Source of the DNA: a virus
Strand: one strand, 5' to 3'
Length of the DNA: 64,000 nucleotides
Virus record (IMG/VR): IMGVR_UViG_3300044695_004134
Span: 102,194 to 166,193 of that record
In this document: positions 1-64,000 of the stretch, piece after piece
Layout of the letters: the number at the start of each line of letters is the position of its first letter
How positions within the stretch are numbered: the first letter of the stretch is position 1
Notes under the pieces: generated by a model
Databases searched by the model: none
Told to the model about the DNA's origin: nothing
The model's input: only the letters and a program-made list of their open reading frames with translations
Made by a program: the position numbers and the translations under genes

Positions 1-829
1 CTGAACAAAGGTTCGATTGGTGAATCTTTAAACCCTTATCTTTCAGGAACTGTGGCATTCCACGATTAGATGTATCAATATAGTGAATGTAAGGTTCACC
101 CGTGTGCATACGTAGTTCTAGAATTTGTTGCCAGAGGTGTTTAGCGGATACAACTTCACGCACTTCACCTGAATGTGGATCCACCAGTTTCCAGTCATCA
201 TTTGCAGTTGGATCGACCATACACTTTTCAATGATTTGCATAAAATTATCGGTGATGTTAATTCCATGGTGGAGGTTCAAACAACGGACATTTGGATCAC
301 CCGTTGGCTTACGCATCTCTAAAAAGGGAATAAGGTCAGGATGACTAATATCAAGGTAGGCAGCATAAGAGCCACGGCGAGTGCGTCCTTGACGATACGC
401 AAGACTAGAGGCATCGTAAATTTTGAGGTGAGGCATAACGCCAGTAGACTTATCATCCGCCGAGCGTATCCCAAAGCCGATGCCAACACCGCCGCCAAAC
501 ATAGACAGCCAATTAGTTTCAGAAAGATTATCAACTAGACCCTCCGCAGTATCTTCAACATAGTTGAGAAAACAAGAAATAGGTAACCCACGCTTACTAC
601 GACCATAAGAAAGAATTGGAGTAGAATAACTAAGCCAATGATTAGAGGCGTAAGTATACAAACGCTGAGAATGCTCCGGATTAGAACCGAAAGATGATGA
701 TACATATGCAAACCTCTGTTGTGGTGATGTTTCATCATCACGCATGTATGATTCTTTTAATCGTTTGATACCCAATTCGTCAAACAGTTTATCTTTTTCC
801 AAATCTATTTGGATGCCCATATATTCCAT
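1..829 (-). CDS. nrdA: Ribonucleotide reductase class I alpha subunit, N-terminal part (runs off the window; no obvious ATP-cone)
   Basis: Not in the ORF track. Manual translation from ATG at 829 gives MEYMGIQIDLEKDKLFD...STPILSYGRSKRGLPISCFL...GGGVGI...RQGRTRRGSYAAYLDISHPD...LNLHHGINI, which are NrdA motifs. Confidence 0.93.
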   Translation of the reverse strand, partial: MEYMGIQIDLEKDKLFDELGIKRLKESYMRDDETSPQQRFAYVSSSFGSNPEHSQRLYTYASNHWLSYSTPILSYGRSKRGLPISCFLNYVEDTAEGLVDNLSETNWLSMFGGGVGIGFGIRSADDKSTGVMPHLKIYDASSLAYRQGRTRRGSYAAYLDISHPDLIPFLEMRKPTGDPNVRCLNLHHGINITDNFMQIIEKCMVDPTANDDWKLVDPHSGEVREVVSAKHLWQQILELRMHTGEPYIHYIDTSNRGMPQFLKDKGLKIHQSNLCS

Positions 830-833
830 AGTT

Positions 834-1193
834 TTAACCTTTTATAATTTCTTTAATATTCGGTGGTGTCCAGCCTTCGGGCTTCAATACTTTTCCATCT
901 TCACGTTTAATAACTTTTCCTGTCGAGGAGATTTTACTTAGGTTACTTCTGGCCACCTCATCCCAAACTTCTTGTTGTGGAATTTGTAACGTGTGTTCAA
1001 GACCTTCAATGACCCACTTCAAATCTGCACATGCATCAGCAATTTCAACAATGTCTCTATTAGCAAATGCGACCATCAATTCTTTGAATTCTTCAAGGAT
1101 TAAATCAACGTAGAGATTTGCTTGCGGTCCATAATTATTTTCTTTTTGGTCACATGCATCCATAAAAGTTTTTACATCATTACGGCTGTCCAT
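834..1193 (-). CDS. MazG-like/all-alpha NTP pyrophosphohydrolase
   Basis: EEFKEL...EIADACADL...EVARSNLSK...GKVLKP motifs. Confidence 0.8.
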   Translation of the reverse strand: MDSRNDVKTFMDACDQKENNYGPQANLYVDLILEEFKELMVAFANRDIVEIADACADLKWVIEGLEHTLQIPQQEVWDEVARSNLSKISSTGKVIKREDGKVLKPEGWTPPNIKEIIKG

Positions 1194-1848
1194 CGATATA
1201 CTCCTTAATCATTGGGAAAATTGGTTCAATTGCATTTGCACATGCTACTGCAACATCACGGTGTTCTTTTTGTGTTCCGTTACCTGAACGGAGTTGTATG
1301 TAGTGTACCCAGGAACGGAGAGTTCCGTTCATGTACATTCGGGATTTTGTGTTACCCTCAGGCAATACGGCACGTGCCTGTTCTTTTGCAATACCCTTAT
1401 CTAAAGCCCATTTGTAAACATCGCTTGTACGTTTCAACAAATCATTTTGCAAATTTTCCCATTGATATGCAAGCTGGCGCTGTTCATCGGCCATCAAATC
1501 CATTTCAATAGAATTTTGGCGATTCTTTGTGTCTTGCAATCTTGCTTCACGTAGTTCAAAGCCTAGGTCATCCGCACGTGCGTACCGCTGTGAAAATTCT
1601 TGAAATGCAAAGCTACGGTGACGTAGAATCTGCCTTGCAATGTCACGTGTGGTTTCAATCTCCATGCACACGGAGACCATCTCCAATGGCGACCAATGCT
1701 GGTGCTTAATCAGATAACGCACCAGCTTCTCGGCAGTGTCTGAATTGTTTTGGTTCGATGGATTAGAAACACGTGCGGCAAACGCCACCTGTTCCAAGAG
1801 ATTCATACCATCGGGACTTTGAGAATAATTAATTAATTTCACATTCAT
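1180..1848 (-). CDS. thyX: FAD-dependent thymidylate synthase
   Basis: RHRSFAFQEFSQRY (RHRx7S), HWSPLE, ARAVLP; start moved to MNVKL. Confidence 0.95.
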   Translation of the reverse strand: MNVKLINYSQSPDGMNLLEQVAFAARVSNPSNQNNSDTAEKLVRYLIKHQHWSPLEMVSVCMEIETTRDIARQILRHRSFAFQEFSQRYARADDLGFELREARLQDTKNRQNSIEMDLMADEQRQLAYQWENLQNDLLKRTSDVYKWALDKGIAKEQARAVLPEGNTKSRMYMNGTLRSWVHYIQLRSGNGTQKEHRDVAVACANAIEPIFPMIKEYIDGQP

Positions 1849-2867
1849 ACTTTTTTCCATTGAATAAATTCCATCTTTGCTCTCAGATTCACAAAGGTGT
1901 TTTTGTTAATGATATCAACGATTTCATCACTGGTAAAACCAGACAGAATCATATCGTTAATGTCCTTTTCTTGCATCATCTCCGGCCAAATACAAATTGC
2001 AAAGTGATTTTCAATTGCTTTGTCCATTAATTTGCATATATCTTTGTTTCTAGGTTCATTATCGAAAACTAGAACCAACTTCTCTCTTGGTATATAATTG
2101 ACCGCATTTGCTAAGTTAGCATCAGCAGTAGCAACGGCATTAGGAAGAAAAAGTGAATCTATTGGACCTTCTGTAACGTAAACTTTTTCCTCTTTGTTTA
2201 CTCTGTCGAGGCCAAATATTTTTATACTTTCTTCGGCTAATTTAATTGTGATGTAGCGTATCTTCGAATCACGGAGTGAACGACCTTGCACGGCCAATAA
2301 AGTACCGTCAATATCGTAAAATGGGATAATAAGTCTTGGATCATCTTCTTTCAAATCTTTATCGTGGTCTGGAAGTAACTCATCGATAAAGGTTTTGAAG
2401 TCATGTGCATAATATAGTGTATTATATGTATCCTCTGGAATTTTTCGTCCTATGCAATACTTTGCGGCATAGTGATCCATTGGAAGGTCAATAATCTTTG
2501 GTAAATTGATTTCTTTCCGTTTTCTGAACACTGGTGTTTCAAACTTCAATTCCTGCTTTTCAGGCTTTGGATAGTTTTGATTTCCAGTTTCACCGTTCGT
2601 ATAACGTTCCATGGAATATTCTTTTACCATGTTTGCATCAAGTAGATTGATGAAGTTGTACATGGTATGACCAACACCGCAATTCTGACACTTATAAAAG
2701 TAGTCATTCTTTTTGCGGTAAACATAACCACGTGCTTTGTGTAGGTGTTTCTGTGAGTCGCCACAGAACGGGCACCGGAAATTAAACAGGTCTTCTTTTT
2801 TCTGAGTGAACCGGTTTAATTTCGGCGAGAGAAGTTTGAGATATTTTCGGTCAATAAAAACGGACAT
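1845..2867 (-). CDS. 61: T4 gp61-like DNA primase
   Basis: Zn ribbon CPFCGD...CQNCG; TOPRIM EGPIDS, FDNEPRN, KDIND. Confidence 0.95.
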   Translation of the reverse strand: MSVFIDRKYLKLLSPKLNRFTQKKEDLFNFRCPFCGDSQKHLHKARGYVYRKKNDYFYKCQNCGVGHTMYNFINLLDANMVKEYSMERYTNGETGNQNYPKPEKQELKFETPVFRKRKEINLPKIIDLPMDHYAAKYCIGRKIPEDTYNTLYYAHDFKTFIDELLPDHDKDLKEDDPRLIIPFYDIDGTLLAVQGRSLRDSKIRYITIKLAEESIKIFGLDRVNKEEKVYVTEGPIDSLFLPNAVATADANLANAVNYIPREKLVLVFDNEPRNKDICKLMDKAIENHFAICIWPEMMQEKDINDMILSGFTSDEIVDIINKNTFVNLRAKMEFIQWKKV

Positions 2868-2896
2868 AACAACGCATCATAATGTAAGGTTCTGTC

Positions 2897-2925
2897 ATTA
2901 TAGCACATTTTTACCTGGAGTGCAA
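2897..2925 (-). promoter_or_regulatory. Sigma70-type promoter upstream of primase
   Basis: TTGCAC-17-TATAAT with extended -10 TG. Confidence 0.65.
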
Positions 2926-2945
2926 GACCAGTTGTGGTAATTATT

Positions 2946-3248
2946 TCAAAAAAGTGAAAGAAGTTTTTCCGAATGTCCTGCAATCCAGCCACCAACAGCA
3001 AGGCCACCGGCAATCATCCAAGTCCATTTGTCTTTTAATTTCTTAAGTTCGGAAAGGTCCTTGGCCAAAGCGGCATGTTGTTCACAAGAAGCACTATACA
3101 TCTTTTCAAGTTCACCTTTTAGGTCATCACGGGTTTTGTCGAGACAATCGTGCATGTCTTTGACATCCACTTTAAGTACATCAATTTTTTCATTGATGTT
3201 TTCTACCTTGGTCTCAACAATACTAAGCCTTTCTGTTGTAGTTGCCAT
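2946..3248 (-). CDS. Coiled-coil protein with C-terminal TM helix (XhlA/holin-like)
   Basis: ERLSIVETKVE coiled coil, C-terminal WMIAGGLAVGGWI; lysis context. Confidence 0.5.
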   Translation of the reverse strand: MATTTERLSIVETKVENINEKIDVLKVDVKDMHDCLDKTRDDLKGELEKMYSASCEQHAALAKDLSELKKLKDKWTWMIAGGLAVGGWIAGHSEKLLSLF

Positions 3249-3251
3249 GAT

Positions 3252-3452
3252 TTACTTCTTTTCTGGAACCTTGGTACCTTCAAGTTTCTTATGAACTTTG
3301 ATGGTCTTGCATTCTTGTTGTGGCTTACCTGCTTTATCTAGAACAGGTTTTCCATCTTTGGTCATTTTATCGATGCAAACTTTTTCGGTTTCAGCACCAA
3401 AAGAAAGTGTTGTTGCCAATGTAAGTGAAAGTAACGCTATGAACTTTTTCAT
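3252..3452 (-). CDS. Small exported protein with two Cys
   Basis: Signal peptide MKKFIALLSLTLATTLSFG, upstream AGGAG. Confidence 0.6.
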   Translation of the reverse strand: MKKFIALLSLTLATTLSFGAETEKVCIDKMTKDGKPVLDKAGKPQQECKTIKVHKKLEGTKVPEKK

Positions 3453-3468
3453 TTTAAACTCCTAAAAA

Positions 3469-3693
3469 TTAATATTTTTTGTGACTTGCAAATTTCTCTG
3501 ATGCAGTAAAACCTAAACCTGCCACAACAATATACATCATACTATCGAAAAGTGCCGAATCGACAGTCTTTCCGAAAAACACATTACCAATAAAAGCGGC
3601 AGAACACATAATAAAAGCGAGTAAGGTTATAACTCTCTTGGAACTCCAAGATTCATTATGACCATCACTCAACATACTTCTTAAGAAAGTCAT
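3469..3693 (-). CDS. Two-TM membrane protein, candidate holin
   Basis: SSKRV followed by two hydrophobic helices; lysis context. Confidence 0.5.
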   Translation of the reverse strand: MTFLRSMLSDGHNESWSSKRVITLLAFIMCSAAFIGNVFFGKTVDSALFDSMMYIVVAGLGFTASEKFASHKKY

Positions 3694-4205
3694 AGTTCAG
3701 GTTGTGGTGCTGGAGGTGGTGCTAGTTTTCCACCGAAACCCATCATAACACCTGATGTTGCAACTGGCGCAGGTGTCATGTACCCACCATTTGCACCCAT
3801 AGATGAAAATGCTGGTTCAACTTTTGAACCCATTGCACCCATTGATGGGAAAGATGAAGATTGTGAAACGGCTGGTGTTTGTGCAACCGTTGCTTTAGCG
3901 GCTTGAACTTGATTCTCGCTTGCTTGTTTCATCAATGCCATTTTGGCTTCAGTTTCTTCTTTTGAGCCACCAGCTAACATGATACCCGATAGTGTACCAG
4001 TTAAGAATGTGGCGATAGGCACAATCAACTCAAAAAACTTTTGGTCGATTGGAGAGATTGCATTGAGTGGTTGTGTAACAAATATTAAAGAATAAAGAAC
4101 AACAAAAACAATACCTGTCAATGTTAGAGATAAGCATACACCAATGAAGAACTTCAGTCGAGCCATCAACTGTTCTTCTGTGTACATTAAGTTATTATTT
4201 TCCAC
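3690..4205 (-). CDS. Two-TM membrane protein with low-complexity C-terminal tail
   Basis: Hydrophobic segments FFIGVCLSLTLTGIVFVVLY and LIVPIATFLTGTLSGIML; start approximate. Confidence 0.55.
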   Translation of the reverse strand: MENNNLMYTEEQLMARLKFFIGVCLSLTLTGIVFVVLYSLIFVTQPLNAISPIDQKFFELIVPIATFLTGTLSGIMLAGGSKEETEAKMALMKQASENQVQAAKATVAQTPAVSQSSSFPSMGAMGSKVEPAFSSMGANGGYMTPAPVATSGVMMGFGGKLAPPPAPQPEL

Positions 4206-4497
4206 AATTTGCTCCTTGTTGTACTGGTTGGCAACTTGGTGTTGCCGCATTTAATTGTTGTTTTGCCAATATATTTTGTGGTTCTTCTGGAGGACCTAAT
4301 CTAGGATCACGTTGACCTTTGAACACGTGTTCAATGCAAGTTCGTGTTACATCACATGTTGGTTTTTGACAAATCTTTTTATCCCAATTTTCTGGGTCTT
4401 GACATGGATAACGGAATCTATCACCACCAAAAATAGCTAGTGCAAGTGGTAGTACAACAAGAAGTGCTAACCATTTAAACATTTTCTTGTCGTTCAT
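4195..4497 (-). CDS. Membrane-anchored Cys-rich protein
   Basis: N-terminal TM, RYPCQDPENW...CQKPTCDVTRTC. Confidence 0.55.
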   Translation of the reverse strand: MNDKKMFKWLALLVVLPLALAIFGGDRFRYPCQDPENWDKKICQKPTCDVTRTCIEHVFKGQRDPRLGPPEEPQNILAKQQLNAATPSCQPVQQGANCGK

Positions 4498-4498
4498 A

Positions 4499-5122
4499 TT
4501 ATGCTCCTAATACATGTAGAGCATGTTCATAGTGTTTGATGCGGTCTTCTAAACCAATCGTTCCGCCATTGATACGCTTCGTGAGTGTAACGATATCACC
4601 TTTGTCTGCCCATTGATTCAGGTTGTTTGTTTCCCAGAACCAACAGGCCGATTGTGCGGCGCCTTCAAATGTAGCAAGATATTCTGAGGCTTCATCTGGA
4701 GATATATGTAGTGATGCGGCAAACCAAGTATAGTTCTGTTTACCGGTTAACTGAATGAGTCCACGACCACAGTATTTGTAGCCGTCACCTGATGCTTCGT
4801 CTCCGTTACCCATACGGCTTGCATAAACACGATTTGCGATAGCTTCTTGCTTATTTGGACGTGAGCAATATTCGTTAGCGATTGCATCATCGGGAAAATA
4901 CTTAGGAAAAATCTTACGTAGCGTAGCTGGCTTATAATTTAGATTTTCTTTGAGTGCAGTGAAACCACCAGATTCGTGGGCACACTGTGCAATGAATGCG
5001 GCTATACGCTGTGGTGTATTGATTTCATAATCTGGCAATAATTGTGCCAAAGCGCCATGCCAATGTTCAACATATGGATTTTTTGGAAGTAGTTGTTTTA
5101 ATTGTTGTAATGTTAGTTCCAT
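4499..5122 (-). CDS. Endolysin, glycoside hydrolase family 19
   Basis: FIAQCAHESGG, GRGLIQLTG, TKRINGGTIGLEDR. Confidence 0.93.
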   Translation of the reverse strand: MELTLQQLKQLLPKNPYVEHWHGALAQLLPDYEINTPQRIAAFIAQCAHESGGFTALKENLNYKPATLRKIFPKYFPDDAIANEYCSRPNKQEAIANRVYASRMGNGDEASGDGYKYCGRGLIQLTGKQNYTWFAASLHISPDEASEYLATFEGAAQSACWFWETNNLNQWADKGDIVTLTKRINGGTIGLEDRIKHYEHALHVLGA

Positions 5123-5385
5123 TATTTTAATCCTTCAAAAATGTTCTTTTGTATTTGATACCATTCAATCCATGCATCATTTTTCACAGCACATGTATAA
5201 TATTCAGTATAATTCGTGGTGATAGTTTTTGAAATGTCACTTAGTTTCGCTTCATCATTAACTTTATTTAATTGTGGACATTTTACTAATAAATGCTGAG
5301 GTACTTCAGGAAACTTTGCAACAACTGGAACTGTGGTGGAACAACCAGTGAGTAGTGCAACAAATAAAATGGTTAGATATTTCAT
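5122..5385 (-). CDS. Outer-membrane spanin (Rz1-like lipoprotein)
   Basis: Lipobox LLTGC, Pro-rich segment, adjacent to endolysin. Confidence 0.75.
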   Translation of the reverse strand: MKYLTILFVALLTGCSTTVPVVAKFPEVPQHLLVKCPQLNKVNDEAKLSDISKTITTNYTEYYTCAVKNDAWIEWYQIQKNIFEGLK

Positions 5386-5834
5386 TTTGGTGCCTCTGCC
5401 GCTTTGTTGTGCATCTGTATAAATTCTTTTGGAATTTCACACTCACCACCAGGTAAAAACTTTGTGTCGTATTTGACTATTTCTTTATCGACATATTTGA
5501 TAATATCTTGGCCACGTTCTTTGACAATTTGTGTCTTTGTCACGACCTTTGTTTCTATCTTTACATTTTCTTTCACGGATTCAACTTCAGCCGCTTGAAT
5601 CTTTGCTTCAAGTTCTTTAACCTTGGCTAACCACGCTTCCTCATTTGAAATGGCACCGGACATGTATGTACCCAACACTATGAGTATGATTGAACCAATT
5701 TGTATGGGTGTTTTATAAATGTAAATTGCTGGAAGTGGAATGAATCTGAGTAAGTAGGTTACAGCAAGGCCAACAAGACCTATAGCAAGTATGGCATAAA
5801 AAAACCAGAAAGGTAACCACTTAAGTATCCACAT
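5382..5834 (-). CDS. Inner-membrane spanin (Rz-like)
   Basis: N-terminal TMs, coiled coil, C-terminal Cys; directly upstream of the lipoprotein. Confidence 0.7.
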   Translation of the reverse strand: MWILKWLPFWFFYAILAIGLVGLAVTYLLRFIPLPAIYIYKTPIQIGSIILIVLGTYMSGAISNEEAWLAKVKELEAKIQAAEVESVKENVKIETKVVTKTQIVKERGQDIIKYVDKEIVKYDTKFLPGGECEIPKEFIQMHNKAAEAPK

Positions 5835-5835
5835 T

Positions 5836-6024
5836 TTACATCTTTGGAGTCTTACGTGTAAATGTTGGTGCCATCACGACACGCCTTTTCTTTTTCAAAT
5901 TCACACCAGGTTCTCCACCTTTTTCACCCGTGCCGGCGATGGCGCCCGTGGAGACTACATTGGACGGTCCAGTAGATCCACCAACGGCACCGTCCTCCAA
6001 CATGAATTGCTTGAATGTTTTCAT
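5836..6024 (-). CDS. Small protein with capsid-targeting-like N-terminus
   Basis: MKTFKQFMLE resembles the T4 internal-protein CTS MKTYQEFIAE. Confidence 0.6.
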   Translation of the reverse strand: MKTFKQFMLEDGAVGGSTGPSNVVSTGAIAGTGEKGGEPGVNLKKKRRVVMAPTFTRKTPKM

Positions 6025-6407
6025 ATCTTTCTTAGTATCTCAGCCACATTCATATCGATAAGTATATCGGAAGAAATTATATCTTTTCCGTTTATACCTT
6101 TGATTGAATCTGGCATATAATTTAGATAAATTAAAAATGTTTTTAGAACATCATAATCAACTTCATCAATTCTAAAAAACAATATCCTTGTTGCTGGTTC
6201 TGCACCAAATACATTATAAAGCAAAATCAAATGATTTAATATTAAACGTTCTTTAAGAGACTTTGTGATTTTGTAACGCCTGAAAAGTCTTTTTAGATAT
6301 TTCGTGCGTTTCAAATCTCCCTCAAATTCACTCATGACATAATGTGGTGAATTATATGCCTTCATGGCATACATCATAAAATTGTCTTCTGTCAAATCAT
6401 CGATCAT
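6021..6407 (-). CDS. Conserved hypothetical protein of T4-like phages
   Basis: LTEDNFMMYAMKAY...ERLILNHLI pattern; start moved to MIDDL. Confidence 0.6.
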   Translation of the reverse strand: MIDDLTEDNFMMYAMKAYNSPHYVMSEFEGDLKRTKYLKRLFRRYKITKSLKERLILNHLILLYNVFGAEPATRILFFRIDEVDYDVLKTFLIYLNYMPDSIKGINGKDIISSDILIDMNVAEILRKI

Positions 6408-6440
6408 AATGATAAATGGGTGACTTACGCCACCCAAATA

Positions 6441-6989
6441 TTAAATAATAACTGCGCCGTTGCCAGTCATACTGCCTGCCGCAACCAATGTTTCATATTG
6501 TGTGCGATTAGCACGACCACCCATTGTTACTGTGAATGCGGCATTTCCGGAAACAGGAACTGCTGTAGGTGTAGTCAGGTATAGACCACCAGTGTTAATA
6601 GTGATAGATAGTACTGCACCATTCTGTGCAACAGCGACTGTTGCATTAGCGGCTGTGTTACCTGTACCACCATCAGAGAATGTTACGAAACTGTTTGTTC
6701 CAAAAGCGCCTGCGTTTGCACTGATAGAAAGAACAGGACCCATACCAGCGGTTCTTTGAACCCAACCAGCATGTGCCATTTTCGTTGCGGCAGGTGTTAC
6801 TTGTGTGTTTGATGCTTCTTCAGTATCGACACCATAAACACCGACTGCCACAGAAAATGCTTGTGCTACGTTAGCATTAGCAAAAATTACGTTAGCATTT
6901 GCACGTGTTGGTGCTAAGTTTAAAGCGGTGCCTGCATAAATTGGTACGCCGGTGTTTGCATCGGTCATTGTCCAGAAAGCTGTTGACAT
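6441..6989 (-). CDS. Probable virion structural protein
   Basis: Ala/Gly/Thr/Asn-rich beta-type sequence, HAGWV...ETLVA motif, late-promoter-like TAAATA upstream. Confidence 0.55.
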   Translation of the reverse strand: MSTAFWTMTDANTGVPIYAGTALNLAPTRANANVIFANANVAQAFSVAVGVYGVDTEEASNTQVTPAATKMAHAGWVQRTAGMGPVLSISANAGAFGTNSFVTFSDGGTGNTAANATVAVAQNGAVLSITINTGGLYLTTPTAVPVSGNAAFTVTMGGRANRTQYETLVAAGSMTGNGAVII

Positions 6990-7024
6990 TTTTAATTTCT
7001 CCTTGAAAGAATTCTATTTACTAT

Positions 7025-9052
7025 TTATTGTTTCTGTGAATTGGGTCTGGTCTTAAGAACAGGCTCGATTTCAACGGTGTCACGTGGCTTTCCTGTCATA
7101 GTAGTGCCACCCTGTAATGTAATTTTGGCTGTGGGTAATTTACCACCCTTATCAGTTTTTTCCCAATCATACATGCTTTCATTTTTACCCTTCTTTTTAT
7201 AGATGGATTTAATGATGCGTGCAGATTTCATGTTCTTTTTACGGTGTTCCGATTCCATAGCCTTGACGGAATTTGTAGCTGACATTGGTGAATCTTCGAT
7301 GCCACCAATACCCTCTTGCACAACGTCTTCTTTGACAGACTTCCAACCACCACCTTTTGACTTATACCATTTAGATGCCCAACCGTTTGCATATGCAGAA
7401 GGATAAACATCAAACTTGGAACGTGCCATTGATTTTGCTCTCGACCAAAGTGCTGGATTCGTTGGACTATTTTTTTCGTCCATTTGTTCAGCTTCTTCAT
7501 TTTTTGGAACACAATCGGGTACCATTTTTCCACCCTTCATTTTCATTCCAACTTTTTTGTGAGTGTCCCAACATGCTTCATCAACTTCTTCTTCACTGAG
7601 TTTACCCTTGCCGTAATTTGAAACATTAACGGGTTTACCGCCCTTGCCTGCTCTGTCTGCAACTGGATCATGTCTTCTCTTTGTTGCAACAGCGGCCGCA
7701 CGTTCACTCTTACTGAGTTCAGAGCGTTTTTCTTTTGACATGCATTTTGGTTTTGGTTCACCTGGTTCTCTGGCGCACGGACCTGCTACCTCACCTTTTG
7801 AATTGATTCTTTTCCAATCACCTTCTGGATCAGTCTTGCTGAACCACTTACGCAAGTCTTCACGTGTGATGTGACTATCAAGTTCTCCATTGTCGTTTTG
7901 ATTTTTCAGTTCGTTGATTTTTTTAGCATCATTATCAAACTGTTTTCTAGTAGCTTTCATTATACCAGAAAAGCGTTTGTTACCTTTTGCAACATCACCA
8001 GCTTTATCAGCGGCAGATGCTTGAGCACCAGCGGCTTTCTTGTAACGACCAAGAAGGTCGGAAGAAAGTTCCTCGATATGTTCAACTTCTTCTGAATGAT
8101 ATTGTTTTTGAATCTGATTACCATATGCGCTGATATCCAACTTCTTAGGAGTTTTGTCGGCATATGTACCCAAACGTTTGTCCGCATCGGCACGGTTGAT
8201 ACCCTTAGAACGCTTATTGGCTGTCGCATGATATTCTTTACTGCCAATTTCACCGGCATGACGAGCCACTGCATTTGCGCCGAGTGATTTGTGTGCGGCA
8301 GTTTTGTAACTTTGAAGTGTAGTTGGTTTCAATTCATCAATACGTTCAATTTCCTCTTTGATTGCAACAATTTTATTGTACATGTCCATAGACAATGCAC
8401 CTTCACCACGCATGTTGATTAGATTCTCTACAACTTTGTGTAGGTCCATATCAGTCTTTGCATCTTCACGTGCATACTCCAGAACACGAATTAACAATGG
8501 AATGTCCATTGTTACGGTATCTTTTTCATCAACCGCTTCTTTCACTGCTTTCTTTTCTTCATTCCAATCATCACCACGCTCACCCATACCCGAGGTTTCT
8601 TTCATGTGGCGCATCTTGAAAATTCTGAATTCTGAAGAACGTGAGTATGCTTTCTTTTGATTTCCGTCCATAGACAAAGGATTCAAACCCTTTGACTTAA
8701 TGAAAGACATTAGAAGACCTGTGCCTGCTTCATCGAGTTGTTCAGTTTCTTCTGTTTTCAGATTTTGCTTATCACGGTCAAAAGTATGACCGGTTTTGTA
8801 ACGCTTGAATGCATTTGAACGTGCATATGAAGAACGCTGTGCAAACGTCATAAACTCTGGATTGAATCCAAGTGAACGGATGTACTTCATCAAAAGGCCG
8901 TCCTCATTTAGGGCTTCCTCTTTGACGGGTTGTGCATATTTTGCAGACCAAGGCTCCATTGGATCCTCGTATGGTGAATCGCCAAGTTTGCCCATAACAG
9001 ACTCTTTCTTGGCCTTCAACATATCCTTGACTAATTTACCAGCTTTGCTCAT
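7025..9052 (-). CDS. Modular internal head polyprotein-like protein
   Basis: Small basic domains separated by acidic (L/I/V)xE linkers; internal repeats. Confidence 0.6.
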   Translation of the reverse strand: MSKAGKLVKDMLKAKKESVMGKLGDSPYEDPMEPWSAKYAQPVKEEALNEDGLLMKYIRSLGFNPEFMTFAQRSSYARSNAFKRYKTGHTFDRDKQNLKTEETEQLDEAGTGLLMSFIKSKGLNPLSMDGNQKKAYSRSSEFRIFKMRHMKETSGMGERGDDWNEEKKAVKEAVDEKDTVTMDIPLLIRVLEYAREDAKTDMDLHKVVENLINMRGEGALSMDMYNKIVAIKEEIERIDELKPTTLQSYKTAAHKSLGANAVARHAGEIGSKEYHATANKRSKGINRADADKRLGTYADKTPKKLDISAYGNQIQKQYHSEEVEHIEELSSDLLGRYKKAAGAQASAADKAGDVAKGNKRFSGIMKATRKQFDNDAKKINELKNQNDNGELDSHITREDLRKWFSKTDPEGDWKRINSKGEVAGPCAREPGEPKPKCMSKEKRSELSKSERAAAVATKRRHDPVADRAGKGGKPVNVSNYGKGKLSEEEVDEACWDTHKKVGMKMKGGKMVPDCVPKNEEAEQMDEKNSPTNPALWSRAKSMARSKFDVYPSAYANGWASKWYKSKGGGWKSVKEDVVQEGIGGIEDSPMSATNSVKAMESEHRKKNMKSARIIKSIYKKKGKNESMYDWEKTDKGGKLPTAKITLQGGTTMTGKPRDTVEIEPVLKTRPNSQKQ

Positions 9053-9055
9053 TGC

Positions 9056-10084
9056 TTAGTCCTTTTTAGCGGCCTTCGTTGCTGTTGCATAAATTACAGA
9101 TTTCGCATCTTTACCGTAACGCTCTTTGAAACCTGCAAGAGATTTTTTCATCCCCTTAACGATACGTTCTTTTTCACCAGTTTCACCTTTAGTTAGAGTG
9201 CGTTCATCAACTTGTTCAACTTCTTCTTTGTTTAGACGAGCAACAGCACGATGTATTCCTTGATTTCTAACTTTCATCTTATGTTTAAATGGCGCTCTAG
9301 CTGCGGTCACTGCATCAGCGGCTGTCTTTAAACCTGCTTGTACTGCATCATGTTTACGTAAAGGATTTTTATTTCTACCTTTTAATGGGTCAAAACCTCC
9401 CGTACCAGAGTTGGTTTTTGCCATTGCTGTTCTTAAAGCAGAATGTACACCCGTGAAGTTTTGGTCATGCTGAAAGTTTTTAGAAAAATCTTTATTAGCA
9501 GCATCCTTGTAACGCTTAAGAGTGTTTTTGCTTAGTTCATCAAGCTGTTCATATTCTTCAGTTTGCATAAAGTTTTCGATATCTTCCGCAGTAAATTCAA
9601 GTTCATCAACTTCTTCCTTAACGTTACCTGCAACGTCTATCATCACTTTCTTTGGAGCAAATGGATTAGAAGTTTTACCTTTAACACGACCAGCGAGTGT
9701 ATCTGTCGTTACTTTATCAGGATCAATTTCTTCTTTTTTCACTGGTTCATCATCTTTAACAGGCTTCCTGCTATAAACAGTTCCTGTGGAGATTTTTTTA
9801 GAATCAAATCCAGCTTTTTCACCCGGTTTGGTAGGAATCTGACTCTTGTAATTTTTATAGTCGAAAGGATTGTTCGCTTCTTCTACACTTTCTTCTTTCA
9901 TTGGCTTCTTTTCACCACGAAGAATTTTGAAGTCGTGAGCATCAATCTTATTATTCTTATTTTTATCAATCTTGTGTTGATTGCCCTTGAGTGCTTCCAT
10001 CTTAGCCTTAAAATCGGCTTCATTGATATCTTTGATGAGGTCAGCAACAACATCGGTTTGGGTGAATACGTTTTTGTTGAACAT
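9056..10084 (-). CDS. Modular internal head protein
   Basis: EQLDELSKNTLKRYKDAA module shared with the neighbouring gene; many xxE linkers. Confidence 0.55.
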   Translation of the reverse strand: MFNKNVFTQTDVVADLIKDINEADFKAKMEALKGNQHKIDKNKNNKIDAHDFKILRGEKKPMKEESVEEANNPFDYKNYKSQIPTKPGEKAGFDSKKISTGTVYSRKPVKDDEPVKKEEIDPDKVTTDTLAGRVKGKTSNPFAPKKVMIDVAGNVKEEVDELEFTAEDIENFMQTEEYEQLDELSKNTLKRYKDAANKDFSKNFQHDQNFTGVHSALRTAMAKTNSGTGGFDPLKGRNKNPLRKHDAVQAGLKTAADAVTAARAPFKHKMKVRNQGIHRAVARLNKEEVEQVDERTLTKGETGEKERIVKGMKKSLAGFKERYGKDAKSVIYATATKAAKKD

Positions 10085-10100
10085 TTGTGTCTCCGTTAAA

Positions 10101-10394
10101 TTAGCAGTTCCATTTGCGTAGTGATAATGCTTTTCTAGTTGGTCTACCTTTTTCGTCCTTCATTGGACCTGGCATTCCACCCATTCTAGCACAGAATGAT
10201 TTTCTTCTATTGGCAGCTTTGCTTCCGGGTTTTAATTTGGAAGGTGGCGTAGTTACAGCCATCGATAACTTAGAACCTGGATTTTCTCTACGATAGGAAG
10301 CAATACCCTTCTGGTTCAAACCACCTTCTGGGTTTTTACCTTCTTTGCGCTTCCAAGCGGCAGATTCTTCTAGAAATTTTTTGAAACTTATCAT
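10101..10394 (-). CDS. Small basic protein with capsid-targeting-like N-terminus
   Basis: MISFKKFLEE; AWKRKEGKNPEGGLN...RRKSFCARM...SLRKWNC. Confidence 0.65.
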   Translation of the reverse strand: MISFKKFLEESAAWKRKEGKNPEGGLNQKGIASYRRENPGSKLSMAVTTPPSKLKPGSKAANRRKSFCARMGGMPGPMKDEKGRPTRKALSLRKWNC

Positions 10395-12304
10395 TTCTTT
10401 TTCTTCTTTGTTGGAGGATTAACGGGTATCTTATTCAGAGTATCCATTGGTTCTTTATTCGATGGTCCGTAATAGCCACCGGTGACTCCCATTTCTGTGC
10501 TAGGAGAATCAATTGATTCTTTTCTAAACTTATTGAAAGATTTGCGTGTCACCTCTGCGGTACTATCATATTTATGTTCAGTCTGTTCTCTATATGTCAC
10601 TTGACCAAGACCAGCCATTGGATAAACTGTACCAGAACCACGTGTATCATATTCGGGAGATACACCTGCCACCTTTAAGACTTTGCCTGCTTCGGCGTTT
10701 GAGGTTTTCTGCCTCTTGGATTTTTGTTTGTCTGCGTCTTGCTGGAAGCGGGGTTCTTTTGCTGGACCTTTGGTGGTGATGGTTGGGCTACTGCTTTCGT
10801 AGGTTCTGAAGGTGTAGCTGGAGTTTGAGGTAATTCCTCCGTCTTTAATGTCGTCTGGCTTACCTTGTCTTCTGACAAGTTCGCAACTTGGACAGATGTT
10901 GTCGGCAAGTCTGTAGCGTTTGTAAGAACCGCTTTTTTGGTCGGACCGTCCAGAGGATGTGGCTTTGTCTCCACAGGTGCAACTTGGTCCTTCGGCAAGA
11001 ACAGCTTTGCTATTTGTTTTAGTTTCTGAAACATATTTTTTGTATCCCTTTTCTAATGTAGGTTTTGTTATAAAGTTTTCAAACATCTTATTGATGTTGT
11101 GTTTTTTGTGCCTAACCCTCCAAGATTCGGCGATTTCATTCTCAACGGGGGTATCAAAGAACCAGTTAGTCATTTCATATATGATAGAAATGTCTTCCTC
11201 TTTCTCTGACGTTTCAATTTCATTTGCTTCATTCAAGTCGATAGAGTTGTCAAACTCCAAATACTTTCTGAATTCCTGATTGAATTTCTCTGCAACAAGT
11301 TGTGTTACTTCCCATCTTTCTTGGCGAACAGATTCAGCCATCATTCTTTCATGGCCCTCGTTACGCTTTCTTGATGATTCATTTGTTGTGTTAACAAAAA
11401 CCATCATAGTTTCGTAGCCGAGTTCTTCGAGTTCTTCACGAATGGCAATAATGTTGTATTGTTCGTTTGTTGTACCAGTGATAATCAAAGGCTGACGCTG
11501 GCGGATTGCTTCACGGCGAGTGTCACGTGAAAACTCATAGAGTTTATGTTTGTCGTTGAGAATTGATATTGCTGTCGTTGAAGTAATTTCAACTGCATTT
11601 TGTTCAGCAATAGCTTCACGTATAACAATATCTTTGCCTGAACCTGGACCACCAGAAATAAAAATAGCTTTGAACATTCCGTGGTTCACGTTTTCGTGTA
11701 TACCCATACCTTTGCGAACATCACGGAATAATTCTTTGGCATGTTTCTCTTGCACATGTGGTGGAATACCCTGACGGAAAGAAGCAAAATCACCACTGTT
11801 TGCATGTTCACGCATTTTCGATGCTGACATACCTTCTGCACCCTCGGCATCGGGGTCACGGTGACCGGCAGACTTTACCTCAATCTTTTTGAAGTTGTAA
11901 AGTTTACCTGGACCCTCACCATTGTATTGGTGGAGTTTCTTTTCATATTCCGGAATACGGTCTGAGCCTGCAACCATTACTAAATGGTCATGACCCATAG
12001 CATGTAGTCTAGCCGCATGTTGCAAGAATGTTGGCATTTCTTTGCTGGAAGATTCGATGTTAGCACCAGGAAAGAAACGTTTTGCGTGTAGCAATTTACG
12101 TTTAACGTCTAATGGATTCTTCTTAGCATCCACAGAATGTGAAATAACAACATGGTGAGGTGCATTATAATCGTGTGCGATTTCTTGAACACGGTTAACC
12201 AACTTTTCGTGACCAATAGTTGGTGGATTCATACGTCCAAAAGCCATAACAACAGGCTTGTTTGTTTGCATGTCTTCTTCTATTTTTTGTAAAAACTTTT
12301 TCAT
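10391..12304 (-). CDS. HIGH-family nucleotidyl(cytidylyl)transferase fused to a P-loop kinase-like domain
   Basis: FGRMNPPTIGH, VAGSDR, MSASKMR; then FKAIFISGGPGSGKD. Confidence 0.8.
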   Translation of the reverse strand: MKKFLQKIEEDMQTNKPVVMAFGRMNPPTIGHEKLVNRVQEIAHDYNAPHHVVISHSVDAKKNPLDVKRKLLHAKRFFPGANIESSSKEMPTFLQHAARLHAMGHDHLVMVAGSDRIPEYEKKLHQYNGEGPGKLYNFKKIEVKSAGHRDPDAEGAEGMSASKMREHANSGDFASFRQGIPPHVQEKHAKELFRDVRKGMGIHENVNHGMFKAIFISGGPGSGKDIVIREAIAEQNAVEITSTTAISILNDKHKLYEFSRDTRREAIRQRQPLIITGTTNEQYNIIAIREELEELGYETMMVFVNTTNESSRKRNEGHERMMAESVRQERWEVTQLVAEKFNQEFRKYLEFDNSIDLNEANEIETSEKEEDISIIYEMTNWFFDTPVENEIAESWRVRHKKHNINKMFENFITKPTLEKGYKKYVSETKTNSKAVLAEGPSCTCGDKATSSGRSDQKSGSYKRYRLADNICPSCELVRRQGKPDDIKDGGITSNSSYTFRTYESSSPTITTKGPAKEPRFQQDADKQKSKRQKTSNAEAGKVLKVAGVSPEYDTRGSGTVYPMAGLGQVTYREQTEHKYDSTAEVTRKSFNKFRKESIDSPSTEMGVTGGYYGPSNKEPMDTLNKIPVNPPTKKKKK

Positions 12305-13497
12305 ATGTTTCTGATTCCTGCAAAGTTTCTACGGGAAAATTCTGCACGATTAACAAATTTATCTGATTCTTTTCCATGATGAAAGACATAACCTTCTGGA
12401 TTAGCCGCTTCACCACCATGTTCATGTTGAAACTCTTGGTGCTGATTCATTACATTAATGAGCACATTTTTTGCTTTCTGTAAATGCTGGTGCATCTTAA
12501 ACAAATTATTGTAGTGTTTTCGGTTTCGGTCAACTTTACCCAATTCATCTTTTAAATCATTTTGTTTAGAAGTTCGGTTCTTTTCAACTTTCAGCTTGTC
12601 GATTTCTTTATTCTTCTTATTTTCTAACCAATTGGAAAAATTCTGATGGTTTGGCGTTTCACCTGTACGAACAGTGTGGTTCATATAAGTTTCTAAGTGG
12701 CCACCGGCACCGTGATGTGTTGATGTTCCTGCATACATGTCCGAACCATGTGTATCATGCACAGATTGTGCGGCCGCAATGTGTTTGTTGAATTCAGCAC
12801 GATCTTTAGGACCGAAATGTACTTTTGATGTATCCATTCTAGGATCAACCGAGAATACATCAGAGTGTGGTTTGAAATTTTCATGGTCAACTTCATGTGA
12901 AGCATTCAGGCTTCCCGCATCTTTACCTGTATATGAAAGGTGTGTAACAACACCAATCTTTGCTTTTTTAACTGAGTCACCATGTGTTCCATGTGCAGTA
13001 TAGGTCAAGCCGGATGGATTTGGATGAAAAGAAACACCACCACTCTTTGTTGGCGTTTTATCTTCGTGTGAGAACATCATGTCACCTTGATATACACCTT
13101 TTTTAGGTGCAACTTTGGGTAAATGCTTTAGTGCATCTCCTAATTTCTTTACTAAACCAGGTGCGTGTCCGTGGTTTTTTTCGATATCAGCAGATGTGTA
13201 ATTAATTTTTGGTGTCTTATTGAATGCTGATTTTGATGCTACAAAAAACTTACCTGTCTCTGGGTGATGGCCATACACAATAGCAGGAGAACCATCATAC
13301 TTTGTTGTAAGTTCGGAAGTTTTTTTACCCTGCTGTATATGTTGCGCGGCCGCAGTTAATGAAACGATAGCATGTTTAGCACCACTCTCTCCGTTCTGGA
13401 GTGGGCGATCTTCTATGTGCGTAAGATGTTTAATCTGACGGCTTGCTCCTTCTTCAGGATCTTCTTGCTCTTTTAAAAATATATTAAATGTTTTCAT
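12301..13497 (-). CDS. DUF6267-like protein with ligase/nucleotidyltransferase motifs
   Basis: HLTHIED, TTKYDGSPA (KxDG), PEGYV, KFVNRAEFSRRNF; CTS-like N-terminus. Confidence 0.7.
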   Translation of the reverse strand: MKTFNIFLKEQEDPEEGASRQIKHLTHIEDRPLQNGESGAKHAIVSLTAAAQHIQQGKKTSELTTKYDGSPAIVYGHHPETGKFFVASKSAFNKTPKINYTSADIEKNHGHAPGLVKKLGDALKHLPKVAPKKGVYQGDMMFSHEDKTPTKSGGVSFHPNPSGLTYTAHGTHGDSVKKAKIGVVTHLSYTGKDAGSLNASHEVDHENFKPHSDVFSVDPRMDTSKVHFGPKDRAEFNKHIAAAQSVHDTHGSDMYAGTSTHHGAGGHLETYMNHTVRTGETPNHQNFSNWLENKKNKEIDKLKVEKNRTSKQNDLKDELGKVDRNRKHYNNLFKMHQHLQKAKNVLINVMNQHQEFQHEHGGEAANPEGYVFHHGKESDKFVNRAEFSRRNFAGIRNI

Positions 13498-13498
13498 A

Positions 13499-14836
13499 TT
13501 AGTGAACTTTGGCTGGAATTACGTTCCAACCATGTACGTCCGATTTGAATGCATTGCTTTTAGTTTTAGGTGAATAGTGTGCTAAGGTGGTCAAACTTCC
13601 GTCTTTTTCAACCTTATGTATGCTCACTCTATCACCATGTTGTGTGGCGGCATATTTCGAATTTTTATTTTTAAACACTCTATTCAGAGGTGATTCACTT
13701 CCTGAAGTAACAGTTGCATGTACTTTAGTTAAAGTGTCACCTTTAGCATGTATTTTTGACCAAGGCATACTTGTTGTTGGAGTCAAATGATTCTGCAACA
13801 TTTTTCCAATCATATTATGACCTTCTTGACCAATATTATTTATTAAATGTGATAGGTGGTCATGAAATTCCGATGAAATTTTTGTTTTAACTGGTTTTGC
13901 TTTTTCGTTTGCCGTGGATTCCAAATCTGTCATTTTTTGATCGGATTTCTTTTTCTTCCTTTCAACGTCTAGTATTCTTGATCTATTGGCCGCAGAAATA
14001 TCACCATAACCCATGGCCTTATGTACTTTTCGTAATCCATCTCTGGAAACTTTTTCCGAATCAAGCACCCTGGTTTCGTGGTGTAAAATACCCTTCATAT
14101 CAATAGCAGGATTCTTCGCTGTGATAGCACTAGATTTACTTGACGATTTTAACGAAAAACCTTCATAGTGTGAATCATCAGGTGTTCTGGCGAGTGAAGA
14201 ATTTTTAACTTCAACTGCAATGTCTGATGGATTTTCTTGCGAGTCGTTATGTTTACCTTTAGTGAAACGTCCAATATCACCAAGTTTTGATGTGTGGCCA
14301 ACATCAGTGATCTTTGCATCAGGACCATGTTTTAACATTATTGCTTCTAAGGCGGCACTAGCCATCTCTTGGCCATGTCGTTTTCTAATACCAACTTGCT
14401 GTGCATTTTTTCCCACGGCTAGTTTACGAATAGCTTCTTCGTGTGGTTGAGTTTCTTTATAATGTTCATCAGTTCCATATGTACCCAAATCTTTATGTTT
14501 GTGGCCTAACATATGAATGGCAGCAGAGTATTCTGAGATTTTTCCTGCGGAATCTGGTGTCAATCCAGCTTCTTCATGTAAAGATTCGGAATCGTAACCC
14601 GCTTTTTCTAAGTCCGACTTTGATGGTGTATCTGATCCATTCGACCAGTGTACGAGTTTGGTTACCTGATTTAAATCTTTATTAAAAAATACCGCGTGTT
14701 TGCCGCGGACATTATTAAACACATGAACATTAATATCATGACCATCTGAAGTTTTATAGGAATGGTGTGGCTTTAGTGCCGAGTATTTGTGGTCTTCACC
14801 GAAACTTTCATTAAGCCAGTGTCTAAAGGGTTTCAT
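13499..14836 (-). CDS. Hypothetical capsid-targeted protein, possible PD-(D/E)xK fold
   Basis: MKPFRHWLNE; NPSDIAV...GFSLK. Confidence 0.5.
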   Translation of the reverse strand: MKPFRHWLNESFGEDHKYSALKPHHSYKTSDGHDINVHVFNNVRGKHAVFFNKDLNQVTKLVHWSNGSDTPSKSDLEKAGYDSESLHEEAGLTPDSAGKISEYSAAIHMLGHKHKDLGTYGTDEHYKETQPHEEAIRKLAVGKNAQQVGIRKRHGQEMASAALEAIMLKHGPDAKITDVGHTSKLGDIGRFTKGKHNDSQENPSDIAVEVKNSSLARTPDDSHYEGFSLKSSSKSSAITAKNPAIDMKGILHHETRVLDSEKVSRDGLRKVHKAMGYGDISAANRSRILDVERKKKKSDQKMTDLESTANEKAKPVKTKISSEFHDHLSHLINNIGQEGHNMIGKMLQNHLTPTTSMPWSKIHAKGDTLTKVHATVTSGSESPLNRVFKNKNSKYAATQHGDRVSIHKVEKDGSLTTLAHYSPKTKSNAFKSDVHGWNVIPAKVH

Positions 14837-14890
14837 TTATTACTCTCCGAGATGCGACTGTCAACACACTTTGGTCAACTCTTTACTTAT

Positions 14891-15616
14891 TTAGTAACCC
14901 CAAATCTTAATATCCACCCATTTATCCATATCTTCTCTAATCAAGGAATGCTTTCCAATGTTAAATTTACCATCCGTAAAAGGGTGGTCAATATCAATAC
15001 GTTCAACTGGTATAGAATTTCTTAGTAGTTGCTCATGTAGCATTTCGTGGCCACAAAGAGGAACACCGAGGCGCCTCAAATTTAAATATGTTGAAGCGTA
15101 AACATTCATTGTGTCTGGATCAGCAATGGCAAATTGGTCATTCAATAATGGATTAGGTCCATCAGTGTCTTTCGATATATACACTTTGCCTTTTTCCAGA
15201 GAAGAAAAGTCTATGACTTTATTGAGTGCTAGGTCAAACCTACTTCGTATAACAAAGTCATATTTTACATCATTTAAAACTTGATGGCGAATTCTCAGGT
15301 CGTTTGCTTTATAAATTGAATAAAACATTGACGTACAGAAATTAGCTGGATGTGAAGCATTCGGAACAAACATGTCGGAGTTTGTTGTTGCCGGTAATGG
15401 CATATCGTATGCCAGATATATTGGATCGTAGATGAAATTTATATCTTCATACATCTTCATCTGGATTATACCACCCTGTGGTTTCCATGTATGGCAGAAA
15501 ACATCTACATTGTAAATATCTAAAAGATTTCTCTTAATGTAGTTTTTTGCTTGAAATAAACTTCTAGCTTGTCCCGACAGACACAGTGCTAGTTTCAGAG
15601 ATGAATTTTTCGACAT
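14891..15616 (-). CDS. Putative glycosyltransferase-like protein (paralog 1)
   Basis: ALCLSGQAR, DVFCHTW, YDFVIRSRFD, NDQFAI. Confidence 0.6.
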   Translation of the reverse strand: MSKNSSLKLALCLSGQARSLFQAKNYIKRNLLDIYNVDVFCHTWKPQGGIIQMKMYEDINFIYDPIYLAYDMPLPATTNSDMFVPNASHPANFCTSMFYSIYKANDLRIRHQVLNDVKYDFVIRSRFDLALNKVIDFSSLEKGKVYISKDTDGPNPLLNDQFAIADPDTMNVYASTYLNLRRLGVPLCGHEMLHEQLLRNSIPVERIDIDHPFTDGKFNIGKHSLIREDMDKWVDIKIWGY

Positions 15617-16043
15617 AATCAGTACAGACTCCAATAAGGTTTCGACCCTTTATATATTCCCAATAGGAAGGACACCTTTCAGGCATGACCGCAACTGATT
15701 TGCTTGTTAATTTTTTTCCGGGATATGTCCAAATAACATCATTTGATGTTAGTGTGAAATCATCTTCTTGGTGCCAAAAATAAACATACTTGAATGGTCT
15801 ACCAATTAATTCGTGTAGTGCATCTAAGTTTTTACAGTGTAGCCAAAGGCCTTGTTTGCCGATGAATTCTTCTTTGACCATATATTGTGGCTCATCATGC
15901 CCCAGCCACCACTGGTCTTTTATCCACCAAAGATCAATCTCACAGTCATATCCTTTTTCCAACGCCAATAGGATTTGACTGGGACGATTTTCTTTTCCTT
16001 TGTCGGGTCCTTCAAATAGACCACGATGTGCAATCATTTTCAT
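15564..16043 (-). CDS. Glycerophosphodiester phosphodiesterase-like protein
   Basis: IAHRG, CEIDLW, LGHD, WLHCKN, GVCTDY. Confidence 0.8.
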   Translation of the reverse strand: MKMIAHRGLFEGPDKGKENRPSQILLALEKGYDCEIDLWWIKDQWWLGHDEPQYMVKEEFIGKQGLWLHCKNLDALHELIGRPFKYVYFWHQEDDFTLTSNDVIWTYPGKKLTSKSVAVMPERCPSYWEYIKGRNLIGVCTDYVEKFISETSTVSVGTS

Positions 16044-16753
16044 TGATAGAGACTCTTGTGTTTGTATTCACCAAGTGGTGTATGCATAATCGTTTTGTTA
16101 ATCATAAATTCTTCCCATGGCAATCCAAGTCTGCGGATGAATTGTTCAGAGATAACATGTGGACACAAAAGACCGGTTTCATTATAAACTTGTGGTAAGA
16201 AATGCAACACTTTTGAAAATAGACACATTGAGAAGAAATTACCAACTTGAATCATGTCAGATGTTCCCTGACCCATATGGTTTCTATAGCCGAGTGTATA
16301 GAATTTTTGTGGATTGAAATCTGGTAATGGTTCATTGAAAGTTAAATCTGGACGCATACGAATGACTAAATCATATTGCTTACCAGTTTTAAACATATGG
16401 TCTTCAAGCATTAACATACCTGATCCAAGTTTATACAACATGGAGACAATGTTCTTGGGTACATGATAAAAGTTTTTATAAAACTCGGCACGTTTAGCAA
16501 AGTCTTCTTTGTGGTCATTATAATCTTCAACAATGAAATCGATGGGTTTGTATGTTTCAATGATTGCTTCATTATCAATCATTGGTGCATCATCAACAAT
16601 TCCAGCTTCGCTGTGTGGGTCCCAGTATGCTTCATCGCCCCATGTGTGTATGAAAATATCTGGATTATATCTGTCAACGATATGTTCTTTAAAATTGGGA
16701 TAAACTTGTTCCCAACAACGCATGTGACCTGTCAATACTACTGCTACGTTCAT
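16040..16753 (-). CDS. Putative glycosyltransferase-like protein (paralog 2)
   Basis: AVVLTGHMR, DIFIHTW, YDLVIRMRPD. Confidence 0.6.
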   Translation of the reverse strand: MNVAVVLTGHMRCWEQVYPNFKEHIVDRYNPDIFIHTWGDEAYWDPHSEAGIVDDAPMIDNEAIIETYKPIDFIVEDYNDHKEDFAKRAEFYKNFYHVPKNIVSMLYKLGSGMLMLEDHMFKTGKQYDLVIRMRPDLTFNEPLPDFNPQKFYTLGYRNHMGQGTSDMIQVGNFFSMCLFSKVLHFLPQVYNETGLLCPHVISEQFIRRLGLPWEEFMINKTIMHTPLGEYKHKSLYQ

Positions 16754-17361
16754 GTTTTCCTCACGAAATATAAATTATCTTCATTCACTTGTGACGTAAT
16801 TTTATCAATCACAAATCCATTCTGTTCCAAAAAGTCAAGTGCTTCCTGTTTGGTGTGTTGTCCTTTATATAGACTAACTTCCTCTGACTGTGGAACTTCA
16901 ACAACACCAGATTGTACCATCGATATTTTTTCACCAAGGCCTTTGAGTACAGCTAAGTCTGAACCTTGTGCATCAATATGTAAGTGGTCGATACAAGTAA
17001 TTTCGGATGCAAAAATTGTTAACCAAGTATCAAGCCTATAAACATTAATTTTCTTTGAGCCACGTACAACAAAGTCTGTGCGACCCGGCCATGTTTCGGA
17101 TAAATTGTCTGAAAAATCATTAAGTGATGCTGAACCAGTGTCACCTTCAACCATATGGAAATCTGCTTCACCATCAAAATCGGAGATAGCTTGTTCGTAA
17201 ACATGATAACGGTCTTTCATGTTTCTCGCTTCTGCCGCAATACGTAGCAGTCTAGCAAGTTCAGGTGTAGGTTCAAACGCATAACAAATAACATTTGGAT
17301 TATGCTGTGTCACATTAAGCGAGTCTTGGCCGTGATGGGCACCAACATCAAATAAAATCAT
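16750..17361 (-). CDS. FkbM-family methyltransferase
   Basis: FDVGAHHG, YAFEP, LHIDAQGSDLAVLKG. Confidence 0.9.
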   Translation of the reverse strand: MILFDVGAHHGQDSLNVTQHNPNVICYAFEPTPELARLLRIAAEARNMKDRYHVYEQAISDFDGEADFHMVEGDTGSASLNDFSDNLSETWPGRTDFVVRGSKKINVYRLDTWLTIFASEITCIDHLHIDAQGSDLAVLKGLGEKISMVQSGVVEVPQSEEVSLYKGQHTKQEALDFLEQNGFVIDKITSQVNEDNLYFVRKT

Positions 17362-17363
17362 TT

Positions 17364-18746
17364 TTACTCCTTGTGATTGTCCAAGAAGTAATTCAGGTCT
17401 TCAGGTGTACCGATACCCCACATCTTCTCAATATTTTTAACACGAATCTTTTTACCATCACCGATTGCCTCATTGAACACGGGGCAAGTATAGAATTCAC
17501 CGTTGGTTCGAATGTTCTTAGAAATCATTTGTTCAGCATACTTAACATAGTCTGAACCGTGACGCCAGTAGTAGATACCAACTGTTGCTTCATCTGAAAT
17601 AACTTTCTTCTCTGCAACTTCGGATACAAAACCATTTTCATCAAGTTTTGCGTAGGACCATTTTGGATGTGTTGCTTTGAATGTTAGAATACCACCATCG
17701 ATAGAATCCGCTGAGAATGCATACATACATTCATTTGAGTTCCATTCAACGAATTGGTCTGAGTTTGCCATAACCAAAGGTGCATCATTGTCGATGTGTT
17801 CTTTAGCAAGCAAAGTCGTACAGGCGGCACCTTCCGTGATACCATCAACTTGCACAATCTTGCAACCAGGTGCAATTAGATTCAACAGGTACTTCAAATT
17901 ATATGTTTCATAATGATCCTTTTGGACCAAGAAAATATAGTTTGCTTCGATGTTCAAGTTTTCAACCACAACTTGAATCATCGGCTTACCACGGACTTCA
18001 ATGAGTGGTTTTGGGAAAGTGTAACCAGCTTGTGCGAAACGTGAACCAGCGCCAGCCATCGGAATCAAAACGTTCAATTTCTTGTCTCTCCATGGTAGAG
18101 ACTTTTTGCTTGTACCTTCAATTGTATTCATAAGGTCATAAATCCTTTGCATCATATGTTCAGAGTTAACTTCTTTTGCATTTTCGACCGCAAGCAAATG
18201 TGCTCCAGAATCTAATGCACCTTGGCGTCCAATATGACTATCTTCCACAATAATTGTACTTTTAGGAAGTGCATTTAGCGCAGTCATACATTTCCAGTAC
18301 ATTTCTGGATATGGCTTCGTGCGTGATACATCCTCATTACTGACAAAATAATCAACTTCATCCATCACACCAATACTTAGTAGAGATAATTTTACAGTTT
18401 CACGAATAGAGTTTGATGCAACTGCAATTTTATAACCACGTGCTTTAATCTGACGGAAGATAGTCTGTAGCAAATATTCTTTACAGAAGCCACGAACAAG
18501 ATTAAATGTTGCATCTTGTTTATCTTTCCAAACTTGGTCATATACGGATACAGGTAGACCTTTTTGCTCGGTCAGCATCTTCAGTTTTTTGGTCGTATTC
18601 AGACCATCATATTTACTGAGATGTTCCTCACGTGTGATTACGAATTCTTCACCGACTTTGCGTAGTGCATCATTCAACGCATCATAATGCAACTCACGTG
18701 AATCGATTAAGACACCATCAAGATCAAAAATAACCAATTTACTCAT
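17364..18746 (-). CDS. HAD phosphatase fused to a sugar-phosphate nucleotidyltransferase
   Basis: FDLDGVL, KPYPE, VEDS; then LIPMAGAGSRF...PKPLI...NGEFY...GIGTPEDL. Confidence 0.88.
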   Translation of the reverse strand: MSKLVIFDLDGVLIDSRELHYDALNDALRKVGEEFVITREEHLSKYDGLNTTKKLKMLTEQKGLPVSVYDQVWKDKQDATFNLVRGFCKEYLLQTIFRQIKARGYKIAVASNSIRETVKLSLLSIGVMDEVDYFVSNEDVSRTKPYPEMYWKCMTALNALPKSTIIVEDSHIGRQGALDSGAHLLAVENAKEVNSEHMMQRIYDLMNTIEGTSKKSLPWRDKKLNVLIPMAGAGSRFAQAGYTFPKPLIEVRGKPMIQVVVENLNIEANYIFLVQKDHYETYNLKYLLNLIAPGCKIVQVDGITEGAACTTLLAKEHIDNDAPLVMANSDQFVEWNSNECMYAFSADSIDGGILTFKATHPKWSYAKLDENGFVSEVAEKKVISDEATVGIYYWRHGSDYVKYAEQMISKNIRTNGEFYTCPVFNEAIGDGKKIRVKNIEKMWGIGTPEDLNYFLDNHKE

Positions 18747-19569
18747 GTTTGTTAAACTTTCTTAGAATTGAACGAACGTCTTCAATAGGTGCATCAAGTG
18801 GCATCTTATGAAGTTCATACATATCAGGATTTTTAAAATAAGACATTAGCAATAAACCTTGGTCATCATCAACAAGACCAATGCTCATCAAATATTCAAG
18901 TGCTTCTTTCATTTCAACAGACAAAACTTGCCATTGTTCTTTTTGTGCAACGAATACACCACCAATAATGAACACTACATTATTTTGTACAGCCTGAGAA
19001 ACTTGTTGTTTTGCTTGCCTGAATTCTGGATCACGATAATTAAAATAGTGCATCAAACCTGGAGTGAAATCATATTCCCAAGTTTTATTTAAAGGAATAT
19101 GTTCGTCATCACGGCAATAACCAAAGTCAACCCAAGCGGCAAATTCATTCGTGATTAGACCACGTTCAAATGCGTCTGAAACATAGAATGCTTTGAGTGA
19201 TGTAACACCAACATAGTCTTTAGACCAGTATTCTGGATTACGAACTTGATATGGATTAATTTTTTTGACGAACTCAGGTGAGGTTTGAATTGCTTCAATC
19301 TTATCACGGAGTTCTTTATGAATGTTGAAGTAATCGTATTCAACTACTTTAACATTAGGAGAAATTGCGGCTAAACGTGGCGCAATATCAGGTGAAGTGT
19401 AAACAATAATTTCTGTATCAATCTCACACATGCGTGTGAAGTGGTCGATGTATTTGTCAACAGAACGCTGTAAATAATGTGGAAGTGGCCCACCATTTTT
19501 CTCTGTGTTTGTTGACCAGTCGCCACGACCGATATCATAGAAGGCAGTTACGATGCTAATTTTGCTCAT
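18739..19569 (-). CDS. HtrL/YibB-like glycosyltransferase
   Basis: IVTAFYDIGRGDW, AWVDFGYCR, DDDQGLL. Confidence 0.8.
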   Translation of the reverse strand: MSKISIVTAFYDIGRGDWSTNTEKNGGPLPHYLQRSVDKYIDHFTRMCEIDTEIIVYTSPDIAPRLAAISPNVKVVEYDYFNIHKELRDKIEAIQTSPEFVKKINPYQVRNPEYWSKDYVGVTSLKAFYVSDAFERGLITNEFAAWVDFGYCRDDEHIPLNKTWEYDFTPGLMHYFNYRDPEFRQAKQQVSQAVQNNVVFIIGGVFVAQKEQWQVLSVEMKEALEYLMSIGLVDDDQGLLLMSYFKNPDMYELHKMPLDAPIEDVRSILRKFNKHE

Positions 19570-19592
19570 TTCAAAGTCCCATATTTATTAAA

Positions 19593-20489
19593 TTATGATT
19601 TATACAAAAAGTATTTAGGCGAACTGCCGGTATTTGTTTCCGCCGTGAGATTTGTTCCATATTTTTTAGAGAAATATTCCATCCATTCTGGAACACGGTC
19701 GTATTGATGCACAATAACAAAAGGAATTCCGTCAGAGTTTATAATACGTCCATCTTCTGTAATTGTAGGTGCTTCTTCCAATAAATAAGGTTTCAGTTTT
19801 TCCACAAGGTCGGGTTTGTTTGACACATGTGCATTCACAGCCCATGCATCCTTTAATCTCGTCACATGTGTTTTAGTACTCCAGATTTTTGTACCTAACA
19901 ACATATTGTAAGCGGCTTGGTCGCAAACCCAATCAGCACGATTGAGTGAGAATTGATATAGATAGAAACATAATTCTCTAATCAATTCAGAACGTCCTGC
20001 TAGAACACCAACGTTACATATTTCATTTTCTTTCACTTCGTTATAGAAATAATCACCAAAGTTTTTGCGAATGTTTTCTCTGTTCCAGTCCTCATCTTTT
20101 ACTTTGATAGACTCTGACGATGCAACAAGTCCTGTTGCATACATTGGATCAATATAACCTTCGAGATATTCAAAAGGATTTGATTGGAATATAACATCAC
20201 GAACATCAGTTGAAACGACATAACGATACACCCCTTCATTCTCTTTCAAGAAATTATAGATGTGTATGAATCGTTGCATATGGATCATCATCTTGTCATT
20301 GTGTGGAACTGGTATGACAATAACACCTTCTTCAATCAACTTCTTTACCAATTCAGGTGTAGTTCCAATTGCAAATAGAATTGTGTCACCTGTGAAGCCG
20401 GTGTCTTTGATAGATTGTACCCAAGGTTTGAGTACGTCATAATCTGTGTAGTTATTAAATGCGCCTATTATTAGGTCTTTTTGCGCCAT
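19593..20489 (-). CDS. Putative GT-A glycosyltransferase
   Basis: STDVRDVIFQSNPF, NVGVLAG, DQAAYN, IVHQYDR. Confidence 0.7.
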   Translation of the reverse strand: MAQKDLIIGAFNNYTDYDVLKPWVQSIKDTGFTGDTILFAIGTTPELVKKLIEEGVIVIPVPHNDKMMIHMQRFIHIYNFLKENEGVYRYVVSTDVRDVIFQSNPFEYLEGYIDPMYATGLVASSESIKVKDEDWNRENIRKNFGDYFYNEVKENEICNVGVLAGRSELIRELCFYLYQFSLNRADWVCDQAAYNMLLGTKIWSTKTHVTRLKDAWAVNAHVSNKPDLVEKLKPYLLEEAPTITEDGRIINSDGIPFVIVHQYDRVPEWMEYFSKKYGTNLTAETNTGSSPKYFLYKS

Positions 20490-21205
20490 GGGTATTCTCC
20501 ATTCATTCTCTGTTTCATCACTTCATTTCCTTTAATAAAGAAAACATCTTGTACCGAATCTGCTCGGCTTGCTACCCTGTAGTTTACAGTATACTCACCA
20601 TTCGTGTCAAATTTTTTACACATCTGCATCATAAATGGTGATAGAATTCTATCAACTTCTGGTTGCTCCTGTGGGTGCCTTGCACGGCGATACCAGTAAG
20701 GAGAGAATTGAATTGCCGCCGCTTTGGGAATCATAAAGCAATTCACATCAATAAATTTATCATTGATAACCGAGGTCCATTTACCAAGAGATTCACAATC
20801 ATCATTACATATGTATGTACCCTCTTGTGATACAATTTTTCTGAGGGAATAAGCCCATTCATTGCCATGTTGAATAACATCAACAAGAGATTCGATATGA
20901 TGATCTTCATACCAATTATCTTGGTCAAGGAAACAGATATACTCACCCTCTGCAATATAAGACATTCCACCATAAATTCTATGGCCATTGTATTGATCGT
21001 AACCTGTATTATATGGGAGTGAGAATGCTGTGGAACGTGTTGCACCTTCCATGAGTTGTGTGGCTCTTGCACCATACTTGTCGAACCCGTCAACAACAAC
21101 AAGGTGTTGTATGTTTTGGTATGTTTGTCTGTCGATTGATTTCAATACATCACTTAATTGGTCACTAGCCGTAGTTGGCGTAATGACCGTCACCAATGGT
21201 TTCAT
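20471..21205 (-). CDS. Glycosyltransferase family 2
   Basis: VTVITPT, VVVDG, CFLDQDNW. Confidence 0.88.
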   Translation of the reverse strand: MKPLVTVITPTTASDQLSDVLKSIDRQTYQNIQHLVVVDGFDKYGARATQLMEGATRSTAFSLPYNTGYDQYNGHRIYGGMSYIAEGEYICFLDQDNWYEDHHIESLVDVIQHGNEWAYSLRKIVSQEGTYICNDDCESLGKWTSVINDKFIDVNCFMIPKAAAIQFSPYWYRRARHPQEQPEVDRILSPFMMQMCKKFDTNGEYTVNYRVASRADSVQDVFFIKGNEVMKQRMNGEYPWRKKT

Positions 21206-21208
21206 AAT

Positions 21209-21490
21209 TTAGCTCCGTGTCACCTTAAGAATTTTCTGTATCTGTGCTTCAATAACTGGTCCACGATTTGGCCACTTAATGATTGGTTGATCCGCAGTTT
21301 TGAGTAGTTTCATCAAAAAAGGAATGATAAGTTTTTCAGCCTCGGCCAGTCTTGCTTTGTACTGTTCTACTGTATCTTGTTTTTGTGAAATGAGAGAGTT
21401 ATATTCTTCTTCATCGGTAGCGGTGAATCCGAAATCAAAATCATCATCATATTCATTGAGAATTTTTTGGGTATCTTTGTCTAGTGGCAT
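21209..21490 (-). CDS. Hypothetical protein
   Basis: ORF fills the operon gap; DFDFGF and IIKWPNR motifs. Confidence 0.55.
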   Translation of the reverse strand: MPLDKDTQKILNEYDDDFDFGFTATDEEEYNSLISQKQDTVEQYKARLAEAEKLIIPFLMKLLKTADQPIIKWPNRGPVIEAQIQKILKVTRS

Positions 21491-21491
21491 A

Positions 21492-22241
21492 TTAAATAAA
21501 ACAGGAGAGATTTAGTTGGTCTTTTCTAATTGTAACAGATTTTCCGTCAACTGGCGCTATATTAAATGGTGATTTTTTATTTGCGGGTATTGAGAACTGC
21601 ATTTCAAATGTAAACTGGTAATTACCCCCACCTTTGTATTGTACACGGGCTCGATATGTTGCCTTAGCTGATTTACCAAACATTGGAACATCTTTTAACT
21701 TTAATGGATTTTTAGAACCCATCAAATAGAAACCATGTGTACCAACATTCACATAAAACGTATCTTTTTTATTGTAGTATTCTTCAATCTTGCTTGCCGC
21801 AATTTCACCACGAATATCTGAAAATGTATCACGGTCTCTTTCATATCTCTGCTGGTTTGTTAATTTACCAGCAGTGGCTTCCCATAACAAATCTTTATCT
21901 CTTTTAAATGGAATTTCTTTCCATTGTTTTTTTATAATATCGAACAGTCCGACTTCTTCTGCTAAATCGGCGATGAATTGTTTTTCATCATCATCTTTTT
22001 TAATGTCACCAAATTTCCATGGATTCTTTTTGTCTTTACTGTCATATTTCATCACAAGAGAACCGGCTGATGCGGCGGTGATTTTTAATTCACAACCAGC
22101 CTTCTTCTTTTTATATTCAAGCATCAGGTCTGGCTGGTCACTGCCAGCGCCAGCAGGAATAAAATTCTTAGGTACAAACCCCAAAGGTTTTAATATATCT
22201 GCGGCATTCACTTCGTATTGAAAACCTTGTTGTGCGGCCAT
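21492..22241 (-). CDS. Putative PD-(D/E)xK endonuclease
   Basis: GFQYE...PDL...CELK; probable start MAAQQ just after a TATAAATA late promoter. Confidence 0.55.
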   Translation of the reverse strand: MAAQQGFQYEVNAADILKPLGFVPKNFIPAGAGSDQPDLMLEYKKKKAGCELKITAASAGSLVMKYDSKDKKNPWKFGDIKKDDDEKQFIADLAEEVGLFDIIKKQWKEIPFKRDKDLLWEATAGKLTNQQRYERDRDTFSDIRGEIAASKIEEYYNKKDTFYVNVGTHGFYLMGSKNPLKLKDVPMFGKSAKATYRARVQYKGGGNYQFTFEMQFSIPANKKSPFNIAPVDGKSVTIRKDQLNLSCFI

Positions 22242-22263
22242 GTATAAACACTCCAAATGAAAG

Positions 22264-22271
22264 TATTTATA
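22264..22271 (-). promoter_or_regulatory. T4-type late promoter
   Basis: TATAAATA on the minus strand. Confidence 0.65.
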
Positions 22272-23667
22272 CTTTGAACCCTCCAAAATCTTTCTTCTTG
22301 AAGTTACCATTTTGTTGTTGTGGAGGTCTTTGTGTTGGATTGTGTCCGGCATCAGCTAGACCAGATTGTGCATCTTGTTCCACATCATACAGCTTCATCT
22401 TAGACCTGTCAACACCGAGTACGAATCTTTTGAATTTTGATGGATCGGAATATCTATTCTTCAACTGTTTCACCATAATCTGACCGAGTGCTTCAAGTTC
22501 TTCGGAAGAAATGAGAGCAAACATCAAGTCAGCGGTTGCTGGCAAACCGAAACTTTCACTTGTATCTTCGAGTCCGGGGTCGGATGAAGTAAAACCGGAC
22601 CGTGTTGTTTGTGTAGCAGATACAACTGGGACTCCGAATTCAACGGCAAGTCCTCGCAATTCCTCTGCAATGGATTTAACATAAGTGTATGAGTTGATGT
22701 TTGCACCTGCCTTAATCCTCGATGAACAACAAATATTAAGATAATCAATGAAGATAATATCAGGTACAAAAGATTTTTTAAGGTTAAGTTCATTTAACAA
22801 GGTTCTAAAATGTACAGCAGATGCAGATGCTGTTGGATATTCTTTAATAATTAATTTACCTGTAGTCATCTCTTTGACACGCTTGACCTTTTTATCATAC
22901 AGGTCTTTGGGAAGTTGAATCAAATCATCAATAGAAACGTTCAGTAAGTTTGCATCAATACGTTCTGCAATCTTTTCTTCTGCCATTTCCATTGTGATAT
23001 ACAATACGTTCTTACCTTGTGACATAGCACCAGCGGCGACATGACACATAAAAAGGGACTTACCAACACCAGTGCCAGCCAAGGCGATATTAAGGGTTTT
23101 CTTAGGTAGACCACCCTTCGTGATTTTGTTGAAGTAGTCAAGGTCGAACGGAATTCGTTCTTCTGTTCGGTGATAGAATTCATATCGCCCATCAGAGTCC
23201 TCCAAGTAATCGTGACCAACAGAGTTATCAAAACTTACTGCAAGTGCATCGGATAGAATTTTAGGAATCGCACCCTTGTCATTGGTCTTATCTTTACCAT
23301 CAAGGATGGAAATAGAATTTAAGACTGCATTATAAATGGCTTTTTCCTGGCAGAACTTTTCAGTTTTGTCGATGAGCCAATTGTTATCAGTTTTTTGTTC
23401 CGTCTTTGAAGATTGTTCAATTTCTTGTAGATAAGTTTCGCACTTCTCCACTTCTTCATTTGTGAGATTACGCCTCTCTTTGATGGCCAATGTAATCGCT
23501 TCAACTGATGGTGTACTATTGTAAGCATTTGTAAATGATAAGATTTCATCATAAATTACCTTTTCGGACCTGTCTGTGAAGTATTCATCTTTGAGGAACG
23601 GTAAAGACTTCCTCAAATAATCTTCATTCGTTATCAGGTTCCTCAGAATAGTCTGTTCCAACTTCAT
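22267..23667 (-). CDS. 41: T4 gp41-like replicative helicase
   Basis: AGTGVGKS, IFIDYLNI, SATQTTR, KQLKNRY. Confidence 0.96.
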   Translation of the reverse strand: MKLEQTILRNLITNEDYLRKSLPFLKDEYFTDRSEKVIYDEILSFTNAYNSTPSVEAITLAIKERRNLTNEEVEKCETYLQEIEQSSKTEQKTDNNWLIDKTEKFCQEKAIYNAVLNSISILDGKDKTNDKGAIPKILSDALAVSFDNSVGHDYLEDSDGRYEFYHRTEERIPFDLDYFNKITKGGLPKKTLNIALAGTGVGKSLFMCHVAAGAMSQGKNVLYITMEMAEEKIAERIDANLLNVSIDDLIQLPKDLYDKKVKRVKEMTTGKLIIKEYPTASASAVHFRTLLNELNLKKSFVPDIIFIDYLNICCSSRIKAGANINSYTYVKSIAEELRGLAVEFGVPVVSATQTTRSGFTSSDPGLEDTSESFGLPATADLMFALISSEELEALGQIMVKQLKNRYSDPSKFKRFVLGVDRSKMKLYDVEQDAQSGLADAGHNPTQRPPQQQNGNFKKKDFGGFKV

Positions 23668-23956
23668 CAATAATTCCTTTATCAATATTATTTGACATGA
23701 TACTAACCAAAACATCACCAATGTGATTCTTGAAATTCATGTCAGTTTCAAGTTCTTCTTTTAGTAAAGGAGACTCTAACACATTATACACGAATTGGAG
23801 ATAGATGGCACCATCTTTCTCCTCCTCAAACTTCACTTTACCATATTGATAAACGGTATCTATATATTTTCCTGACAGTAGTTTGATACCAACTGTAGTT
23901 TCTTCCGATTCTGGAATTACGTAGTTAAAATCAACACCTTCTTTATACTGGTTCAT
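23624..23956 (-). CDS. gp40-like head vertex assembly chaperone (positional call)
   Basis: Lies between uvsX and 41 as in T4; size fits. Confidence 0.5.
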   Translation of the reverse strand: MNQYKEGVDFNYVIPESEETTVGIKLLSGKYIDTVYQYGKVKFEEEKDGAIYLQFVYNVLESPLLKEELETDMNFKNHIGDVLVSIMSNNIDKGIIDEVGTDYSEEPDNE

Positions 23957-24998
23957 CTTCTACCTCAATTTCTTTTTGAATGATTTCCCCTGCCGCAACA
24001 CGGTATTTGTTCTCAATGAACTGTTGGAATGATTGTGTTTTTAGTATTGGTAACCAAAAGTCTTTAGTATCTGTATCTTTGATACGATACTTCTTTTCTT
24101 CTACTTCGCCGGTGGATACATCCACTTTGCTATACCACCCATTTGAGGGTTTGATGACATGTCCGGATTCCAGCGCAATATCAAGTAAGCCTGACCAACG
24201 GCTAATGCCACCGTCAAAAGATACAGAAACAGGGATTTTAGATTTTTCTTTAACATATCTACTCTTTTCTACGTTAATAATAAAATTATAACCAACAACT
24301 TCGGTTCCTTCTTTTTCTTGCTGACGACCAATAATAAAGATGTTATCGGCAGAATAGTAGGAACCAGTACCACCACCAACGATATCTTTAGGATACAAAC
24401 CAATTTCTTTGTATGTGTGATTCACAACAACCATTGGAATGTCTTTGAGTGACAAGTGTGGAGTGACCATACGGAACAAAGACTTAACCTGTTTTGCACG
24501 GCTCATATCTGCAACAGATTTGCCTTCAAGCGCATCGTCAACTTCTTTCTTGGAAGCTAAGTTACCAATTGAATCAATGATAATAATAAGTTTGTCTGTT
24601 CGTTCCAGATTCGTAAGTTGTTGCATAATATCAAACTTCAATTGTTCAATATCTGTAAGAGGTGTGTGAAGCACCCTGTTAGTATCGATACCGAAACTAT
24701 CAAAATAACTTTGCGGAGTACCGAACTCAGAATCATAAAAAAGAAGTGCGGAGTCTGGATATTTGTCAAGATAAGATTTCGCCATTAAAAGTGAGAATGC
24801 GGTCTTAAAGTGTTTGGAAGGACCTGCCCACATTGTAAGACCTGGTGTAAGACCACCATCTAGTTTACCAGACAACGCAACGTTGACGATGGGAACGGAT
24901 GTGGGAATCATATCTTTATCTAAAAAGAATTTTGATTTTGCCAGAATGGCGGAGTCTTTAATAGAACTGTTCTTTTTAATTTTGTCCAAAATGCTCAT
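23943..24998 (-). CDS. uvsX: UvsX RecA-like recombinase
   Basis: AGPSKHFKT, FYDSEFG, DSIGNLASKKE, VVVNHTY. Confidence 0.96.
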   Translation of the reverse strand: MSILDKIKKNSSIKDSAILAKSKFFLDKDMIPTSVPIVNVALSGKLDGGLTPGLTMWAGPSKHFKTAFSLLMAKSYLDKYPDSALLFYDSEFGTPQSYFDSFGIDTNRVLHTPLTDIEQLKFDIMQQLTNLERTDKLIIIIDSIGNLASKKEVDDALEGKSVADMSRAKQVKSLFRMVTPHLSLKDIPMVVVNHTYKEIGLYPKDIVGGGTGSYYSADNIFIIGRQQEKEGTEVVGYNFIINVEKSRYVKEKSKIPVSVSFDGGISRWSGLLDIALESGHVIKPSNGWYSKVDVSTGEVEEKKYRIKDTDTKDFWLPILKTQSFQQFIENKYRVAAGEIIQKEIEVEDEPV

Positions 24999-25008
24999 AA
25001 TTTTTCCT

Positions 25009-27531
25009 TTAATCGAATAGTGAGTTTGTTCGTTCCGTTGTCCAGTCCATACAATCAAGAATGACTTTAATTGGCTCTAGAAATGTTTTGTCAAATTGCA
25101 TATTGTAATCGATGCAATCTTGAAGACCAAATTCAGGAGGTAATCTTCCTGGAAATGATACTACATTTTCTTTGAATGTGTTTGGTGTTTTTAGGTAAGT
25201 GAATTTAATTTTCTCACCTTCTTGAATCAACGGATACTTCTTAGATAGACCTTTTTCTTCAAGGTACTTATTATATAGCAATGCACCTCTCACATGAATT
25301 GGTGTACCTTTTGAATATATGGTAGTCTTGTTTCCATACTCTTTCAAACCATTGATACCACGTGGAAAAGAAATATCTTCCACATTCAACTTTTTGAATT
25401 CAGTTCGGAAAGTATCGATGAATTTGTGCATGTCAGATTCGGTACCCTTCATCATAATCTGAAGTGCTTGTTTCATCTTCTCACGCACAGGTGCGGGTGT
25501 GGAAGACTTAATCATTTCAAGACCCATGACCTTCATGTCTGGTTCGGTATACTGAACACCTTCATTGTTATACACGTGCATGATATAACGTTTCTTTGCA
25601 GTCCAGATACCTTTGTCAGCCAATGCTTCACGTTTCATTTGCATCTTTTGGTCATAAGCATGAACATATTCTGCCAATTCACCATATGATTTATCAATGA
25701 AAGGTTGTATCTTTTCTTCACAGATTTTATCCATAAAAGAAATGACTTTATTCTTATCAGAAGTGTCTTTAATAAACTTGTCAACCAATTCACCGAGACG
25801 GAGATAAATCGAATCTGTATCAGACGCAATCACATAATCTTTATTGGTCTTCAACAAAGAGTTCATGTACCCGTTAATTTTAGATTCTATCCAACGAATA
25901 CTGAATTGGCCAGCAGTGGTGACACCCAAGGCCATACGTAAATCATAAAACCGAAAATATTGGGAGCCCAAAGCACCATAAGCAGAATTGAGAGAGACTT
26001 TTTTAGCGAGTTGTAGGTTGTTGTATCTGGCGATACGTTTCTCAATGTCATATTTCTTAGTATCATCTTTTTCAGCCTCATAGTCTTTCTTAGCTTGAAT
26101 CATCATCTTTTTAAACTTCTTACGATCCTCATACATGTCTTCCATCATTTTAGGTAAGAAGCCTTGTATATCGGTACGGAAGAATTGACCATTTGGAGTG
26201 ATTGTCACATTTTCGAGAGCAGACAAGTCAAGTTCTTTTTTCAGAAGTTTGTCAACAGTGACACCTTGCGAGAGAACGTCACGCATTTCTGGTGTGTAAT
26301 TTGCAGGATCAATGAGAGTTTCAGGTGAGATATTATATTGCATCATCAAGTGTGGATACAATGAGTTCAAGTCGAATGATGCGACCCAATTGTGTAGACC
26401 AACTTGTGGTTCTTTTACAAAAGCACCTTCAAACGCTTCGCTCTTTTCTTTGATAACACGTGGAGGAACCACGATGTTTTGATTCATCAAGTTGTTGTAA
26501 GTCAGAGCATCCCACATGCGTGTCTGTGCAAACACATCATCATAGTTGGTCTTCGTATCATAAGCCAGAGTAAGAGCGAGTTCAATCAACTTGAGTTTAT
26601 CTTCAAGTTTGAGAATCAAGTCAACGTCTTTGATGTTGTATTCAATAAAGAGTTGGTAATTCAAACGATAAAGTTGATGGAGGTTTTCATATTCTTCGTA
26701 TGAGATTTTACCTTCGCCGAGTTCAAATTGTGCGATTGCATCAAGACGATAGGATTCCTGTGACTTGCCGTTCGGTGAATACCATTTATACAGTTCAAGA
26801 TAATCGAGGTCACCGACACCAACAAGTTCATACACCGTCATTTTACGGTTCATAACAAATGCTTGGCGTTCAGAGATGATGTTCCACGGAGACAACTTCT
26901 TAGCCTCATCTTCACCGAGAACCTTACGCATACGATTTACAAGATATGGTACGTCAAAGAACTTGGTGTTCCAGCCAGTGAGTGCATCAGGACATTTCTC
27001 TTGCCAGAGTTTAAGGAAGAACTTGAGCAAGTGATATTCGTCTTTGCACTTCATGTAACGTTCTGTACCCTTAACTTCATAGTCACCGCATCCGAAAACG
27101 AACATATGCCCACCGATAAATCGGAGAGCAATAGCAGTAACTGGTTCATTGGCAAGATATGGATCAGGGAAGCCGTTCTCTGATCCAACCTCAATATCGA
27201 CAATTGCAATAGAGACTTTATCAAAGTCCCAATCAATCATTTCTTTGTGTTGTTCACCGATGAATGCGTATTCAAAACGATTCTGACCATAGATGGTTTT
27301 ACCCGAGACACCTTCGAACTGACGTAGGTAATCACGTGCTTCACGCATCGTGCCAAATTTATGTGGTTGAAGATACACACCATCTAGTGATGTGTAATTT
27401 GTAACCTTGCTTGACTTTTCGTATAGTGTCGGCTGGTATGGAATCTTTAGCTTTGTTCTTTTGCCGTCAGTAACGCCACGGTAAAGAATGTTGCTACCAA
27501 CAGCTTGTACGTTTGTATAGAAAAGAGCCAT
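25009..27531 (-). CDS. 43: Family B DNA polymerase (gp43)
   Basis: DIEV exonuclease motif, SFDLNSLYPH, KVSLNSAYG, ASDTDS. Confidence 0.97.
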   Translation of the reverse strand: MALFYTNVQAVGSNILYRGVTDGKRTKLKIPYQPTLYEKSSKVTNYTSLDGVYLQPHKFGTMREARDYLRQFEGVSGKTIYGQNRFEYAFIGEQHKEMIDWDFDKVSIAIVDIEVGSENGFPDPYLANEPVTAIALRFIGGHMFVFGCGDYEVKGTERYMKCKDEYHLLKFFLKLWQEKCPDALTGWNTKFFDVPYLVNRMRKVLGEDEAKKLSPWNIISERQAFVMNRKMTVYELVGVGDLDYLELYKWYSPNGKSQESYRLDAIAQFELGEGKISYEEYENLHQLYRLNYQLFIEYNIKDVDLILKLEDKLKLIELALTLAYDTKTNYDDVFAQTRMWDALTYNNLMNQNIVVPPRVIKEKSEAFEGAFVKEPQVGLHNWVASFDLNSLYPHLMMQYNISPETLIDPANYTPEMRDVLSQGVTVDKLLKKELDLSALENVTITPNGQFFRTDIQGFLPKMMEDMYEDRKKFKKMMIQAKKDYEAEKDDTKKYDIEKRIARYNNLQLAKKVSLNSAYGALGSQYFRFYDLRMALGVTTAGQFSIRWIESKINGYMNSLLKTNKDYVIASDTDSIYLRLGELVDKFIKDTSDKNKVISFMDKICEEKIQPFIDKSYGELAEYVHAYDQKMQMKREALADKGIWTAKKRYIMHVYNNEGVQYTEPDMKVMGLEMIKSSTPAPVREKMKQALQIMMKGTESDMHKFIDTFRTEFKKLNVEDISFPRGINGLKEYGNKTTIYSKGTPIHVRGALLYNKYLEEKGLSKKYPLIQEGEKIKFTYLKTPNTFKENVVSFPGRLPPEFGLQDCIDYNMQFDKTFLEPIKVILDCMDWTTERTNSLFD

Positions 27532-27845
27532 TAACCGGTGATGATTTGAGTTGGAGGAGTAATGATACCGGAGCCAAACATCTGATTGTAGTTGTCAGAA
27601 ATGTCCGATGCTGGTGTGTAATTATACACAACATGTAGTGGTTCCACAAGAACAATTTCACCTTGTTTTTGTTGGGAGAAAGTTGGAAAAGGAACAAAAC
27701 CCATTTGAGGCGCCGAGCCAGCAATTTTTGGTGGGACCATGCGTAGCTGTACGGGATTTTTAAGTTGCAATTGACCTTGTTGATTTACGGAAACATCGGC
27801 AATGACTTCCTCACCTGTGACCAATTTAATACCTTGAATATTCAT
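27531..27845 (-). CDS. Conserved small beta protein of T4-like phages
   Basis: IKLVTGEEVIA...YNQMFGSGIITP. Confidence 0.6.
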   Translation of the reverse strand: MNIQGIKLVTGEEVIADVSVNQQGQLQLKNPVQLRMVPPKIAGSAPQMGFVPFPTFSQQKQGEIVLVEPLHVVYNYTPASDISDNYNQMFGSGIITPPTQIITG

Positions 27846-27847
27846 AA

Positions 27848-28417
27848 TTATACCTCTGTGTTGAAAAAGAATGTTTGGAATAATCGTCCATTATACAACG
27901 AATCACCAAAGCCTGGCAACATACTTCTGTGGTAATATTCACCACGGTACATTACCATTCTGTTAAAGATGTTTGATACCTGAACGATTGGTTCCCACTT
28001 ATCCAAATCGGTTATTTCTTCGGTGTTGTTGTTGTAATCAGTTGATGGTATTCCTGGATTGTACATCGAAATTTTAGACTCTTTATTTCGATAAATTGCA
28101 GTTCCGGCTTCAAGCGGTGCATCAGGTGTTAGGTATAAGACAGCCGCCCAATTCGTAGGGTCGTGGTGTATCCATGTGCTATCTTTGGAGGTTGTGTACT
28201 GAAATGCAGTATTGTATTCTTCCGGCCACCAAGATATTTTCTTATGTAAGATTGATTCAAATAAGGTTTTGGCATTTGTGTTGTGTTCACCTTTTAACAC
28301 ATCGGTTCTCATACCCGGATAATTACCAGAAATAGAAAATGGTAAAGATAGTGCGAAATCACGTACTTGTTCTGGATTACCATAAAAGTTATCAAAAATC
28401 ATAAGGTTCGGTAGCAT
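27848..28417 (-). CDS. 2OG-Fe(II) oxygenase-like protein (DUF6445-like)
   Basis: WIHHD, AAVLYL, FNRMVMY...YHRS, RLFQTFF. Confidence 0.78.
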   Translation of the reverse strand: MLPNLMIFDNFYGNPEQVRDFALSLPFSISGNYPGMRTDVLKGEHNTNAKTLFESILHKKISWWPEEYNTAFQYTTSKDSTWIHHDPTNWAAVLYLTPDAPLEAGTAIYRNKESKISMYNPGIPSTDYNNNTEEITDLDKWEPIVQVSNIFNRMVMYRGEYYHRSMLPGFGDSLYNGRLFQTFFFNTEV

Positions 28418-28432
28418 AAAGAAGCCTTTATT

Positions 28433-28440
28433 CATAAATA
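28433..28440 (+). promoter_or_regulatory. Late-promoter-like site ahead of the plus-strand island
   Basis: CATAAATA about 60 nt upstream of 28502. Confidence 0.4.
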
Positions 28441-28501
28441 TATGGAGTTATTAGATATTTTATCATATTTCGTTTAAGAAAACAACAGAATTGAGGTACA
28501 A

Positions 28502-29032
28502 ATGAAAAAATTTGTGTTGATTGTTTTATCATTTATATATCTTGGCATCGTAAATGCACAGACCATAACCACTGATTCCACCACTAAAAGTACGATAGAC
28601 TCCACAACGACTCTAAAGTCCCCACCTTCATCAGCTATTATTCCAGCCATGAACAACTCAAACACCGACCTATGTACAGTTGGTGTAGCAGGAGCAGTTC
28701 AAACACAGATTCTGGGTATTTCAGCAGGATCCACTATACGTGATATGAATTGTGAAAGACTAAAGTTATCCAAAACATTATATGACATGGGTATGAAAAT
28801 TGCGGCTGTATCCACTTTATGTCAAGATAAACGAGTTTTTGACGCCATGATGATGGCAGGTACTCCTTGTCCATATGATGGTCTGATTGGAGCAGAAGCT
28901 AAAGCACTTTGGAAAACAAATGCGGACAAACAACCTGGAACAGAAAATAAATCAGGAGAAATGAGTAATGAAACTAAGACATTGTTTGGTATTGGTGGCA
29001 TCCTTAGTTTATTGCTCCTACTCCTACTCTGA
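28502..29032 (+). CDS. Exported Cys-containing protein with C-terminal TM anchor
   Basis: Signal peptide; C..C..C..CP; ends GGILSLLLLLLL. Confidence 0.7.
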   Translation: MKKFVLIVLSFIYLGIVNAQTITTDSTTKSTIDSTTTLKSPPSSAIIPAMNNSNTDLCTVGVAGAVQTQILGISAGSTIRDMNCERLKLSKTLYDMGMKIAAVSTLCQDKRVFDAMMMAGTPCPYDGLIGAEAKALWKTNADKQPGTENKSGEMSNETKTLFGIGGILSLLLLLLL

Positions 29033-29804
29033 AAAAGTAAACGATATAAGTTCAAATGCGGCTATTAATGCCTTAAATTGGACTATGACGAATATTATAC
29101 CACAGTACACTGGTTTAACAGTCAATGCGGTTTCATATGAGTACACTGTTGTGAAAAAACAAAGTGACAGTATGATAGTGAATGTACAAAACAAAGACAC
29201 ACGTAGTGATTCATATATTTTCAGAAGCCGTGATGATTGGTCTGGACTGAGGGGAAATAGTATAACAAAGTTAGTTCCGGTTGCCAATATACCTGGTACA
29301 TATTGGGGACCAGGAGAGATAAGCGTGGAGGGTAATGGTGAGGTTAAAAATGCATCAGTAAAATATAAATATATGTATGATACTTGTGCAAATACTAAAA
29401 CCGATCCAAAGTGTCCCGGATATGTACCTCCTACGACCAAAGAAGTTATTGATCCAACGGATGATGATTTGATAAAGAAGACTTTAGCGGATAAAGTATA
29501 CAAAGAAGTTGAAAAGCAAGTTCAATTTGAAATGAGTGAAAAGAAGAAGAAAGAAGAAATTGTTAAGAAAATAATTAAGAATACTTTAATAAGTGAAAAG
29601 GATGCTCAACGACTTTTAGAATTTGAAATGATGAATAACATACCTGGTTATAATTTGTATACCGTGTCTATGCCAGGTGGTGTATATAATGATGTAATAA
29701 AATATCCTGAAAAATATTTACCTGATAACAGGCGTGCAAGAGGTTTGGGATTGGCTCAAGAGAGAATGCATAATACGATGGTAGATAGTCAGTATAATAA
29801 GTAA
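28968..29804 (+). CDS. Exported protein (beta-rich N-terminal domain, CxnDPxCPGY)
   Basis: Signal peptide, RBS AGGAG, TCANTKTDPKCPGY. Confidence 0.68.
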   Translation: MKLRHCLVLVASLVYCSYSYSEKVNDISSNAAINALNWTMTNIIPQYTGLTVNAVSYEYTVVKKQSDSMIVNVQNKDTRSDSYIFRSRDDWSGLRGNSITKLVPVANIPGTYWGPGEISVEGNGEVKNASVKYKYMYDTCANTKTDPKCPGYVPPTTKEVIDPTDDDLIKKTLADKVYKEVEKQVQFEMSEKKKKEEIVKKIIKNTLISEKDAQRLLEFEMMNNIPGYNLYTVSMPGGVYNDVIKYPEKYLPDNRRARGLGLAQERMHNTMVDSQYNK

Positions 29805-29821
29805 AACAAAAAGGGAAAAAT

Positions 29822-30319
29822 ATGATAAAAAAAATCATAGCAATTGGGTTAGCAATGGCTCCATTAATAGGAATGACTGAGAGTGCTATAATTACGGGCA
29901 CTATCACACCTAGATGCGTAATTTATACAGAAACGGCTGGTGTTTACGGCAACCCATCACCAGATGTTTTAAGCACAGCAACTGTTGATGGTGGGGTTCA
30001 ACCAATTATCAGATATGATGTACTCCAATCTGGTTTCTACAAGGCGGTAATCACAGTACCTAATTCGTTCTCATCATCACCTGCATTAACAGATAGTGTT
30101 AGATGGACTGGTTCTGTGGACGTAAGTAGAGTAACCGATGCCGCAATGTCCGCATATTCCACAAACAGGACTGTTTACAACAATACAACCGAAATTACTT
30201 TAAGTGTACCAGGAACAGTTTGGTTTAAAGCGGAATCTAAAGCAGAACATGGCTACAATAAAGCATTTCCAGCAGGAACATATAAGGCTATTGTAAACGC
30301 AGAGTGTATTGCGATATAA
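29822..30319 (+). CDS. Exported fimbrial/pilin-like protein
   Basis: Signal peptide, ITGTITPRC at N-terminus, FPAGTYKAIVNAECI at C-terminus. Confidence 0.55.
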   Translation: MIKKIIAIGLAMAPLIGMTESAIITGTITPRCVIYTETAGVYGNPSPDVLSTATVDGGVQPIIRYDVLQSGFYKAVITVPNSFSSSPALTDSVRWTGSVDVSRVTDAAMSAYSTNRTVYNNTTEITLSVPGTVWFKAESKAEHGYNKAFPAGTYKAIVNAECIAI

Positions 30320-30325
30320 AATTAT

Positions 30326-30700
30326 ATGTTTCGTTATGTTCTTATATTATTAATTGGAATTTCTGGGCATGTAAATGCTCATCAATTCCTTCCAACGTAT
30401 CCAACGTTTGAATATTCTTTTGTTGAAGGTGTTGTACAAACAAAAATGCAACTCTTTAATAAAAGAAAAGAGATAGAATATTATGAATTGAGTGTGTATG
30501 ATGCAGATTGGAAACCACTTTCATATGCAACAGAAAGCAAGATTGTAAAAATACAATTTCTTCAAACTAAAGATGTTATCATTTACATTAAAAAAGAAGA
30601 TTTAAAAAGAATCAAGTACATTTGTTCCGAGTCTAAAATACAAAAAGACAACACTCAGAGCACTGTAATTTCTTCTAGGATCTGCTCAAAGATACAATGA
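30326..30700 (+). CDS. Exported protein, possible pilus-chaperone-like Ig fold
   Basis: Signal peptide, AHQFLPTYP, C-terminal YICS...SRICSK. Confidence 0.5.
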   Translation: MFRYVLILLIGISGHVNAHQFLPTYPTFEYSFVEGVVQTKMQLFNKRKEIEYYELSVYDADWKPLSYATESKIVKIQFLQTKDVIIYIKKEDLKRIKYICSESKIQKDNTQSTVISSRICSKIQ

Positions 30701-31107
30701 AATATTTGATTGGTCTACTTATATTACTGGTAACACAAAACAGTTTTGCTCAAGGAGCATTAAGTTTAGCATTACCTAGTGCTCCTGGTAGCTATCAATC
30801 GGATAGATTTAGGTCAGGTGAATTGGATTGTTCTATGGCTATAGGTTCGGGTACAAACGTAGAGTTTGGAGTTATTGGTGTTATAGGAAATAACACCAAT
30901 CCGTATCAAACAACTATAACAAATTCAATGAATCAGAATGCAAAAGATGTTGGTGTATATGGAAGAATAACCATACCAATTGGTGCACCAAAAGGACGAG
31001 TTGATTGTAATATTCTATATCAACTTGAATTGACTAAAAAGAGAATAGAAATCCAAAAATTGGAAAATGAATTAAATAACTTAAAAGCACTAAAGTTTGA
31101 AAAATGA
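30697..31107 (+). CDS. Exported protein with C-terminal coiled coil
   Basis: Signal peptide, two Cys, GVYGRITIPIG. Confidence 0.62.
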   Translation: MKYLIGLLILLVTQNSFAQGALSLALPSAPGSYQSDRFRSGELDCSMAIGSGTNVEFGVIGVIGNNTNPYQTTITNSMNQNAKDVGVYGRITIPIGAPKGRVDCNILYQLELTKKRIEIQKLENELNNLKALKFEK

Positions 31108-31337
31108 TTATTACACTCGATTTAACCTGGTTTTTTAATTTATTACCTTATTTTATTTTAGGTATTGGAATTGGTATTGCATCTTTTTATATTTTCTATG
31201 ACGACAATTCAATGTCTGAATTAGAACGTAAGAAGCATGATTTGGAAGTGAAAAAAGAATGGCTTCGTATGTTAGCCGAACAGAAAAAAGAAACTTCTAA
31301 ACAGCAAAGATGGAATAACTATGTCAGAAGAAATTAA
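31104..31337 (+). CDS. Small single-TM protein
   Basis: Hydrophobic N-terminal half, charged tail; translationally coupled. Confidence 0.5.
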   Translation: MIITLDLTWFFNLLPYFILGIGIGIASFYIFYDDNSMSELERKKHDLEVKKEWLRMLAEQKKETSKQQRWNNYVRRN

Positions 31338-31941
31338 AAACGTTAACGCTAAGATTGACGAAGCAGAAGCGGCAATGAAAAAGTATGCCAGCAAAGATAC
31401 TGTTATCAGTATTGGTGGCTACGAATTTACACCAGCCAAACTAATGGTGGCGGCAACTATTGTAAGTTCTACATTAGGTGGATTGTATGGTGCTTTTGAA
31501 GTCTATAAGGACTATCAAAGCATGAAGAAAAAGATTGCTGAATACTCCGCACCAGATTTGTCGGAGTTTGATAAGCGTCTAGCCGTCATTGAAGAAAATT
31601 CTGGTAAGACCAGTGACTACACACGTGATATCAAAAATGATTTAAAGAATGATATCCGCCGTAATGAATCTGTGACTGAACAAGTTGAACGTTCAGTTAA
31701 AAATGCTCAACGTGAAACTGAATCTGAAATGCGTGAAATGCGTAAAGCAGTGAGGGAAGATTTGGAACGTGCTAGAACCGAGGCGACCACTATACGAAAA
31801 GATATGGAACAAACTCGAAAAGAAATAAACTCCGAGTTTACTTCCGCACGTAGGGAGATTAATCGAGAAGTTGAAACACTCAAGAGAGAAGTAGACAACA
31901 AGATACAGAAAGCAATTGACAATCCTTTAGCCGGCAAATGA
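31321..31941 (+). CDS. Membrane-anchored long coiled-coil protein
   Basis: TM LMVAATIVSSTLGGLYGAF, heptad-rich body, ends IDNPLAGK. Confidence 0.68.
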   Translation: MSEEIKNVNAKIDEAEAAMKKYASKDTVISIGGYEFTPAKLMVAATIVSSTLGGLYGAFEVYKDYQSMKKKIAEYSAPDLSEFDKRLAVIEENSGKTSDYTRDIKNDLKNDIRRNESVTEQVERSVKNAQRETESEMREMRKAVREDLERARTEATTIRKDMEQTRKEINSEFTSARREINREVETLKREVDNKIQKAIDNPLAGK

Positions 31942-32117
31942 AATACTTAGTGCTACTGTTGTTGATGGTAATTATACCATCATCAGCGGCACGTTATGAA
32001 TGTATCCGTTGGACATGGACCGGTGATGTGTACAATCGAAAGGTTGTTTGTTTGGAATGGCGTCAAGAAGATTGTTCCAAACGACTACACAAACATATAT
32101 GTAAAGGAAACAAATAA
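31938..32117 (+). CDS. Small exported 4-Cys protein (59 aa, not in the ORF track)
   Basis: MKYLVLLLLMVIIPSSAARYECIRWTWTGDVYNRKVVCLEW...; ATGA and TAATG overlaps with its neighbours. Confidence 0.65.
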   Translation: MKYLVLLLLMVIIPSSAARYECIRWTWTGDVYNRKVVCLEWRQEDCSKRLHKHICKGNK

Positions 32118-32611
32118 TGATAGACCCGATAACCGCATTGGCCGGTATACAATCGGCTGTTGCATTAATTAAAAAAGTATCAAAAACTGTTGATGATGTT
32201 TCATCATTGGGTCCAGTTTTAGGTAAATATTTCGATGCTAAAAACAATGCATCAAAAGCTATGGTAACGGCTAAAAATAGTGGTAATAAATCTGCTATGG
32301 CTACAGCAATTGAAATAGAAATGGCTCTACATCAAACAGAACAGTTTGAAAGACAATTACAATTATTATTCATGCAAACAGGTAAGATAGATGTTTGGAA
32401 TAAAATAAAAGCACGTGCATCAGCAATGAATATAGAGTCTGCACACGATGCACGCCGTGAAAAAGAAGCCCAAGAAAGACAAAAAAAGAAAAATGAAGAA
32501 TTGGTGGAAATAATTTTTGCCAGCGTTTTTCTTATTGTTATTCTTATTGGCACATTTTGGGGACTTTACGAACTTATAACCTACTGTAGTCAAGTTCGTT
32601 GTGGTAAATAA
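32117..32611 (+). CDS. Helical protein with C-terminal TM
   Basis: MIDPITALAG..., C-terminal hydrophobic helix. Confidence 0.65.
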   Translation: MIDPITALAGIQSAVALIKKVSKTVDDVSSLGPVLGKYFDAKNNASKAMVTAKNSGNKSAMATAIEIEMALHQTEQFERQLQLLFMQTGKIDVWNKIKARASAMNIESAHDARREKEAQERQKKKNEELVEIIFASVFLIVILIGTFWGLYELITYCSQVRCGK

Positions 32612-32613
32612 AA

Positions 32614-32688
32614 TGGTGCTCCGACTAGGAATTGAACCTAGACTCAATGAATTATGAGTTCACTGCTTTACCATTAAGCTATCGGAGC
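32614..32688 (-). tRNA. tRNA-CAT (Ile2 or Met)
   Basis: Cloverleaf, loop CT-CAT-AA, encoded CCA. Confidence 0.85.
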
Positions 32689-32691
32689 ATT

Positions 32692-32768
32692 TGGTACGGG
32701 TGGTGGGACTTGAACCCACAAAACCCGGATTTTAAGTCCGGTACGTATACCTATTCCATCACACCCGC
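32692..32768 (-). tRNA. tRNA-Leu(TAA), short variable arm
   Basis: CCGGA-CT-TAA-AA-TCCGG, CCA. Confidence 0.85.
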
Positions 32769-32770
32769 AT

Positions 32771-32843
32771 GTCCATTTTGAAACACACCATCTCTACTTA
32801 AAGTTTATCAGTAAACCGACACACGATATGTTTCAAAATGGAC
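32771..32843 (-). ncRNA. Stalk-enclosed small RNA, GUCGGUUUACYGAUAAAC family copy 1
   Basis: 15-bp terminal inverted repeat; core shared with 38257-38309. Confidence 0.55.
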
Positions 32844-32864
32844 ACCTTTCGGTGTCCAAGCCCG

Positions 32865-34304
32865 TTACAGCACTTTGTAACGGTCATCCATGATGGTTTT
32901 AAGCATCACAGTTTCTGGTGTGAAGGTTTCTAGGTCACCAGCAAGGAGTGGCTTAACCACGGCTGGAGAGAAACCAGACACCAGTGCAGTACCAGACTTG
33001 TCAAACTTCACAGGCGCATTGCCATATGAAGCGTTCAAGTTCCAGAATACAACCTTTGGAAGGGTGTAGCCTGCGGCTTCGTACTTTCGTGCGATCATTT
33101 GGATAGCAGAATCATCGTGGTTCACACATTGATTGAACTGCATATCTGACAGAATCAATACCATTTCTGGCATTTCATTCTGTGGAACACCGGCACCTAC
33201 TGCGGTAGCAAGGATTTTTGAAAATGCCTTGTTCAAGTCGGTGCTCATACCCCAATCAGACTTGATCATTTGATCAATCTTTTGGTTGATGTTACCTTTC
33301 AGATGCAACAACTCAGGGTTAGACGAGAAGGTCAAGAATGTATCCTTGAACTTACCGATGTTCTTGTCTGCAAGATACAATCCCAAAGAGACTGCAACTT
33401 CCATACATGACAACTTGCTGTTTGAACCATGGCCACCAGCTGGGGTTGACATAGAACCAGAAACGTCCACCAGAGGTAGGATGTTTCCATCGCCAACGTA
33501 GTTTGGCAGTGCTTCCCATTGCTTTTGGATCAAGTCCATTTCGGTCTTGTCGAACTTCACACCATAGCTGTTGATACGACCCTTCAACACATCGTATGGA
33601 TACACAGCGCCAGCGTTGACTTTTACTTCAACGGTGCGATCTTTTGGATCCTTCATCAGTTCTGCAACGTAAGCCGCATAAGCTGGAGAGTTACGGTTGA
33701 AAGCCTTCTTGTAACGGGAAGCCGCTACGGAAGGAACATGTGAGAAGTTAATGGAATCCCAGTCCTTTGCACACATGTTGGTTTCGACAACCTTGGTCAT
33801 TTCGACCAATGACTTACGGTAGAACTTTGGTGACATTCCGAAGAATGTACGGATTTCTGCCGCAATTGGACCTTGGCGAGGAGTCCACTTAGCCGCAAGA
33901 CCATTCTTTTCACGGAGTGCGTTACCAAGAATAGTGTATGCGACTTCTTTCAGTGCCTTGGTCTTGAAGACAAACAAGTCATCCCAACGACCCAATTCTG
34001 GCACTTTAGCCAACAGAGCCTTAGCGGCTTCTGTATCAGTATTTTCCAGGTACACTAGGATATCACGGAATAACTGACGTTCACCTGCACCGCCACGTGC
34101 ATCACGTAGCCATGCGGCAACACGGAGAGCCAATTCACGGTTTTCTGCCAAGGCAGCCGCAAATGCAGGCTTAATATCTTTTCCACGGGATGCACCCGCA
34201 TTGTAAAACAAATCTACCACCGCATTGGCGGTTGACTTGCGAGCCTTCATACCGTTTTCGGTACGGGCTTCTTGGTTCTTAACAGCTTCGACAAATGTTG
34301 ACAT
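32865..34304 (-). CDS. DUF2828-like TROVE/vWA (Ro60-like) protein
   Basis: RDARGGAGER, GRWDDL, AAKWTPR, FSHVPSVA; vWA MIDAS DVSGSM and LSDMQF; RBS AAGGAG before ATG 34304. Confidence 0.85.
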   Translation of the reverse strand: MSTFVEAVKNQEARTENGMKARKSTANAVVDLFYNAGASRGKDIKPAFAAALAENRELALRVAAWLRDARGGAGERQLFRDILVYLENTDTEAAKALLAKVPELGRWDDLFVFKTKALKEVAYTILGNALREKNGLAAKWTPRQGPIAAEIRTFFGMSPKFYRKSLVEMTKVVETNMCAKDWDSINFSHVPSVAASRYKKAFNRNSPAYAAYVAELMKDPKDRTVEVKVNAGAVYPYDVLKGRINSYGVKFDKTEMDLIQKQWEALPNYVGDGNILPLVDVSGSMSTPAGGHGSNSKLSCMEVAVSLGLYLADKNIGKFKDTFLTFSSNPELLHLKGNINQKIDQMIKSDWGMSTDLNKAFSKILATAVGAGVPQNEMPEMVLILSDMQFNQCVNHDDSAIQMIARKYEAAGYTLPKVVFWNLNASYGNAPVKFDKSGTALVSGFSPAVVKPLLAGDLETFTPETVMLKTIMDDRYKVL

Positions 34305-34322
34305 AATGAACTCCTTTTCAAT

Positions 34323-34441
34323 CAACAGGTTAAACTTTTTGCGGACCATTGTGCTACCATTACACTAGACCCCTAAGGGAGCCGGAATCGAACCGGTCTT
34401 TCGGTTTTATTTGCATTAAAAATTGTTGCGGAACTTAACCT
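34323..34441 (-). ncRNA. Y-RNA-like element 1 with permuted tRNA-like domain
   Basis: Stem AGGTTAA/TTAACCT plus GTTCCGCAA; cargo is T-arm, capped acceptor-like stem, D-arm. Confidence 0.72.
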
Positions 34442-34446
34442 AAAAA

Positions 34447-34555
34447 CAACAGAGTAGTTTGATTGCCTCCGTGGCACATCATCCGAGGGTGTCTTTCGAC
34501 TGGTGGATAATGCTGGAATCGAACCAGCTAGTTTGTGTTTTGCTGAACCTACTCT
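34447..34555 (-). ncRNA. Y-RNA-like element 2 with permuted tRNA-like domain and internal ACCA
   Basis: Stem AGAGTAG/CTACTCT plus GTTCAGCAA; GCTGG-TTCGATT-CCAGC, ATTATCC-ACCA ... GGATGAT. Confidence 0.72.
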
Positions 34556-34570
34556 AAAACTTTCAAAAAA

Positions 34571-34792
34571 TAACAGGATGGTCGGTTTAGTATTAATTGG
34601 TTTGCTCTAACCCCAGTGCTCCTTTCGGTAAAACCCACTGAAACCTGATAGATTACTATCATCTTTTCTGTCTTTCCAGAGTCATTATTTTCTTCGGCTT
34701 CATTGCCTAGCTACGTAATTACACCTTACGGTGGTCCTCCTTTAGTAGCGACTCTTTAGTACGTTAGTATTATTGAGTGCTGAATCCATCCT
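34571..34792 (-). ncRNA. Y-RNA-like element 3 with large multi-hairpin cargo
   Basis: Stem AGGATGG/CCATCCT plus ATTCAGCA; several GNRA-capped hairpins. Confidence 0.65.
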
Positions 34793-34821
34793 AAAAAAAC
34801 TTATATAATCTCCATATAAAG

Positions 34822-34850
34822 ATTATATCACGTTAAGTGTAATTTGGCAA
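34822..34850 (-). promoter_or_regulatory. Sigma70-type promoter for the ncRNA-DUF2828 operon
   Basis: TTGCCA-17-TATAAT with extended TG; upstream TGTTG-N8-CAACA palindrome at 34865-34882. Confidence 0.7.
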
Positions 34851-34882
34851 GGCTTTTTTTGCATTGTTGCCTAAAAACAACA

Positions 34883-34957
34883 TGGTGTCCTCGACAGGAA
34901 TCGAACCTGTATCCCATTCTTAGGAGGAACGTGTTCTATCCATTGAACTACAAGGAC
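34883..34957 (-). tRNA. tRNA-Arg(CCT)
   Basis: Cloverleaf, CT-CCT-AA, CCA. Confidence 0.9.
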
Positions 34958-34959
34958 GG

Positions 34960-35049
34960 TGGAGGAAGAAGGAGGAATTGAACCCCGACCAGCACAAGCC
35001 AGTCTTCCGCTTTCCAGGCGGACGTAGTAACCATACTACTGTATCTTCC
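34960..35049 (-). tRNA. tRNA-Ser(GGA)
   Basis: CT-GGA-AA, long variable arm, CCA. Confidence 0.82.
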
Positions 35050-35050
35050 A

Positions 35051-35127
35051 TGGTGCCTCAGGGGGGATTCGAGCCCCCAAAATCCAGTGTTTGAGACTGG
35101 CACGTATACCGATTCCGTCACCGAGGC
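35051..35127 (-). tRNA. tRNA-Leu(CAA), short variable arm
   Basis: CCAGT-CT-CAA-AC-ACTGG, CCA. Confidence 0.82.
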
Positions 35128-35135
35128 AATAAACT

Positions 35136-35209
35136 TGGTGCTCCCAACAAGAATTGAACTTGTGTTTCACCCTTACCAAGGGTGTGTAATGCCATTATAC
35201 TATGAGAGC
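35136..35209 (-). tRNA. tRNA-Thr(GGT)
   Basis: TT-GGT-AA, CCA. Confidence 0.9.
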
Positions 35210-35219
35210 ATATTAAAAT

Positions 35220-35294
35220 TGGTGGGCTGTCAGAGAATCGAACTCTGTTCTTCCGGTTAAGAGCCGGTTACTTCACCACTTAAGTTTACAACCC
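35220..35294 (-). tRNA. tRNA-Lys(CTT)
   Basis: CT-CTT-AA, CCA. Confidence 0.9.
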
Positions 35295-35401
35295 ATATAA
35301 AAACATATTCGGTCCTAGCTTTCGGTAAAGCATATCTGCTTTTTAGGATAGCCCCTGCGTCCAGTTGCTAGGTATCCATAACCGTGAATATGTTTTTATA
35401 T
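35295..35401 (-). ncRNA. Stalk-enclosed structured RNA
   Basis: ATATAAAAACATATTC/GAATATGTTTTTATAT arms; inner CCTAGC/GCTAGG helix. Confidence 0.55.
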
Positions 35402-35476
35402 GGTGCGTCCTAGAGGGATCGAACCTCTTTCCACGGTGCTTCAAACCGTTGCTATGACCACATCAGCTAAAGACGC
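35401..35476 (-). tRNA. tRNA-Phe(GAA)
   Basis: TT-GAA-GC, CCA. Confidence 0.88.
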
Positions 35477-35525
35477 AAATGACACACTACTTATCACATT
35501 GTACGCCGAGTGTCATGGCGATTAT

Positions 35526-35600
35526 TGGTACCTTGTGACGGGATCGAACCGCCGACCTTCTCCGTGTAAAAGAGTTACTCTACCGCTGAGTTAACAAGGC
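35526..35600 (-). tRNA. tRNA-Val(TAC)
   Basis: TT-TAC-AC, CCA. Confidence 0.9.
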
Positions 35601-35840
35601 TCATTCAAATACCGCAATCACATCATCAATGTGAATACGATATGTTTCGTTTTCAATTTTATATGCTTTGTTCCAGTTAATCAATAGTTCTTCACCAATT
35701 GAAAGTGATTCATCACCAGTTGCAATAACAATTGCACGGTCTGGTTCAATAGAACTTCGTAGAATGATACCACCAGAAGAAACTTTCTCCGGTTCTTTTC
35801 GTTCAACGATTACATTACGATTCAATGGAACATACGTCAT
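35601..35840 (-). CDS. groES: GroES-like co-chaperonin
   Basis: PLNRNVIVER...SSGGIIL...VIATG...DVIAV. Confidence 0.8.
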   Translation of the reverse strand: MTYVPLNRNVIVERKEPEKVSSGGIILRSSIEPDRAIVIATGDESLSIGEELLINWNKAYKIENETYRIHIDDVIAVFE

Positions 35841-35860
35841 AAAATTTCCTTAATAAAAAT

Positions 35861-35935
35861 TGGGGAGAAGTACGGGAATCGAACCCGTGATAGCGGAATC
35901 ACAACCCGCGGTTTTACCACTAAACTAACAACTCC
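35861..35935 (-). tRNA. tRNA-His(GTG)
   Basis: TT-GTG-AT, G-1/C73, CCA. Confidence 0.88.
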
Positions 35936-35943
35936 ATAAAAAC

Positions 35944-36017
35944 TGGAGCGGGTAGAGAGAATCGAACTCTCACGCTAACCTTGGCAAGGTCACAAGCTAC
36001 CATTACATCATACCCGC
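35944..36017 (-). tRNA. tRNA-Gly(GCC)
   Basis: TT-GCC-AA, U73, CCA. Confidence 0.9.
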
Positions 36018-36023
36018 ATCACA

Positions 36024-36509
36024 TTAAGCAACCATTTCTTGTTCTGCAAGAATCCGCTTTAAACGGTCTGCACAGAAAGAAGCGGCTGGTGCATCTGGCT
36101 TTACCATTGGTGTCATGTTACATGTACCTTTGATATAACCAATTGCTTGTTGAACAACACAAGAAGAACCGTGTTCAACAGACTTGTTAAGGTCTAGGTG
36201 AACTTCAACGTGACGGTCTTCCAACACATCTTGCAATTCTTGAAACAGTTCGGATACTTTGTACACTTCTGTCATCAAACGCATTGCTGGCTTGGACTTT
36301 TTGTGGTCATAATCTAATTCACGGTCAACAAATCCGAAGATTTTACATCCGTGACAACCATCGATATGAACAACAACAGCCAAAGCGTAATCTGCATACC
36401 AAACGCCGTTAACACGCATACGTTCGGAGTCCGCACCAAGGTAAACACGTGTGTCTGGTCCTTGGGCCACAATAAAATCTTTTACTTTTTGAATGTCGAA
36501 ATTTCTCAT
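36024..36509 (-). CDS. YkuK/DUF458-like RNase H-fold protein
   Basis: VYLGADS, RLMTEV, EVHLDLN, KPDAPAASFCAD. Confidence 0.78.
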   Translation of the reverse strand: MRNFDIQKVKDFIVAQGPDTRVYLGADSERMRVNGVWYADYALAVVVHIDGCHGCKIFGFVDRELDYDHKKSKPAMRLMTEVYKVSELFQELQDVLEDRHVEVHLDLNKSVEHGSSCVVQQAIGYIKGTCNMTPMVKPDAPAASFCADRLKRILAEQEMVA

Positions 36510-36524
36510 ATCATTTCCTTAAAT

Positions 36525-36600
36525 TGGCATCCCGAGAAGGACTCGAACCTTCAGCCTTTGGTTTTGGAGACCACTGCTCTGCCAATTGAGCTACCGAGAT
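36525..36600 (-). tRNA. tRNA-Trp(CCA)
   Basis: CT-CCA-AA, G73, CCA. Confidence 0.9.
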
Positions 36601-36601
36601 A

Positions 36602-36784
36602 TTATTTTTCATCTACTTTTGTTTCAGATTTGGAATTAACAAGCCTTGCAAACTCCTCATCTTCATTTTTTTGTTCCTCAATCTTTCGCATATCACGACT
36701 AAAGATTGCGTCCCATCTATTTGCCCATTCTTCACACGCAACACTTTTTGGTCTAGGAGAAGAACCTTTTCCACCATCACTCAT
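36602..36784 (-). CDS. Small hypothetical protein
   Basis: AGGAG RBS; GGKGSSPRP...WDAIF. Confidence 0.6.
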   Translation of the reverse strand: MSDGGKGSSPRPKSVACEEWANRWDAIFSRDMRKIEEQKNEDEEFARLVNSKSETKVDEK

Positions 36785-36804
36785 AATTGACTCCTATAAA
36801 AAAT

Positions 36805-36881
36805 TGGTGCGCCCGGTAGGATTCGAACCCACACCTCTCGACTTCGTAGGACGGAACACTTTCCAGTTGTGCTACGGGCGC
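36805..36881 (-). tRNA. tRNA-Arg(ACG)
   Basis: CT-ACG-AA, CCA. Confidence 0.88.
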
Positions 36882-36889
36882 ATAAAATT

Positions 36890-36964
36890 TGGTGGTGCTA
36901 GAAGGTACCGAGCCTTCCTCATCGGCTTATGAAACCGTTACGCATCCGTCTACGTCATAGCACC
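36890..36964 (-). tRNA. tRNA-CAT, atypical T-loop
   Basis: TT-CAT-AA; T-loop CTCGGTA; CCA. Confidence 0.72.
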
Positions 36965-37035
36965 ATATAAAAACACATTAGACGAGGCGACCCGTTTCGA
37001 ACCAGTTCCTGCTTATCTCTAATGTGTTTTTATAT
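36965..37035 (-). ncRNA. Stalk-enclosed small RNA
   Basis: ATATAAAAACACATTAG/CTAATGTGTTTTTATAT arms. Confidence 0.5.
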
Positions 37036-37109
37036 GGTGGAGGATAGGAGAATCGAACTCCTGCTTCATGCTTGCAAAGCACATGTGCTACCATTACCAC
37101 TAATCCCCC
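37035..37109 (-). tRNA. tRNA-Ala(TGC)
   Basis: TT-TGC-AA, G3:U70, CCA. Confidence 0.92.
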
Positions 37110-37114
37110 ATATA

Positions 37115-37178
37115 CAACAGAATAGTTTTTGCGTTTTCAATTACAAGTTGAATGCTTTTTATTTGCTGAACCTATTCT
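37115..37178 (-). ncRNA. Y-RNA-like element 4 carrying an anticodon stem-loop mimic
   Basis: Stem AGAATAG/CTATTCT plus GTTCAGCAA; cargo TTCAA-CTTGTAA-TTGAA. Confidence 0.68.
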
Positions 37179-37183
37179 AAAAC

Positions 37184-37262
37184 TGGCTCCGTATCTGGGT
37201 AACGATCCCAGCTAAACATTGATTAACAGTCAAGCCCATGCACCATGCTCGGGTTCTACGGA
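37184..37262 (-). tRNA. tRNA-Asn(GTT), atypical D-arm and T-loop
   Basis: CT-GTT-AA; T-loop ATCGTTA; CCA. Confidence 0.78.
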
Positions 37263-37269
37263 ATAAAAA

Positions 37270-37336
37270 CAACAGGAAGGTTTTTGTCGCTAGACAACCA
37301 TAAAGTTTAGCTAATTTTGTTTGCTGAACCCTTCCT
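37270..37336 (-). ncRNA. Y-RNA-like element 5
   Basis: Stem AGGAAGG/CCTTCCT plus GTTCAGCAA; short hairpin cargo. Confidence 0.65.
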
Positions 37337-37341
37337 AAAAC

Positions 37342-37415
37342 TGGTCTCCATGGCAAGAATCGAACTTGCGCTACATGCTCCCAAAGCACGGGTGATACCA
37401 TTTCACTACACGGAG
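37342..37415 (-). tRNA. tRNA-Pro(TGG)
   Basis: TT-TGG-GA, CCA. Confidence 0.9.
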
Positions 37416-37420
37416 AAAAC

Positions 37421-37486
37421 TGGAGCAGTCACTACGATTCCCACGTAGGTATTGGGTGGACCCCAACACGGTTAATATCCGACTGC
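37421..37486 (-). ncRNA. D-armless tRNA-Gly-like RNA
   Basis: Acceptor GCAGTCG/TGACTGC-T-CCA, stem-loop containing TCC, T-like arm CTACG-TGGGAAT-CGTAG. Confidence 0.6.
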
Positions 37487-37494
37487 ATAAAACT

Positions 37495-37568
37495 TGGAGC
37501 GGAGTGAGAGAATCGAACTCTCAACAACAGATTGGAAATCTGTAGTTTTACCATTAAACTAACCCCGC
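37495..37568 (-). tRNA. tRNA-Gly(TCC)
   Basis: TT-TCC-AA, U73, CCA. Confidence 0.9.
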
Positions 37569-37682
37569 ATACTTTATTAAAACATTCCTTACCTAGCATT
37601 TTCAGTGCAAGCCTTGCAGGAACCGGCTTATAGACTATCTAGGTTTCACAGATTCCACGATGGGAATATTTTAATAAAGTAT
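37569..37682 (-). ncRNA. Stalk-enclosed structured RNA
   Basis: ATACTTTATTAAAA(T)ATTCC/GGAAT(G)TTTTAATAAAGTAT arms; inner CCTAG/CTAGG. Confidence 0.52.
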
Positions 37683-37880
37683 CTAGCCACTCCCACCACA
37701 GGAGCCCTAGACTGAGCGGTTACTCTGTCCATAACATTTACTTTCTGGGAAGGTGTTAGTCCTCACCTAAGGCTTTTTCCGTATCTCAAAACGAGATCGT
37801 GTAGTAGTCCCTACGCACTCGATCAGTTATCTGGCATTCGATCATAGCCCACTTTATTAACGAAGAAGTGTAAACGGGTT
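37683..37880 (-). ncRNA. Unassigned multi-hairpin RNA
   Basis: TCTAG/CTAGA enclosing GCTCC/GGAGT, ATCTC/GAGAT, AGGTG/CACCT; no credible ORF. Confidence 0.4.
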
Positions 37881-37881
37881 T

Positions 37882-37955
37882 TGGTGCCCCATGACAGAAT
37901 CGAACTGCCGTAACCGCGTTACAAAGGCGGTGTAATACCATTATACTAATAGGGC
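37882..37955 (-). tRNA. tRNA-Thr(TGT)
   Basis: TT-TGT-AA, CCA. Confidence 0.88.
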
Positions 37956-37960
37956 GAAAT

Positions 37961-38034
37961 TGGGAGCAGGTGACAGATTCGAACTGCCGATGCACCTGGC
38001 TTATGAGACCGGTGTGGTGACCACCCTACCTGCA
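37961..38034 (-). tRNA. tRNA-CAT, initiator-like 1:72 mismatch, reduced D-loop
   Basis: CT-CAT-AA; acceptor TGCAGGT/ACCTGCT; CCA. Confidence 0.65.
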
Positions 38035-38040
38035 AAATTT

Positions 38041-38069
38041 ATTATAACATACTCTATATATGTTGGCAA
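38041..38069 (-). promoter_or_regulatory. Sigma70-type promoter inside the tRNA array
   Basis: TTGCCA-17-TATAAT with extended TG. Confidence 0.68.
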
Positions 38070-38070
38070 C

Positions 38071-38158
38071 TGGTGGAGCCTGAAGGAATCGAACCATCCG
38101 CCAACCACCCTCCAATTAAAGGCAACGGATTTACAGTCCGCTGAAGGGAACAGGCTCC
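38071..38158 (-). tRNA. tRNA-Tyr(GTA), lacking a canonical D-arm
   Basis: GCGGA-CT-GTA-AA-TCCGT, long variable region, TTCGATT, CCA. Confidence 0.68.
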
Positions 38159-38177
38159 AAAAATATGAGATTTATAC

Positions 38178-38252
38178 TGGTACCGATGGACAATTTCGAA
38201 ATGTCGGCCTTTCGCTTATCAAGCGAATGCTCTTCCTCTGAGCTACATCGGC
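38178..38252 (-). tRNA. tRNA-Ile(GAT)
   Basis: TT-GAT-AA, CCA. Confidence 0.86.
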
Positions 38253-38256
38253 AAAA

Positions 38257-38309
38257 GTTGTTGTAATCTCAACTAAATGTTTATCGGTAAACCGACTCAC
38301 TACAACAAC
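38257..38309 (-). ncRNA. Small RNA, GUCGGUUUACYGAUAAAC family copy 2
   Basis: GTTGTTGTA/TACAACAAC arms; core shared with 32771-32843. Confidence 0.55.
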
Positions 38310-38314
38310 AAAAC

Positions 38315-38389
38315 TGGCGGTCCTAAGGGGTAACGATCCCCTTCTTTTGGCGTGACAAGCCAACGTGCGTCCATGAACACTTTAGAACC
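38315..38389 (-). tRNA. tRNA-Asp(GTC)
   Basis: TT-GTC-AC, G73, T-loop ATCGTTA. Confidence 0.85.
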
Positions 38390-38519
38390 AAAATCTGTGG
38401 CATTACGAACTTTAGCCATATCTCTAACGTGGATACCGATAGAACATCTGGTGATGCTCCGCAAGTTACACGCCATACACCTTTTGTATGGATTGACAGA
38501 AAGTTTTTGCTTTCCGATT

Positions 38520-38596
38520 TGGTGCCCTCTCTCAGATTCGAACTGAGACTTTACGGCTTCTAAAACCGCTCTCTCTACCAATTGGAGTAAGGGGGC
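38520..38596 (-). tRNA. tRNA-Leu(TAG), short variable arm
   Basis: TT-TAG-AA, CCA. Confidence 0.85.
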
Positions 38597-38623
38597 ATTT
38601 ATCTCTTTCTATTTTTTACATTT

Positions 38624-38697
38624 TGGTAGGGGCACAGAGAATTGAACTCTGGTCTACCGGTTAAAAGCCGGTTACTTTACCACTAAGTTATACCCCC
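38624..38697 (-). tRNA. tRNA-Lys(TTT)
   Basis: CT-TTT-AA, CCA. Confidence 0.9.
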
Positions 38698-38702
38698 ATA
38701 TT

Positions 38703-38854
38703 ACCATATGTTTAGTGTTATCCGCCGATTTGTCAACAATGTAGCTAACACTGACAAGCGAATAGCAGTTATATCAGGATCCGTTCCTCGCACAGTTGGA
38801 CCCGAATAGTCATAGCGTCCTATAACGATACCTTGATAACACTAAACATATGGT
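38703..38854 (-). ncRNA. Stalk-enclosed structured RNA of about 150 nt
   Basis: 20-bp arms ACCATATGTTTAGTGTTATC/GATAACACTAAACATATGGT; inner GGGTCC/GGATCC and TTGTCA/TGACAA helices. Confidence 0.6.
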
Positions 38855-38925
38855 ACTCCCGAACGGTTTCGATCCGTCTTCTCCGCCTTGAAAGGGCAGC
38901 GTCCTAGCCAGTAGACGACAGGAGC
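38851..38925 (-). tRNA. tRNA-Glu(TTC)
   Basis: CT-TTC-AA, CCA. Confidence 0.88.
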
Positions 38926-38928
38926 ACA

Positions 38929-38955
38929 AAAATTACACTTAACTTTTTAAAGAAC
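38929..38955 (-). promoter_or_regulatory. boxA-like antitermination leader, copy 1
   Basis: GTTCTTTAAAAAGTTAAGTGTAATTTT, identical to 40214-40240. Confidence 0.65.
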
Positions 38956-38994
38956 CTTCTTGCAACTGACTCAATCATTTGTTGCTATGTGTCT

Positions 38995-39022
38995 ATTATA
39001 ACACAACTATCTTTCTTGTCAA
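38995..39022 (-). promoter_or_regulatory. rrn-like sigma70 promoter
   Basis: TTGACA-16-TATAAT. Confidence 0.75.
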
Positions 39023-39099
39023 CTACTTTTTTTGCTCTGTTGTTTTTAAACAACGTTTGCTTTTTGTAGTCACATGTTGATTTCTCAACTCATGCATGT

Positions 39100-39127
39100 A
39101 GTATAACACAACCATGCATCTTGTCAA
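39100..39127 (-). promoter_or_regulatory. rrn-like sigma70 promoter (tandem upstream copy)
   Basis: TTGACA-16-TATACT; spacer similar to 38995-39022. Confidence 0.7.
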
Positions 39128-39159
39128 CAACAATTTTTATGTTGTTGTTTTTTTACAAC

Positions 39160-39235
39160 TGGAGTCGGTGACAGGAGTTGAACCTGCATGTAACGGGGTT
39201 GCAATCCGTTCCCTAGCCATTCGGGTCACACCGAC
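39160..39235 (-). tRNA. tRNA-Cys(GCA)
   Basis: TT-GCA-AC, U73, CCA. Confidence 0.88.
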
Positions 39236-39236
39236 A

Positions 39237-39428
39237 TTATTTTTTCTTCCGTGATATCCATCCATCATAGTTTGGATCTTTCACCTCATCAACACCAAAG
39301 ATGCCAACAATTTCAAAATCTTTTCCAACAATTCTCACGAACTCATTCATATGCTTGGCAATATTCATTGCTTCAGCAAGTGTAAGAACTTTGAATGTTT
39401 CTTCTTTACCTATTACTTTGTATATCAT
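39237..39428 (-). CDS. Small hypothetical protein
   Basis: AAGGA RBS, fills the gap between tRNAs. Confidence 0.55.
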   Translation of the reverse strand: MIYKVIGKEETFKVLTLAEAMNIAKHMNEFVRIVGKDFEIVGIFGVDEVKDPNYDGWISRKKK

Positions 39429-39438
39429 AAAATCCTTT

Positions 39439-39530
39439 TGGTACCTCGACTGAGAATCGAACTCAGATGAACCAATTATCTGTTGCTTACGGGATATAAA
39501 TCCGCCGTTTTACCATTAAACTACCGAGGC
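39439..39530 (-). tRNA. tRNA-like gene with apparent TAT anticodon and about 22-nt extra region
   Basis: Normal acceptor, D and T arms and CCA; GCGGA-TT-TAT-AT-CCCGT then AAGCAACAGATAATTGGTTCAT. Confidence 0.6.
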
Positions 39531-39531
39531 A

Positions 39532-39621
39532 TGGTGGAGAGTCTGGGAGTCGAACCCAGTGACCTTATCTCTAAAGCCTGCGGTTTAGCAAACCGGTGCA
39601 TTACCGTCCTGCCCACTCTCC
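39532..39621 (-). tRNA. tRNA-Ser(GCT)
   Basis: TT-GCT-AA, long variable arm, CCA. Confidence 0.85.
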
Positions 39622-39761
39622 AATTCTTCAATTCTATTTGCCGCTTCTTCAAGCAAATCGGCAATTCTATCCGGTGCATTTTCTTGCACAGACTTCCTTG
39701 TAGGAATTTGCCTACGAATTTCGGCACGTTTTCTCAAACGAAAAACTAAATCTTCATTCAT
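39585..39761 (-). CDS. Small hypothetical protein overlapping tRNA-Ser(GCT) (not in the ORF track)
   Basis: AGGAG RBS; MNEDLVFRLRKRAEIRRQIPTRKSVQENAPDRIADLLEEAANRIEELE... Confidence 0.6.
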   Translation of the reverse strand: MNEDLVFRLRKRAEIRRQIPTRKSVQENAPDRIADLLEEAANRIEELESGQDGNAPVC

Positions 39762-39776
39762 AAGAACTCCTAAAAT

Positions 39777-39868
39777 TGGTGGAAACGGTGAGATTCGAAC
39801 TCACGGACCCATTTCTGAATCGACAGTTTTCAAGACTGTAGCAATAAACCGGACTCTGCCACGTTTCC
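39777..39868 (-). tRNA. tRNA-Ser(TGA)
   Basis: CT-TGA-AA, long variable arm, CCA. Confidence 0.9.
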
Positions 39869-40053
39869 TATGCTTGTAAATCTACGTTTTGCCCTCTAAC
39901 ATCAGGTCTGATTTGACCTTTTTTATCATAAAGGTATTGTACAACCTCCACAACTTTTTTATCGGTTGCAGGATCAATTAAAGTCTTATACACTGTTTTG
40001 CGATATTGGTCATGAACCATATCCCAACTATTTGTTATGCTTTGTACTATCAT
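39868..40053 (-). CDS. Small hypothetical protein
   Basis: GGAGG RBS; ends YDKKGQI...GQNVDLQA. Confidence 0.55.
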   Translation of the reverse strand: MIVQSITNSWDMVHDQYRKTVYKTLIDPATDKKVVEVVQYLYDKKGQIRPDVRGQNVDLQA

Positions 40054-40065
40054 AGATATATTCCT

Positions 40066-40140
40066 CCATATAAAAACACATTGTTACACCCAATAGGATA
40101 ATAATCCTCATACGAGAATCACCAATGTGTTTTTATATGG
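40066..40140 (-). ncRNA. Stalk-enclosed small RNA
   Basis: CCATATAAAAACACATTG/CAATGTGTTTTTATATGG arms. Confidence 0.5.
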
Positions 40141-40211
40141 CACCCGAAATAAGAATCGAACTTATACTAACAGAGTCAAAGTCTGCTGTGCTACCACTAC
40201 ACCATTCGGGA
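40138..40211 (-). tRNA. tRNA-Gln(TTG)
   Basis: CT-TTG-AC, CCA. Confidence 0.88.
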
Positions 40212-40213
40212 AT

Positions 40214-40240
40214 AAAATTACACTTAACTTTTTAAAGAAC
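40214..40240 (-). promoter_or_regulatory. boxA-like antitermination leader, copy 2
   Basis: 27-nt exact repeat of 38929-38955, directly after a promoter. Confidence 0.65.
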
Positions 40241-40247
40241 TGTGTGT

Positions 40248-40275
40248 ATTGTACATGATTCTTAATCTTTGTCAA
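40248..40275 (-). promoter_or_regulatory. rrn-like sigma70 promoter at the head of the tRNA array
   Basis: TTGACA-16-TACAAT. Confidence 0.68.
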
Positions 40276-40305
40276 TACATGTTGTTGTAAGATTACAACA
40301 CTTCC

Positions 40306-40341
40306 AAACAAAAAACCCTCAGAACTTTCGTTGTGAGGGTT
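40306..40341 (-). terminator. Intrinsic terminator (candidate attenuator)
   Basis: AACCCTCA...GAAA...TGAGGGTT followed by a T-run. Confidence 0.7.
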
Positions 40342-40367
40342 GTGAAACTTTAGTTTACTTTTATGTA

Positions 40368-40484
40368 TTACTTAATTCCACTAACCCTTCCGTGCGCCCA
40401 TGACTGATTATCGCTACCAATAAACGGTGTGCGATACTCTGCTGTTAAGCAAGATTTCGAGAGGGTTGAAGGTATTTTAATCAT
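40368..40484 (-). CDS. Candidate leaderless 38-aa leader peptide
   Basis: MIKIPSTLSKSCLTAEYRTPFIGSDNQSWAHGRVSGIK; ATG 6 nt after TATAAT. Confidence 0.45.
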   Translation of the reverse strand: MIKIPSTLSKSCLTAEYRTPFIGSDNQSWAHGRVSGIK

Positions 40485-40490
40485 AGTGCT

Positions 40491-40519
40491 ATTATATAGG
40501 CTTTTTTTTGTTTTGGCAA
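40491..40519 (-). promoter_or_regulatory. Sigma70-type promoter
   Basis: TTGCCA-17-TATAAT. Confidence 0.65.
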
Positions 40520-40538
40520 GAGGTTTTTAAAAATATTT

Positions 40539-41264
40539 TTAAATTTCTTTCCACTTGCCATGTTCGATAGGCACCCAATGTTCCGGATCACGGACAATTT
40601 CAAACGTTGTTGGTGGCCATGTAATTGCGTGGCGTTGAAGTTGTGTTTGCACCAGATGTTCTGGATTATATTTGATACCCTCATTATAGAATCTATCAAA
40701 ATTAACTACAGCATCAGTATAGATGGACATTGCATGTGGGAGTCCAATTGCAAATTGGTCATTGAAGTTTGGTACATAGCCGTAACGTTGATTGTTTGGA
40801 ATGTATATTGTGTTTGGTGATTTCGATAAACACTCATGTGCCAATTTTAAATCAATTGGCTCAGACAAGCCTAAATCTGTGCGTGAACGAATCACCAAAT
40901 CATACGAATCAAGTTCTTGACGCCACAAATCACAATACTGTAGACATTTGTATTGTTGCCAAACATTTGCAGGTGTACTGTTGTATGGCTCATATTCTTT
41001 CGGAATTTCTCCTAATGCAGAAGGATCAAGAACCTCAATGAATTTGATTTTGTACCAAGGCGGTAGATGTGCTTGAAGTTTGTCTCTGACTTGACCAGCA
41101 GATTTTAAATCACACCAATTCTCGGATATTTTAGGGTCCCATCCAAATTCTCTACGCCAGAATACGATGTATACATCGATTGCCGACTTAGTTAGATTTT
41201 GTAACTGTGAATCAAAGTCTGCCGAGAATCGTGGATTACCCGTTAGAAGTAGTGCTGTTTTCAT
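40539..41264 (-). CDS. Putative glycosyltransferase-like protein (paralog 3)
   Basis: ALLLTGNPR, YDLVIRSRTD, NDQFAIG. Confidence 0.6.
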   Translation of the reverse strand: MKTALLLTGNPRFSADFDSQLQNLTKSAIDVYIVFWRREFGWDPKISENWCDLKSAGQVRDKLQAHLPPWYKIKFIEVLDPSALGEIPKEYEPYNSTPANVWQQYKCLQYCDLWRQELDSYDLVIRSRTDLGLSEPIDLKLAHECLSKSPNTIYIPNNQRYGYVPNFNDQFAIGLPHAMSIYTDAVVNFDRFYNEGIKYNPEHLVQTQLQRHAITWPPTTFEIVRDPEHWVPIEHGKWKEI

Positions 41265-41775
41265 CTTTCAAATATTTCCATTTTATATCTTCTTTTTTGA
41301 TTGGTGCATCGGGATTTGAAATGTCTTCAAACACATTCCAAAGTTCTTCCTTGATGGCAAGTTTTGTCCATAAACCAACCTCTAAACTGTATGCCTCTAG
41401 TTCCCATGGATGATGGTAATAATCTATTGCATCAGCATCTACTGAAATTCCTTTCCATTTGGAAAGAGTTTCATTTGTTTCACCGTGAGCAAACTGTTTG
41501 ATATGCACCATTTCATGTGCCAGTGTTTTAAATATCTCTGCGGCTCCAATCCATGGGTGTATTTCAATTAAAAACTCCCTAGCTTTATTTGATGCATTAT
41601 AATCTTCTATTGAAGCAAAAGCCCAAACGGTTATTTTTGGATTGAACTTGATTGTGAGATGTATATTATCTCTGAGTCTTTTAGACTTTATTAAATTTTG
41701 AGCGTAAAATTCTACAGCCCTTTCGACAAAAGGTTTGAAGTCTTTATCTGGACAGTTGACTATTCTGACCTTCAT
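41236..41775 (-). CDS. Zinc metallopeptidase-like protein
   Basis: TLAHEMVHIKQ...PWELEAY. Confidence 0.78.
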   Translation of the reverse strand: MKVRIVNCPDKDFKPFVERAVEFYAQNLIKSKRLRDNIHLTIKFNPKITVWAFASIEDYNASNKAREFLIEIHPWIGAAEIFKTLAHEMVHIKQFAHGETNETLSKWKGISVDADAIDYYHHPWELEAYSLEVGLWTKLAIKEELWNVFEDISNPDAPIKKEDIKWKYLKDENSTTSNG

Positions 41776-41829
41776 TTTATCTCCAGTTGTTACCATTATT
41801 TAGTCACTGGAAGATTTCATATTATGAAA

Positions 41830-42306
41830 TTAAACTTGAGTTATTTTCACTCCAGCTTTCTGTAAGAACTGTAGTCCGTCATCAGAACGATAACTATTGC
41901 GATAATACACAGAATTGATACCACTTTGATAAACAAGTTTGGCGCAATCAAGGCAAGGGGCATGAGTGACAAAGAGAGTAGCACCGTTGCCAGACTCAGT
42001 GCTTTTTGCCAGTTTTGCGATGGCGTTTGTTTCTGCATGTAGTACCTCAGGTTTTGTTACAAGTTTATAACGGAGCCACGGAAGATTTTCTGTTTTTGGT
42101 AACTGTTGTTCAGACCAATCACCGTCATCACAATAAATTTTGTCTTCACAAGTGTTGTCCCAACCAGATGGCATTCCATTGTAACCAATAGAAATGATGC
42201 GGTCGTCTTTTACAACAATCGCACCAACATGGAGTCTCACAGCAGATGATAGTCCCGCAAAAGTCTCTGCGGTCTTCATATATGCTTCAATGAATTTTTG
42301 TTTCAC
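41830..42306 (-). CDS. cd: dCMP deaminase
   Basis: IGYNG, HAETNAI, PCLDC. Confidence 0.93.
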   Translation of the reverse strand: MKQKFIEAYMKTAETFAGLSSAVRLHVGAIVVKDDRIISIGYNGMPSGWDNTCEDKIYCDDGDWSEQQLPKTENLPWLRYKLVTKPEVLHAETNAIAKLAKSTESGNGATLFVTHAPCLDCAKLVYQSGINSVYYRNSYRSDDGLQFLQKAGVKITQV

Positions 42307-42716
42307 TTAGTTTGTTCCGCCAGTATCTTATAACCTTTACCCGTTGGATGAACACCATCAGCACTCATGTTATCAGCAGGCCTTAAAAGTACAACATCAC
42401 CATATTCTTTTGCAATTTTTGTCATTGCTTCATGTGGAATAGGTTTGCGGTCTTTTCCAGGATCAATCCAGAAGACACGTTTGCCTTTAATTGCTTCACG
42501 CATCTTCCTCAGTTCTTGTTCTGTTTTCACACCTTTGTGGTCATTTGCACCAAGGCTGATAATGATTGTTTCATAAGGTTTTGTAGTAGACTGGCTCAAG
42601 TAATCTTTATTCCACTGCCAACTATTCCAACCACCTTTAGAATAAGAAACACATTCTTTACGAACCATTGAAACACCAACGGCGATAGAATCACCTATAA
42701 TCATGCAATCAATCAT
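42303..42716 (-). CDS. SGNH/GDSL hydrolase
   Basis: IIGDSI, SLGAND, DGVHP. Confidence 0.85.
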   Translation of the reverse strand: MIDCMIIGDSIAVGVSMVRKECVSYSKGGWNSWQWNKDYLSQSTTKPYETIIISLGANDHKGVKTEQELRKMREAIKGKRVFWIDPGKDRKPIPHEAMTKIAKEYGDVVLLRPADNMSADGVHPTGKGYKILAEQTK

Positions 42717-42847
42717 AGCACTTCGTATTCGTCTTTACCAACACCACACTCTGGACATAAAAAGTCATCAGGTAAAGTATTCCATGCGCCTTCTAGTTCC
42801 TCATCGTGGACATGTCCACATACTACACATACATGATCTAGACTCAT
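42713..42847 (-). CDS. Rubredoxin (44 aa, not in the ORF track)
   Basis: MSLDHVCVVCGHVHDEELEGAWNTLPDDFLCPECGVGKDEYEVL; two CxxCG motifs. Confidence 0.9.
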   Translation of the reverse strand: MSLDHVCVVCGHVHDEELEGAWNTLPDDFLCPECGVGKDEYEVL

Positions 42848-43293
42848 AGTGCCTCCAATACTTGTTTATACGCATTTGCGTGACGTTCTTCAACTTTCTT
42901 CAATGCAGTGAAACGCTTTTCAGCTTTTTCCAAAATTGCTTTGAATGCTTGTGCATGTTCATTAGATTCACGACCCTGTTCGTTGAATTCTTTTACAGCT
43001 TCAATGTTTTGTTCAGCTTTAGCAATTCGTTCAAACTGTGGATACATTTCCGTAAACTCATAGGTCTCACCTTCAATAGCAAGTTCTAAGCATTCTTTAG
43101 TAGTTGGTTTACCAACCAACAATTCTAAATGACCCCATGCGTGTTTAATTTCTTGGTCGGCGGTGTGTTCAAAGTGTTTAGCAACTTCCTCAAAACCTTC
43201 TTCACGTGCCAACTTTGCAAAATAGCGATACTTGATATGTGCCATAGACTCACCAGCCAATGCACTCTCAAGATTTTTTAAAGTAATAGACAT
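42844..43293 (-). CDS. Rubrerythrin (ferritin-like domain)
   Basis: AGESMAHIKY, EIKHA, EGETYE, MYPQF, ERHA. Confidence 0.9.
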   Translation of the reverse strand: MSITLKNLESALAGESMAHIKYRYFAKLAREEGFEEVAKHFEHTADQEIKHAWGHLELLVGKPTTKECLELAIEGETYEFTEMYPQFERIAKAEQNIEAVKEFNEQGRESNEHAQAFKAILEKAEKRFTALKKVEERHANAYKQVLEAL

Positions 43294-43309
43294 TTTTTTC
43301 CTTATTAAT

Positions 43310-43384
43310 TGGTCCGGCGTACAGGAATCGAACCCATATTCGGGGCTTAGAAGACCCCTGTATTATCCATTATACGAACGCCGG
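43310..43384 (-). tRNA. tRNA-Arg(TCT)
   Basis: CT-TCT-AA, CCA. Confidence 0.88.
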
Positions 43385-43389
43385 GAGTT

Positions 43390-43674
43390 TTATTTAGTAT
43401 AATCAATCGTATGAACGAGTTTATCCACATCCATCCAATGAGAACAGAGTTCAGACTTATCATCTTTCAAACGACTAATCATTTCGGTGACACCTTCATG
43501 TGTGGTCTCACGACCCTCGATGATTTGCTCACCGAGGAATTTTTGAGTTACTTCATCGAATTCACGACTGTGTTCAGTCATCACTAATTCGTCATATGCA
43601 TGTTCGAGGCTTTCGGCCTCAATTACATACTTATTACGGAAAGTGCTTAGTACATCTATTTCAAATAACGGCAT
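43390..43674 (-). CDS. Hypothetical protein
   Basis: ORF within an operon. Confidence 0.55.
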   Translation of the reverse strand: MPLFEIDVLSTFRNKYVIEAESLEHAYDELVMTEHSREFDEVTQKFLGEQIIEGRETTHEGVTEMISRLKDDKSELCSHWMDVDKLVHTIDYTK

Positions 43675-43867
43675 AATCAAAGTCCTTTAATAATTTAGTA
43701 AGTAAATTTTCACGTTTAATACCCATCACTTCATCCAACATACGTTTCAACAAATCAATTTGACCCTGTTTCCACTTACGATCATCTAAACTAAAAGACG
43801 AATTCATAATGTCGGTATGCCAAAGGATTTCAAACTCAAGATAATTGAGAAGAACATCCTTCGACAT
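43661..43867 (-). CDS. Hypothetical protein
   Basis: GAGG RBS before MSKDV. Confidence 0.5.
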   Translation of the reverse strand: MSKDVLLNYLEFEILWHTDIMNSSFSLDDRKWKQGQIDLLKRMLDEVMGIKRENLLTKLLKDFDYAVI

Positions 43868-43868
43868 A

Positions 43869-44771
43869 TTAAACCTCAATAAATTGAAGTTGGAAATTAT
43901 CCGCTTGTTCTTCGTATTTGTGGTAACCACGTGGGTTAGCAATAATACGTGTAGAACCAATCATATAATCGAAATTATGATGGGTGTGACCATGAGTCCA
44001 CAGTTTGATTTGTGGATGATCCAAAATGAATTCAGACAAGTCTGAACTGTATGCACCGTTCACCATAACATCATTTTCATATTGTGGCTTCGTTGATTGC
44101 TTAGAAGGAGCATGATGGCCAACAACAATCCAGTTTTTAAGTGGTTGTGCAACAATCGCTTCGTCCAATGCTTTCAATGTAGCCTTATGTTCACGCACAG
44201 ATTTTTCCGGAGAAAACTTGCCTGTACGTGTGTGAAATTCATTTTTCACAATATTAGTGTAGTCTGTGCTTCCGTCTTCTTTGGTGCCATAAACAGGCAC
44301 TTTGTAATTAACCACTTCATCACTATCCTCAATGATACGATAATCGTTCATGTAACCTTTGATACCATACAAGGTGTTTGGGTCTTCCTTGTTCATATCT
44401 GTCCATAGTGAAGCGCCAAAGAACATTGTGCCTTTGATATCAATACATTCTTTTTCTAGAATGTGAAGATTGACCAAATAACCAAGGTTAGTACGGAGAT
44501 TTGTAAGAGACTTAGCAAAATCACCGTGATAATGTTCATGGTTTCCGAGAATGTAAATGACATGAGGAAATCTTGCAGAGCATTCTTGGAAGAATGTATG
44601 AATTTTATTAGACTTATCATGTTCACCTCGGAGGTTATAAGTATCACGAACAAGGACTTCCTTGGCAACACAAATGTCACCAGAGAGAATCAACACATCA
44701 GCACCTTCGGTGTTCTCCAAGGAAATCGTACCGAATTCCAGGTGAACATCAGAACATAGAGCAACTTTCAT
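43869..44771 (-). CDS. Calcineurin-like metallophosphoesterase
   Basis: SDVH, GDI, GNHE, HH, HGHTH. Confidence 0.92.
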   Translation of the reverse strand: MKVALCSDVHLEFGTISLENTEGADVLILSGDICVAKEVLVRDTYNLRGEHDKSNKIHTFFQECSARFPHVIYILGNHEHYHGDFAKSLTNLRTNLGYLVNLHILEKECIDIKGTMFFGASLWTDMNKEDPNTLYGIKGYMNDYRIIEDSDEVVNYKVPVYGTKEDGSTDYTNIVKNEFHTRTGKFSPEKSVREHKATLKALDEAIVAQPLKNWIVVGHHAPSKQSTKPQYENDVMVNGAYSSDLSEFILDHPQIKLWTHGHTHHNFDYMIGSTRIIANPRGYHKYEEQADNFQLQFIEV

Positions 44772-44883
44772 TTTAATCTTCCTTCGTTTTAATACTTAAC
44801 AAACAACCGAGCGCCAACAAAAACCACCAAGGCGACCAATCATAAAATTGGACCAAACAAGCGGTACCCGAAAGTACAGCCAA

Positions 44884-44912
44884 ATTATAACACAGAACCA
44901 AAGCAATGTCAA
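44884..44912 (-). promoter_or_regulatory. Sigma70-type promoter
   Basis: TTGACA-17-TATAAT consensus. Confidence 0.78.
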
Positions 44913-44927
44913 GTGAATTTTTATTCA

Positions 44928-45122
44928 TTATGCTTTTACCTTTTCCAAGGAATCTTTACGCATATAGTGAATAGTTTGTGTGTTTGAATGTGAGGGTATT
45001 TGTTTCACAACCGGCAAAAATTCAACACCATCTATGTCTTTGGATGGCCAATGTGGGTAGGTGTAATACACTTCCGCTTGGGAAATTCTATTACGCATCT
45101 TAATGGGAGTATGCATTTTCAT
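44928..45122 (-). CDS. Small hypothetical protein
   Basis: IDGVEFLPV motif; coupled to the upstream ORF. Confidence 0.55.
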   Translation of the reverse strand: MKMHTPIKMRNRISQAEVYYTYPHWPSKDIDGVEFLPVVKQIPSHSNTQTIHYMRKDSLEKVKA

Positions 45123-45244
45123 AATCTAATCAACATAATCAAAAAACAAACGGCAAGAATTCCAAAAGTAAATGTCCGACCCAATAGTGCGCCTAGGAAT
45201 GCACCTAAAACAAAAAGACTATATGAGGATAAGAAGATTTCCAT
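45119..45244 (-). CDS. 41-aa membrane peptide (not in the ORF track)
   Basis: MEIFLSSYSLFVLGAFLGALLGRTFTFGILAVCFLIMLIRL; ATGA overlap. Confidence 0.45.
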   Translation of the reverse strand: MEIFLSSYSLFVLGAFLGALLGRTFTFGILAVCFLIMLIRL

Positions 45245-45286
45245 GTTAGAATCCGAGTTACTTACAAGGATTCTAACAGACTCACG

Positions 45287-45757
45287 TTACTTTGTCAAGG
45301 CTCCTGTTGTATTTTTGCTACAACCGATCTCGATTTTTCGTGGTTTCTTTTCTTCTGGAATGATGTTTACCAGATTGATGACCAATAAACCGTCAGCGAT
45401 ATCAGCATCTTTAACAACGATGGTGTCAGAGAGTACAAATTTGTGGGAAAAATCCCTTGTACCGATACCACGGTGTAGATACTTATCGGAGGTTCTTGCG
45501 GTCTTGATTGATCCATTCACGTAAAGTTTTCCACCTTCCGAAGTGATTTCGATTTCATCACGCTTGAAGCCAGAAACGGCAATTTCAATCGTGTAATTTT
45601 CGTCATCTTCTTTAAGGATGTTGTATGGTGGATAGCTTTGAACCTTTGCACCTTGACCGAGAAGATTGTCGAATTCCTCGAAAGTGCTTAGTAGTCGGTC
45701 GAAACCAACGGTGGATGGAAGCAAAGTTTTGCCGTATGGCAGAGACAGATGTGTCAT
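45287..45757 (-). CDS. Small heat-shock protein (Hsp20/IbpA-like)
   Basis: VGFDRL, YPPYNI, YLHRGI, DGLLVI, PEEKKPRKIEI. Confidence 0.95.
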   Translation of the reverse strand: MTHLSLPYGKTLLPSTVGFDRLLSTFEEFDNLLGQGAKVQSYPPYNILKEDDENYTIEIAVSGFKRDEIEITSEGGKLYVNGSIKTARTSDKYLHRGIGTRDFSHKFVLSDTIVVKDADIADGLLVINLVNIIPEEKKPRKIEIGCSKNTTGALTK

Positions 45758-45763
45758 AGTTTT

Positions 45764-45810
45764 CTCCTAAAAGCGAGTTAATTAAAATTACTACCCCGAA
45801 GGCATAGTAG
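45764..45810 (-). promoter_or_regulatory. ROSE-like RNA thermometer in the hsp20 5' UTR
   Basis: CUCGCU-UUU-AGGAG hairpin with bulged G, preceded by a CUAC...UUCG...GUAG hairpin. Confidence 0.6.
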
Positions 45811-45906
45811 TCCTGCTTACTTAATACAGGGTCAACTAACGGGTGACAGTGCAATTGCCCGGACGCCTTTTACCGTAGCATCAAACAGCCCTAAGGTGGG
45901 CTCTTT

Positions 45907-46320
45907 TTATTTATCCGTTGATTGTGGTTTTTTGCTACCAATGTTATACTTGGGTACAAGTTGCCAATCGTTCTTCTCTTTATGAGACAGAATCTTAACC
46001 TGAGACAGTGAGACTGTTGGTTCTACAGTCTGTTCCTTTTTGACAATCTTAATGAGTTCCCAATCTTCCAGCAAGTTGGTAACAGTGTTTCTCCGAGCAA
46101 TATCATTCTCGGTTAAATCCGTTGGTTTACCATCCAAAGAAAACAGTTCTTTGAAATGTACGATATAATACTTACCTTGCTTATGTAGAATGTGGCAAGA
46201 TTGGTAAAGTATTTTTTCTTTTTTGGATGCAACACCGATGCGTGTGAGAGTTTCACGTACTTTTAAAAAGTCGTCCTTTTCACCTAGTGTCACCTCTACC
46301 ATATCTTCTATTTTAATCAT
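45907..46320 (-). CDS. regA: RegA translational repressor
   Basis: DDFLKVRETLTRIG, LYQSCHILHKQGKYYIVHFKELF. Confidence 0.96.
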   Translation of the reverse strand: MIKIEDMVEVTLGEKDDFLKVRETLTRIGVASKKEKILYQSCHILHKQGKYYIVHFKELFSLDGKPTDLTENDIARRNTVTNLLEDWELIKIVKKEQTVEPTVSLSQVKILSHKEKNDWQLVPKYNIGSKKPQSTDK

Positions 46321-46703
46321 TATTTCTTCACTCCGCCTTTATCTAGTTTTTCTTTTATCAAAGCGATTTGTTCATCCGATAGAATACGTAATGCTTCTTT
46401 GGCCTTTTCGTTGGAATAGCCAAAGTATTCTTTAACACACTCTAAATCCTTAACCGCTGCCTGTTTTTGCCAAGCGTGAAACTTGCGTTTCATAGGTCTA
46501 ATTGTATTTAGAAGATATTGGAATTGTAAAGTTTCTGGTAGATGATGATTCATATTCAACTCATTCACATATAAAATGCAATCGAGTTGATATGAGAGTG
46601 AACGATTAACAAGAAACGGCTTGTATGATTTGAAATCTAATTCTTCATCGGAAAATTTATTTCTTTTGCTTAGAACGAGTTCAACAAAATCGAATGGACT
46701 CAT
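46320..46703 (-). CDS. 62: Clamp loader small subunit gp62
   Basis: YKPFLVNRSLS, YFGYSNEKAKEAL; position. Confidence 0.9.
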   Translation of the reverse strand: MSPFDFVELVLSKRNKFSDEELDFKSYKPFLVNRSLSYQLDCILYVNELNMNHHLPETLQFQYLLNTIRPMKRKFHAWQKQAAVKDLECVKEYFGYSNEKAKEALRILSDEQIALIKEKLDKGGVKK

Positions 46704-46710
46704 ATTATTC

Positions 46711-47652
46711 TCACTTAAAAGAACAATCGGCCATCAATTCTGTCAAGAATGCCATCAAATTAATCTCTTGGTCGGCAACAAATGCAGACTGATACTGATA
46801 TTTTGCAAGATGCAAAACTGCTTGAGGAATACTATCCGGTGTCATAACCTCATAAAGAGATTCATAAATCTTCCTGAAGATAGAAGCTGAATCGGAGTCA
46901 ATGTTATTGATAACCCACTTTCGAGCCAGACCAAAGTCTTTCTCTTTTACGGCTTTAATTAAATCAGAAATTTGTAGGTCGGATACAGATGCAAGGATGC
47001 CCTTGTCAATTGTACCACCAACAGAATAACGCTGTAGTTCATTGAGAACACGGCGATTATCTGGAAAGTGTTTTGTAATAACTGATGCTACAACTTGCTT
47101 GTCGTATACAATGTTTTCTTGTTCAAGAATCCATTCCACACGCTTGAAGAACTGTGCGGCCATCTTTGCTTTTTGACCATTCTGAATCTTAAATTCAACC
47201 ACAGAACAACGAGAGTGTAGGGGGTCGATGATACGATTCTTGAAGTTACAAGTAAAGATGAAAGAACAGTTAACTGCGAATTCTTCCATTGCACCACGAA
47301 GTGCAGGTTGTGTGGAATTTGGATTTAGATAATCAGCTTCATCAATAATGATGACCTTGCGGCCACCAGAAAGGCTCATTGATGATGCATAGTTTTTGAT
47401 TTTGTTGCGGAATGTGTCAATGCCGCTTTCGTCCGACCCGTTGATGACGATGTAGTCACAGCCAACTTCTTCACATAGGGCTTTTGCGATTGTAGTTTTG
47501 CCGACCCCTGCGGATCCAGCAAGTAGCAAATTTGGGATTTCTTTTCTGTTAACATATTCCTGAAAGGTTGTTTTAATAGACTCCGGAAGAATACAGTCCT
47601 CAATTTTGTGAGGACGATACTTTTCCACCCATAGCATTTGGTTGCTTTCCAT
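46711..47652 (-). CDS. 44: Clamp loader large subunit gp44
   Basis: LWVEKYRP, GVGKTT, IIDEAD, SRC. Confidence 0.96.
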   Translation of the reverse strand: MESNQMLWVEKYRPHKIEDCILPESIKTTFQEYVNRKEIPNLLLAGSAGVGKTTIAKALCEEVGCDYIVINGSDESGIDTFRNKIKNYASSMSLSGGRKVIIIDEADYLNPNSTQPALRGAMEEFAVNCSFIFTCNFKNRIIDPLHSRCSVVEFKIQNGQKAKMAAQFFKRVEWILEQENIVYDKQVVASVITKHFPDNRRVLNELQRYSVGGTIDKGILASVSDLQISDLIKAVKEKDFGLARKWVINNIDSDSASIFRKIYESLYEVMTPDSIPQAVLHLAKYQYQSAFVADQEINLMAFLTELMADCSFK

Positions 47653-47678
47653 TCAAATTCTCCATAATAATATAATAA

Positions 47679-47885
47679 TTAAAGGGGTGAACCGTCTTTC
47701 CACTCCCAACCCAAACATAGTGCCATCATTTTACGATGAAACCAGTTTGGTTTTTTCACAATAGAAATACTCAACCCATAATTTCCACCAATTCGATAAA
47801 AACCAGAATATTTTGGCGGTACATAAAAACTATATGGCTGAGTAGCCGCATTCGTTATGTAAGGGGATGAGTTAGACTCACTCAT
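47679..47885 (-). CDS. Hypothetical protein
   Basis: KKPNWFHR...LGWEW; coupled to the upstream ORF. Confidence 0.5.
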   Translation of the reverse strand: MSESNSSPYITNAATQPYSFYVPPKYSGFYRIGGNYGLSISIVKKPNWFHRKMMALCLGWEWKDGSPL

Positions 47886-48157
47886 TTCGTTTCAGTCATT
47901 CCGATGTAGAGTGCTTCAAACTCATTATCTTCCGTGACTTCTTCTTGGAAAGATTGTTTGTGGTGTGTCTTTGCCATACGGCGAAGAACCTTTTTTGGAA
48001 TTTTAAAGTTATCATAAAGTGCATCGATAACATCTTTGATAGCTTCTTTGTGTGAATCGATAACTGTCATTTCATTTGAAATTTCAGAGAGAGCATCACG
48101 AATGGATTTGAGTTGGTTCTCATCAAAAGAACCATAGAGTGTAGTCACAGCAGTCAT
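47882..48157 (-). CDS. T4 DsbA-like dsDNA-binding protein
   Basis: IPKKVLRRMAKTHHKQSFQEE...FEALY. Confidence 0.7.
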   Translation of the reverse strand: MTAVTTLYGSFDENQLKSIRDALSEISNEMTVIDSHKEAIKDVIDALYDNFKIPKKVLRRMAKTHHKQSFQEEVTEDNEFEALYIGMTETK

Positions 48158-48159
48158 AA

Positions 48160-48843
48160 TTATTCTCCGTACTTAGAACCAGTTTCAGTTGTCACCCAAT
48201 ATTCGACAGGAACAGTTGTGTTCTTGAAGTGACCAATACCTTTAGAAGCAATAGTAACTTCATATGCACCAGGAACAAAACGTAGGTTTTCGGTTGCAAA
48301 GAACATACGATATTTTGTACCAGTTCCCTGTACGTTTAAGGTTGTCGAGTTGACATGTGATGCATCGTCTTTTGCATCAAAAGTTTCGATTGTACAAGAT
48401 TCACCGTCAGAAACAAAAGCGATGTTTGGTGAACCAAGTGCTGATGCAACTTTAGAAATCCACTCTAGGTCTTGTGCATCAAGTGAGAATTTAATCTCTG
48501 CATTGTCCATAGAGATAGTCTTATCAGGTGGAACAAGAATAGTTTCTTTAGCCGCTTTACGATACTTGGTGCTAGAACGACCACCAAGGCCTTTGATGAC
48601 AATGTTCTTTTCTTCAATCTCAATTTCAGGTTGTGCATCACGTGCTAGTGTGAGTGTGCCCAAGAAATTGTTGAGGTCGTGAATACCAAATTCAGACTCA
48701 AAGGTATCGGTTAATTCTGCTCTCGCAAGAATGTTTTTTTGTTTAGAGATAGTTTCAATAACATTACCGGGCTTAACATAGATACCCTCATTAATCGTGG
48801 CAAAGTTTTTAAAAATACTCATTGTATTTGTGGAAAGTTTCAT
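48160..48843 (-). CDS. 45: Sliding clamp gp45
   Basis: MKLS...KNFATIN, FGIHDLNNFL. Confidence 0.93.
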   Translation of the reverse strand: MKLSTNTMSIFKNFATINEGIYVKPGNVIETISKQKNILARAELTDTFESEFGIHDLNNFLGTLTLARDAQPEIEIEEKNIVIKGLGGRSSTKYRKAAKETILVPPDKTISMDNAEIKFSLDAQDLEWISKVASALGSPNIAFVSDGESCTIETFDAKDDASHVNSTTLNVQGTGTKYRMFFATENLRFVPGAYEVTIASKGIGHFKNTTVPVEYWVTTETGSKYGE

Positions 48844-48854
48844 AACAATACTCC

Positions 48855-49505
48855 TTAAGTAGGTTCTTGAATTGTATCAGGTCCAAAGGAACTAATCAAG
48901 CAATTCTTCAATTTTTTCTTCAAGTCTTCCAGACTTCCATCATTGTCGATAGTGTGGTCAATATCACCACCAACCCATCTCCATTCAGATTCATGCACAC
49001 CAGATTGTTCAATCATAAATGCTTCAGCTTTGTGGTCATCACGATTTGCTTTTGCGGCAATTTCATACCAATGTGGTTTGATGCCACGTTTAATTTCAAT
49101 TAATGCTCCACCGTGTTTGTTGATAAAAGAAATTTCATTCTGAAATCTAACATCAGTGATAACATAATTTTGTTCAGGTGCGTTATCGATATAGTTTTTT
49201 AACTTAATCACCCAAAAATCTTTATGAAATACATCACGGCCAACTTCTGTACCCATTAATTGTAAGGCAAAACGAGGCGTGAATTCTTTTCCGAATTCGG
49301 ATGACCAGAAATTGTCCGGCTTTTCTCGCCATTCACGTGAGTGTTGTGTATCACCCTCCAACAAATGACGAGGCCAACCAAACATTTCTGCTGTAACATC
49401 CTTAACTCCTTTTGCAAAGGATACAGGTGTGAAACCCATATCTTTAAGCATGTCACCTGCTGTACCTTTACCTGAACCAATAAATCCAAGTAAACCAACG
49501 AGCAT
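48855..49505 (-). CDS. Deoxynucleoside monophosphate kinase (gp1-like)
   Basis: GFIGSGKGT, PRFALQLMGTE, ITDVRFQNE, HESE. Confidence 0.9.
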   Translation of the reverse strand: MLVGLLGFIGSGKGTAGDMLKDMGFTPVSFAKGVKDVTAEMFGWPRHLLEGDTQHSREWREKPDNFWSSEFGKEFTPRFALQLMGTEVGRDVFHKDFWVIKLKNYIDNAPEQNYVITDVRFQNEISFINKHGGALIEIKRGIKPHWYEIAAKANRDDHKAEAFMIEQSGVHESEWRWVGGDIDHTIDNDGSLEDLKKKLKNCLISSFGPDTIQEPT

Positions 49506-50302
49506 TACATTTCTCCGACAAAGTTCGCAACGGCAGGCATGTCACCTTGGAAATGGTATGTGCCAATGTGTTGTGTACGCATCCAAGGGCAGAGCCAAAT
49601 TTGACCACCCATGTTACGCCACCATTGACAGAACATGTAATCTTCTGAGAGATAACGTTCAGACTTCGTATCAATCACAGTGTCAAAGTATGCATGAATG
49701 TAACGTGAACCATCAAAGTGTGCTTGACCAACGTGGTCTGGCTTGTACTTGAGATTTGGATATTGTTCCGCAAATTTAGGGAACACTTCACGTTTAATCA
49801 TCATAAAACCGGTACCGATTTCCATGACTTCAAGTGGTTCAGAAACAGAGAACTGTGCGGTACCTTTAACTGGATTGAAAACATAATCACCAGTAACTTT
49901 CTCAAGAACATGCGGTTCAATGTCTGGATGCATTTGAACTGCCTTCTTGACGTTACCCCATTTGATAGCCTTCTTAGGATAAGGACCACCAATAACATCT
50001 TTATCGAGCGCCAACATTGCAATCACATCTTGTGGATTGAAGTTGATATCAGAATCGATAAACAACATATGTGAGCAATCAGAACGATTTAGGAATTCAT
50101 CCACCAAATAGTTCCTTGCACGTGTAATCAAAGACTCATTAAACAAGAATGAGAATTTAACTTCGATTCCATATTGAATACACATACCTTGTAAGTCAAG
50201 ACATGCCTTCATATAGAGTCCATGGTTTTGCCCACCATACATTGGTGTGGCTACAAACAGCTTATGTTTTCTAAGTTCTTCTGTTTTGATTGAAATTTCC
50301 AT
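49505..50302 (-). CDS. GT-A-fold glycosyltransferase-like protein
   Basis: NESLITRARN, FIDSDI, GTGFM, LSEDYMFC. Confidence 0.7.
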   Translation of the reverse strand: MEISIKTEELRKHKLFVATPMYGGQNHGLYMKACLDLQGMCIQYGIEVKFSFLFNESLITRARNYLVDEFLNRSDCSHMLFIDSDINFNPQDVIAMLALDKDVIGGPYPKKAIKWGNVKKAVQMHPDIEPHVLEKVTGDYVFNPVKGTAQFSVSEPLEVMEIGTGFMMIKREVFPKFAEQYPNLKYKPDHVGQAHFDGSRYIHAYFDTVIDTKSERYLSEDYMFCQWWRNMGGQIWLCPWMRTQHIGTYHFQGDMPAVANFVGEM

Positions 50303-50317
50303 TTGTACTCCAAAATT

Positions 50318-50354
50318 AAAAAAAAGGAGAGACCATTAGGAAATGGTACTCTCC
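50318..50354 (-). terminator. Intrinsic terminator
   Basis: GGAGAG-ACCAT hairpin followed by a T-run. Confidence 0.6.
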
Positions 50355-50369
50355 AATGTCAAACCAGAA

Positions 50370-50642
50370 TTAAGCGGTTTGTGGACGAACGCCCATAGCA
50401 CGGCATTGTGCTTTGAAAGACTTGGAAGGAGTTCCAAGACGGTAAACAGCAACCTTAGAGCCATCAGCACGTGACTTAATGTTGGTATAGATAGCATAAC
50501 CTTCGTTACGCAACTCGGCAATACGAGCGGCAACATTGGTAACACCAAAGCGTGAGCGAGCCTGTGCTACGCTGAATGTGTTGTAACCTTCCTTTTTGGT
50601 CAAGGTTTGCAACATTTTTTCCTTAGCGGATACTTTCTTCAT
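50370..50642 (-). CDS. Winged-helix DNA-binding protein
   Basis: ARSRFGVTNVAARIAELRNEGYAI...YRLG. Confidence 0.75.
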   Translation of the reverse strand: MKKVSAKEKMLQTLTKKEGYNTFSVAQARSRFGVTNVAARIAELRNEGYAIYTNIKSRADGSKVAVYRLGTPSKSFKAQCRAMGVRPQTA

Positions 50643-50691
50643 AATAAACTCCATTTTAAAGTTAAGAACACTGCTCAGATGAGCAAATCAC

Positions 50692-50720
50692 AGTATACAA
50701 TTATGTAGGATAAAAGTCAA
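50692..50720 (-). promoter_or_regulatory. Sigma70-type promoter
   Basis: TTGACT-17-TATACT. Confidence 0.6.
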
Positions 50721-50745
50721 GTGTTTTAGCGGTACACTTGAGAAT

Positions 50746-52101
50746 TTACCGTCCTACTTGCGGCAAATATTTTTGCTTGGTTTCTTCCCAAGTCATGTAG
50801 ACCAAGTCATCATAGAAAAGAGTTTCATATGAAACATTGTTTTTCTTTTGCAGTTGACGAATACGACCTTTGGCATACTTGGTTTTCCAGAGTTCCGAAA
50901 GGGCTTCTTCGGAAGTATCGAAAGATTTGACCAGTTGGTCTTCCGTAATTTCTCCACGGAGAAACTCATTGGTATTATTGTAGAGTGGTGAGAAATAGAT
51001 ACCACGTTGGTGCGCTGTACGTGTCAACTCTTTTGGAATACCAAGTTTCGGGTACAAGAAGTGTAGTGAACGATTCTTGTGGTCACGCTTGAACGGGAGA
51101 CCCTTATCATTCTTGGCTTCCCACCACTCAAAGTATTTCTCTGTGTGATTTTCTTTCAGCCAGTTCCATAGCATATTCAAAGTGGACTTGCGAGGTTCAA
51201 AAGCAACCGAACCAGATGAGAAACCCATTTTGTTCCAGTGTTCAAGACCATCGTATTGAGATAGTCCACCAGACTTAGTATTTCCGTAGAGAGAAGTAGT
51301 TGTAACTCCAGCAAGAACATCACCATACTTTTCTTTCCACAATTTCTGAACTGTATCAGAGAGGCAAAGCAATGCAAGTAGCTTACCACCCATGTAATTG
51401 AAACCAAGTGGTTGAAGTGGAACAATAGAAGAACCGATTGCAGTATGGTTAATCATACCACCTTGAGTTTTCTTTTCACGTTCCCAACCAATAGCAGTAT
51501 CACGTGGTGTCAAATCTAGAAAGTCGGAAGAAATACAAACGACACCAAGGTACTTACCAGTCACATCATCTTTGACAATGAAGTTGAGATTGCGACCAAT
51601 GTTTGAGTTGTTCTTCATCGTTGAGATAAAGGTACGTGTCGTGTTCCATAATATAGGAAGGTCTTTGGTGCGCTTTTTGTCGCTTTTTATGGTCGTACCG
51701 TCAATTCCTGTCGTGAATTTTGATCCGGAGTCATCAGTGAATTCCATAACAGGACGCAGATTCATAAAGTCATCAGGTGATTCTGGTATCCAGATGTTGC
51801 TCTTAGCAATGTCGATGTACTTACCCTGTTCTTCGTCAACAAGAACCTTCTCATCACCCCAAAAAGTGTTATTGGTTTTTGTTGGAAACTTTTCCTGAAC
51901 CTCACACCACTTCTGGAACAAAGTATATTCTTTAACGTCCATATTGGACGCATAGGTCAAATCTTCTGTGAGAACTTTTTTCAGTTCTTCGGTATCAATA
52001 TGTTCAAAGGAACTTTTTGGATTCTTTTCAGACCATTCTTCCCACTGTTTCTGCACATGTGTTGGCCACTTTTCATTTTCAATATCAGAATCGTTTGACA
52101 T
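50746..52101 (-). CDS. DUF4338/DruA-like protein
   Basis: GRNLNFIVKD, RDTAIGW, PLGFNYMGGKLLALL, TTTSLYG, SQY. Confidence 0.75.
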   Translation of the reverse strand: MSNDSDIENEKWPTHVQKQWEEWSEKNPKSSFEHIDTEELKKVLTEDLTYASNMDVKEYTLFQKWCEVQEKFPTKTNNTFWGDEKVLVDEEQGKYIDIAKSNIWIPESPDDFMNLRPVMEFTDDSGSKFTTGIDGTTIKSDKKRTKDLPILWNTTRTFISTMKNNSNIGRNLNFIVKDDVTGKYLGVVCISSDFLDLTPRDTAIGWEREKKTQGGMINHTAIGSSIVPLQPLGFNYMGGKLLALLCLSDTVQKLWKEKYGDVLAGVTTTSLYGNTKSGGLSQYDGLEHWNKMGFSSGSVAFEPRKSTLNMLWNWLKENHTEKYFEWWEAKNDKGLPFKRDHKNRSLHFLYPKLGIPKELTRTAHQRGIYFSPLYNNTNEFLRGEITEDQLVKSFDTSEEALSELWKTKYAKGRIRQLQKKNNVSYETLFYDDLVYMTWEETKQKYLPQVGR

Positions 52102-52723
52102 TAAATTTTTCTTTCACCTTGTTAATCATCATTTTTTGTATCTTGCGTCTTTGCTCGGCAAGTTTAGAACGCTTCTTCATTGCCATTTGCATAGCCAAGG
52201 GCTTCACATGCATAGTGTACACTATTCCGTTCATGTGGTCAAGTTCATGTTGGAAGCAACGTGCAGTTATTCCGGCAAACTTTGCTGTTTTGGTAGCACC
52301 GGTGAAATCTTGGTACTCCACTTCAATTATGGATGGACGTTCAATGTTTAGGAATAAATCCATATAAGAAAGGCATCCTTCTTCCATTCTGGTTGTTTCT
52401 TCTGAAACAGAAGTGATTTTTGGATTAAAGAATGCAACATATTCATCACCTGAACCCATAACAAACACACGATAGTTGTACCCACATTGGTTTGCGGAAA
52501 GACCCAAACCATTGTATTTCTTACAAGTTTCAACAAGTGAACTGGCAAATTCGGCCGGATTAACTGGTGGATTAGCAAAGTCAAACTCCGGTAGTTTGGA
52601 TTTTAATTCGGGATGAGTTTCAGGTACGAGAGGAAAAATTTCAATCTTTTTGGAGATTGTAGGTAAATCTTTTTTCCAAGAATCGGTATCAATTACTAAA
52701 ACATCATTTTTTATTTCATTCAT
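52085..52723 (-). CDS. def: Peptide deformylase
   Basis: GLGLSANQ, EGCLS, QHELDH. Confidence 0.95.
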   Translation of the reverse strand: MNEIKNDVLVIDTDSWKKDLPTISKKIEIFPLVPETHPELKSKLPEFDFANPPVNPAEFASSLVETCKKYNGLGLSANQCGYNYRVFVMGSGDEYVAFFNPKITSVSEETTRMEEGCLSYMDLFLNIERPSIIEVEYQDFTGATKTAKFAGITARCFQHELDHMNGIVYTMHVKPLAMQMAMKKRSKLAEQRRKIQKMMINKVKEKFNVKRF

Positions 52724-54435
52724 TTTACGACCTGTGAGAAGTTATTTGTCTTTTGAAATTTAATTACGGACCTGAACTTATCAAAAAGTTGGTCACCTTT
52801 ATGTGAGATTACAAATACATTTGTATTATTATCTAGGCTGTTGAGAAGTTTTAAGAATTCTTCTGTACCAACACCATCAAGTGATGAATCAAACACTTCA
52901 TCCAAAACCAATAGATTCGTATTCACCGAGTTCTTCATCTTAGCAATCTGTCTCCAAGTAAACAGTAAAGCGAGGTCAATACGCATCTTTTCTCCTTCAG
53001 AGAATGATGCATAAGAGAATTCATCACGATGACGAGACTTAATTGTTTCTTCGAACGATTCATTTAAATTAAAGTTAACAAAGAAGTCCATTGATGTTAG
53101 GTACTTGTTAATTAACTTGTTCATAACTGGCAAATACTGTTTAATAATTTTAGTTTTAATGCCAGTATCTCTAAGAAGTGTTGCGGCAAACTCATGATAT
53201 TGTTTATCTAAGGATAGTTTTTCTGCAAGAGTTTCGGCTTCTTGGAGTTCAGCATTCAAAACTTTTAACTTTTCATCATCATTTTCCGTTGAAACGGTAC
53301 GTGTTCTAAGTTCCGCAATTTCTTTTAGTAGTTTTGCATTGTACGTATTGATGCTTGATACTTGCGTATTTAACTTAACGATTTCGGAATTATGTGCATT
53401 GATATGCTTTTGTACACCTTCAATTTCTTCCAAACGGCCATAAACGTTCTGTAGTTCTTGCTCCAGCTTTGTTGTGGCGGTTGTTATTTCTGTAATTTTA
53501 AGTTGTTTACCTGTTACTTGGCTATCTTTTGTTTCTATTGCAATAGCTTGTTGACATGTCGGACAGTTATCGTTGTTCTCATAGAAAGAGATTTCTTTGT
53601 TTAACTTTCTTACATTGTCTTCAAACTTAGATTGTAGAGTTATTAGCTTTGTGTTTCTGGATGCAACAGTAGTTTTATCTGAAATTTTATCCGTCAACTG
53701 TTCAATATGTTTCTGTATCAACAGAATATCTTTGCCAACTTTATTCAAGTATGTGTCGTTGTCAGTAACTTCTTTAACCTTTTTGTTGATTTCAACAAGA
53801 TGGTTCTTTTTGTTTTCTTCCAGATTCTGCTTCTGTAAATTTATTTTTTCAGTGGTCAACTTGACCGTATAATCAACCGTTTTCTGTTCATCTTTAATTG
53901 TCGAAATCTTATTCTTTACGATGGCATTCATAGAGGAGAAAATTTGAATGTCAAGCAAGTCCTCAATAATTGCTCTACGGTCAGCAGGTGATAACTGCAT
54001 GAATGGAACAAAAGATGCGGAACCAAGTATCACTACTTGCGTAAACGATTTATAATTAAGTTTAAGTATGAATTTTTCGAGGTGTTCTTGGTAGTCTTTT
54101 GCCTTTGCATCTTGATTAACCAGTACAGCGTCACAATAAATTTCAAACGCATTGGGTTTAATACTCCGAACAACTCTATATTGTTTTTTACCAATCTTAA
54201 ACTCAATCTCCACCACACAATCAGAGTTGTTAATTGTGTTCATCAACTGAGGTTTGTTAATCTTACGGAATGGCTTACCGAAAAGACCAAACGTGAGTGC
54301 ATCCAAAATGGTGGACTTGCCTGCACCATTGTGACCAACAATTAAGGTATTTGTTGACCTTGTTAGGTCGATTTCTGTAAATGAGTTACCTGTAGAAAGA
54401 AAATTCTTCCAACGAACTTTTTGAAAAATAATCAT
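52720..54435 (-). CDS. 46: gp46 recombination ATPase (SbcC/Rad50-like)
   Basis: GHNGAGKST, CPTCQQ, FSEGEK, LDEVFD. Confidence 0.96.
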   Translation of the reverse strand: MIIFQKVRWKNFLSTGNSFTEIDLTRSTNTLIVGHNGAGKSTILDALTFGLFGKPFRKINKPQLMNTINNSDCVVEIEFKIGKKQYRVVRSIKPNAFEIYCDAVLVNQDAKAKDYQEHLEKFILKLNYKSFTQVVILGSASFVPFMQLSPADRRAIIEDLLDIQIFSSMNAIVKNKISTIKDEQKTVDYTVKLTTEKINLQKQNLEENKKNHLVEINKKVKEVTDNDTYLNKVGKDILLIQKHIEQLTDKISDKTTVASRNTKLITLQSKFEDNVRKLNKEISFYENNDNCPTCQQAIAIETKDSQVTGKQLKITEITTATTKLEQELQNVYGRLEEIEGVQKHINAHNSEIVKLNTQVSSINTYNAKLLKEIAELRTRTVSTENDDEKLKVLNAELQEAETLAEKLSLDKQYHEFAATLLRDTGIKTKIIKQYLPVMNKLINKYLTSMDFFVNFNLNESFEETIKSRHRDEFSYASFSEGEKMRIDLALLFTWRQIAKMKNSVNTNLLVLDEVFDSSLDGVGTEEFLKLLNSLDNNTNVFVISHKGDQLFDKFRSVIKFQKTNNFSQVVK

Positions 54436-55070
54436 TATTTAAATTTTGGACCTACAGCCCACACTGTTATAGATTGTCTATTACCTGAAATGATTGGTGC
54501 TACTTTATGTAGCAAGAACGAAGGGAACATCAAGACTGAACCCTTTTTAAGGTTTGTTTCCCAAGGAAATTGTTCAGAGAAGTGGTTGATTTGGAAATTG
54601 CCACCTTCAAAATCAACTCCCGGTTCATTTAAAAGTAGAACAACTGTTAACTTACGGAGGTGCTCCAATAGATTGTGTTCTACAATTTTACCGCCTAGTG
54701 GTAAATCCATATGAAATTCGTGCTTATCACCAACATTATACTTTGCAAATTGCAGATAGTTAAATCCATATAAATCGAAGTTGAAACTTTTGTCGTTGTA
54801 ATGTGCAATGATGTTATTAAACTTCTCCCACATCCAGATGGTTTGTTCATCCGCTTGGCTCATCAGTACAACATTTGCTTTACGTTGTTCCGGTATGTGT
54901 GATGTATCAGCATATTCACCACCCCGATGCGTTATGTGGTTGGACTCAAAGTATTGTGAAATGAAATCACATTCACTGTGTGTGAAAAATTCATTATCAA
55001 CAATGAATTGTGGAATAAAAAACATTTTTTCCGCCAACTCATTATTAACCATCATTGTTGGTGCGCTCAT
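54435..55070 (-). CDS. 2OG-Fe(II) oxygenase
   Basis: FHMD, RKLT, FEGG, FPSFLLHKV, RQSITVW. Confidence 0.88.
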   Translation of the reverse strand: MSAPTMMVNNELAEKMFFIPQFIVDNEFFTHSECDFISQYFESNHITHRGGEYADTSHIPEQRKANVVLMSQADEQTIWMWEKFNNIIAHYNDKSFNFDLYGFNYLQFAKYNVGDKHEFHMDLPLGGKIVEHNLLEHLRKLTVVLLLNEPGVDFEGGNFQINHFSEQFPWETNLKKGSVLMFPSFLLHKVAPIISGNRQSITVWAVGPKFK

Positions 55071-56134
55071 TCTGATTCCTCATTCAATGCTTCGACATAC
55101 AAACCTCTCAAAAGATTCTTGATTTTATCTTTTTCCAAATCAGTTGTCAAGTTATCAACGTACTTATTTAAAATTGTTGTGGTATCTTCTGCTTGATCCA
55201 CATCATCATCTTGAATATCTTCTTGTTCGGTGAAATCTTCGGCAATCGTAATGTCAATAGGTCCAACCTGGTAAAGTCTATTGATTAGTGTGTCGAATAG
55301 ATATGGATTGGTTTTATTCACAACCACAACTTTGACGTAGCTAGTCTTTAATTGTGTTAAATCCATAGAGGTGATGGTTTTAATGTCATACACTTTATCG
55401 TCATAGATAAGTTTTTTGAACATCTTGTTTGGGTTTTGGATAAACTCCAGCTCTTGCGTTTCCAAATCCAATATGTGGAAACCACGTGGATCATCATGGT
55501 CTTGCCATGTTAATTCGTATGGATTCCCAAGATAGTGTATGTTACCTCGACTAGACTTGTGGTGATAATGGCCAGAAAATACCATGTCAAACTTATCGAA
55601 CATCTTTGGCTCCAGTCCTTCATGTGACGGTGCACCACGATACATCTGAAAGCCCTCAATCTCAAAGTGACCCATACAGATTGTTGCTTCTGTAAGTTTC
55701 AATGTATCCATAGAATCGGCATAGTTTTCTGGACAAATCCATGGCATCATGCAAATTGAAGTTTCACCAATAACAAGCTGAGGTGTCGGATTCTTTATGA
55801 TATTGATGTTATCGTATTCTTCCAAAACTAACTTCGGTGAGTTAACATCGTTTGTATTCTTGTAGTATGTGTCGTGGTTACCCACCAACATATGAACACG
55901 AATGCCACGGTCTTGAAGTTTGTCAAAGAACATCTTCTTCGCACGTTGAAGTGAATAGAAGTTTACATACTTGCGCCTGTCAAACGTGTCACCAAGAATA
56001 AGAACAGTATTAATTCCGGCAGAATCAATAGTAGGAAAAAATGTTTCATCATAAAATTTTTCATAAAAATCCAGAAAGTGTAGTGAATCATTTCTAGCCC
56101 CGAAGTGGATATCGGTGATAATAGCAACCTTCAT
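55067..56134 (-). CDS. 47: gp47 recombination nuclease (SbcD/Mre11-like)
   Basis: TDIHFG, GDTFD, GNHD, SGHYH. Confidence 0.96.
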   Translation of the reverse strand: MKVAIITDIHFGARNDSLHFLDFYEKFYDETFFPTIDSAGINTVLILGDTFDRRKYVNFYSLQRAKKMFFDKLQDRGIRVHMLVGNHDTYYKNTNDVNSPKLVLEEYDNINIIKNPTPQLVIGETSICMMPWICPENYADSMDTLKLTEATICMGHFEIEGFQMYRGAPSHEGLEPKMFDKFDMVFSGHYHHKSSRGNIHYLGNPYELTWQDHDDPRGFHILDLETQELEFIQNPNKMFKKLIYDDKVYDIKTITSMDLTQLKTSYVKVVVVNKTNPYLFDTLINRLYQVGPIDITIAEDFTEQEDIQDDDVDQAEDTTTILNKYVDNLTTDLEKDKIKNLLRGLYVEALNEESE

Positions 56135-56661
56135 AATATATTAGAGCCTTTTTTTCTATTTTCCGACATAGTGAGAATTTGTAAATTGTCTTGATGATGT
56201 AAACCACCTTTAGCGATAGGAATAATGTGATCCACTTCATGTGGAACACCAGTTTCAACACTCAATCTTCGACATTCTTCATAAATACTTTTAATTATAT
56301 CTAAATCCGCATCAACAGGCAATTGGTTCCTCACACTAGCTCTCCTTTTTGCCGCTTTATTAGTGTTAGCAATTTTACCCTTTTCGGAATTATTATACCT
56401 GTCGTTTTTTGCTTTAAATTTATCCGGATTATTTTTCCAATATAAAGCAACTTTATCTTTTGTTCTATACTTACACATCAACTCGCTATCATATAGTTTA
56501 GGTAAATTGCGTTTGATGTTACAATTCACACAACTATAGCTGGAAACATGTTTTTTTGTTGAACCGCAAGTTTTACAAGGCACTCCATCATAAACTTTTT
56601 GACCACATGCTATAGCATTTTTACGGTTAATTGATGATGTTTTGGGAAATTGATTAGCCAT
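56131..56661 (-). CDS. Free-standing HNH (homing) endonuclease
   Basis: HEVDHIIP...GGLHHQDNLQIL...NRKK; N-terminal CxxC pairs. Confidence 0.85.
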   Translation of the reverse strand: MANQFPKTSSINRKNAIACGQKVYDGVPCKTCGSTKKHVSSYSCVNCNIKRNLPKLYDSELMCKYRTKDKVALYWKNNPDKFKAKNDRYNNSEKGKIANTNKAAKRRASVRNQLPVDADLDIIKSIYEECRRLSVETGVPHEVDHIIPIAKGGLHHQDNLQILTMSENRKKGSNIL

Positions 56662-56681
56662 TTGTGCTCCAAAGTGTTCTT

Positions 56682-57098
56682 TTATTTAGACATTTTGGTG
56701 CTTTCACTATTCTCAATTCGTTTCCTCAATTCGGTACTACTATACGTATGTGGACGGGAGTTGTAATAAAACTCCTTGTCTAGATGTTTACCAGTAAAGG
56801 TCTTAATCCTATACTCATCACCAAGGATCCTAACATCATAGTTCACTGTTGTCAAGAGGTTTAACAGGTCTTCTTCAGTAGAATATGGTATAATTTCATC
56901 AACGTACTTGCAACCTTTCAGTTGTACATATCGTTCGTAAACAGTTTGTACCGGTTTGTTTTTCTCCGGTCTGTCTATGGTTGGGTCAGTCTGTAGTCCT
57001 ACAATCAAATAGTCGCATTGTGTCTTTGCTTCTTCAAGCATGAGAACGTGACCAGCATGGAACAAATCAAAGCAGGAGCATGTGAAACCGATTTTCAT
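56682..57098 (-). CDS. TagD-like glycerol-3-phosphate cytidylyltransferase
   Basis: FDLFHAGH, LIVGL, YVDEII, SSTELR. Confidence 0.85.
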   Translation of the reverse strand: MKIGFTCSCFDLFHAGHVLMLEEAKTQCDYLIVGLQTDPTIDRPEKNKPVQTVYERYVQLKGCKYVDEIIPYSTEEDLLNLLTTVNYDVRILGDEYRIKTFTGKHLDKEFYYNSRPHTYSSTELRKRIENSESTKMSK

Positions 57099-57099
57099 T

Positions 57100-57663
57100 T
57101 TATTCTTCCAAAAACTTTTCAATGCCCTTGTTCTTCTTTATTTCCTTTTTCTTCTTCTTTGTTTCTTCAAATGTCTCAATGAATTCGGAAATATTATCAT
57201 ACAGTTCAAAGGGCTTTGCTGGTGTATCATCGTAACCCATCAATTCAGATTCATTGAAGATACCAAACTGTTCTGTTGCTTTGTACTTCACATACAATTG
57301 TTTTTTCTCTTTTTGTATTCTGCGAAGAAATGCAAAGTAAATAATTTGTGTGAAGTATGCAAACGGGTTGCTCGACTTTGAAACGTCAAAGTTTTCAAAG
57401 TACATAAGGCAGTTTTCAATGCCATCTCCAACCATTTCATCTCTGTATGTGTAGTTGATGAAGTTTGGTTTGTGTGACAGACCTTCAGCAATTTTCATAA
57501 AGCATTCGCCAATGTAATTGGGAATCTTTGGTTTTGATGCACCAGTCTTTTTTGCCTCAGCTACATCCGCTTGGTATTGCAAGAGTGCTTGGCAAAAATC
57601 TGCATTGTTGATGTAATGCCTTTTTGGTTTTGCAACCGGCATTGGTATTGTTTCTTGTTCCAT
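57100..57663 (-). CDS. 55: gp55 late sigma factor
   Basis: HYINNADF, PNFINYTYRDEM, NPFAYFTQI, RRIQKEK. Confidence 0.96.
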   Translation of the reverse strand: MEQETIPMPVAKPKRHYINNADFCQALLQYQADVAEAKKTGASKPKIPNYIGECFMKIAEGLSHKPNFINYTYRDEMVGDGIENCLMYFENFDVSKSSNPFAYFTQIIYFAFLRRIQKEKKQLYVKYKATEQFGIFNESELMGYDDTPAKPFELYDNISEFIETFEETKKKKKEIKKNKGIEKFLEE

Positions 57664-57739
57664 GATATATGTACCTTTAAATTGCTTGACTTCCACTTGA
57701 CAAAGGTCTACACTCCAGAATGTAGCCTCTGCATGTTAA

Positions 57740-58132
57740 TTAATGAACTATGGATATATCCGGACCAACAGAATCCAGCATCATAGTCATCAAATCTTTA
57801 CTCATTTCTTCTTCACTTGCTTCAGAAGAATCTTCTTCCACAGTCTTGGCTTTATGTATAGTATCCACAGCATTCTCAAAGTATTCGGAGAATTCAGATG
57901 TGGGTTCCAAAATTGTAACAATCTCACTCTCTGTGATGAATGCCTCATTGTTTTGTATGAGTGGTGCAGGTAACCAATGATCCATCATAATGATTTGTCT
58001 ACCTGATCTTGTATCATTCTTAAGAAGAACCACCATAGGTTCTCTTACAATGAAATTCAATTTGTCCACCTGTTCTAAGTATGTTATAATATCTTCACCT
58101 GATTTAAGACGTAGTATTTTTATTGCTTCCAT
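57740..58132 (-). CDS. Conserved T4-like hypothetical protein
   Basis: ILRLKSGEDII; lies between uvsW and 55. Confidence 0.6.
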   Translation of the reverse strand: MEAIKILRLKSGEDIITYLEQVDKLNFIVREPMVVLLKNDTRSGRQIIMMDHWLPAPLIQNNEAFITESEIVTILEPTSEFSEYFENAVDTIHKAKTVEEDSSEASEEEMSKDLMTMMLDSVGPDISIVH

Positions 58133-59630
58133 TTTTTAATCCTATCTTATAGAGTTTATAGGTGAATTTCTCCTCATTATATATCTTAGTTCTTTCTACA
58201 AAATGTTTCAGAGTAAAATTCATATAATTCTTGTAGCGGAGATCATCTGCTATATCGTAAAGAACCGCCTCAGTCTTGTTGTCACCGATTCGTAAGCCTC
58301 TTCCAATAGACTGGAGATTTCGAACTCTTGATTTGGATGGAGATGCGAATATAATATTATGGAGATTCCTAATATTAATTCCAGTGCTAAAGGTACCATA
58401 ACTAGCCACAATAATAGCGTCATTTTCTTCCTCGGTGATCCGTCTGACTTCTTCTCTTGTATCTGTGTCTGTTTTTCCGTAAACAAAGAAGACTTTCCTA
58501 GCACCAAGTTTCTCGGTATTAGTTATCATATCATACAGTATTTTACCATGTTTGTCAACATATTGGTAAAGAATTAGAGAGTTTCCATTCAAAGATACCG
58601 CAAGATTTTTAATAAATTTGTTACGAGTTTCATTCAGGATCAAGTATTCTATTTCTTCTTGATAGGTTTTACCCTTCATGAGTTGGCACACTTCATCATC
58701 ATGTTTAAGTACCAAACATTTGATTGAAAAATCCGCAATCTGTTTATTGTCCATGAGTTCTTTGGTAGTTGTTACCTTTTGAACAGGACCAAAAAGACCT
58801 TCAAGCACCAATTTGTGTGTCTTTGTACCGTCAAGTGTACCAGTTAGACCAATGCGATATTTTGCATTGATACAGTTCGACATAATCGAAACAAGCGATT
58901 GTGCTTTGAACAGGTGTGCTTCGTCACCAATGATGAAATCAAACTGGTGGAAATATTCTTCGGGCTGTGTGTACAGTGATTGCCATGTGGATATTGTAAG
59001 CGGTAAGTCTGTGTTCTTATCTTTACCTTGGTAGATTCTATGTACATTCTCTTGCACATTCCAACCGTTCTTGGTTGAGTAATCAGCAAAGTCTGAATAC
59101 AACTGTTCAACAAGAGATGTTGTTGGAACAATAATGAGGCCCCTCTTACACTTGTATGTTAGTAGTTGACGCACTGCAAGATAAATGATTAGAGATTTAC
59201 CCGATGATGTTGGTGAGAGCAGAAGACACCGTTTGTTTCGCATAGCATGTACGTATGCATTTTTTTGGTAATCTCTAACTTCTATATCATTATTTCTTGA
59301 CTGCAACTTTAAGTCTGTGATAAACTTGTCTGCATGATACACAGAATAATCTTCGGTCAAATCGGGTCTTGGATCACCATACTCCAATGTATACTCACGT
59401 TCTTCACAGAAGTTTTCTATGTAAGGAAGAAGACCGTGGTAAACCTGAAACGTTCTAAGGTCAAAGAGCCTTATTTTTCCATCCCAAATTTTATTACGAA
59501 ACGCTGGAGTAAATTGATGACCAGGTACGTAGAAGGTAAAAAACTCCGACAACTCTTGTGCTGTCGAACGCTCACAATTTACCTTAACATACGCTTCGTT
59601 TCGTTTCGTTACTATTAGTTTAGTTTCCAC
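58104..59630 (-). CDS. uvsW: UvsW SF2 helicase
   Basis: PTSSGKS, DEAH, GLTGT, QSIGRGLR. Confidence 0.95.
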   Translation of the reverse strand: METKLIVTKRNEAYVKVNCERSTAQELSEFFTFYVPGHQFTPAFRNKIWDGKIRLFDLRTFQVYHGLLPYIENFCEEREYTLEYGDPRPDLTEDYSVYHADKFITDLKLQSRNNDIEVRDYQKNAYVHAMRNKRCLLLSPTSSGKSLIIYLAVRQLLTYKCKRGLIIVPTTSLVEQLYSDFADYSTKNGWNVQENVHRIYQGKDKNTDLPLTISTWQSLYTQPEEYFHQFDFIIGDEAHLFKAQSLVSIMSNCINAKYRIGLTGTLDGTKTHKLVLEGLFGPVQKVTTTKELMDNKQIADFSIKCLVLKHDDEVCQLMKGKTYQEEIEYLILNETRNKFIKNLAVSLNGNSLILYQYVDKHGKILYDMITNTEKLGARKVFFVYGKTDTDTREEVRRITEEENDAIIVASYGTFSTGINIRNLHNIIFASPSKSRVRNLQSIGRGLRIGDNKTEAVLYDIADDLRYKNYMNFTLKHFVERTKIYNEEKFTYKLYKIGLKNGSNKNTTS

Positions 59631-60072
59631 CGATGAATCTTTCCCATGCAATATAATCTTTTAGTTGGAAAGTCCTACTCTTTAATTCTTGCATGATAGA
59701 TTCACAAACCGCAATAGCTTCATCGTGATACATTTTCTTTTCTAACAAACGAATAAGTTCAGTGTCAGATTCCATGTAGCGTTCGATACCTTGTTTAGTC
59801 TTCACATTCAAGAGGAAAGGTTCCCAACCATACTCATCTAGTTCTTCTTGTGATAAAGAACCGTTATAATATTCTTCTTTGATTTTACGCATACGTGCAT
59901 AATCAAAGTTCACACGCTTCATAGCAAGCCTGTGGTTCACAAGAATCTTTAGATACTTATTATGTAGTGTGGGTATTTTTAGAAGTTCCTTACCCGGTTC
60001 CGTGGAATCAATCACAGAATCCTTTTCCCACTCTTTCAAAATTTCTTCAAGTTTACTCATTATATTCTCCAT
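59620..60072 (-). CDS. uvsY: UvsY recombination mediator
   Basis: KDSVID, IPTLHNKY, YYNG, RTFQLK...WERF. Confidence 0.9.
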   Translation of the reverse strand: MENIMSKLEEILKEWEKDSVIDSTEPGKELLKIPTLHNKYLKILVNHRLAMKRVNFDYARMRKIKEEYYNGSLSQEELDEYGWEPFLLNVKTKQGIERYMESDTELIRLLEKKMYHDEAIAVCESIMQELKSRTFQLKDYIAWERFIGGN

Positions 60073-60089
60073 TGCAAAATTACATTATA

Positions 60090-60569
60090 TCACGAAAGCG
60101 GTTCTATTTCAAACAAATCGTAACGAAAAGATGCCGTTGCAATAACATGTTCCTCTGCTGATAATGTGGTATCAAATTCCAAATCACCAACCGAAATTGG
60201 AAAAATGTTAAGATATTTTATACGCAGTTTTGGATTGTTTTGATTGGACATAATGGTAAGAACAGCTTGTTTTCGGTTTGCTTTTCTCTTTGTGTATGTA
60301 GACTCAACGGAAGAAAGGTCTTTCATCCAATCATATAGTGTAGTCCATGCCGTCAAATTTTCATTCACCAGAAAAGAAACATCGAATGTGCCGTATTCCA
60401 ACTTGGTGCCAGAGTGGTATAGGTCAAGATTAGGTGTTGACTGTACTGCTTGACCCAACGACACACCTGGAAGATTTGCTTTTTGGCAAAAATATACCAT
60501 GTCTGGCACTTCTGGGAATGTCAGAATAAATTTTGTTGGTTGTAAAAAATTTCTATTTTCTGGTTTCAT
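60090..60569 (-). CDS. gp3-like tail completion/sheath stabiliser
   Basis: NFLQPTKF, YFCQKANLPG, FPISVG, ASFRY; position after gp23. Confidence 0.8.
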   Translation of the reverse strand: MKPENRNFLQPTKFILTFPEVPDMVYFCQKANLPGVSLGQAVQSTPNLDLYHSGTKLEYGTFDVSFLVNENLTAWTTLYDWMKDLSSVESTYTKRKANRKQAVLTIMSNQNNPKLRIKYLNIFPISVGDLEFDTTLSAEEHVIATASFRYDLFEIEPLS

Positions 60570-60597
60570 AATTGTCTCCTGTTTACTATTTAGGAAC

Positions 60598-60628
60598 AAA
60601 AAAAGAGGAGCATTTCTGCTCCTCTTTT
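60598..60628 (-). terminator. Intrinsic terminator after gp23
   Basis: GAGGAGCA-GAAA-TGCTCCTC followed by a T-run. Confidence 0.85.
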
Positions 60629-60665
60629 AAAGTGCCAATCTGCGTTGGCTTCTTTTACTTGAGAA

Positions 60666-62018
60666 TCACATTAGGTTGGCGACTCTGAAAATACGGTAGT
60701 ACGTATTACGCTTAGAGTACAACTGACCTAGGTCTACGTTTGTACCGCCAGCAAATGGGTTTGCAACCATGCCGTAACGTGTCTTGAAACCAATCTTTGG
60801 TTGGAATGTGTACTGGTCAACTGCACGAACCATTTGTAGCGGAACGTATGGGCAGTAGAATAGACCAGCGTCATAAGGAGAAGAACCCTTATAACCGATT
60901 GTCACCAACTCTTGGTTAGATGTGTAACCACCGAAGTACGGGTCGATATAGACCTTGATACGACCGTGGAGCAAACCAGCGAATGTGTTGCCAGTGTCAT
61001 CAACTTGCAAGTCAGTAGACAATGCAGGAGTGTACTGTAGAACACCAGCCATAGCCATAGCGGAAGCAACGTCAGATGATACAATCATCACGTTGCCTTT
61101 ACCTCTACGAGTTTCTTTGGCAATAACGTTAGCATCACGTTCAACTTGGAAAATCAAACCTTTGAAACGCTCAACAGACCAACGGCCGTTAGAGTCGGTG
61201 TCTAGGTCGAATGTACCAGCAGTTGTTGTACCATACTGAGCACCGTTCTTAGCAACAGTGTAGATTGTACGGATAACTTCACGGTTGATTTCAGCTAGAA
61301 TTTCTGTAGACAGAATGTTAGACAATTCTGTTTCAGCGTCAAGACCGTGAATTGCTTTCAAGTCTTGTGCAAGTTCTAGTGAGTATTCAGCTTTCAACGC
61401 ACGGCTTTGAGCAGTCACAGTAACCTTCTCGATAGAGAAAGCCATTTGACCGAAAGCTGTGTTTGAATCAGAGCCTAGATATTCAGCAGTAGCCGTAGGC
61501 ATGCCGATACCGGTTGTGAATGTGTTAGCTGTTGTGAAACCGTTACCAACTGGGTTGGTCAATGTATCACCAGTGGTGTTGTTAGCGAAACCGAAACGGT
61601 TTGTGTCAGAACCAATACCAGAGAACTTGGTGTTAGCTTCGTTGAAGAATGCTTCTTGACCAGCGGCTTGATTGTTTTCACCGTACTTGGCACGCATTGC
61701 GAAAATCAAACCTGTTGGTCCTGTCATTGGCTGAACGCCAGCAACATCATAAGCAATCAAGTTAGGTAGCGCACGGCGAACCAATGAAATCAAGATTGGG
61801 TCAAAGTTTTGAACACCGGCGCCAGTAGCCATGGATGGACCACCAGCAGTAGCTTCGTTCAACATACCCATTTGAGCACGGTCAGACGCCATAGCTTGAG
61901 ATTGGTTTTCAAGAATACATGCTGTAACAGCTTTCTTGTATGGATCTTTAATAGCTTCTAGTTCTGGGTGCTCCAGAACAGGTTGCCATTTTTGTTTTAG
62001 TTCTTCAGATAAAAACAT
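60666..62018 (-). CDS. 23: Major capsid protein gp23
   Basis: VQPMTGPTGLIFAMR, ELAQDLKAIHGLDAE, FQPKIGFKTRYG. Confidence 0.98.
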   Translation of the reverse strand: MFLSEELKQKWQPVLEHPELEAIKDPYKKAVTACILENQSQAMASDRAQMGMLNEATAGGPSMATGAGVQNFDPILISLVRRALPNLIAYDVAGVQPMTGPTGLIFAMRAKYGENNQAAGQEAFFNEANTKFSGIGSDTNRFGFANNTTGDTLTNPVGNGFTTANTFTTGIGMPTATAEYLGSDSNTAFGQMAFSIEKVTVTAQSRALKAEYSLELAQDLKAIHGLDAETELSNILSTEILAEINREVIRTIYTVAKNGAQYGTTTAGTFDLDTDSNGRWSVERFKGLIFQVERDANVIAKETRRGKGNVMIVSSDVASAMAMAGVLQYTPALSTDLQVDDTGNTFAGLLHGRIKVYIDPYFGGYTSNQELVTIGYKGSSPYDAGLFYCPYVPLQMVRAVDQYTFQPKIGFKTRYGMVANPFAGGTNVDLGQLYSKRNTYYRIFRVANLM

Positions 62019-62053
62019 TTAAATTACTCCTGTTTTAATTAAGTGTGGTATAT

Positions 62054-63259
62054 TTATTTTGCCACAGATTTTGAGATTGAATTAACAACAGCGTTAATTA
62101 GAGGATCAGTAGATGCTTTTGATGGCTTATCTTCTGGTACTTCAACGCCTTCTTCTAGGGCAGATTTTTCGGCAGCTTTAACAGTCTTAGAAGGAGCATA
62201 CGCTTCTTTCAATGTGTTAAGTTTTTCTGCGACTTCTTCCTCAGTTGTGAACTCAACACTCTCTGCGAGTGATTTAAGTTTTTCTACCTGAGTCTGCGTT
62301 AGGCCTTCGCAAACTGCTTGCACGGCCTGAATTCTTTTTTGTTCGTTTAGTTCTTTGCGAACTTGAATTGAATTTTGGATTTCTTCGTTCAATTTGGCTT
62401 CTAGTTCTTCAACTTTGTCTGCCATTTCTTGAACAACATCAACCTTTTCTTCTGGAATATCGATGTAGTGTTCTGCGAATAGATTCTTTAGACCACCAAT
62501 AAAGTCTTCTACGATTTCAGCACGTAGGCCGGACTCGATAGCCAACTCATTCTCTTTCATCCATTCTTCTACCATGTAGTTTAGGTAGTCATCAATTTTG
62601 GATGCAAAGTCTTCTTTGAGTTCTTCAACTGCTTGTTCGAATTGTTCATGAAGTTGTGCTTCCACTTCTTCTGCAAGTTCTTCTACACGTGACATAACGG
62701 CAGCTTCGAAAATTGTAGTAGCTTTAGAAACAAATTCTTCTGATAGGTCTTCACCTTGAAGCAATGCATCAATGTCTTCTTTTAGACCTTTCTTAGCCAT
62801 CATTTTTTTCATCATGGCTTTATCTTTCTTTTCGTCTTCGTGGTCTTCTTTGTCTTCAGCTTCGGCAACCACTTCGCCATCTAATTCTTCATCTTCGTTA
62901 TTTTGACCGTAAGATTGGAATGTAGCACCTTTATTTTTTTCCATTTTTTGGGTACCAGGTTTGCCTTCAGGTGCTTCAACAGAACCTTTTTCAGAAGGCT
63001 GACCGGTAATCTTTTTCATTGGCTCTGAACCTACTGGAGGTGTAGCGCCTGGTGGTGTAGCTGTTGGAACACCTTTAGTGGCATCTGGACCAGAGTCGGT
63101 TGTTTTGGTAACTTCTGTACCAATTTCACCGACTTCTTTTTGGCCTGCAACTACGGATGTAGGCAGTCTAGAAGAACCTTCGGTACCTTTTTTTGCTGAA
63201 GAAATGCTTTTGTTTAGAATATCAGCGGCAGCTTCAGACAGATTGAACTTTTTAACCAT
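62054..63259 (-). CDS. 22: Prohead core scaffold gp22
   Basis: TIFEAAV, YLNYMVEEW, LFAEHYI; lies between 21 and 23. Confidence 0.92.
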   Translation of the reverse strand: MVKKFNLSEAAADILNKSISSAKKGTEGSSRLPTSVVAGQKEVGEIGTEVTKTTDSGPDATKGVPTATPPGATPPVGSEPMKKITGQPSEKGSVEAPEGKPGTQKMEKNKGATFQSYGQNNEDEELDGEVVAEAEDKEDHEDEKKDKAMMKKMMAKKGLKEDIDALLQGEDLSEEFVSKATTIFEAAVMSRVEELAEEVEAQLHEQFEQAVEELKEDFASKIDDYLNYMVEEWMKENELAIESGLRAEIVEDFIGGLKNLFAEHYIDIPEEKVDVVQEMADKVEELEAKLNEEIQNSIQVRKELNEQKRIQAVQAVCEGLTQTQVEKLKSLAESVEFTTEEEVAEKLNTLKEAYAPSKTVKAAEKSALEEGVEVPEDKPSKASTDPLINAVVNSISKSVAK

Positions 63260-63288
63260 TTAAAACTCTCCTTGGTTTTGTATGTGGA

Positions 63289-63296
63289 TATTTATA
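63289..63296 (-). promoter_or_regulatory. T4-type late promoter
   Basis: TATAAATA upstream of gp22. Confidence 0.75.
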
Positions 63297-63299
63297 ATA

Positions 63300-63944
63300 T
63301 TATAGTTTTCTAAGGAAGGTTTCGAAAATTTGTAAACTTACTTGTTCGATTTCTTTACGTGAAGCCTTACGAACTTGTTGTATTGCTTCTTCAAGATGAA
63401 CTTCGGTCCACTTACCATCTACTAACATCCATTCTTTGCCTTCCATAATTCCCTGAACAAATGCTCCAGGTGCAGAAGGATCGGCCACAATATCTGCCGC
63501 TGTGGCAAGATAGAAATCGGGTTGCACAACGTTCACACCGTTGACCATTTTTAGAGAACCCATACCTCTAGAAGACACACCTAATTGTGCGCCACCTTCG
63601 ATAAGGCTTCTTGCAATGTTACCCATGGGTGTATCAAGAATCTTTGCTTTACCAATCCACTGGTTGCCGTCTTCACGTAGACCAGTAATCATGTGAGACA
63701 CACGATCCAAGTTGATTGATGGAGAATCAGGATGACCCAATTCACCAAAAGCACGATGCTTATTGATATAATCTTCGGTGTATCTGTGAACTTCTTTACG
63801 TAGTGTATTGAATTCGTAGATACGACCGTTTTTGTTTTTCTTTTCGGCAACAAGAAACGGACCTTCAATATGAAGGACTTTTTTACCGTCAGCTTCTTCG
63901 GTTAAATAACTAACCGTTTCGGTAATTTCTTTAATAAGTTTCAT
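63300..63944 (-). CDS. 21: Prohead protease gp21
   Basis: GELGHP, GVSSRGMGS, DIVADPSAP. Confidence 0.96.
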   Translation of the reverse strand: MKLIKEITETVSYLTEEADGKKVLHIEGPFLVAEKKNKNGRIYEFNTLRKEVHRYTEDYINKHRAFGELGHPDSPSINLDRVSHMITGLREDGNQWIGKAKILDTPMGNIARSLIEGGAQLGVSSRGMGSLKMVNGVNVVQPDFYLATAADIVADPSAPGAFVQGIMEGKEWMLVDGKWTEVHLEEAIQQVRKASRKEIEQVSLQIFETFLRKL

Positions 63945-64000
63945 TTTACTCCCATTGCCTTTCGTTTTCTTAACGATATTTTTCTTTTCCGTAAGATTTG
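63941..64000 (-). CDS. C-terminus of a basic prohead core protein (gp68-like), partial
   Basis: QILRKRKISLRKRKAMGVK*, ATGA overlap with gp21. Confidence 0.55.
   Translation of the reverse strand, partial: QILRKRKISLRKRKAMGVK

What the first reader, a model, noticed from the sequence alone, without database searches (positions are those of the whole stretch)
34323..34441. Element 1 cargo is a circularly permuted tRNA mimic (T-arm, capped acceptor, D-arm)
Seen, 5' to 3': CCGG-UUCGAUU-CCGG (T-arm), then CUCCC-UUA-GGGG (acceptor-like stem closed by a loop), then UA-GUGU-AAUGGUA-GCAC-A (canonical D-arm). The terminal handle takes the place of the anticodon arm. Known: this arm order matches bacterial YrlA tRNA mimics. 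Inference: a tRNA-elbow mimic that cannot be aminoacylated. Its 3' end lies just above the protein's RBS, so it could also autoregulate translation.
Basis: partly seen in the sequence, partly recalled or inferred. Interest (0 to 1): 0.8.

Follow-up and report, generated by a model that had tools for sequence, protein, structure and literature searches.

The report
Phage Y-RNA-like permuted tRNA mimic
A 115-nt phage RNA gene, just upstream of a gene for a Ro60-shaped protein, has a tRNA's T arm, a capped acceptor-like hairpin and a D arm in rotated order inside a conserved "handle"; it belongs to a widespread phage version of the known Ro60/Y-RNA particle that is absent from Rfam and that I did not find described in the papers searched.

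Summary
On the minus strand, 34441-34327 encodes an RNA closed by a 7-bp terminal helix. Inside are a T arm with the loop UUCGAUU, a short capped hairpin, a UA linker and a canonical D arm, in the order T, acceptor-like, D. There is no anticodon arm and no CCA.

Twenty-three distinct relatives from 80 metagenomic phage loci keep this order. All 16 tested pairs are paired in every sequence, and 10 show changes on both sides.

The adjacent gene (32865-34304, Pfam DUF2828+DUF7788) folds with pLDDT 93.8. Its 13 best PDB matches are all Ro60 structures.

The RNA is therefore best read as a YrlA-type Y RNA. It is not a member of Rfam YrlA: there is no hit even at E<=10, and its 5' motif is GUUCCGCAA rather than GNCGAA. 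Its handle (UUUU leader, 7-bp arm, YUC(A/C)GCAA, A-run, arm, GUU) recurs in five elements of this genome. The same handle lies beside DUF2828 genes in phages of mycobacteria, Salmonella, Bacillus, Listeria, Staphylococcus and Campylobacter.

Protein binding, processing and autoregulation of translation are inferred, not shown.

This scan has noted the same gene-plus-handle family before in many other genomes; I re-tested it here independently.

Verdict: real, a new variant of a known kind, moderately high interest.

The parts
34327..34441 (-). Element 1 RNA, arm to arm (115 nt). A UUUU leader lies at 34445-34442 and a GUUG trailer at 34326-34323.
   Evidence: Sequence. CM R1 scores 107 bits. 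It is one of five handle elements in the 166-kb genome.
34435..34441 (-). 5' arm of the terminal helix (AGGUUAA).
   Evidence: Pairs with 34333-34327. 7 of 7 pairs hold in 23 sequences, and 4 pairs change on both sides.
34426..34434 (-). Handle motif GUUCCGCAA (family consensus RUUC(A/C)GCAA); proposed protein-binding site.
   Evidence: 84-100% conserved over 86 unique elements, although the RUUCMGCA core was a selection criterion. ACAGCAA-type versions occur in Faith1, Felix-like, Bacillus, Listeria, Staphylococcus and Campylobacter phages.
34402..34405 (-). 5' strand of the closing helix (ACCG), in the position of anticodon-stem residues 39-43.
   Evidence: Pairs with 34348-34345. 81.6% of cells are paired against 59% in shuffles, and 0 of 500 shuffles reach it.
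34381..34397 (-). T arm: 4-bp stem CCGG/CCGG plus an A-C mismatch, loop UUCGAUU.
   Evidence: The stem covaries in relatives as CG, UA and AU pairs.
34370..34380 (-). Acceptor-like hairpin UCCC-UUA-GGGG, closed by a loop, with no CCA.
   Evidence: In relatives this hairpin is 0-9 bp, often 7 bp, and different in sequence.
34366..34369 (-). Linker UC + UA. The UA corresponds to tRNA U8-A9.
   Evidence: UA is present in 18 of 23 relatives.
34351..34365 (-). D arm GUGU-AAUGGUA-GCAC, with A14, G18, G19 and A21.
   Evidence: 3 of 4 stem pairs change on both sides.
34345..34348 (-). 3' strand of the closing helix (UGGU).
34327..34340 (-). A-run (34340-34336), a G, then the 3' arm UUAACCU (34333-34327).
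34311..34316 (-). Shine-Dalgarno AAGGAG of the Ro60-like gene, 11 nt after the 3' arm.
   Evidence: The arm-to-ATG distance is 15-26 nt (mode 22) in 71 of 79 related loci.
32865..34304 (-). Ro60-like protein gene (479 aa; DUF2828 + DUF7788/vWA).
   Evidence: Pfam. PHROG 850 'RNA-binding protein'. AF2 pLDDT 93.8. The 13 best Foldseek PDB matches are all Ro60.
34822..34850 (-). Sigma-70-like promoter TTGCCA-17-TATAAT with a TG extension, upstream of elements 3, 2 and 1 and the gene.
   Evidence: 11 of 12 matches. No minus-strand terminator-like site lies between it and the gene.
34451..34555 (-). Sibling element 2: same handle, cargo with a T arm.
34575..34792 (-). Sibling element 3: same handle, cargo of about 190 nt.
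37119..37178 (-). Sibling element 4: same handle, short hairpin cargo, between two tRNAs.
37274..37336 (-). Sibling element 5: same handle, short cargo, directly after tRNA-Pro.

Best explanation
Element 1 is a small non-coding RNA of the Y-RNA type, and its effector part is a rotated tRNA core. Computation shows the following. The 5' and 3' ends pair into a 7-bp helix next to a conserved single-stranded motif (GUUCCGCAA on the 5' side, an A-run on the 3' side). A short closing helix leads into a junction carrying a T arm, a capped acceptor-like hairpin and a D arm. These keep the nucleotides that form the tRNA elbow (G18/G19 with U55/C56, U54-A58, U8-A14). The rest is inferred. The RNA is probably transcribed from the promoter-like site at 34850-34822 together with elements 3 and 2 and the downstream gene, and is probably trimmed at the U-rich junctions. 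Its handle probably binds the Ro60-like ring protein encoded 23 nt downstream, in the way Y RNAs bind Ro60 through a terminal helix and a conserved 5'-strand motif. The exposed tRNA elbow would then recruit or distract a factor that recognises tRNA shape, such as RNase P, TruB/TrmA/Dus-type enzymes, an exoribonuclease as in the Ro60-Y RNA-PNPase machine, RNA-repair enzymes, or a host tRNA-directed defence nuclease. Because the acceptor-like stem is capped and lacks CCA, the RNA is not a substrate for aminoacylation as made.
For: The arms and the tRNA-invariant bases are present. The descriptor gives 1 hit in the window and 0 in shuffles. RNAalifold on a blind MAFFT alignment of 23 distinct relatives predicts the terminal, T, hairpin and D helices by itself. 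100% of 357 cells are paired, 10 of 16 pairs change on both sides, 0 of 500 shuffles reach this, and slid controls give 42% or less. The closing helix is 81.6% paired with 0 of 500 shuffles reaching it. The 15/48 Levitt position covaries in relatives as A15/U48 and U15/A48. Re-permuted element 1 and 20 relatives are called tRNA by ARAGORN, none is called in native order, and 0 of 300 shuffled controls are called. The partner protein has a Ro60 fold: TM 0.54-0.61 over about 540 columns, E 2.6e-9, and the top 13 hits are all Ro60. The best PDB hits of the sequence profile are also Ro60/TROVE, though weak at E 0.008-0.2. A CM built only from this clade finds full-length matches beside the DUF2828 gene, on the same strand, in the Felix-like phage UAB_69 (2e-10), mycobacteriophage Faith1 (4e-10), Aeromonas PX29 (6e-8), Synechococcus BUCT-ZZ01 (9e-8) and Bacillus Nate (2e-6). 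In whole-genome searches of those five records the best hit is within 3 kb of the gene in four records, and a second hit is 220 nt from it in the fifth. The same handle lies next to the gene in 8 of 10 diverse phages. All five handle elements of the 166-kb genome lie within 3.1 kb of the gene. Literature gives related evidence: abundant ncRNAs are transcribed within 2 kb upstream of the homologous gene in Listeria phage CKA15 (PMC12282133), and Bas63 gp130 is described as Ro60-like and as countering the ppl defence (10.1101/2024.10.10.617714).
Against: No transcript, processing or binding data exist for this phage. Rfam YrlA (RF02553) does not match even at E<=10. The YrlA/Ro motif GNCGAA is replaced by a different motif. 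By sequence the protein is not a TROVE family member (phmmer against PDB finds nothing). In element 1 itself the T stem and the acceptor-like stem have only 4 bp each and the Levitt pair is not evident (A15 opposite G or A). The MFE fold prefers an alternative helix (AACCG with CGGUU) over the T arm, and the fold is not more stable than shuffles.
Confidence: 0.75

Rival explanations
1. Element 1 is only a cis-acting 5' leader of the Ro60-like mRNA. It would be a tRNA-like operator that the protein, or a tRNA-binding factor, uses to control translation, and not a separate stable RNA.
For: The 3' arm ends 11 nt before the Shine-Dalgarno sequence, with no terminator-like site between. In 71 of 79 related loci a handle arm ends 15-26 nt before the ATG, and the other eight also show an arm end next to the RBS.
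Against: The element next to the RBS can carry any cargo class in relatives, including a short hairpin or a 190-nt domain, so the tRNA-like part is not what is tied to the RBS. Identical handles occur 3 kb away between tRNAs. In Faith1, Staphylococcus and Felix-like phages the elements lie downstream of the gene.
Confidence: 0.1
2. The handle elements are processing or insulating spacers of the phage tRNA operon. They would guide RNase E, P or Z cleavage, and their link to the Ro60-like gene would be incidental.
For: Elements 4 and 5 start right after a tRNA's CCA and end just before the next tRNA. Leader UUUU and trailer GUU are more than 90% conserved. In Felix-like, Bacillus and Campylobacter phages the elements sit in or next to tRNA clusters.
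Against: In Faith1 and the Staphylococcus phage three tandem elements flank the gene with no tRNA within the 7.4-kb locus or only a distant one. The conserved internal-loop motif and the tRNA-elbow cargo are more than a cleavage signal would need. The genome-wide best CM hits track the gene.
Confidence: 0.1
3. Element 1 is a decayed remnant of a junction between two tandem tRNA genes: the T arm and 3' acceptor strand of one, and the 5' acceptor strand and D arm of the next. It would have no function of its own.
For: Tandem tRNA junctions give the same T-acceptor-D order, and they produce false hits with both my descriptor and Rfam YrlA in Bacillus phage Nate. The D arm resembles that of the phage's own tRNA-Ala.
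Against: There is no anticodon arm on either side. The hairpin is closed by 3-5 nt without CCA. Compensatory changes in every helix across 23 distinct sequences, together with the conserved handle, show selection on the fold.
Confidence: 0.03

Closest known systems
YrlA Y RNAs bound by bacterial or mycobacteriophage Ro60/Rsr (Rfam RF02553; Chen et al. 2014, PMC4201824; structure 6CU1, Wang et al. 2018, 10.1101/312249)
   Same: A terminal helix is formed by the 5' and 3' ends next to a conserved 5'-strand motif. The effector domain has an optional variable hairpin, a T arm, a capped acceptor-like stem of variable length, a UA linker and a D arm. There is no free CCA. It is encoded within a few hundred nt of a Ro60-fold protein gene on the same strand. 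Several different Y RNAs occur per locus.
   Different: There is no match to RF02553 at E<=10. The motif is GUUCCGCAA or ACAGCAA and not GNCGAA(N)G. The partner is DUF2828/DUF7788, only 12-17% identical to solved Ro60 proteins, and not Pfam TROVE. The T and acceptor-like stems are reduced to 4 bp, and no evident Levitt pair exists in this copy. The elements are embedded in a phage tRNA operon with a fixed UUUU leader and GUU trailer.
Thermus phage phiLo Ro60 with Yrl1/Yrl2 (PMC12135203; PDB 9KOP, 9L5Y)
   Same: A phage-encoded Ro60-fold protein has two or more Y-like RNA genes directly upstream. It is the best PDB hit of the sequence profile and ranks 3 and 9 by fold.
   Different: The phiLo protein is a recognised TROVE protein. 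Its Yrl RNAs were picked by a CGAA motif and a stem-bulge-stem shape, and the paper does not describe them as tRNA-like.
Metazoan Y RNAs with Ro60 (PDB 1YVP)
   Same: The RNA is modular: a Ro-binding terminal helix with a conserved 5'-strand motif (GGUCCGA, compared with GUUCCGC here) plus a variable effector loop.
   Different: Metazoan Y RNAs have no tRNA-like domain, are transcribed by Pol III, and belong to a different kingdom.
Circularly permuted tRNA genes (Cyanidioschyzon merolae type) and two-piece permuted tmRNA
   Same: The tRNA arms are encoded in rotated order.
   Different: Those genes contain all parts, including an anticodon arm or tag reading frame and a CCA end, and are processed into functional acceptors. 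Element 1 lacks an anticodon arm and CCA, and ARAGORN finds no tRNA or tmRNA here.

Membership tests
YrlA (Rfam RF02553) | Scores at or above the family's gathering threshold (69 bits) with the Rfam covariance model. | tested here: not met
   cmscan of 34250-34900 at E<=10 gives no YrlA hit. The model is in the library: it gave a 31-bit hit on a tRNA junction in L090.
YrlA (Chen et al. 2014) | T arm and D arm carrying tRNA-invariant nucleotides, in the order T, AS stem-loop, D. | tested here: met
   re-permutation test.
YrlA (Chen et al. 2014) | GNCGAA(N0-1)G motif near the 5' end, the presumed Ro60 contact. | tested here: not met
   The 5' motif is GUUCCGCAA, and the family consensus is RUUC(A/C)GCAA or ACAGCAA. 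It resembles the vertebrate GGUCCGA only loosely.
YrlA (Chen et al. 2014) | Encoded within 4 kb of a Ro60 ortholog and on the same strand. | tested here: met
   It lies 23 nt upstream of the ATG on the same strand. The same holds for CM hits in five other phages.
YrlA (Chen et al. 2014) | The partner is a TROVE-domain (Pfam PF05731) Ro60 ortholog. | tested here: not met
   Pfam gives DUF2828 + DUF7788 only. The fold is nevertheless Ro60-like.
YrlA (Wang et al. 2018) | UA dinucleotide between AS and D stem, and a Levitt pair between D-loop position 15 and the last variable-loop base. | tested here: inconclusive
   UA is present, preceded by an extra UC. In element 1, A15 faces G or A, which is not a Levitt pair. 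Relatives have A15/U48 (about 10 sequences) or U15/A48 (2 sequences).
Ro60/Y-RNA ribonucleoprotein (function) | The RNA physically binds the Ro60-type protein. | not testable with these tools
   This needs EMSA, RIP or cryo-EM. Only genomic linkage and motif conservation are available.
tRNA (RF00005) | Cloverleaf in the standard order, with an anticodon arm and an open acceptor stem. | tested here: not met
   ARAGORN and Rfam tRNA do not call it. It has no anticodon arm, and the acceptor-like stem is closed by a loop.

The most novel reading that the evidence does not exclude
Element 1 may be one cargo of a second, phage-borne Ro/Y-RNA system defined by a DUF2828-type Ro60-like ring and a universal stem-plus-(A/U)C(A/C)GCAA handle. 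Different tRNA pieces (elbow mimic, T-arm RNA, hairpins, acceptor-less tRNA-like RNAs) would be swapped in as cargo. The particle would use these tRNA look-alikes to neutralise host tRNA-directed defence nucleases, or to steer host tRNA-processing and repair enzymes, during infection.
Probability: 0.25. Interest if true: 0.85.

Novelty: new variant of a known kind. Interest (0 to 1): 0.6.

Why it matters
Ro60 and Y RNAs are conserved from bacteria to humans, yet the job of the tRNA-like domain of bacterial Y RNAs is still unknown. The partner protein family here is very common in phages: 710 phage records and about 6,000 clusters at 50% identity. It is usually annotated as a domain of unknown function. 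Two papers have only guessed that nearby RNAs might be Y RNAs. Defining the RNA (handle, arms, boundaries) gives concrete constructs for binding, structure and knockout tests. It also explains some odd 'tRNA-OTHER' or pseudo-tRNA annotations in phage genomes. It links to a reported anti-defence phenotype of the homologous gene in an E. coli phage.

Tried and rejected
- **Rfam search.** A gathering-threshold search of the whole window and an E<=10 search of 34250-34900 found only tRNAs and chance hits, with no YrlA, Y_RNA, tmRNA or T-box.
- **Single-sequence folding.** It gave no significant stability and a competing helix in place of the T arm. It was therefore not used as evidence for the arms.
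- **Sequence search of the protein against PDB.** phmmer found nothing meaningful. The profile gave only weak Ro60/TROVE hits, centred on the vWA MIDAS motif.
- **blastn against phage records.** It found no nucleotide-level relative.
- **Literature search for 'DUF2828'.** It returned only unrelated plant and tardigrade papers. The supplementary tables of Chen et al. 2014, which list the 22 phages, are not held. I therefore could not check whether any DUF2828-type phage was already among them.
- **Mobile-element reading** (inverted-repeat arms as transposon ends). Rejected because the arms differ between copies yet always pair, and the flanks are a fixed leader and trailer and not target duplications.
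- **Upstream in-frame ATG at 34349.** It lies inside the RNA and gives a 494-aa ORF. Rejected as the start because it has no RBS and homologs align from the ATG at 34304.
- **Descriptor hits in Bacillus phage Nate.** All but one were abutting tRNA junctions, that is, false positives.

Full report
**What is there**

The feature lies on the minus strand. Read 5' to 3' from 34445 it has these parts:
- a UUUU leader;
- a 7-nt arm (34441-34435);
- the motif GUUCCGCAA (34434-34426);
- an A/U-rich stretch;
- a 4-nt strand ACCG (34405-34402) and four to five unpaired bases;
- a T arm, with stem CCGG/CCGG and loop UUCGAUU (34397-34381);
- a small hairpin UCCC-UUA-GGGG (34380-34370);
- UC and then UA (34369-34366);
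- a D arm GUGU-AAUGGUA-GCAC (34365-34351);
- one A, then UGGU (34348-34345), which pairs with ACCG;
- CCGC, an A-run, the complementary 7-nt arm (34333-34327) and a GUUG trailer.

The Shine-Dalgarno AAGGAG is at 34316-34311, and the real start codon is ATG 34304. An in-frame ATG at 34349 inside the RNA explains the longer ORF.

**Is it more than chance?**

A descriptor requiring a T arm, a closed hairpin, a 2-4 nt linker and a GG-containing D arm hits once in the 64-kb window, at this site. It gives no hit in 20 shuffled windows. ARAGORN and Rfam do not call it as any known RNA. Thermodynamics alone is unhelpful. The MFE fold uses a competing helix in place of the T arm, and the z-scores are 0.18 to 0.84.

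**Comparative evidence**

The downstream protein recovered 80 IMG/VR loci at 68-96% identity. In nearly all of them a handle-bearing element abuts the gene's RBS, but the cargo differs. About a third of the loci carry the T/hairpin/D cargo. Others carry a short hairpin, a T-arm RNA, a roughly 190-nt domain, or a normal-order D/anticodon/T module.

I aligned 23 distinct T/hairpin/D elements blindly with MAFFT.
- RNAalifold on this alignment predicted the terminal helix and the T, hairpin and D stems by itself. 12 of its 18 pairs show changes on both sides.
- For the terminal, T and D helices, all 357 cells are standard pairs and 10 of 16 pairs change on both sides. None of 500 column shuffles reaches the observed values, and sliding the partner by 1-3 columns drops pairing to 27-42%.
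- The closing helix is 81.6% paired, against 59% in shuffles.
- The capped hairpin varies from 0 to 9 bp with unrelated sequences. It is 7-8 bp in many relatives, directly abuts the T stem, and is followed by UA, exactly as in tRNA.
- Position 15 of the D loop and the base before the T stem covary in relatives as A/U and U/A. In element 1 itself the partner is a purine.

I also made a direct test of the "permuted tRNA" reading. I cut each element in the hairpin loop and closed the other side with the anticodon arm of the phage's own tRNA-Ala. ARAGORN then calls element 1 and 20 other modules as tRNA. None is called in native order, and 0 of 300 shuffled controls are called. The borrowed arm contributes to the score, so this shows correct spacing and arm quality and nothing more.

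**The partner gene**

ORF 32865-34304 matches Pfam DUF2828 and DUF7788 and not TROVE. It also matches PHROG 850, 'RNA-binding protein'. It has relatives in 710 phage records, and the mycobacteriophage ones are annotated 'Ro-like RNA binding protein'. About 6,000 clusters at 50% identity match it. Plain sequence search against PDB finds nothing. A profile of 108 relatives ranks phage phiLo Ro60, Xenopus Ro and human RO60 first, but weakly (E 0.008-0.2). AlphaFold2 gives a confident model (pLDDT 93.8, pTM 0.92). Its 13 best Foldseek PDB matches are all Ro60 structures, aligned over the whole length (E 2.6e-9 to 9e-8, TM up to 0.61). Isolated vWA domains follow. The protein is therefore a highly diverged Ro60-fold protein: a helical-repeat ring plus a vWA domain.

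**The handle is a family trait**

The 166-kb genome is a single contig with GC 38.8%. It has exactly five elements with this frame, all on the minus strand between window positions 34327 and 37336. Three lie in tandem before the gene and two between tRNAs. Over 86 unique elements from the related loci, several positions that my selection did not impose are 72-99% conserved:
- the UUUU leader;
- the first two arm bases, AG;
- the AA that follows GCA;
- the 3' A-run;
- the arm end CCU.

The arm interior varies but always pairs.

The same design is found next to the DUF2828 gene in very different phages. It consists of a 7-bp arm, 2-3 nt, ACAGCAA, cargo, an A-rich strand and the second arm. It occurs in three tandem copies after the gene in mycobacteriophage Faith1 and in a Staphylococcus phage. 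It occurs in three copies before the gene in Listeria LMTA-57 and Synechococcus BUCT-ZZ01, and in two before the gene in Campylobacter CPX. It occurs in four copies in the tRNA cluster after the gene in the Felix-like UAB_69, and in three in the tRNA cluster before the gene in Bacillus Nate.

A covariance model built only from the freshwater clade finds full-length T/hairpin/D elements in five phages:
- UAB_69, 2e-10;
- Faith1, 4e-10;
- Aeromonas PX29, 6e-8;
- BUCT-ZZ01, 9e-8;
- Nate, 2e-6.

Searched against those five complete genomes, the best hit lies within 3 kb of the gene on the same strand in four. In BUCT-ZZ01 the second-best hit is 220 nt from the gene. This is the same criterion Chen et al. 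used for YrlA (PMC4201824).

**Comparison with what is known**

YrlA RNAs are Y RNAs whose effector domain is a tRNA mimic, with the order variable loop, T arm, capped acceptor-like stem, UA, D arm, and no free CCA (PMC4201824; 10.1101/312249). Element 1 works like that by every structural criterion I could test. It is nevertheless not a member of the catalogued family:
- RF02553 gives no hit at E<=10. It also misses the Faith1 and Felix modules.
- The GNCGAA motif is replaced by GUUCCGCAA or ACAGCAA.
- The partner is not a TROVE protein by sequence.

Two papers have suggested, without defining any RNA, that RNAs near this gene might be Y RNAs. These are Bas63 gp130 (10.1101/2024.10.10.617714) and Listeria phage CKA15 gene 055, which has three highly transcribed regions upstream (PMC12282133). 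In mycobacteriophage LeBron the homolog is moderately toxic when overexpressed (PMC13148394). I found no paper or Rfam family describing the handle family. The supplementary phage list of Chen et al. is not available to me, so partial prior coverage of mycobacteriophages cannot be excluded. Notes of this scan report the same gene-plus-handle family in many other genomes. I treated these as leads, and the tests above are my own.

**Mechanism**

Shown by computation:
- a selected RNA fold with a tRNA elbow core inside a conserved handle;
- tight and recurrent linkage to a Ro60-fold gene;
- a sigma-70-like promoter at 34850-34822, with no terminator-like site before the gene.

Inferred:
- co-transcription with elements 3 and 2 and the mRNA;
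- trimming at the U-rich junctions;
- binding of the handle to the ring protein;
- use of the elbow to engage a tRNA-shape reader.

The autoregulation idea rests only on the 11-nt gap between the 3' arm and the RBS. That gap is conserved within this clade, but the arrangement is not conserved across lineages. I rate it as possible but secondary.

**Verdict**

The element is a new variant of a known kind: a YrlA-like tRNA mimic with a different handle and a diverged Ro60-like partner.

Noticed in passing
window 38070-38160 (-): A tRNA-Tyr-like gene with anticodon loop CUGUAAA, a long variable arm and an encoded CCA. ARAGORN and Rfam did not call it. It has a canonical T loop but an odd D region.
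   Followed up: partly
window 37185-37270 (-): A tRNA-Asn-like gene with anticodon loop CUGUUAA and an encoded CCA. It has an atypical T loop (AUCGUUA) and was not called by ARAGORN. Element 4 starts right after its CCA.
   Followed up: partly
window 34795-34890 (-): After tRNA-Arg comes a small hairpin with the GUUGUUUUUAGG leader but no handle motif, then the promoter-like site. An AT-rich hairpin followed by a U7 run overlaps the -10 box, just before element 3.
   Followed up: no
L023, L033, L055, L066 (97-98-nt elements listed): Relatives carry a different cargo in the same handle: a normal-order tRNA-like module with a small D arm, a 5-bp stem with a 7-nt anticodon-like loop, and a T arm. 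Here the handle replaces the acceptor stem.
   Followed up: partly
L088:1473-2024 (Listeria phage LMTA-57): A ROOL RNA match (RF03087, 88.5 bits, just under the gathering score of 99.1) lies about 1 kb upstream of the DUF2828 gene. Three handle elements lie between it and the gene.
   Followed up: no
L086:6720-7075 (Aeromonas phage PX29): Three tandem R1 hits overlap features annotated 'tRNA-OTHER' and a two-piece 'tRNA-Leu'. These are probably mis-annotated handle-bearing tRNA mimics.
   Followed up: partly
L085 (Serratia phage BF), L088 (Listeria phage): RNA ligase or RtcB-type 'tRNA-splicing ligase' genes lie within 1-2 kb of the DUF2828 gene, echoing the bacterial rsr-yrlBA-rtcBA arrangement.
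   Followed up: no
window 34391-34406 (-): In element 1 the bases AACCG can pair with CGGUU of the T stem and loop. This alternative helix is preferred by the MFE fold, so it may be either a conformational switch or a folding artefact.
   Followed up: no
L010:1088-1192: One relative has lost the acceptor-like hairpin entirely, with only UAU between the T arm and the UA-D arm. The capped stem is therefore dispensable for whatever the core does.
   Followed up: no

Follow-up and report, generated by a model that had tools for sequence, protein, structure and literature searches.

The tRNA array and the anatomy of element 4

The DNA analyzed here, hereafter the window, is the final 64 kb of a 166-kb viral record that CheckV rates as 99% complete. 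It carries T4-type genes, such as one for a gp44-like clamp loader (Pfam), and 30 tRNA genes that all lie on the minus strand between 32.6 and 43.4 kb (called by ARAGORN and confirmed by Rfam). A gap of 232 nt in this array, from tRNA-Pro (37415-37342) to tRNA-Ala (37109-37035), contains the RNA element that we refer to as element 4. Read along the minus strand, the gap holds element 5 (37336-37274), a tRNA-Asn-like gene (37262-37184), the bases GUUUU, element 4 and a 9-nt trailer.

Element 4 is a 60-nt module (37119-37178, minus strand) composed of a 7-bp terminal stem (P1), a 5' motif, linkers, a 2-bp helix (P2) and a 5-bp stem (P3) that carries a 7-nt loop. It is delimited by the covariance model R1 (87.8 bits), by covariation and by RNAalifold; the range given by an earlier sequence-only reading, 37115-37178, corresponds to element 4 plus four trailer bases. 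The 5' strand of P1 (37172-37178) begins with A-G and pairs with the 3' strand (37119-37125), which ends in C-U and is followed by G, as seen in the frame scan and by covariation (helix 1 is 99.6% paired across homologs, with double changes in six of its seven pairs). Directly inside P1 lies the conserved 5' handle motif GUUCAGCAA (37163-37171; family core C-N-G-C-A), a region that is invariant among element 4 orthologs. The motif recurs in the tRNA cluster, with three exact copies and nine matches at no more than one mismatch, compared to 1.8 expected. An A-rich linker leads to P2 (37155-37154 with 37132-37131; helix 2 is 93% paired, as GC, AU, UA or CG), and P2 is followed by P3 (37152-37148 with 37140-37136; helices 3 and 4 are 95-99% paired and every pair covaries). 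P3 and its loop CUUGUAA (37141-37147) together form an anticodon-arm-like hairpin (37136-37152), recognized by covariation, geometry and loop statistics and of marginal stability. The 5-bp stem and 7-nt CUUGUAA loop that the sequence-only reading had proposed were thus borne out on the minus strand at 37152-37136. On the 3' side (37126-37135), an AAC bulge, the 3' strand of P2 (37131-37132) and an A-run (37126-37130) make up a linker with invariant alignment columns. The 9-nt trailer (37110-37118), defined by tRNA spacing, is at the same time the 5' leader of tRNA-Ala.

Folding energy lends no support to this structure. The MFE z-score of element 4 is -0.25, the isolated hairpin has a dG of about +0.1 kcal/mol, its pairs are about 10% probable in the ensemble at 37 C, and it is absent from the MFE structure obtained by single-sequence folding. 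From the window alone, the hairpin could have arisen by chance. Rfam, searched at gathering and permissive thresholds, matched only tRNAs and nothing on element 4, and a DNA search of sequenced phages found no close relatives, with matches to the neighboring tRNAs only. We discarded a small-ORF reading, as the overlapping ORFs all cross tRNA genes, and also a terminator or promoter reading: there is no terminator-like site at element 4, and the nearest strong promoter lies upstream at 38069.

The typical element of this family begins 5-8 nt past an upstream CCA and leaves 9-10 nt to the tRNA that follows, the same spacing as between ordinary tRNAs of the cluster; 72 of 126 short elements end at most 15 nt (typically 9-10 nt) before the following tRNA. 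The upstream neighbor of element 4 (37179-37262, minus strand), recognized from its sequence and from orthologs in relatives, is a non-canonical tRNA-Asn(GUU)-like gene that ends in CCA, plus a 5-nt GUUUU spacer. In relatives the orthologous gene is called as tRNA-Asn(gtt) and sits 5 nt upstream of the element. The gene in the window (37184-37262, minus strand, 79 nt) has an odd D arm and the T-loop A-U-C-G-U-U-A, and was missed by ARAGORN and Rfam. In Acinetobacter T4-like phages, an unannotated stretch within the tRNA region matches it at 88-89% identity and has a segB homing endonuclease gene just downstream, a position that hints at transfer by homing.

A promoter scan identified a sigma-70-like promoter (38041-38069, minus strand; 11 of 12 matches, extended -10) as a candidate driver of the tRNA unit that includes element 4, and no terminator-like site was found from the 38069 promoter to the element. 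Given the tRNA-slot spacing, the upstream promoter and the lack of an intervening terminator, release of the element by tRNA-processing enzymes is plausible. The element itself is not called as a tRNA by ARAGORN or by Rfam RF00005. Its P1 is followed by G-U-U-G and thus lacks a 3' CCA, whereas every bona fide tRNA in the cluster encodes one, and we recognized no CCA-adding enzyme in the phage.

The tRNA cluster has further unannotated features. A 66-nt tRNA-like RNA (37421-37486, minus strand; fold z-score -2.9) lies between tRNA-Gly and tRNA-Pro, with a 6-bp acceptor-like stem ending in UCCA, a T-arm-like hairpin of 5 bp and 7 nt, a second hairpin and no anticodon arm. At 38074-38159 (minus strand) is a likely tRNA-Tyr(GUA) with a long variable arm that ARAGORN missed and for which the sole Rfam match is a weak tRNA-Sec hit (33.6 bits). 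The tRNA-Ile(UAU) at 39439-39530 (minus strand) is 92 nt long, unusual for an Ile tRNA, which suggests an insertion or a long extra arm. Upstream of tRNA-Glu lies a 105-nt tandem duplication (38987-39159, minus strand), each copy of which has its own near-perfect sigma-70 promoter (extended -10; 12 of 12 matches in one copy, 11 of 12 in the other). Bracketed inserts of a second type occur between tRNAs at 36965-37034, 40066-40137, 35295-35400, 38698-38850 and 37569-37682 (minus strand). Here perfect inverted repeats of 17-22 bp surround unrelated cargos of 35-112 nt; three of these inserts share the arm U-A-U-A-A-A-A-A-C-A, and in places the arms overlap the upstream tRNA at its CCA and the downstream tRNA at its first bases.

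Covariation and the anticodon-like loop

To place element 4 among its relatives, we gathered 80 related viral loci by way of a neighboring 494-aa protein. A frame scan detected the same bracket in 69 of the 80 loci, with 177 copies in total. R1, built from 16 aligned element 4 orthologs, yielded 197 matches from 81 sources, every one on the tRNA strand. All of these relatives come from few phage lineages. A motif scan of the viral collection specified 14 bases and returned many chance matches, so its output was filtered by R1.

In the alignment of 110 distinct homologs, which was fitted to the R1 structure and is hence biased towards it, pairing extends to 97.9% of cells and double changes are seen at 13 of 14 pairs. 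None of 500 shuffles reached this level of pairing, and slid registers came nowhere near it. RNAalifold, run on a MAFFT alignment, independently predicts P1 and the hairpin of 5 bp and 7 nt. The short helix P2 beneath the hairpin covaries as well, through GC, AU, UA and CG. Because of this covariation and the independent RNAalifold prediction, we conclude that the structure of element 4 is real and acts at the RNA level. The A-rich linkers and the A-run are strongly conserved among the orthologs.

The sequence-only reading had compared the hairpin to an anticodon arm, and like such an arm it has a 5-bp stem and a 7-nt loop with Y32, U33 and R37 equivalents. The geometry extends well beyond element 4: a stem of at least 5 bp with a 7-nt loop is found in 70 of 92 distinct short elements (76%) compared to 8.6% of shuffled cargos, and a Y-U-N-N-N-R-N loop in 47 of the 92 compared to 0.5% of shuffles. 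The family loop consensus is C/U-U-NNN-A-A. C predominates at loop position 1 across 22 distinct stems; of 43 distinct stem-loop combinations, 38 have U at position 2, 31 have A at position 6 and 34 have A at position 7. The wobble-equivalent position 3 is U or G in 39 of the 43 despite the A-rich cargo. The 1,469 real tRNAs of the same loci display the same loop pattern.

Individual loops also coincide with real ones. Of 31 distinct loop 7-mers, twelve reproduce exactly the anticodon loop of a tRNA from the same phages, where column resampling predicts 6.5 (P about 0.02), and all abundant element loops are among the matches (Thr-UGU, Lys-UUU, Arg-UCU, Tyr-GUA, Asn-GUU, Ser-UGA and Ser-GGA). 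The commonest element loops are the anticodon loops of the phages' own tRNA-Thr(UGU), Lys(UUU) and Arg(UCU). Applied to unrelated tRNA regions, R1 finds its best partial matches in real anticodon arms, those of T4 tRNA-Gln, Thr and Gly, and in Acinetobacter phage Maestro its partial match is an Arg(UCU)-like tRNA. We rejected the reading of the hairpin as a T-loop, as the loops lack the U-U-C-R-A pattern and the stem lacks high GC content.

The likeness has its bounds. Element stems contain 22% GC, compared to 60% in real anticodon stems, and a 7-nt U-turn loop is a generic RNA motif that is no proof of tRNA mimicry. About 24% of the short family members have loops of other sizes, and loops in the slot that adjoins the neighboring protein gene range from 7 to 11 nt. 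Because loop sizes differ across the family, the anticodon look is a trait of some subfamilies rather than of the family as a whole. The expectation that homologs would keep a 5-bp stem and a YU-NNN-RA loop while the anticodon varies holds for most: orthologs keep C-U-U-N-U-A-A with a covarying stem and a changing middle base, and 76% of the wider family keeps the geometry, but about a quarter departs from it in loop size. The specific tRNA-Thr identity proposed at first was not supported, as near-identical relatives show UCU or UUU and the stem of element 4 is unlike that of the phage's tRNA-Thr. Taken together, the mimicry of shape holds, and the interpretation given in the sequence-only reading is partly supported.

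Close relatives differ most conspicuously at one base. In the element 4 orthogroup the loop reads C-U-U-N-U-A-A, where N is seen as G, U, C and A. This middle base accounts for three of ten single-step differences between otherwise identical elements; for example, the G of the window is replaced by C in a relative that is 98.7% identical (L055). In a sister subfamily C-U-G-U is kept and the next base varies. The triplets exposed are UGU, UUU, UCU and UAU in one subfamily and GUA, GUU and GUC in another. This pattern is compatible either with relaxed constraint at one exposed base or with diversifying selection.

A shared handle and a Ro60-like protein

The frame of element 4 is not confined to it. 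This handle consists of the 7-bp terminal stem, which always starts with A-G and ends with C-U, the 5' motif NNN-C-A-G-C-A-A and the 3' A-run. Element 5 (37274-37336, minus strand; R1 34.1 bits, E 1e-4; frame scan) has the same handle around a different apical hairpin. Sister elements 1 and 2 (34327-34555, minus strand; frame scan and sequence) place it around permuted tRNA-body mimics with T-arm and D-arm or acceptor parts, whereas the cargo of element 4 is a single hairpin. The sequence-only reading had rightly noted the tRNA-body parts that elements 1 and 2 present on the frame of element 4.

The gene for the 494-aa protein (32865-34304, minus strand) belongs to the same-strand cluster as element 4, which is 2.8 kb upstream of it. 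This protein matches Pfam DUF2828 and DUF7788 and PHROG 850, annotated as 'RNA-binding protein', and it has no Pfam TROVE match. An AlphaFold model calculated from 24 homologs (AF2, pLDDT 72) identified its fold as that of Ro60, TROVE plus vWA: the top 13 Foldseek matches are all Ro60 over the full length (E 5e-7 to 5e-5), among them the Xenopus, human, Deinococcus and Thermus-phage structures.

Three handle-framed elements, two of them with permuted tRNA-body parts, lie between a promoter at 34850 and the Ro60-like gene. The probable start codon of the gene is the ATG at 34304, which is preceded by GGAG and where the conserved protein begins; the start of the longest ORF, 34349, falls inside element 1. 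With the start at 34304, element 1 ends 22 nt short of the gene and the last handle sits in its 5' leader, where binding of the protein might also regulate translation. This arrangement is common: in 66 of the 72 loci that have enough sequence upstream of the Ro60-like gene, 9-45 nt separate the end of a handle-framed element from the start codon. The cargo in this position is a short hairpin in 17 loci and is long in 49, so the same slot takes either kind. Conversely, all five contigs that we reached by the RNA motif alone encode the Ro60-like protein. Because the relatives come from few phage lineages, this co-occurrence is partly phylogenetic.

The association extends to cultured phages. 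In Synechococcus phage BUCT-ZZ01, whose protein is 48% identical, two or three elements directly precede the Ro60-like gene, and one of them has the stem of element 4 with the loop C-U-U-U-U-A-C. E. coli phage wV8, of Felix O1 type, encodes a protein of 38% identity, and R1 matches three inter-tRNA gaps just downstream of its gene; the handles differ by a compensatory pair, and the cargos are not U33-type loops. R1, which is tuned to short cargos, gave no match at distances of up to 9 kb from the homologous genes of Citrobacter phage Ci1 and Stenotrophomonas phage DLP_6, and Rfam YrlA had no match at E up to 0.1 in mycobacteriophage Wilder, which carries a 'Ro-like' homolog.

Both genomes contain RNAs that their records do not annotate. 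The three wV8 elements (L205 5255-5320, 5421-5478 and 5817-5884) occupy unannotated gaps of the tRNA cluster less than 1 kb from the DUF2828 gene (gp47). The BUCT-ZZ01 record annotates none of its tRNAs, and we found in it (L202 4776-5176 and 8690-9020) a two-piece, permuted tmRNA (112 bits with Rfam) as well as handle-framed elements, likewise unannotated, directly before the Ro60-like gene. For the phage of the window, the intervening segment of its own permuted tmRNA was considered as a handle element; the start of this segment, the part covered (L204), shows no handle motif.

Possible roles of element 4

Phage Ro60 proteins with Y-RNA-like partners are established, and Y RNAs gate Ro60 and tether it to partners such as PNPase (PMC4201824, PMC12135203). 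The family described here resembles Y RNAs (YrlA, YrlB, Yrn1 and Yrn2; Yrl1 and Yrl2 of Thermus phage phiLo) in several respects. Both are small and modular and reside beside a Ro60-fold gene (in the case of element 4, via its sister copies), both have ends that pair to form a terminal stem, with a conserved motif along the 5' strand, and in both the distal module varies, at least one paralog carrying a tRNA mimic and another a plain hairpin. Each species with Y RNAs has one tRNA-like Y RNA and one plain hairpin Y RNA (PMC4201824). Several Y-RNA paralogs are processed from one precursor (PMC4201824, PMC12135203), and multiple paralogs are present here too.

There are differences as well. The protein belongs to the divergent DUF2828 type, and in place of the published GNCGAA(N)G or GGUCCGA (PMC4201824) the handle has C-A-G-C-A-A (NNN-C-A-G-C-A-A) at a similar position. 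The Rfam Y_RNA and YrlA models do not match any element at E up to 10. The copies are scattered in tRNA slots of a 30-tRNA array, up to kilobases from the gene. Unlike YrlA, element 4 has no T-arm or D-arm mimic; its cargo imitates the anticodon arm, the one part that YrlA lacks. A 5-bp stem-loop resembling an 'anticodon arm' has been noted in D. radiodurans Yrn1 (PMC4201824), yet there the loop has 6 nt and the arm belongs to a larger tRNA-like fold, whereas here the hairpin is the sole cargo and has a canonical 7-nt loop that includes equivalents of U33 and A37, with support from covariation across about 90 distinct sequences.

We tentatively favor the reading of element 4 as a phage Y-RNA-like module of about 60 nt that combines a protein handle with an anticodon-arm look-alike as its cargo, a reading that we regard as possible without calling it probable. 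In this model, element 4 would be expressed with its tRNA unit and excised by the enzymes that process the flanking tRNAs: RNase P would act at the next tRNA, with a cut at 37109/37110 freeing the 3' end of the element, and RNase E or exonucleases would act behind the upstream CCA. The handle (P1, the 5' motif and the A-run) would then dock on the ring-shaped Ro60-like protein, with the GUUCAGCAA motif as the proposed contact site. The apical hairpin would be kept by selection in the shape of an anticodon arm, with 5 bp, 7 nt, equivalents of C32, U33, A37 and A38 and a free middle base. By analogy with Y RNAs that gate Ro60 and tether its partners, it may serve as a partner-binding module, its look-alike loop being offered to a protein that grips anticodon loops, for example a modification enzyme, a synthetase domain or a nuclease.

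A free anticodon-like hairpin of 5 bp and 7 nt can suffice for recognition by an enzyme or synthetase, as minihelices and the E. coli thrS operator illustrate. Minihelices are laboratory substrates, and thrS-type operators are cis-acting parts of an mRNA with a single specificity; the hairpin described here, in contrast, belongs to a stand-alone module with a protein handle and a middle base that changes.

Alternatively, element 4 may be a minimal 'second Y RNA' of the YrlB/Yrn2 type that works through its A-rich strands, for example by tethering host PNPase as in RYPER, with the hairpin as a mere cap whose anticodon look is a by-product of a stable U-turn. The Yrl RNAs of phage phiLo do bind PNPase (PMC12135203), and the strong conservation of linkers and A-run, the varying loop size in the slot beside the Ro60-like gene and the wV8 cargos without U33 all fit such a role. 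A cap, however, does not need the C32, U33, A37 and A38 equivalents that are fixed over 22 distinct stems, nor does it explain why A is excluded from the wobble-equivalent position in an A-rich context or why real anticodon loops are matched more often than by column-resampled loops. We consider this reading unlikely, while giving it real weight.

The sequence-only reading had suggested a decoy, and the free stem-loop, alone or together with the Ro60-like protein, may compete for anticodon nucleases of the host (PrrC, RloC, colicin-like enzymes, PARIS AriB or Cas13 collateral activity). The anticodon-loop signature and the rapid turnover of the middle base between near-identical phages fit an arms race, although a flipped-out base under relaxed constraint would equally show turnover limited to one position. 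Also in its favor are the triplets on display, UGU, UUU and UCU, which we take to be the anticodons of tRNAs targeted by known nucleases (PrrC, AriB and colicin D). In 47 of 59 cases the locus also encodes a real tRNA with the same anticodon, a match whose baseline is high as the phages carry about 24 anticodons. We recognized no RtcB-type or Rnl2-type ligase in the phage, which therefore has no recognizable tRNA repair route, again in line with a decoy. However, nucleases that recognize the complete tRNA would cut a weak AU stem without a tRNA body poorly, and we judge this role improbable.

Slightly less probable still is a role as bait or substrate for enzymes that modify tRNA anticodon loops. 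The determinants of t6A37 match the invariant U36-A37-A38 and C32 equivalents with a free position 35, and the C-U-G-U-N-A-A loops of the sister subfamily match the U33-G34-U35 rule for tRNA-guanine transglycosylase. The two largest subfamilies thus have loop patterns that agree with such a role, and tRNA enzymes modify YrlA RNAs in vivo (PMC4201824). Yet no TGT or DpdA was recognized in the phage, AT-rich composition alone favors U36, A37 and A38, and several loops fit neither rule.

We give equally little credence to a purely cis-acting spacer in the poly-tRNA precursor, a structured insulator that would aid RNase P or RNase E on the neighboring tRNAs and have no further role once released. 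Its position in a tRNA slot, its tRNA-like spacer lengths and U-rich flanks that appear similar to RNase E sites speak for this role. Most tRNA pairs in the cluster, however, are 1-10 nt apart without such a spacer, this handle is also found around elaborate tRNA-body mimics and where the Ro60-like gene begins, and the conservation of the loop is left unexplained.

An antisense or kissing-loop regulator is highly improbable. U-turn loops are the usual seed of bacterial antisense RNAs, and the loop of element 4 offers 3-5 bases for pairing, but its complement is not enriched in the window (13 sites compared to 12.6 expected), and the middle base that differs between near-identical phages would demand matching changes in every target. 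Scarcely credible is a reduced 'armless' tRNA or pseudogene with P1 as acceptor, the hairpin as anticodon arm and linkers in place of D and T arms: stem lengths of 7 and 5 bp and the slot are tRNA-like, but ARAGORN and Rfam make no such call, there is no CCA or discriminator-CCA and no recognized CCA-adding enzyme, the same 'acceptor' frames cargos with acceptor, T and D arms of their own, and the family, with covariation maintained in about 200 copies, is not decaying.

Non-tRNA small RNAs within a phage tRNA transcription unit have a precedent in T4 rnaC and rnaD (species 1 and 2), which according to the record annotation are released by tRNA processing; element 4 sits in a comparable tRNA slot. 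The T4 RNAs differ from it in their length of 120-140 nt and, for rnaD, in an encoded CCA end, and T4 has no Ro60-like gene. We rejected homology between the two: in the T4 tRNA region R1 gives only weak partial matches, and these are to real tRNAs.

Compared with the Y RNAs described so far, the module proposed here is new in its DUF2828-type protein with a handle motif of its own, in its scatter through a tRNA array and in its anticodon-arm cargo. Y RNAs are known to mimic the tRNA elbow, and an anticodon arm as the sole cargo is apparently undescribed in the Y-RNA literature. A bolder and rather improbable extension is that these elements are 'anticodon displays', interchangeable look-alikes on a Ro60-type handle whose fast-evolving triplet would bait, block or recruit host anticodon readers and which, together with the tRNA-body mimics, would form an RNA counter-measure in the phage-host conflict over tRNAs.

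The family is large and clearly under selection at the RNA level. DUF2828 proteins are present in more than 500 sequenced phages, many of them with big tRNA arrays, and a large RNA family tied to this Ro60-like protein therefore bears both on the role of Ro60 in phages and on the reason why phages carry tRNA clusters. Because the same handle occurs in the cultured phages BUCT-ZZ01 (PCC 7942) and wV8 (E. coli), whose hosts are tractable, the idea is directly testable.
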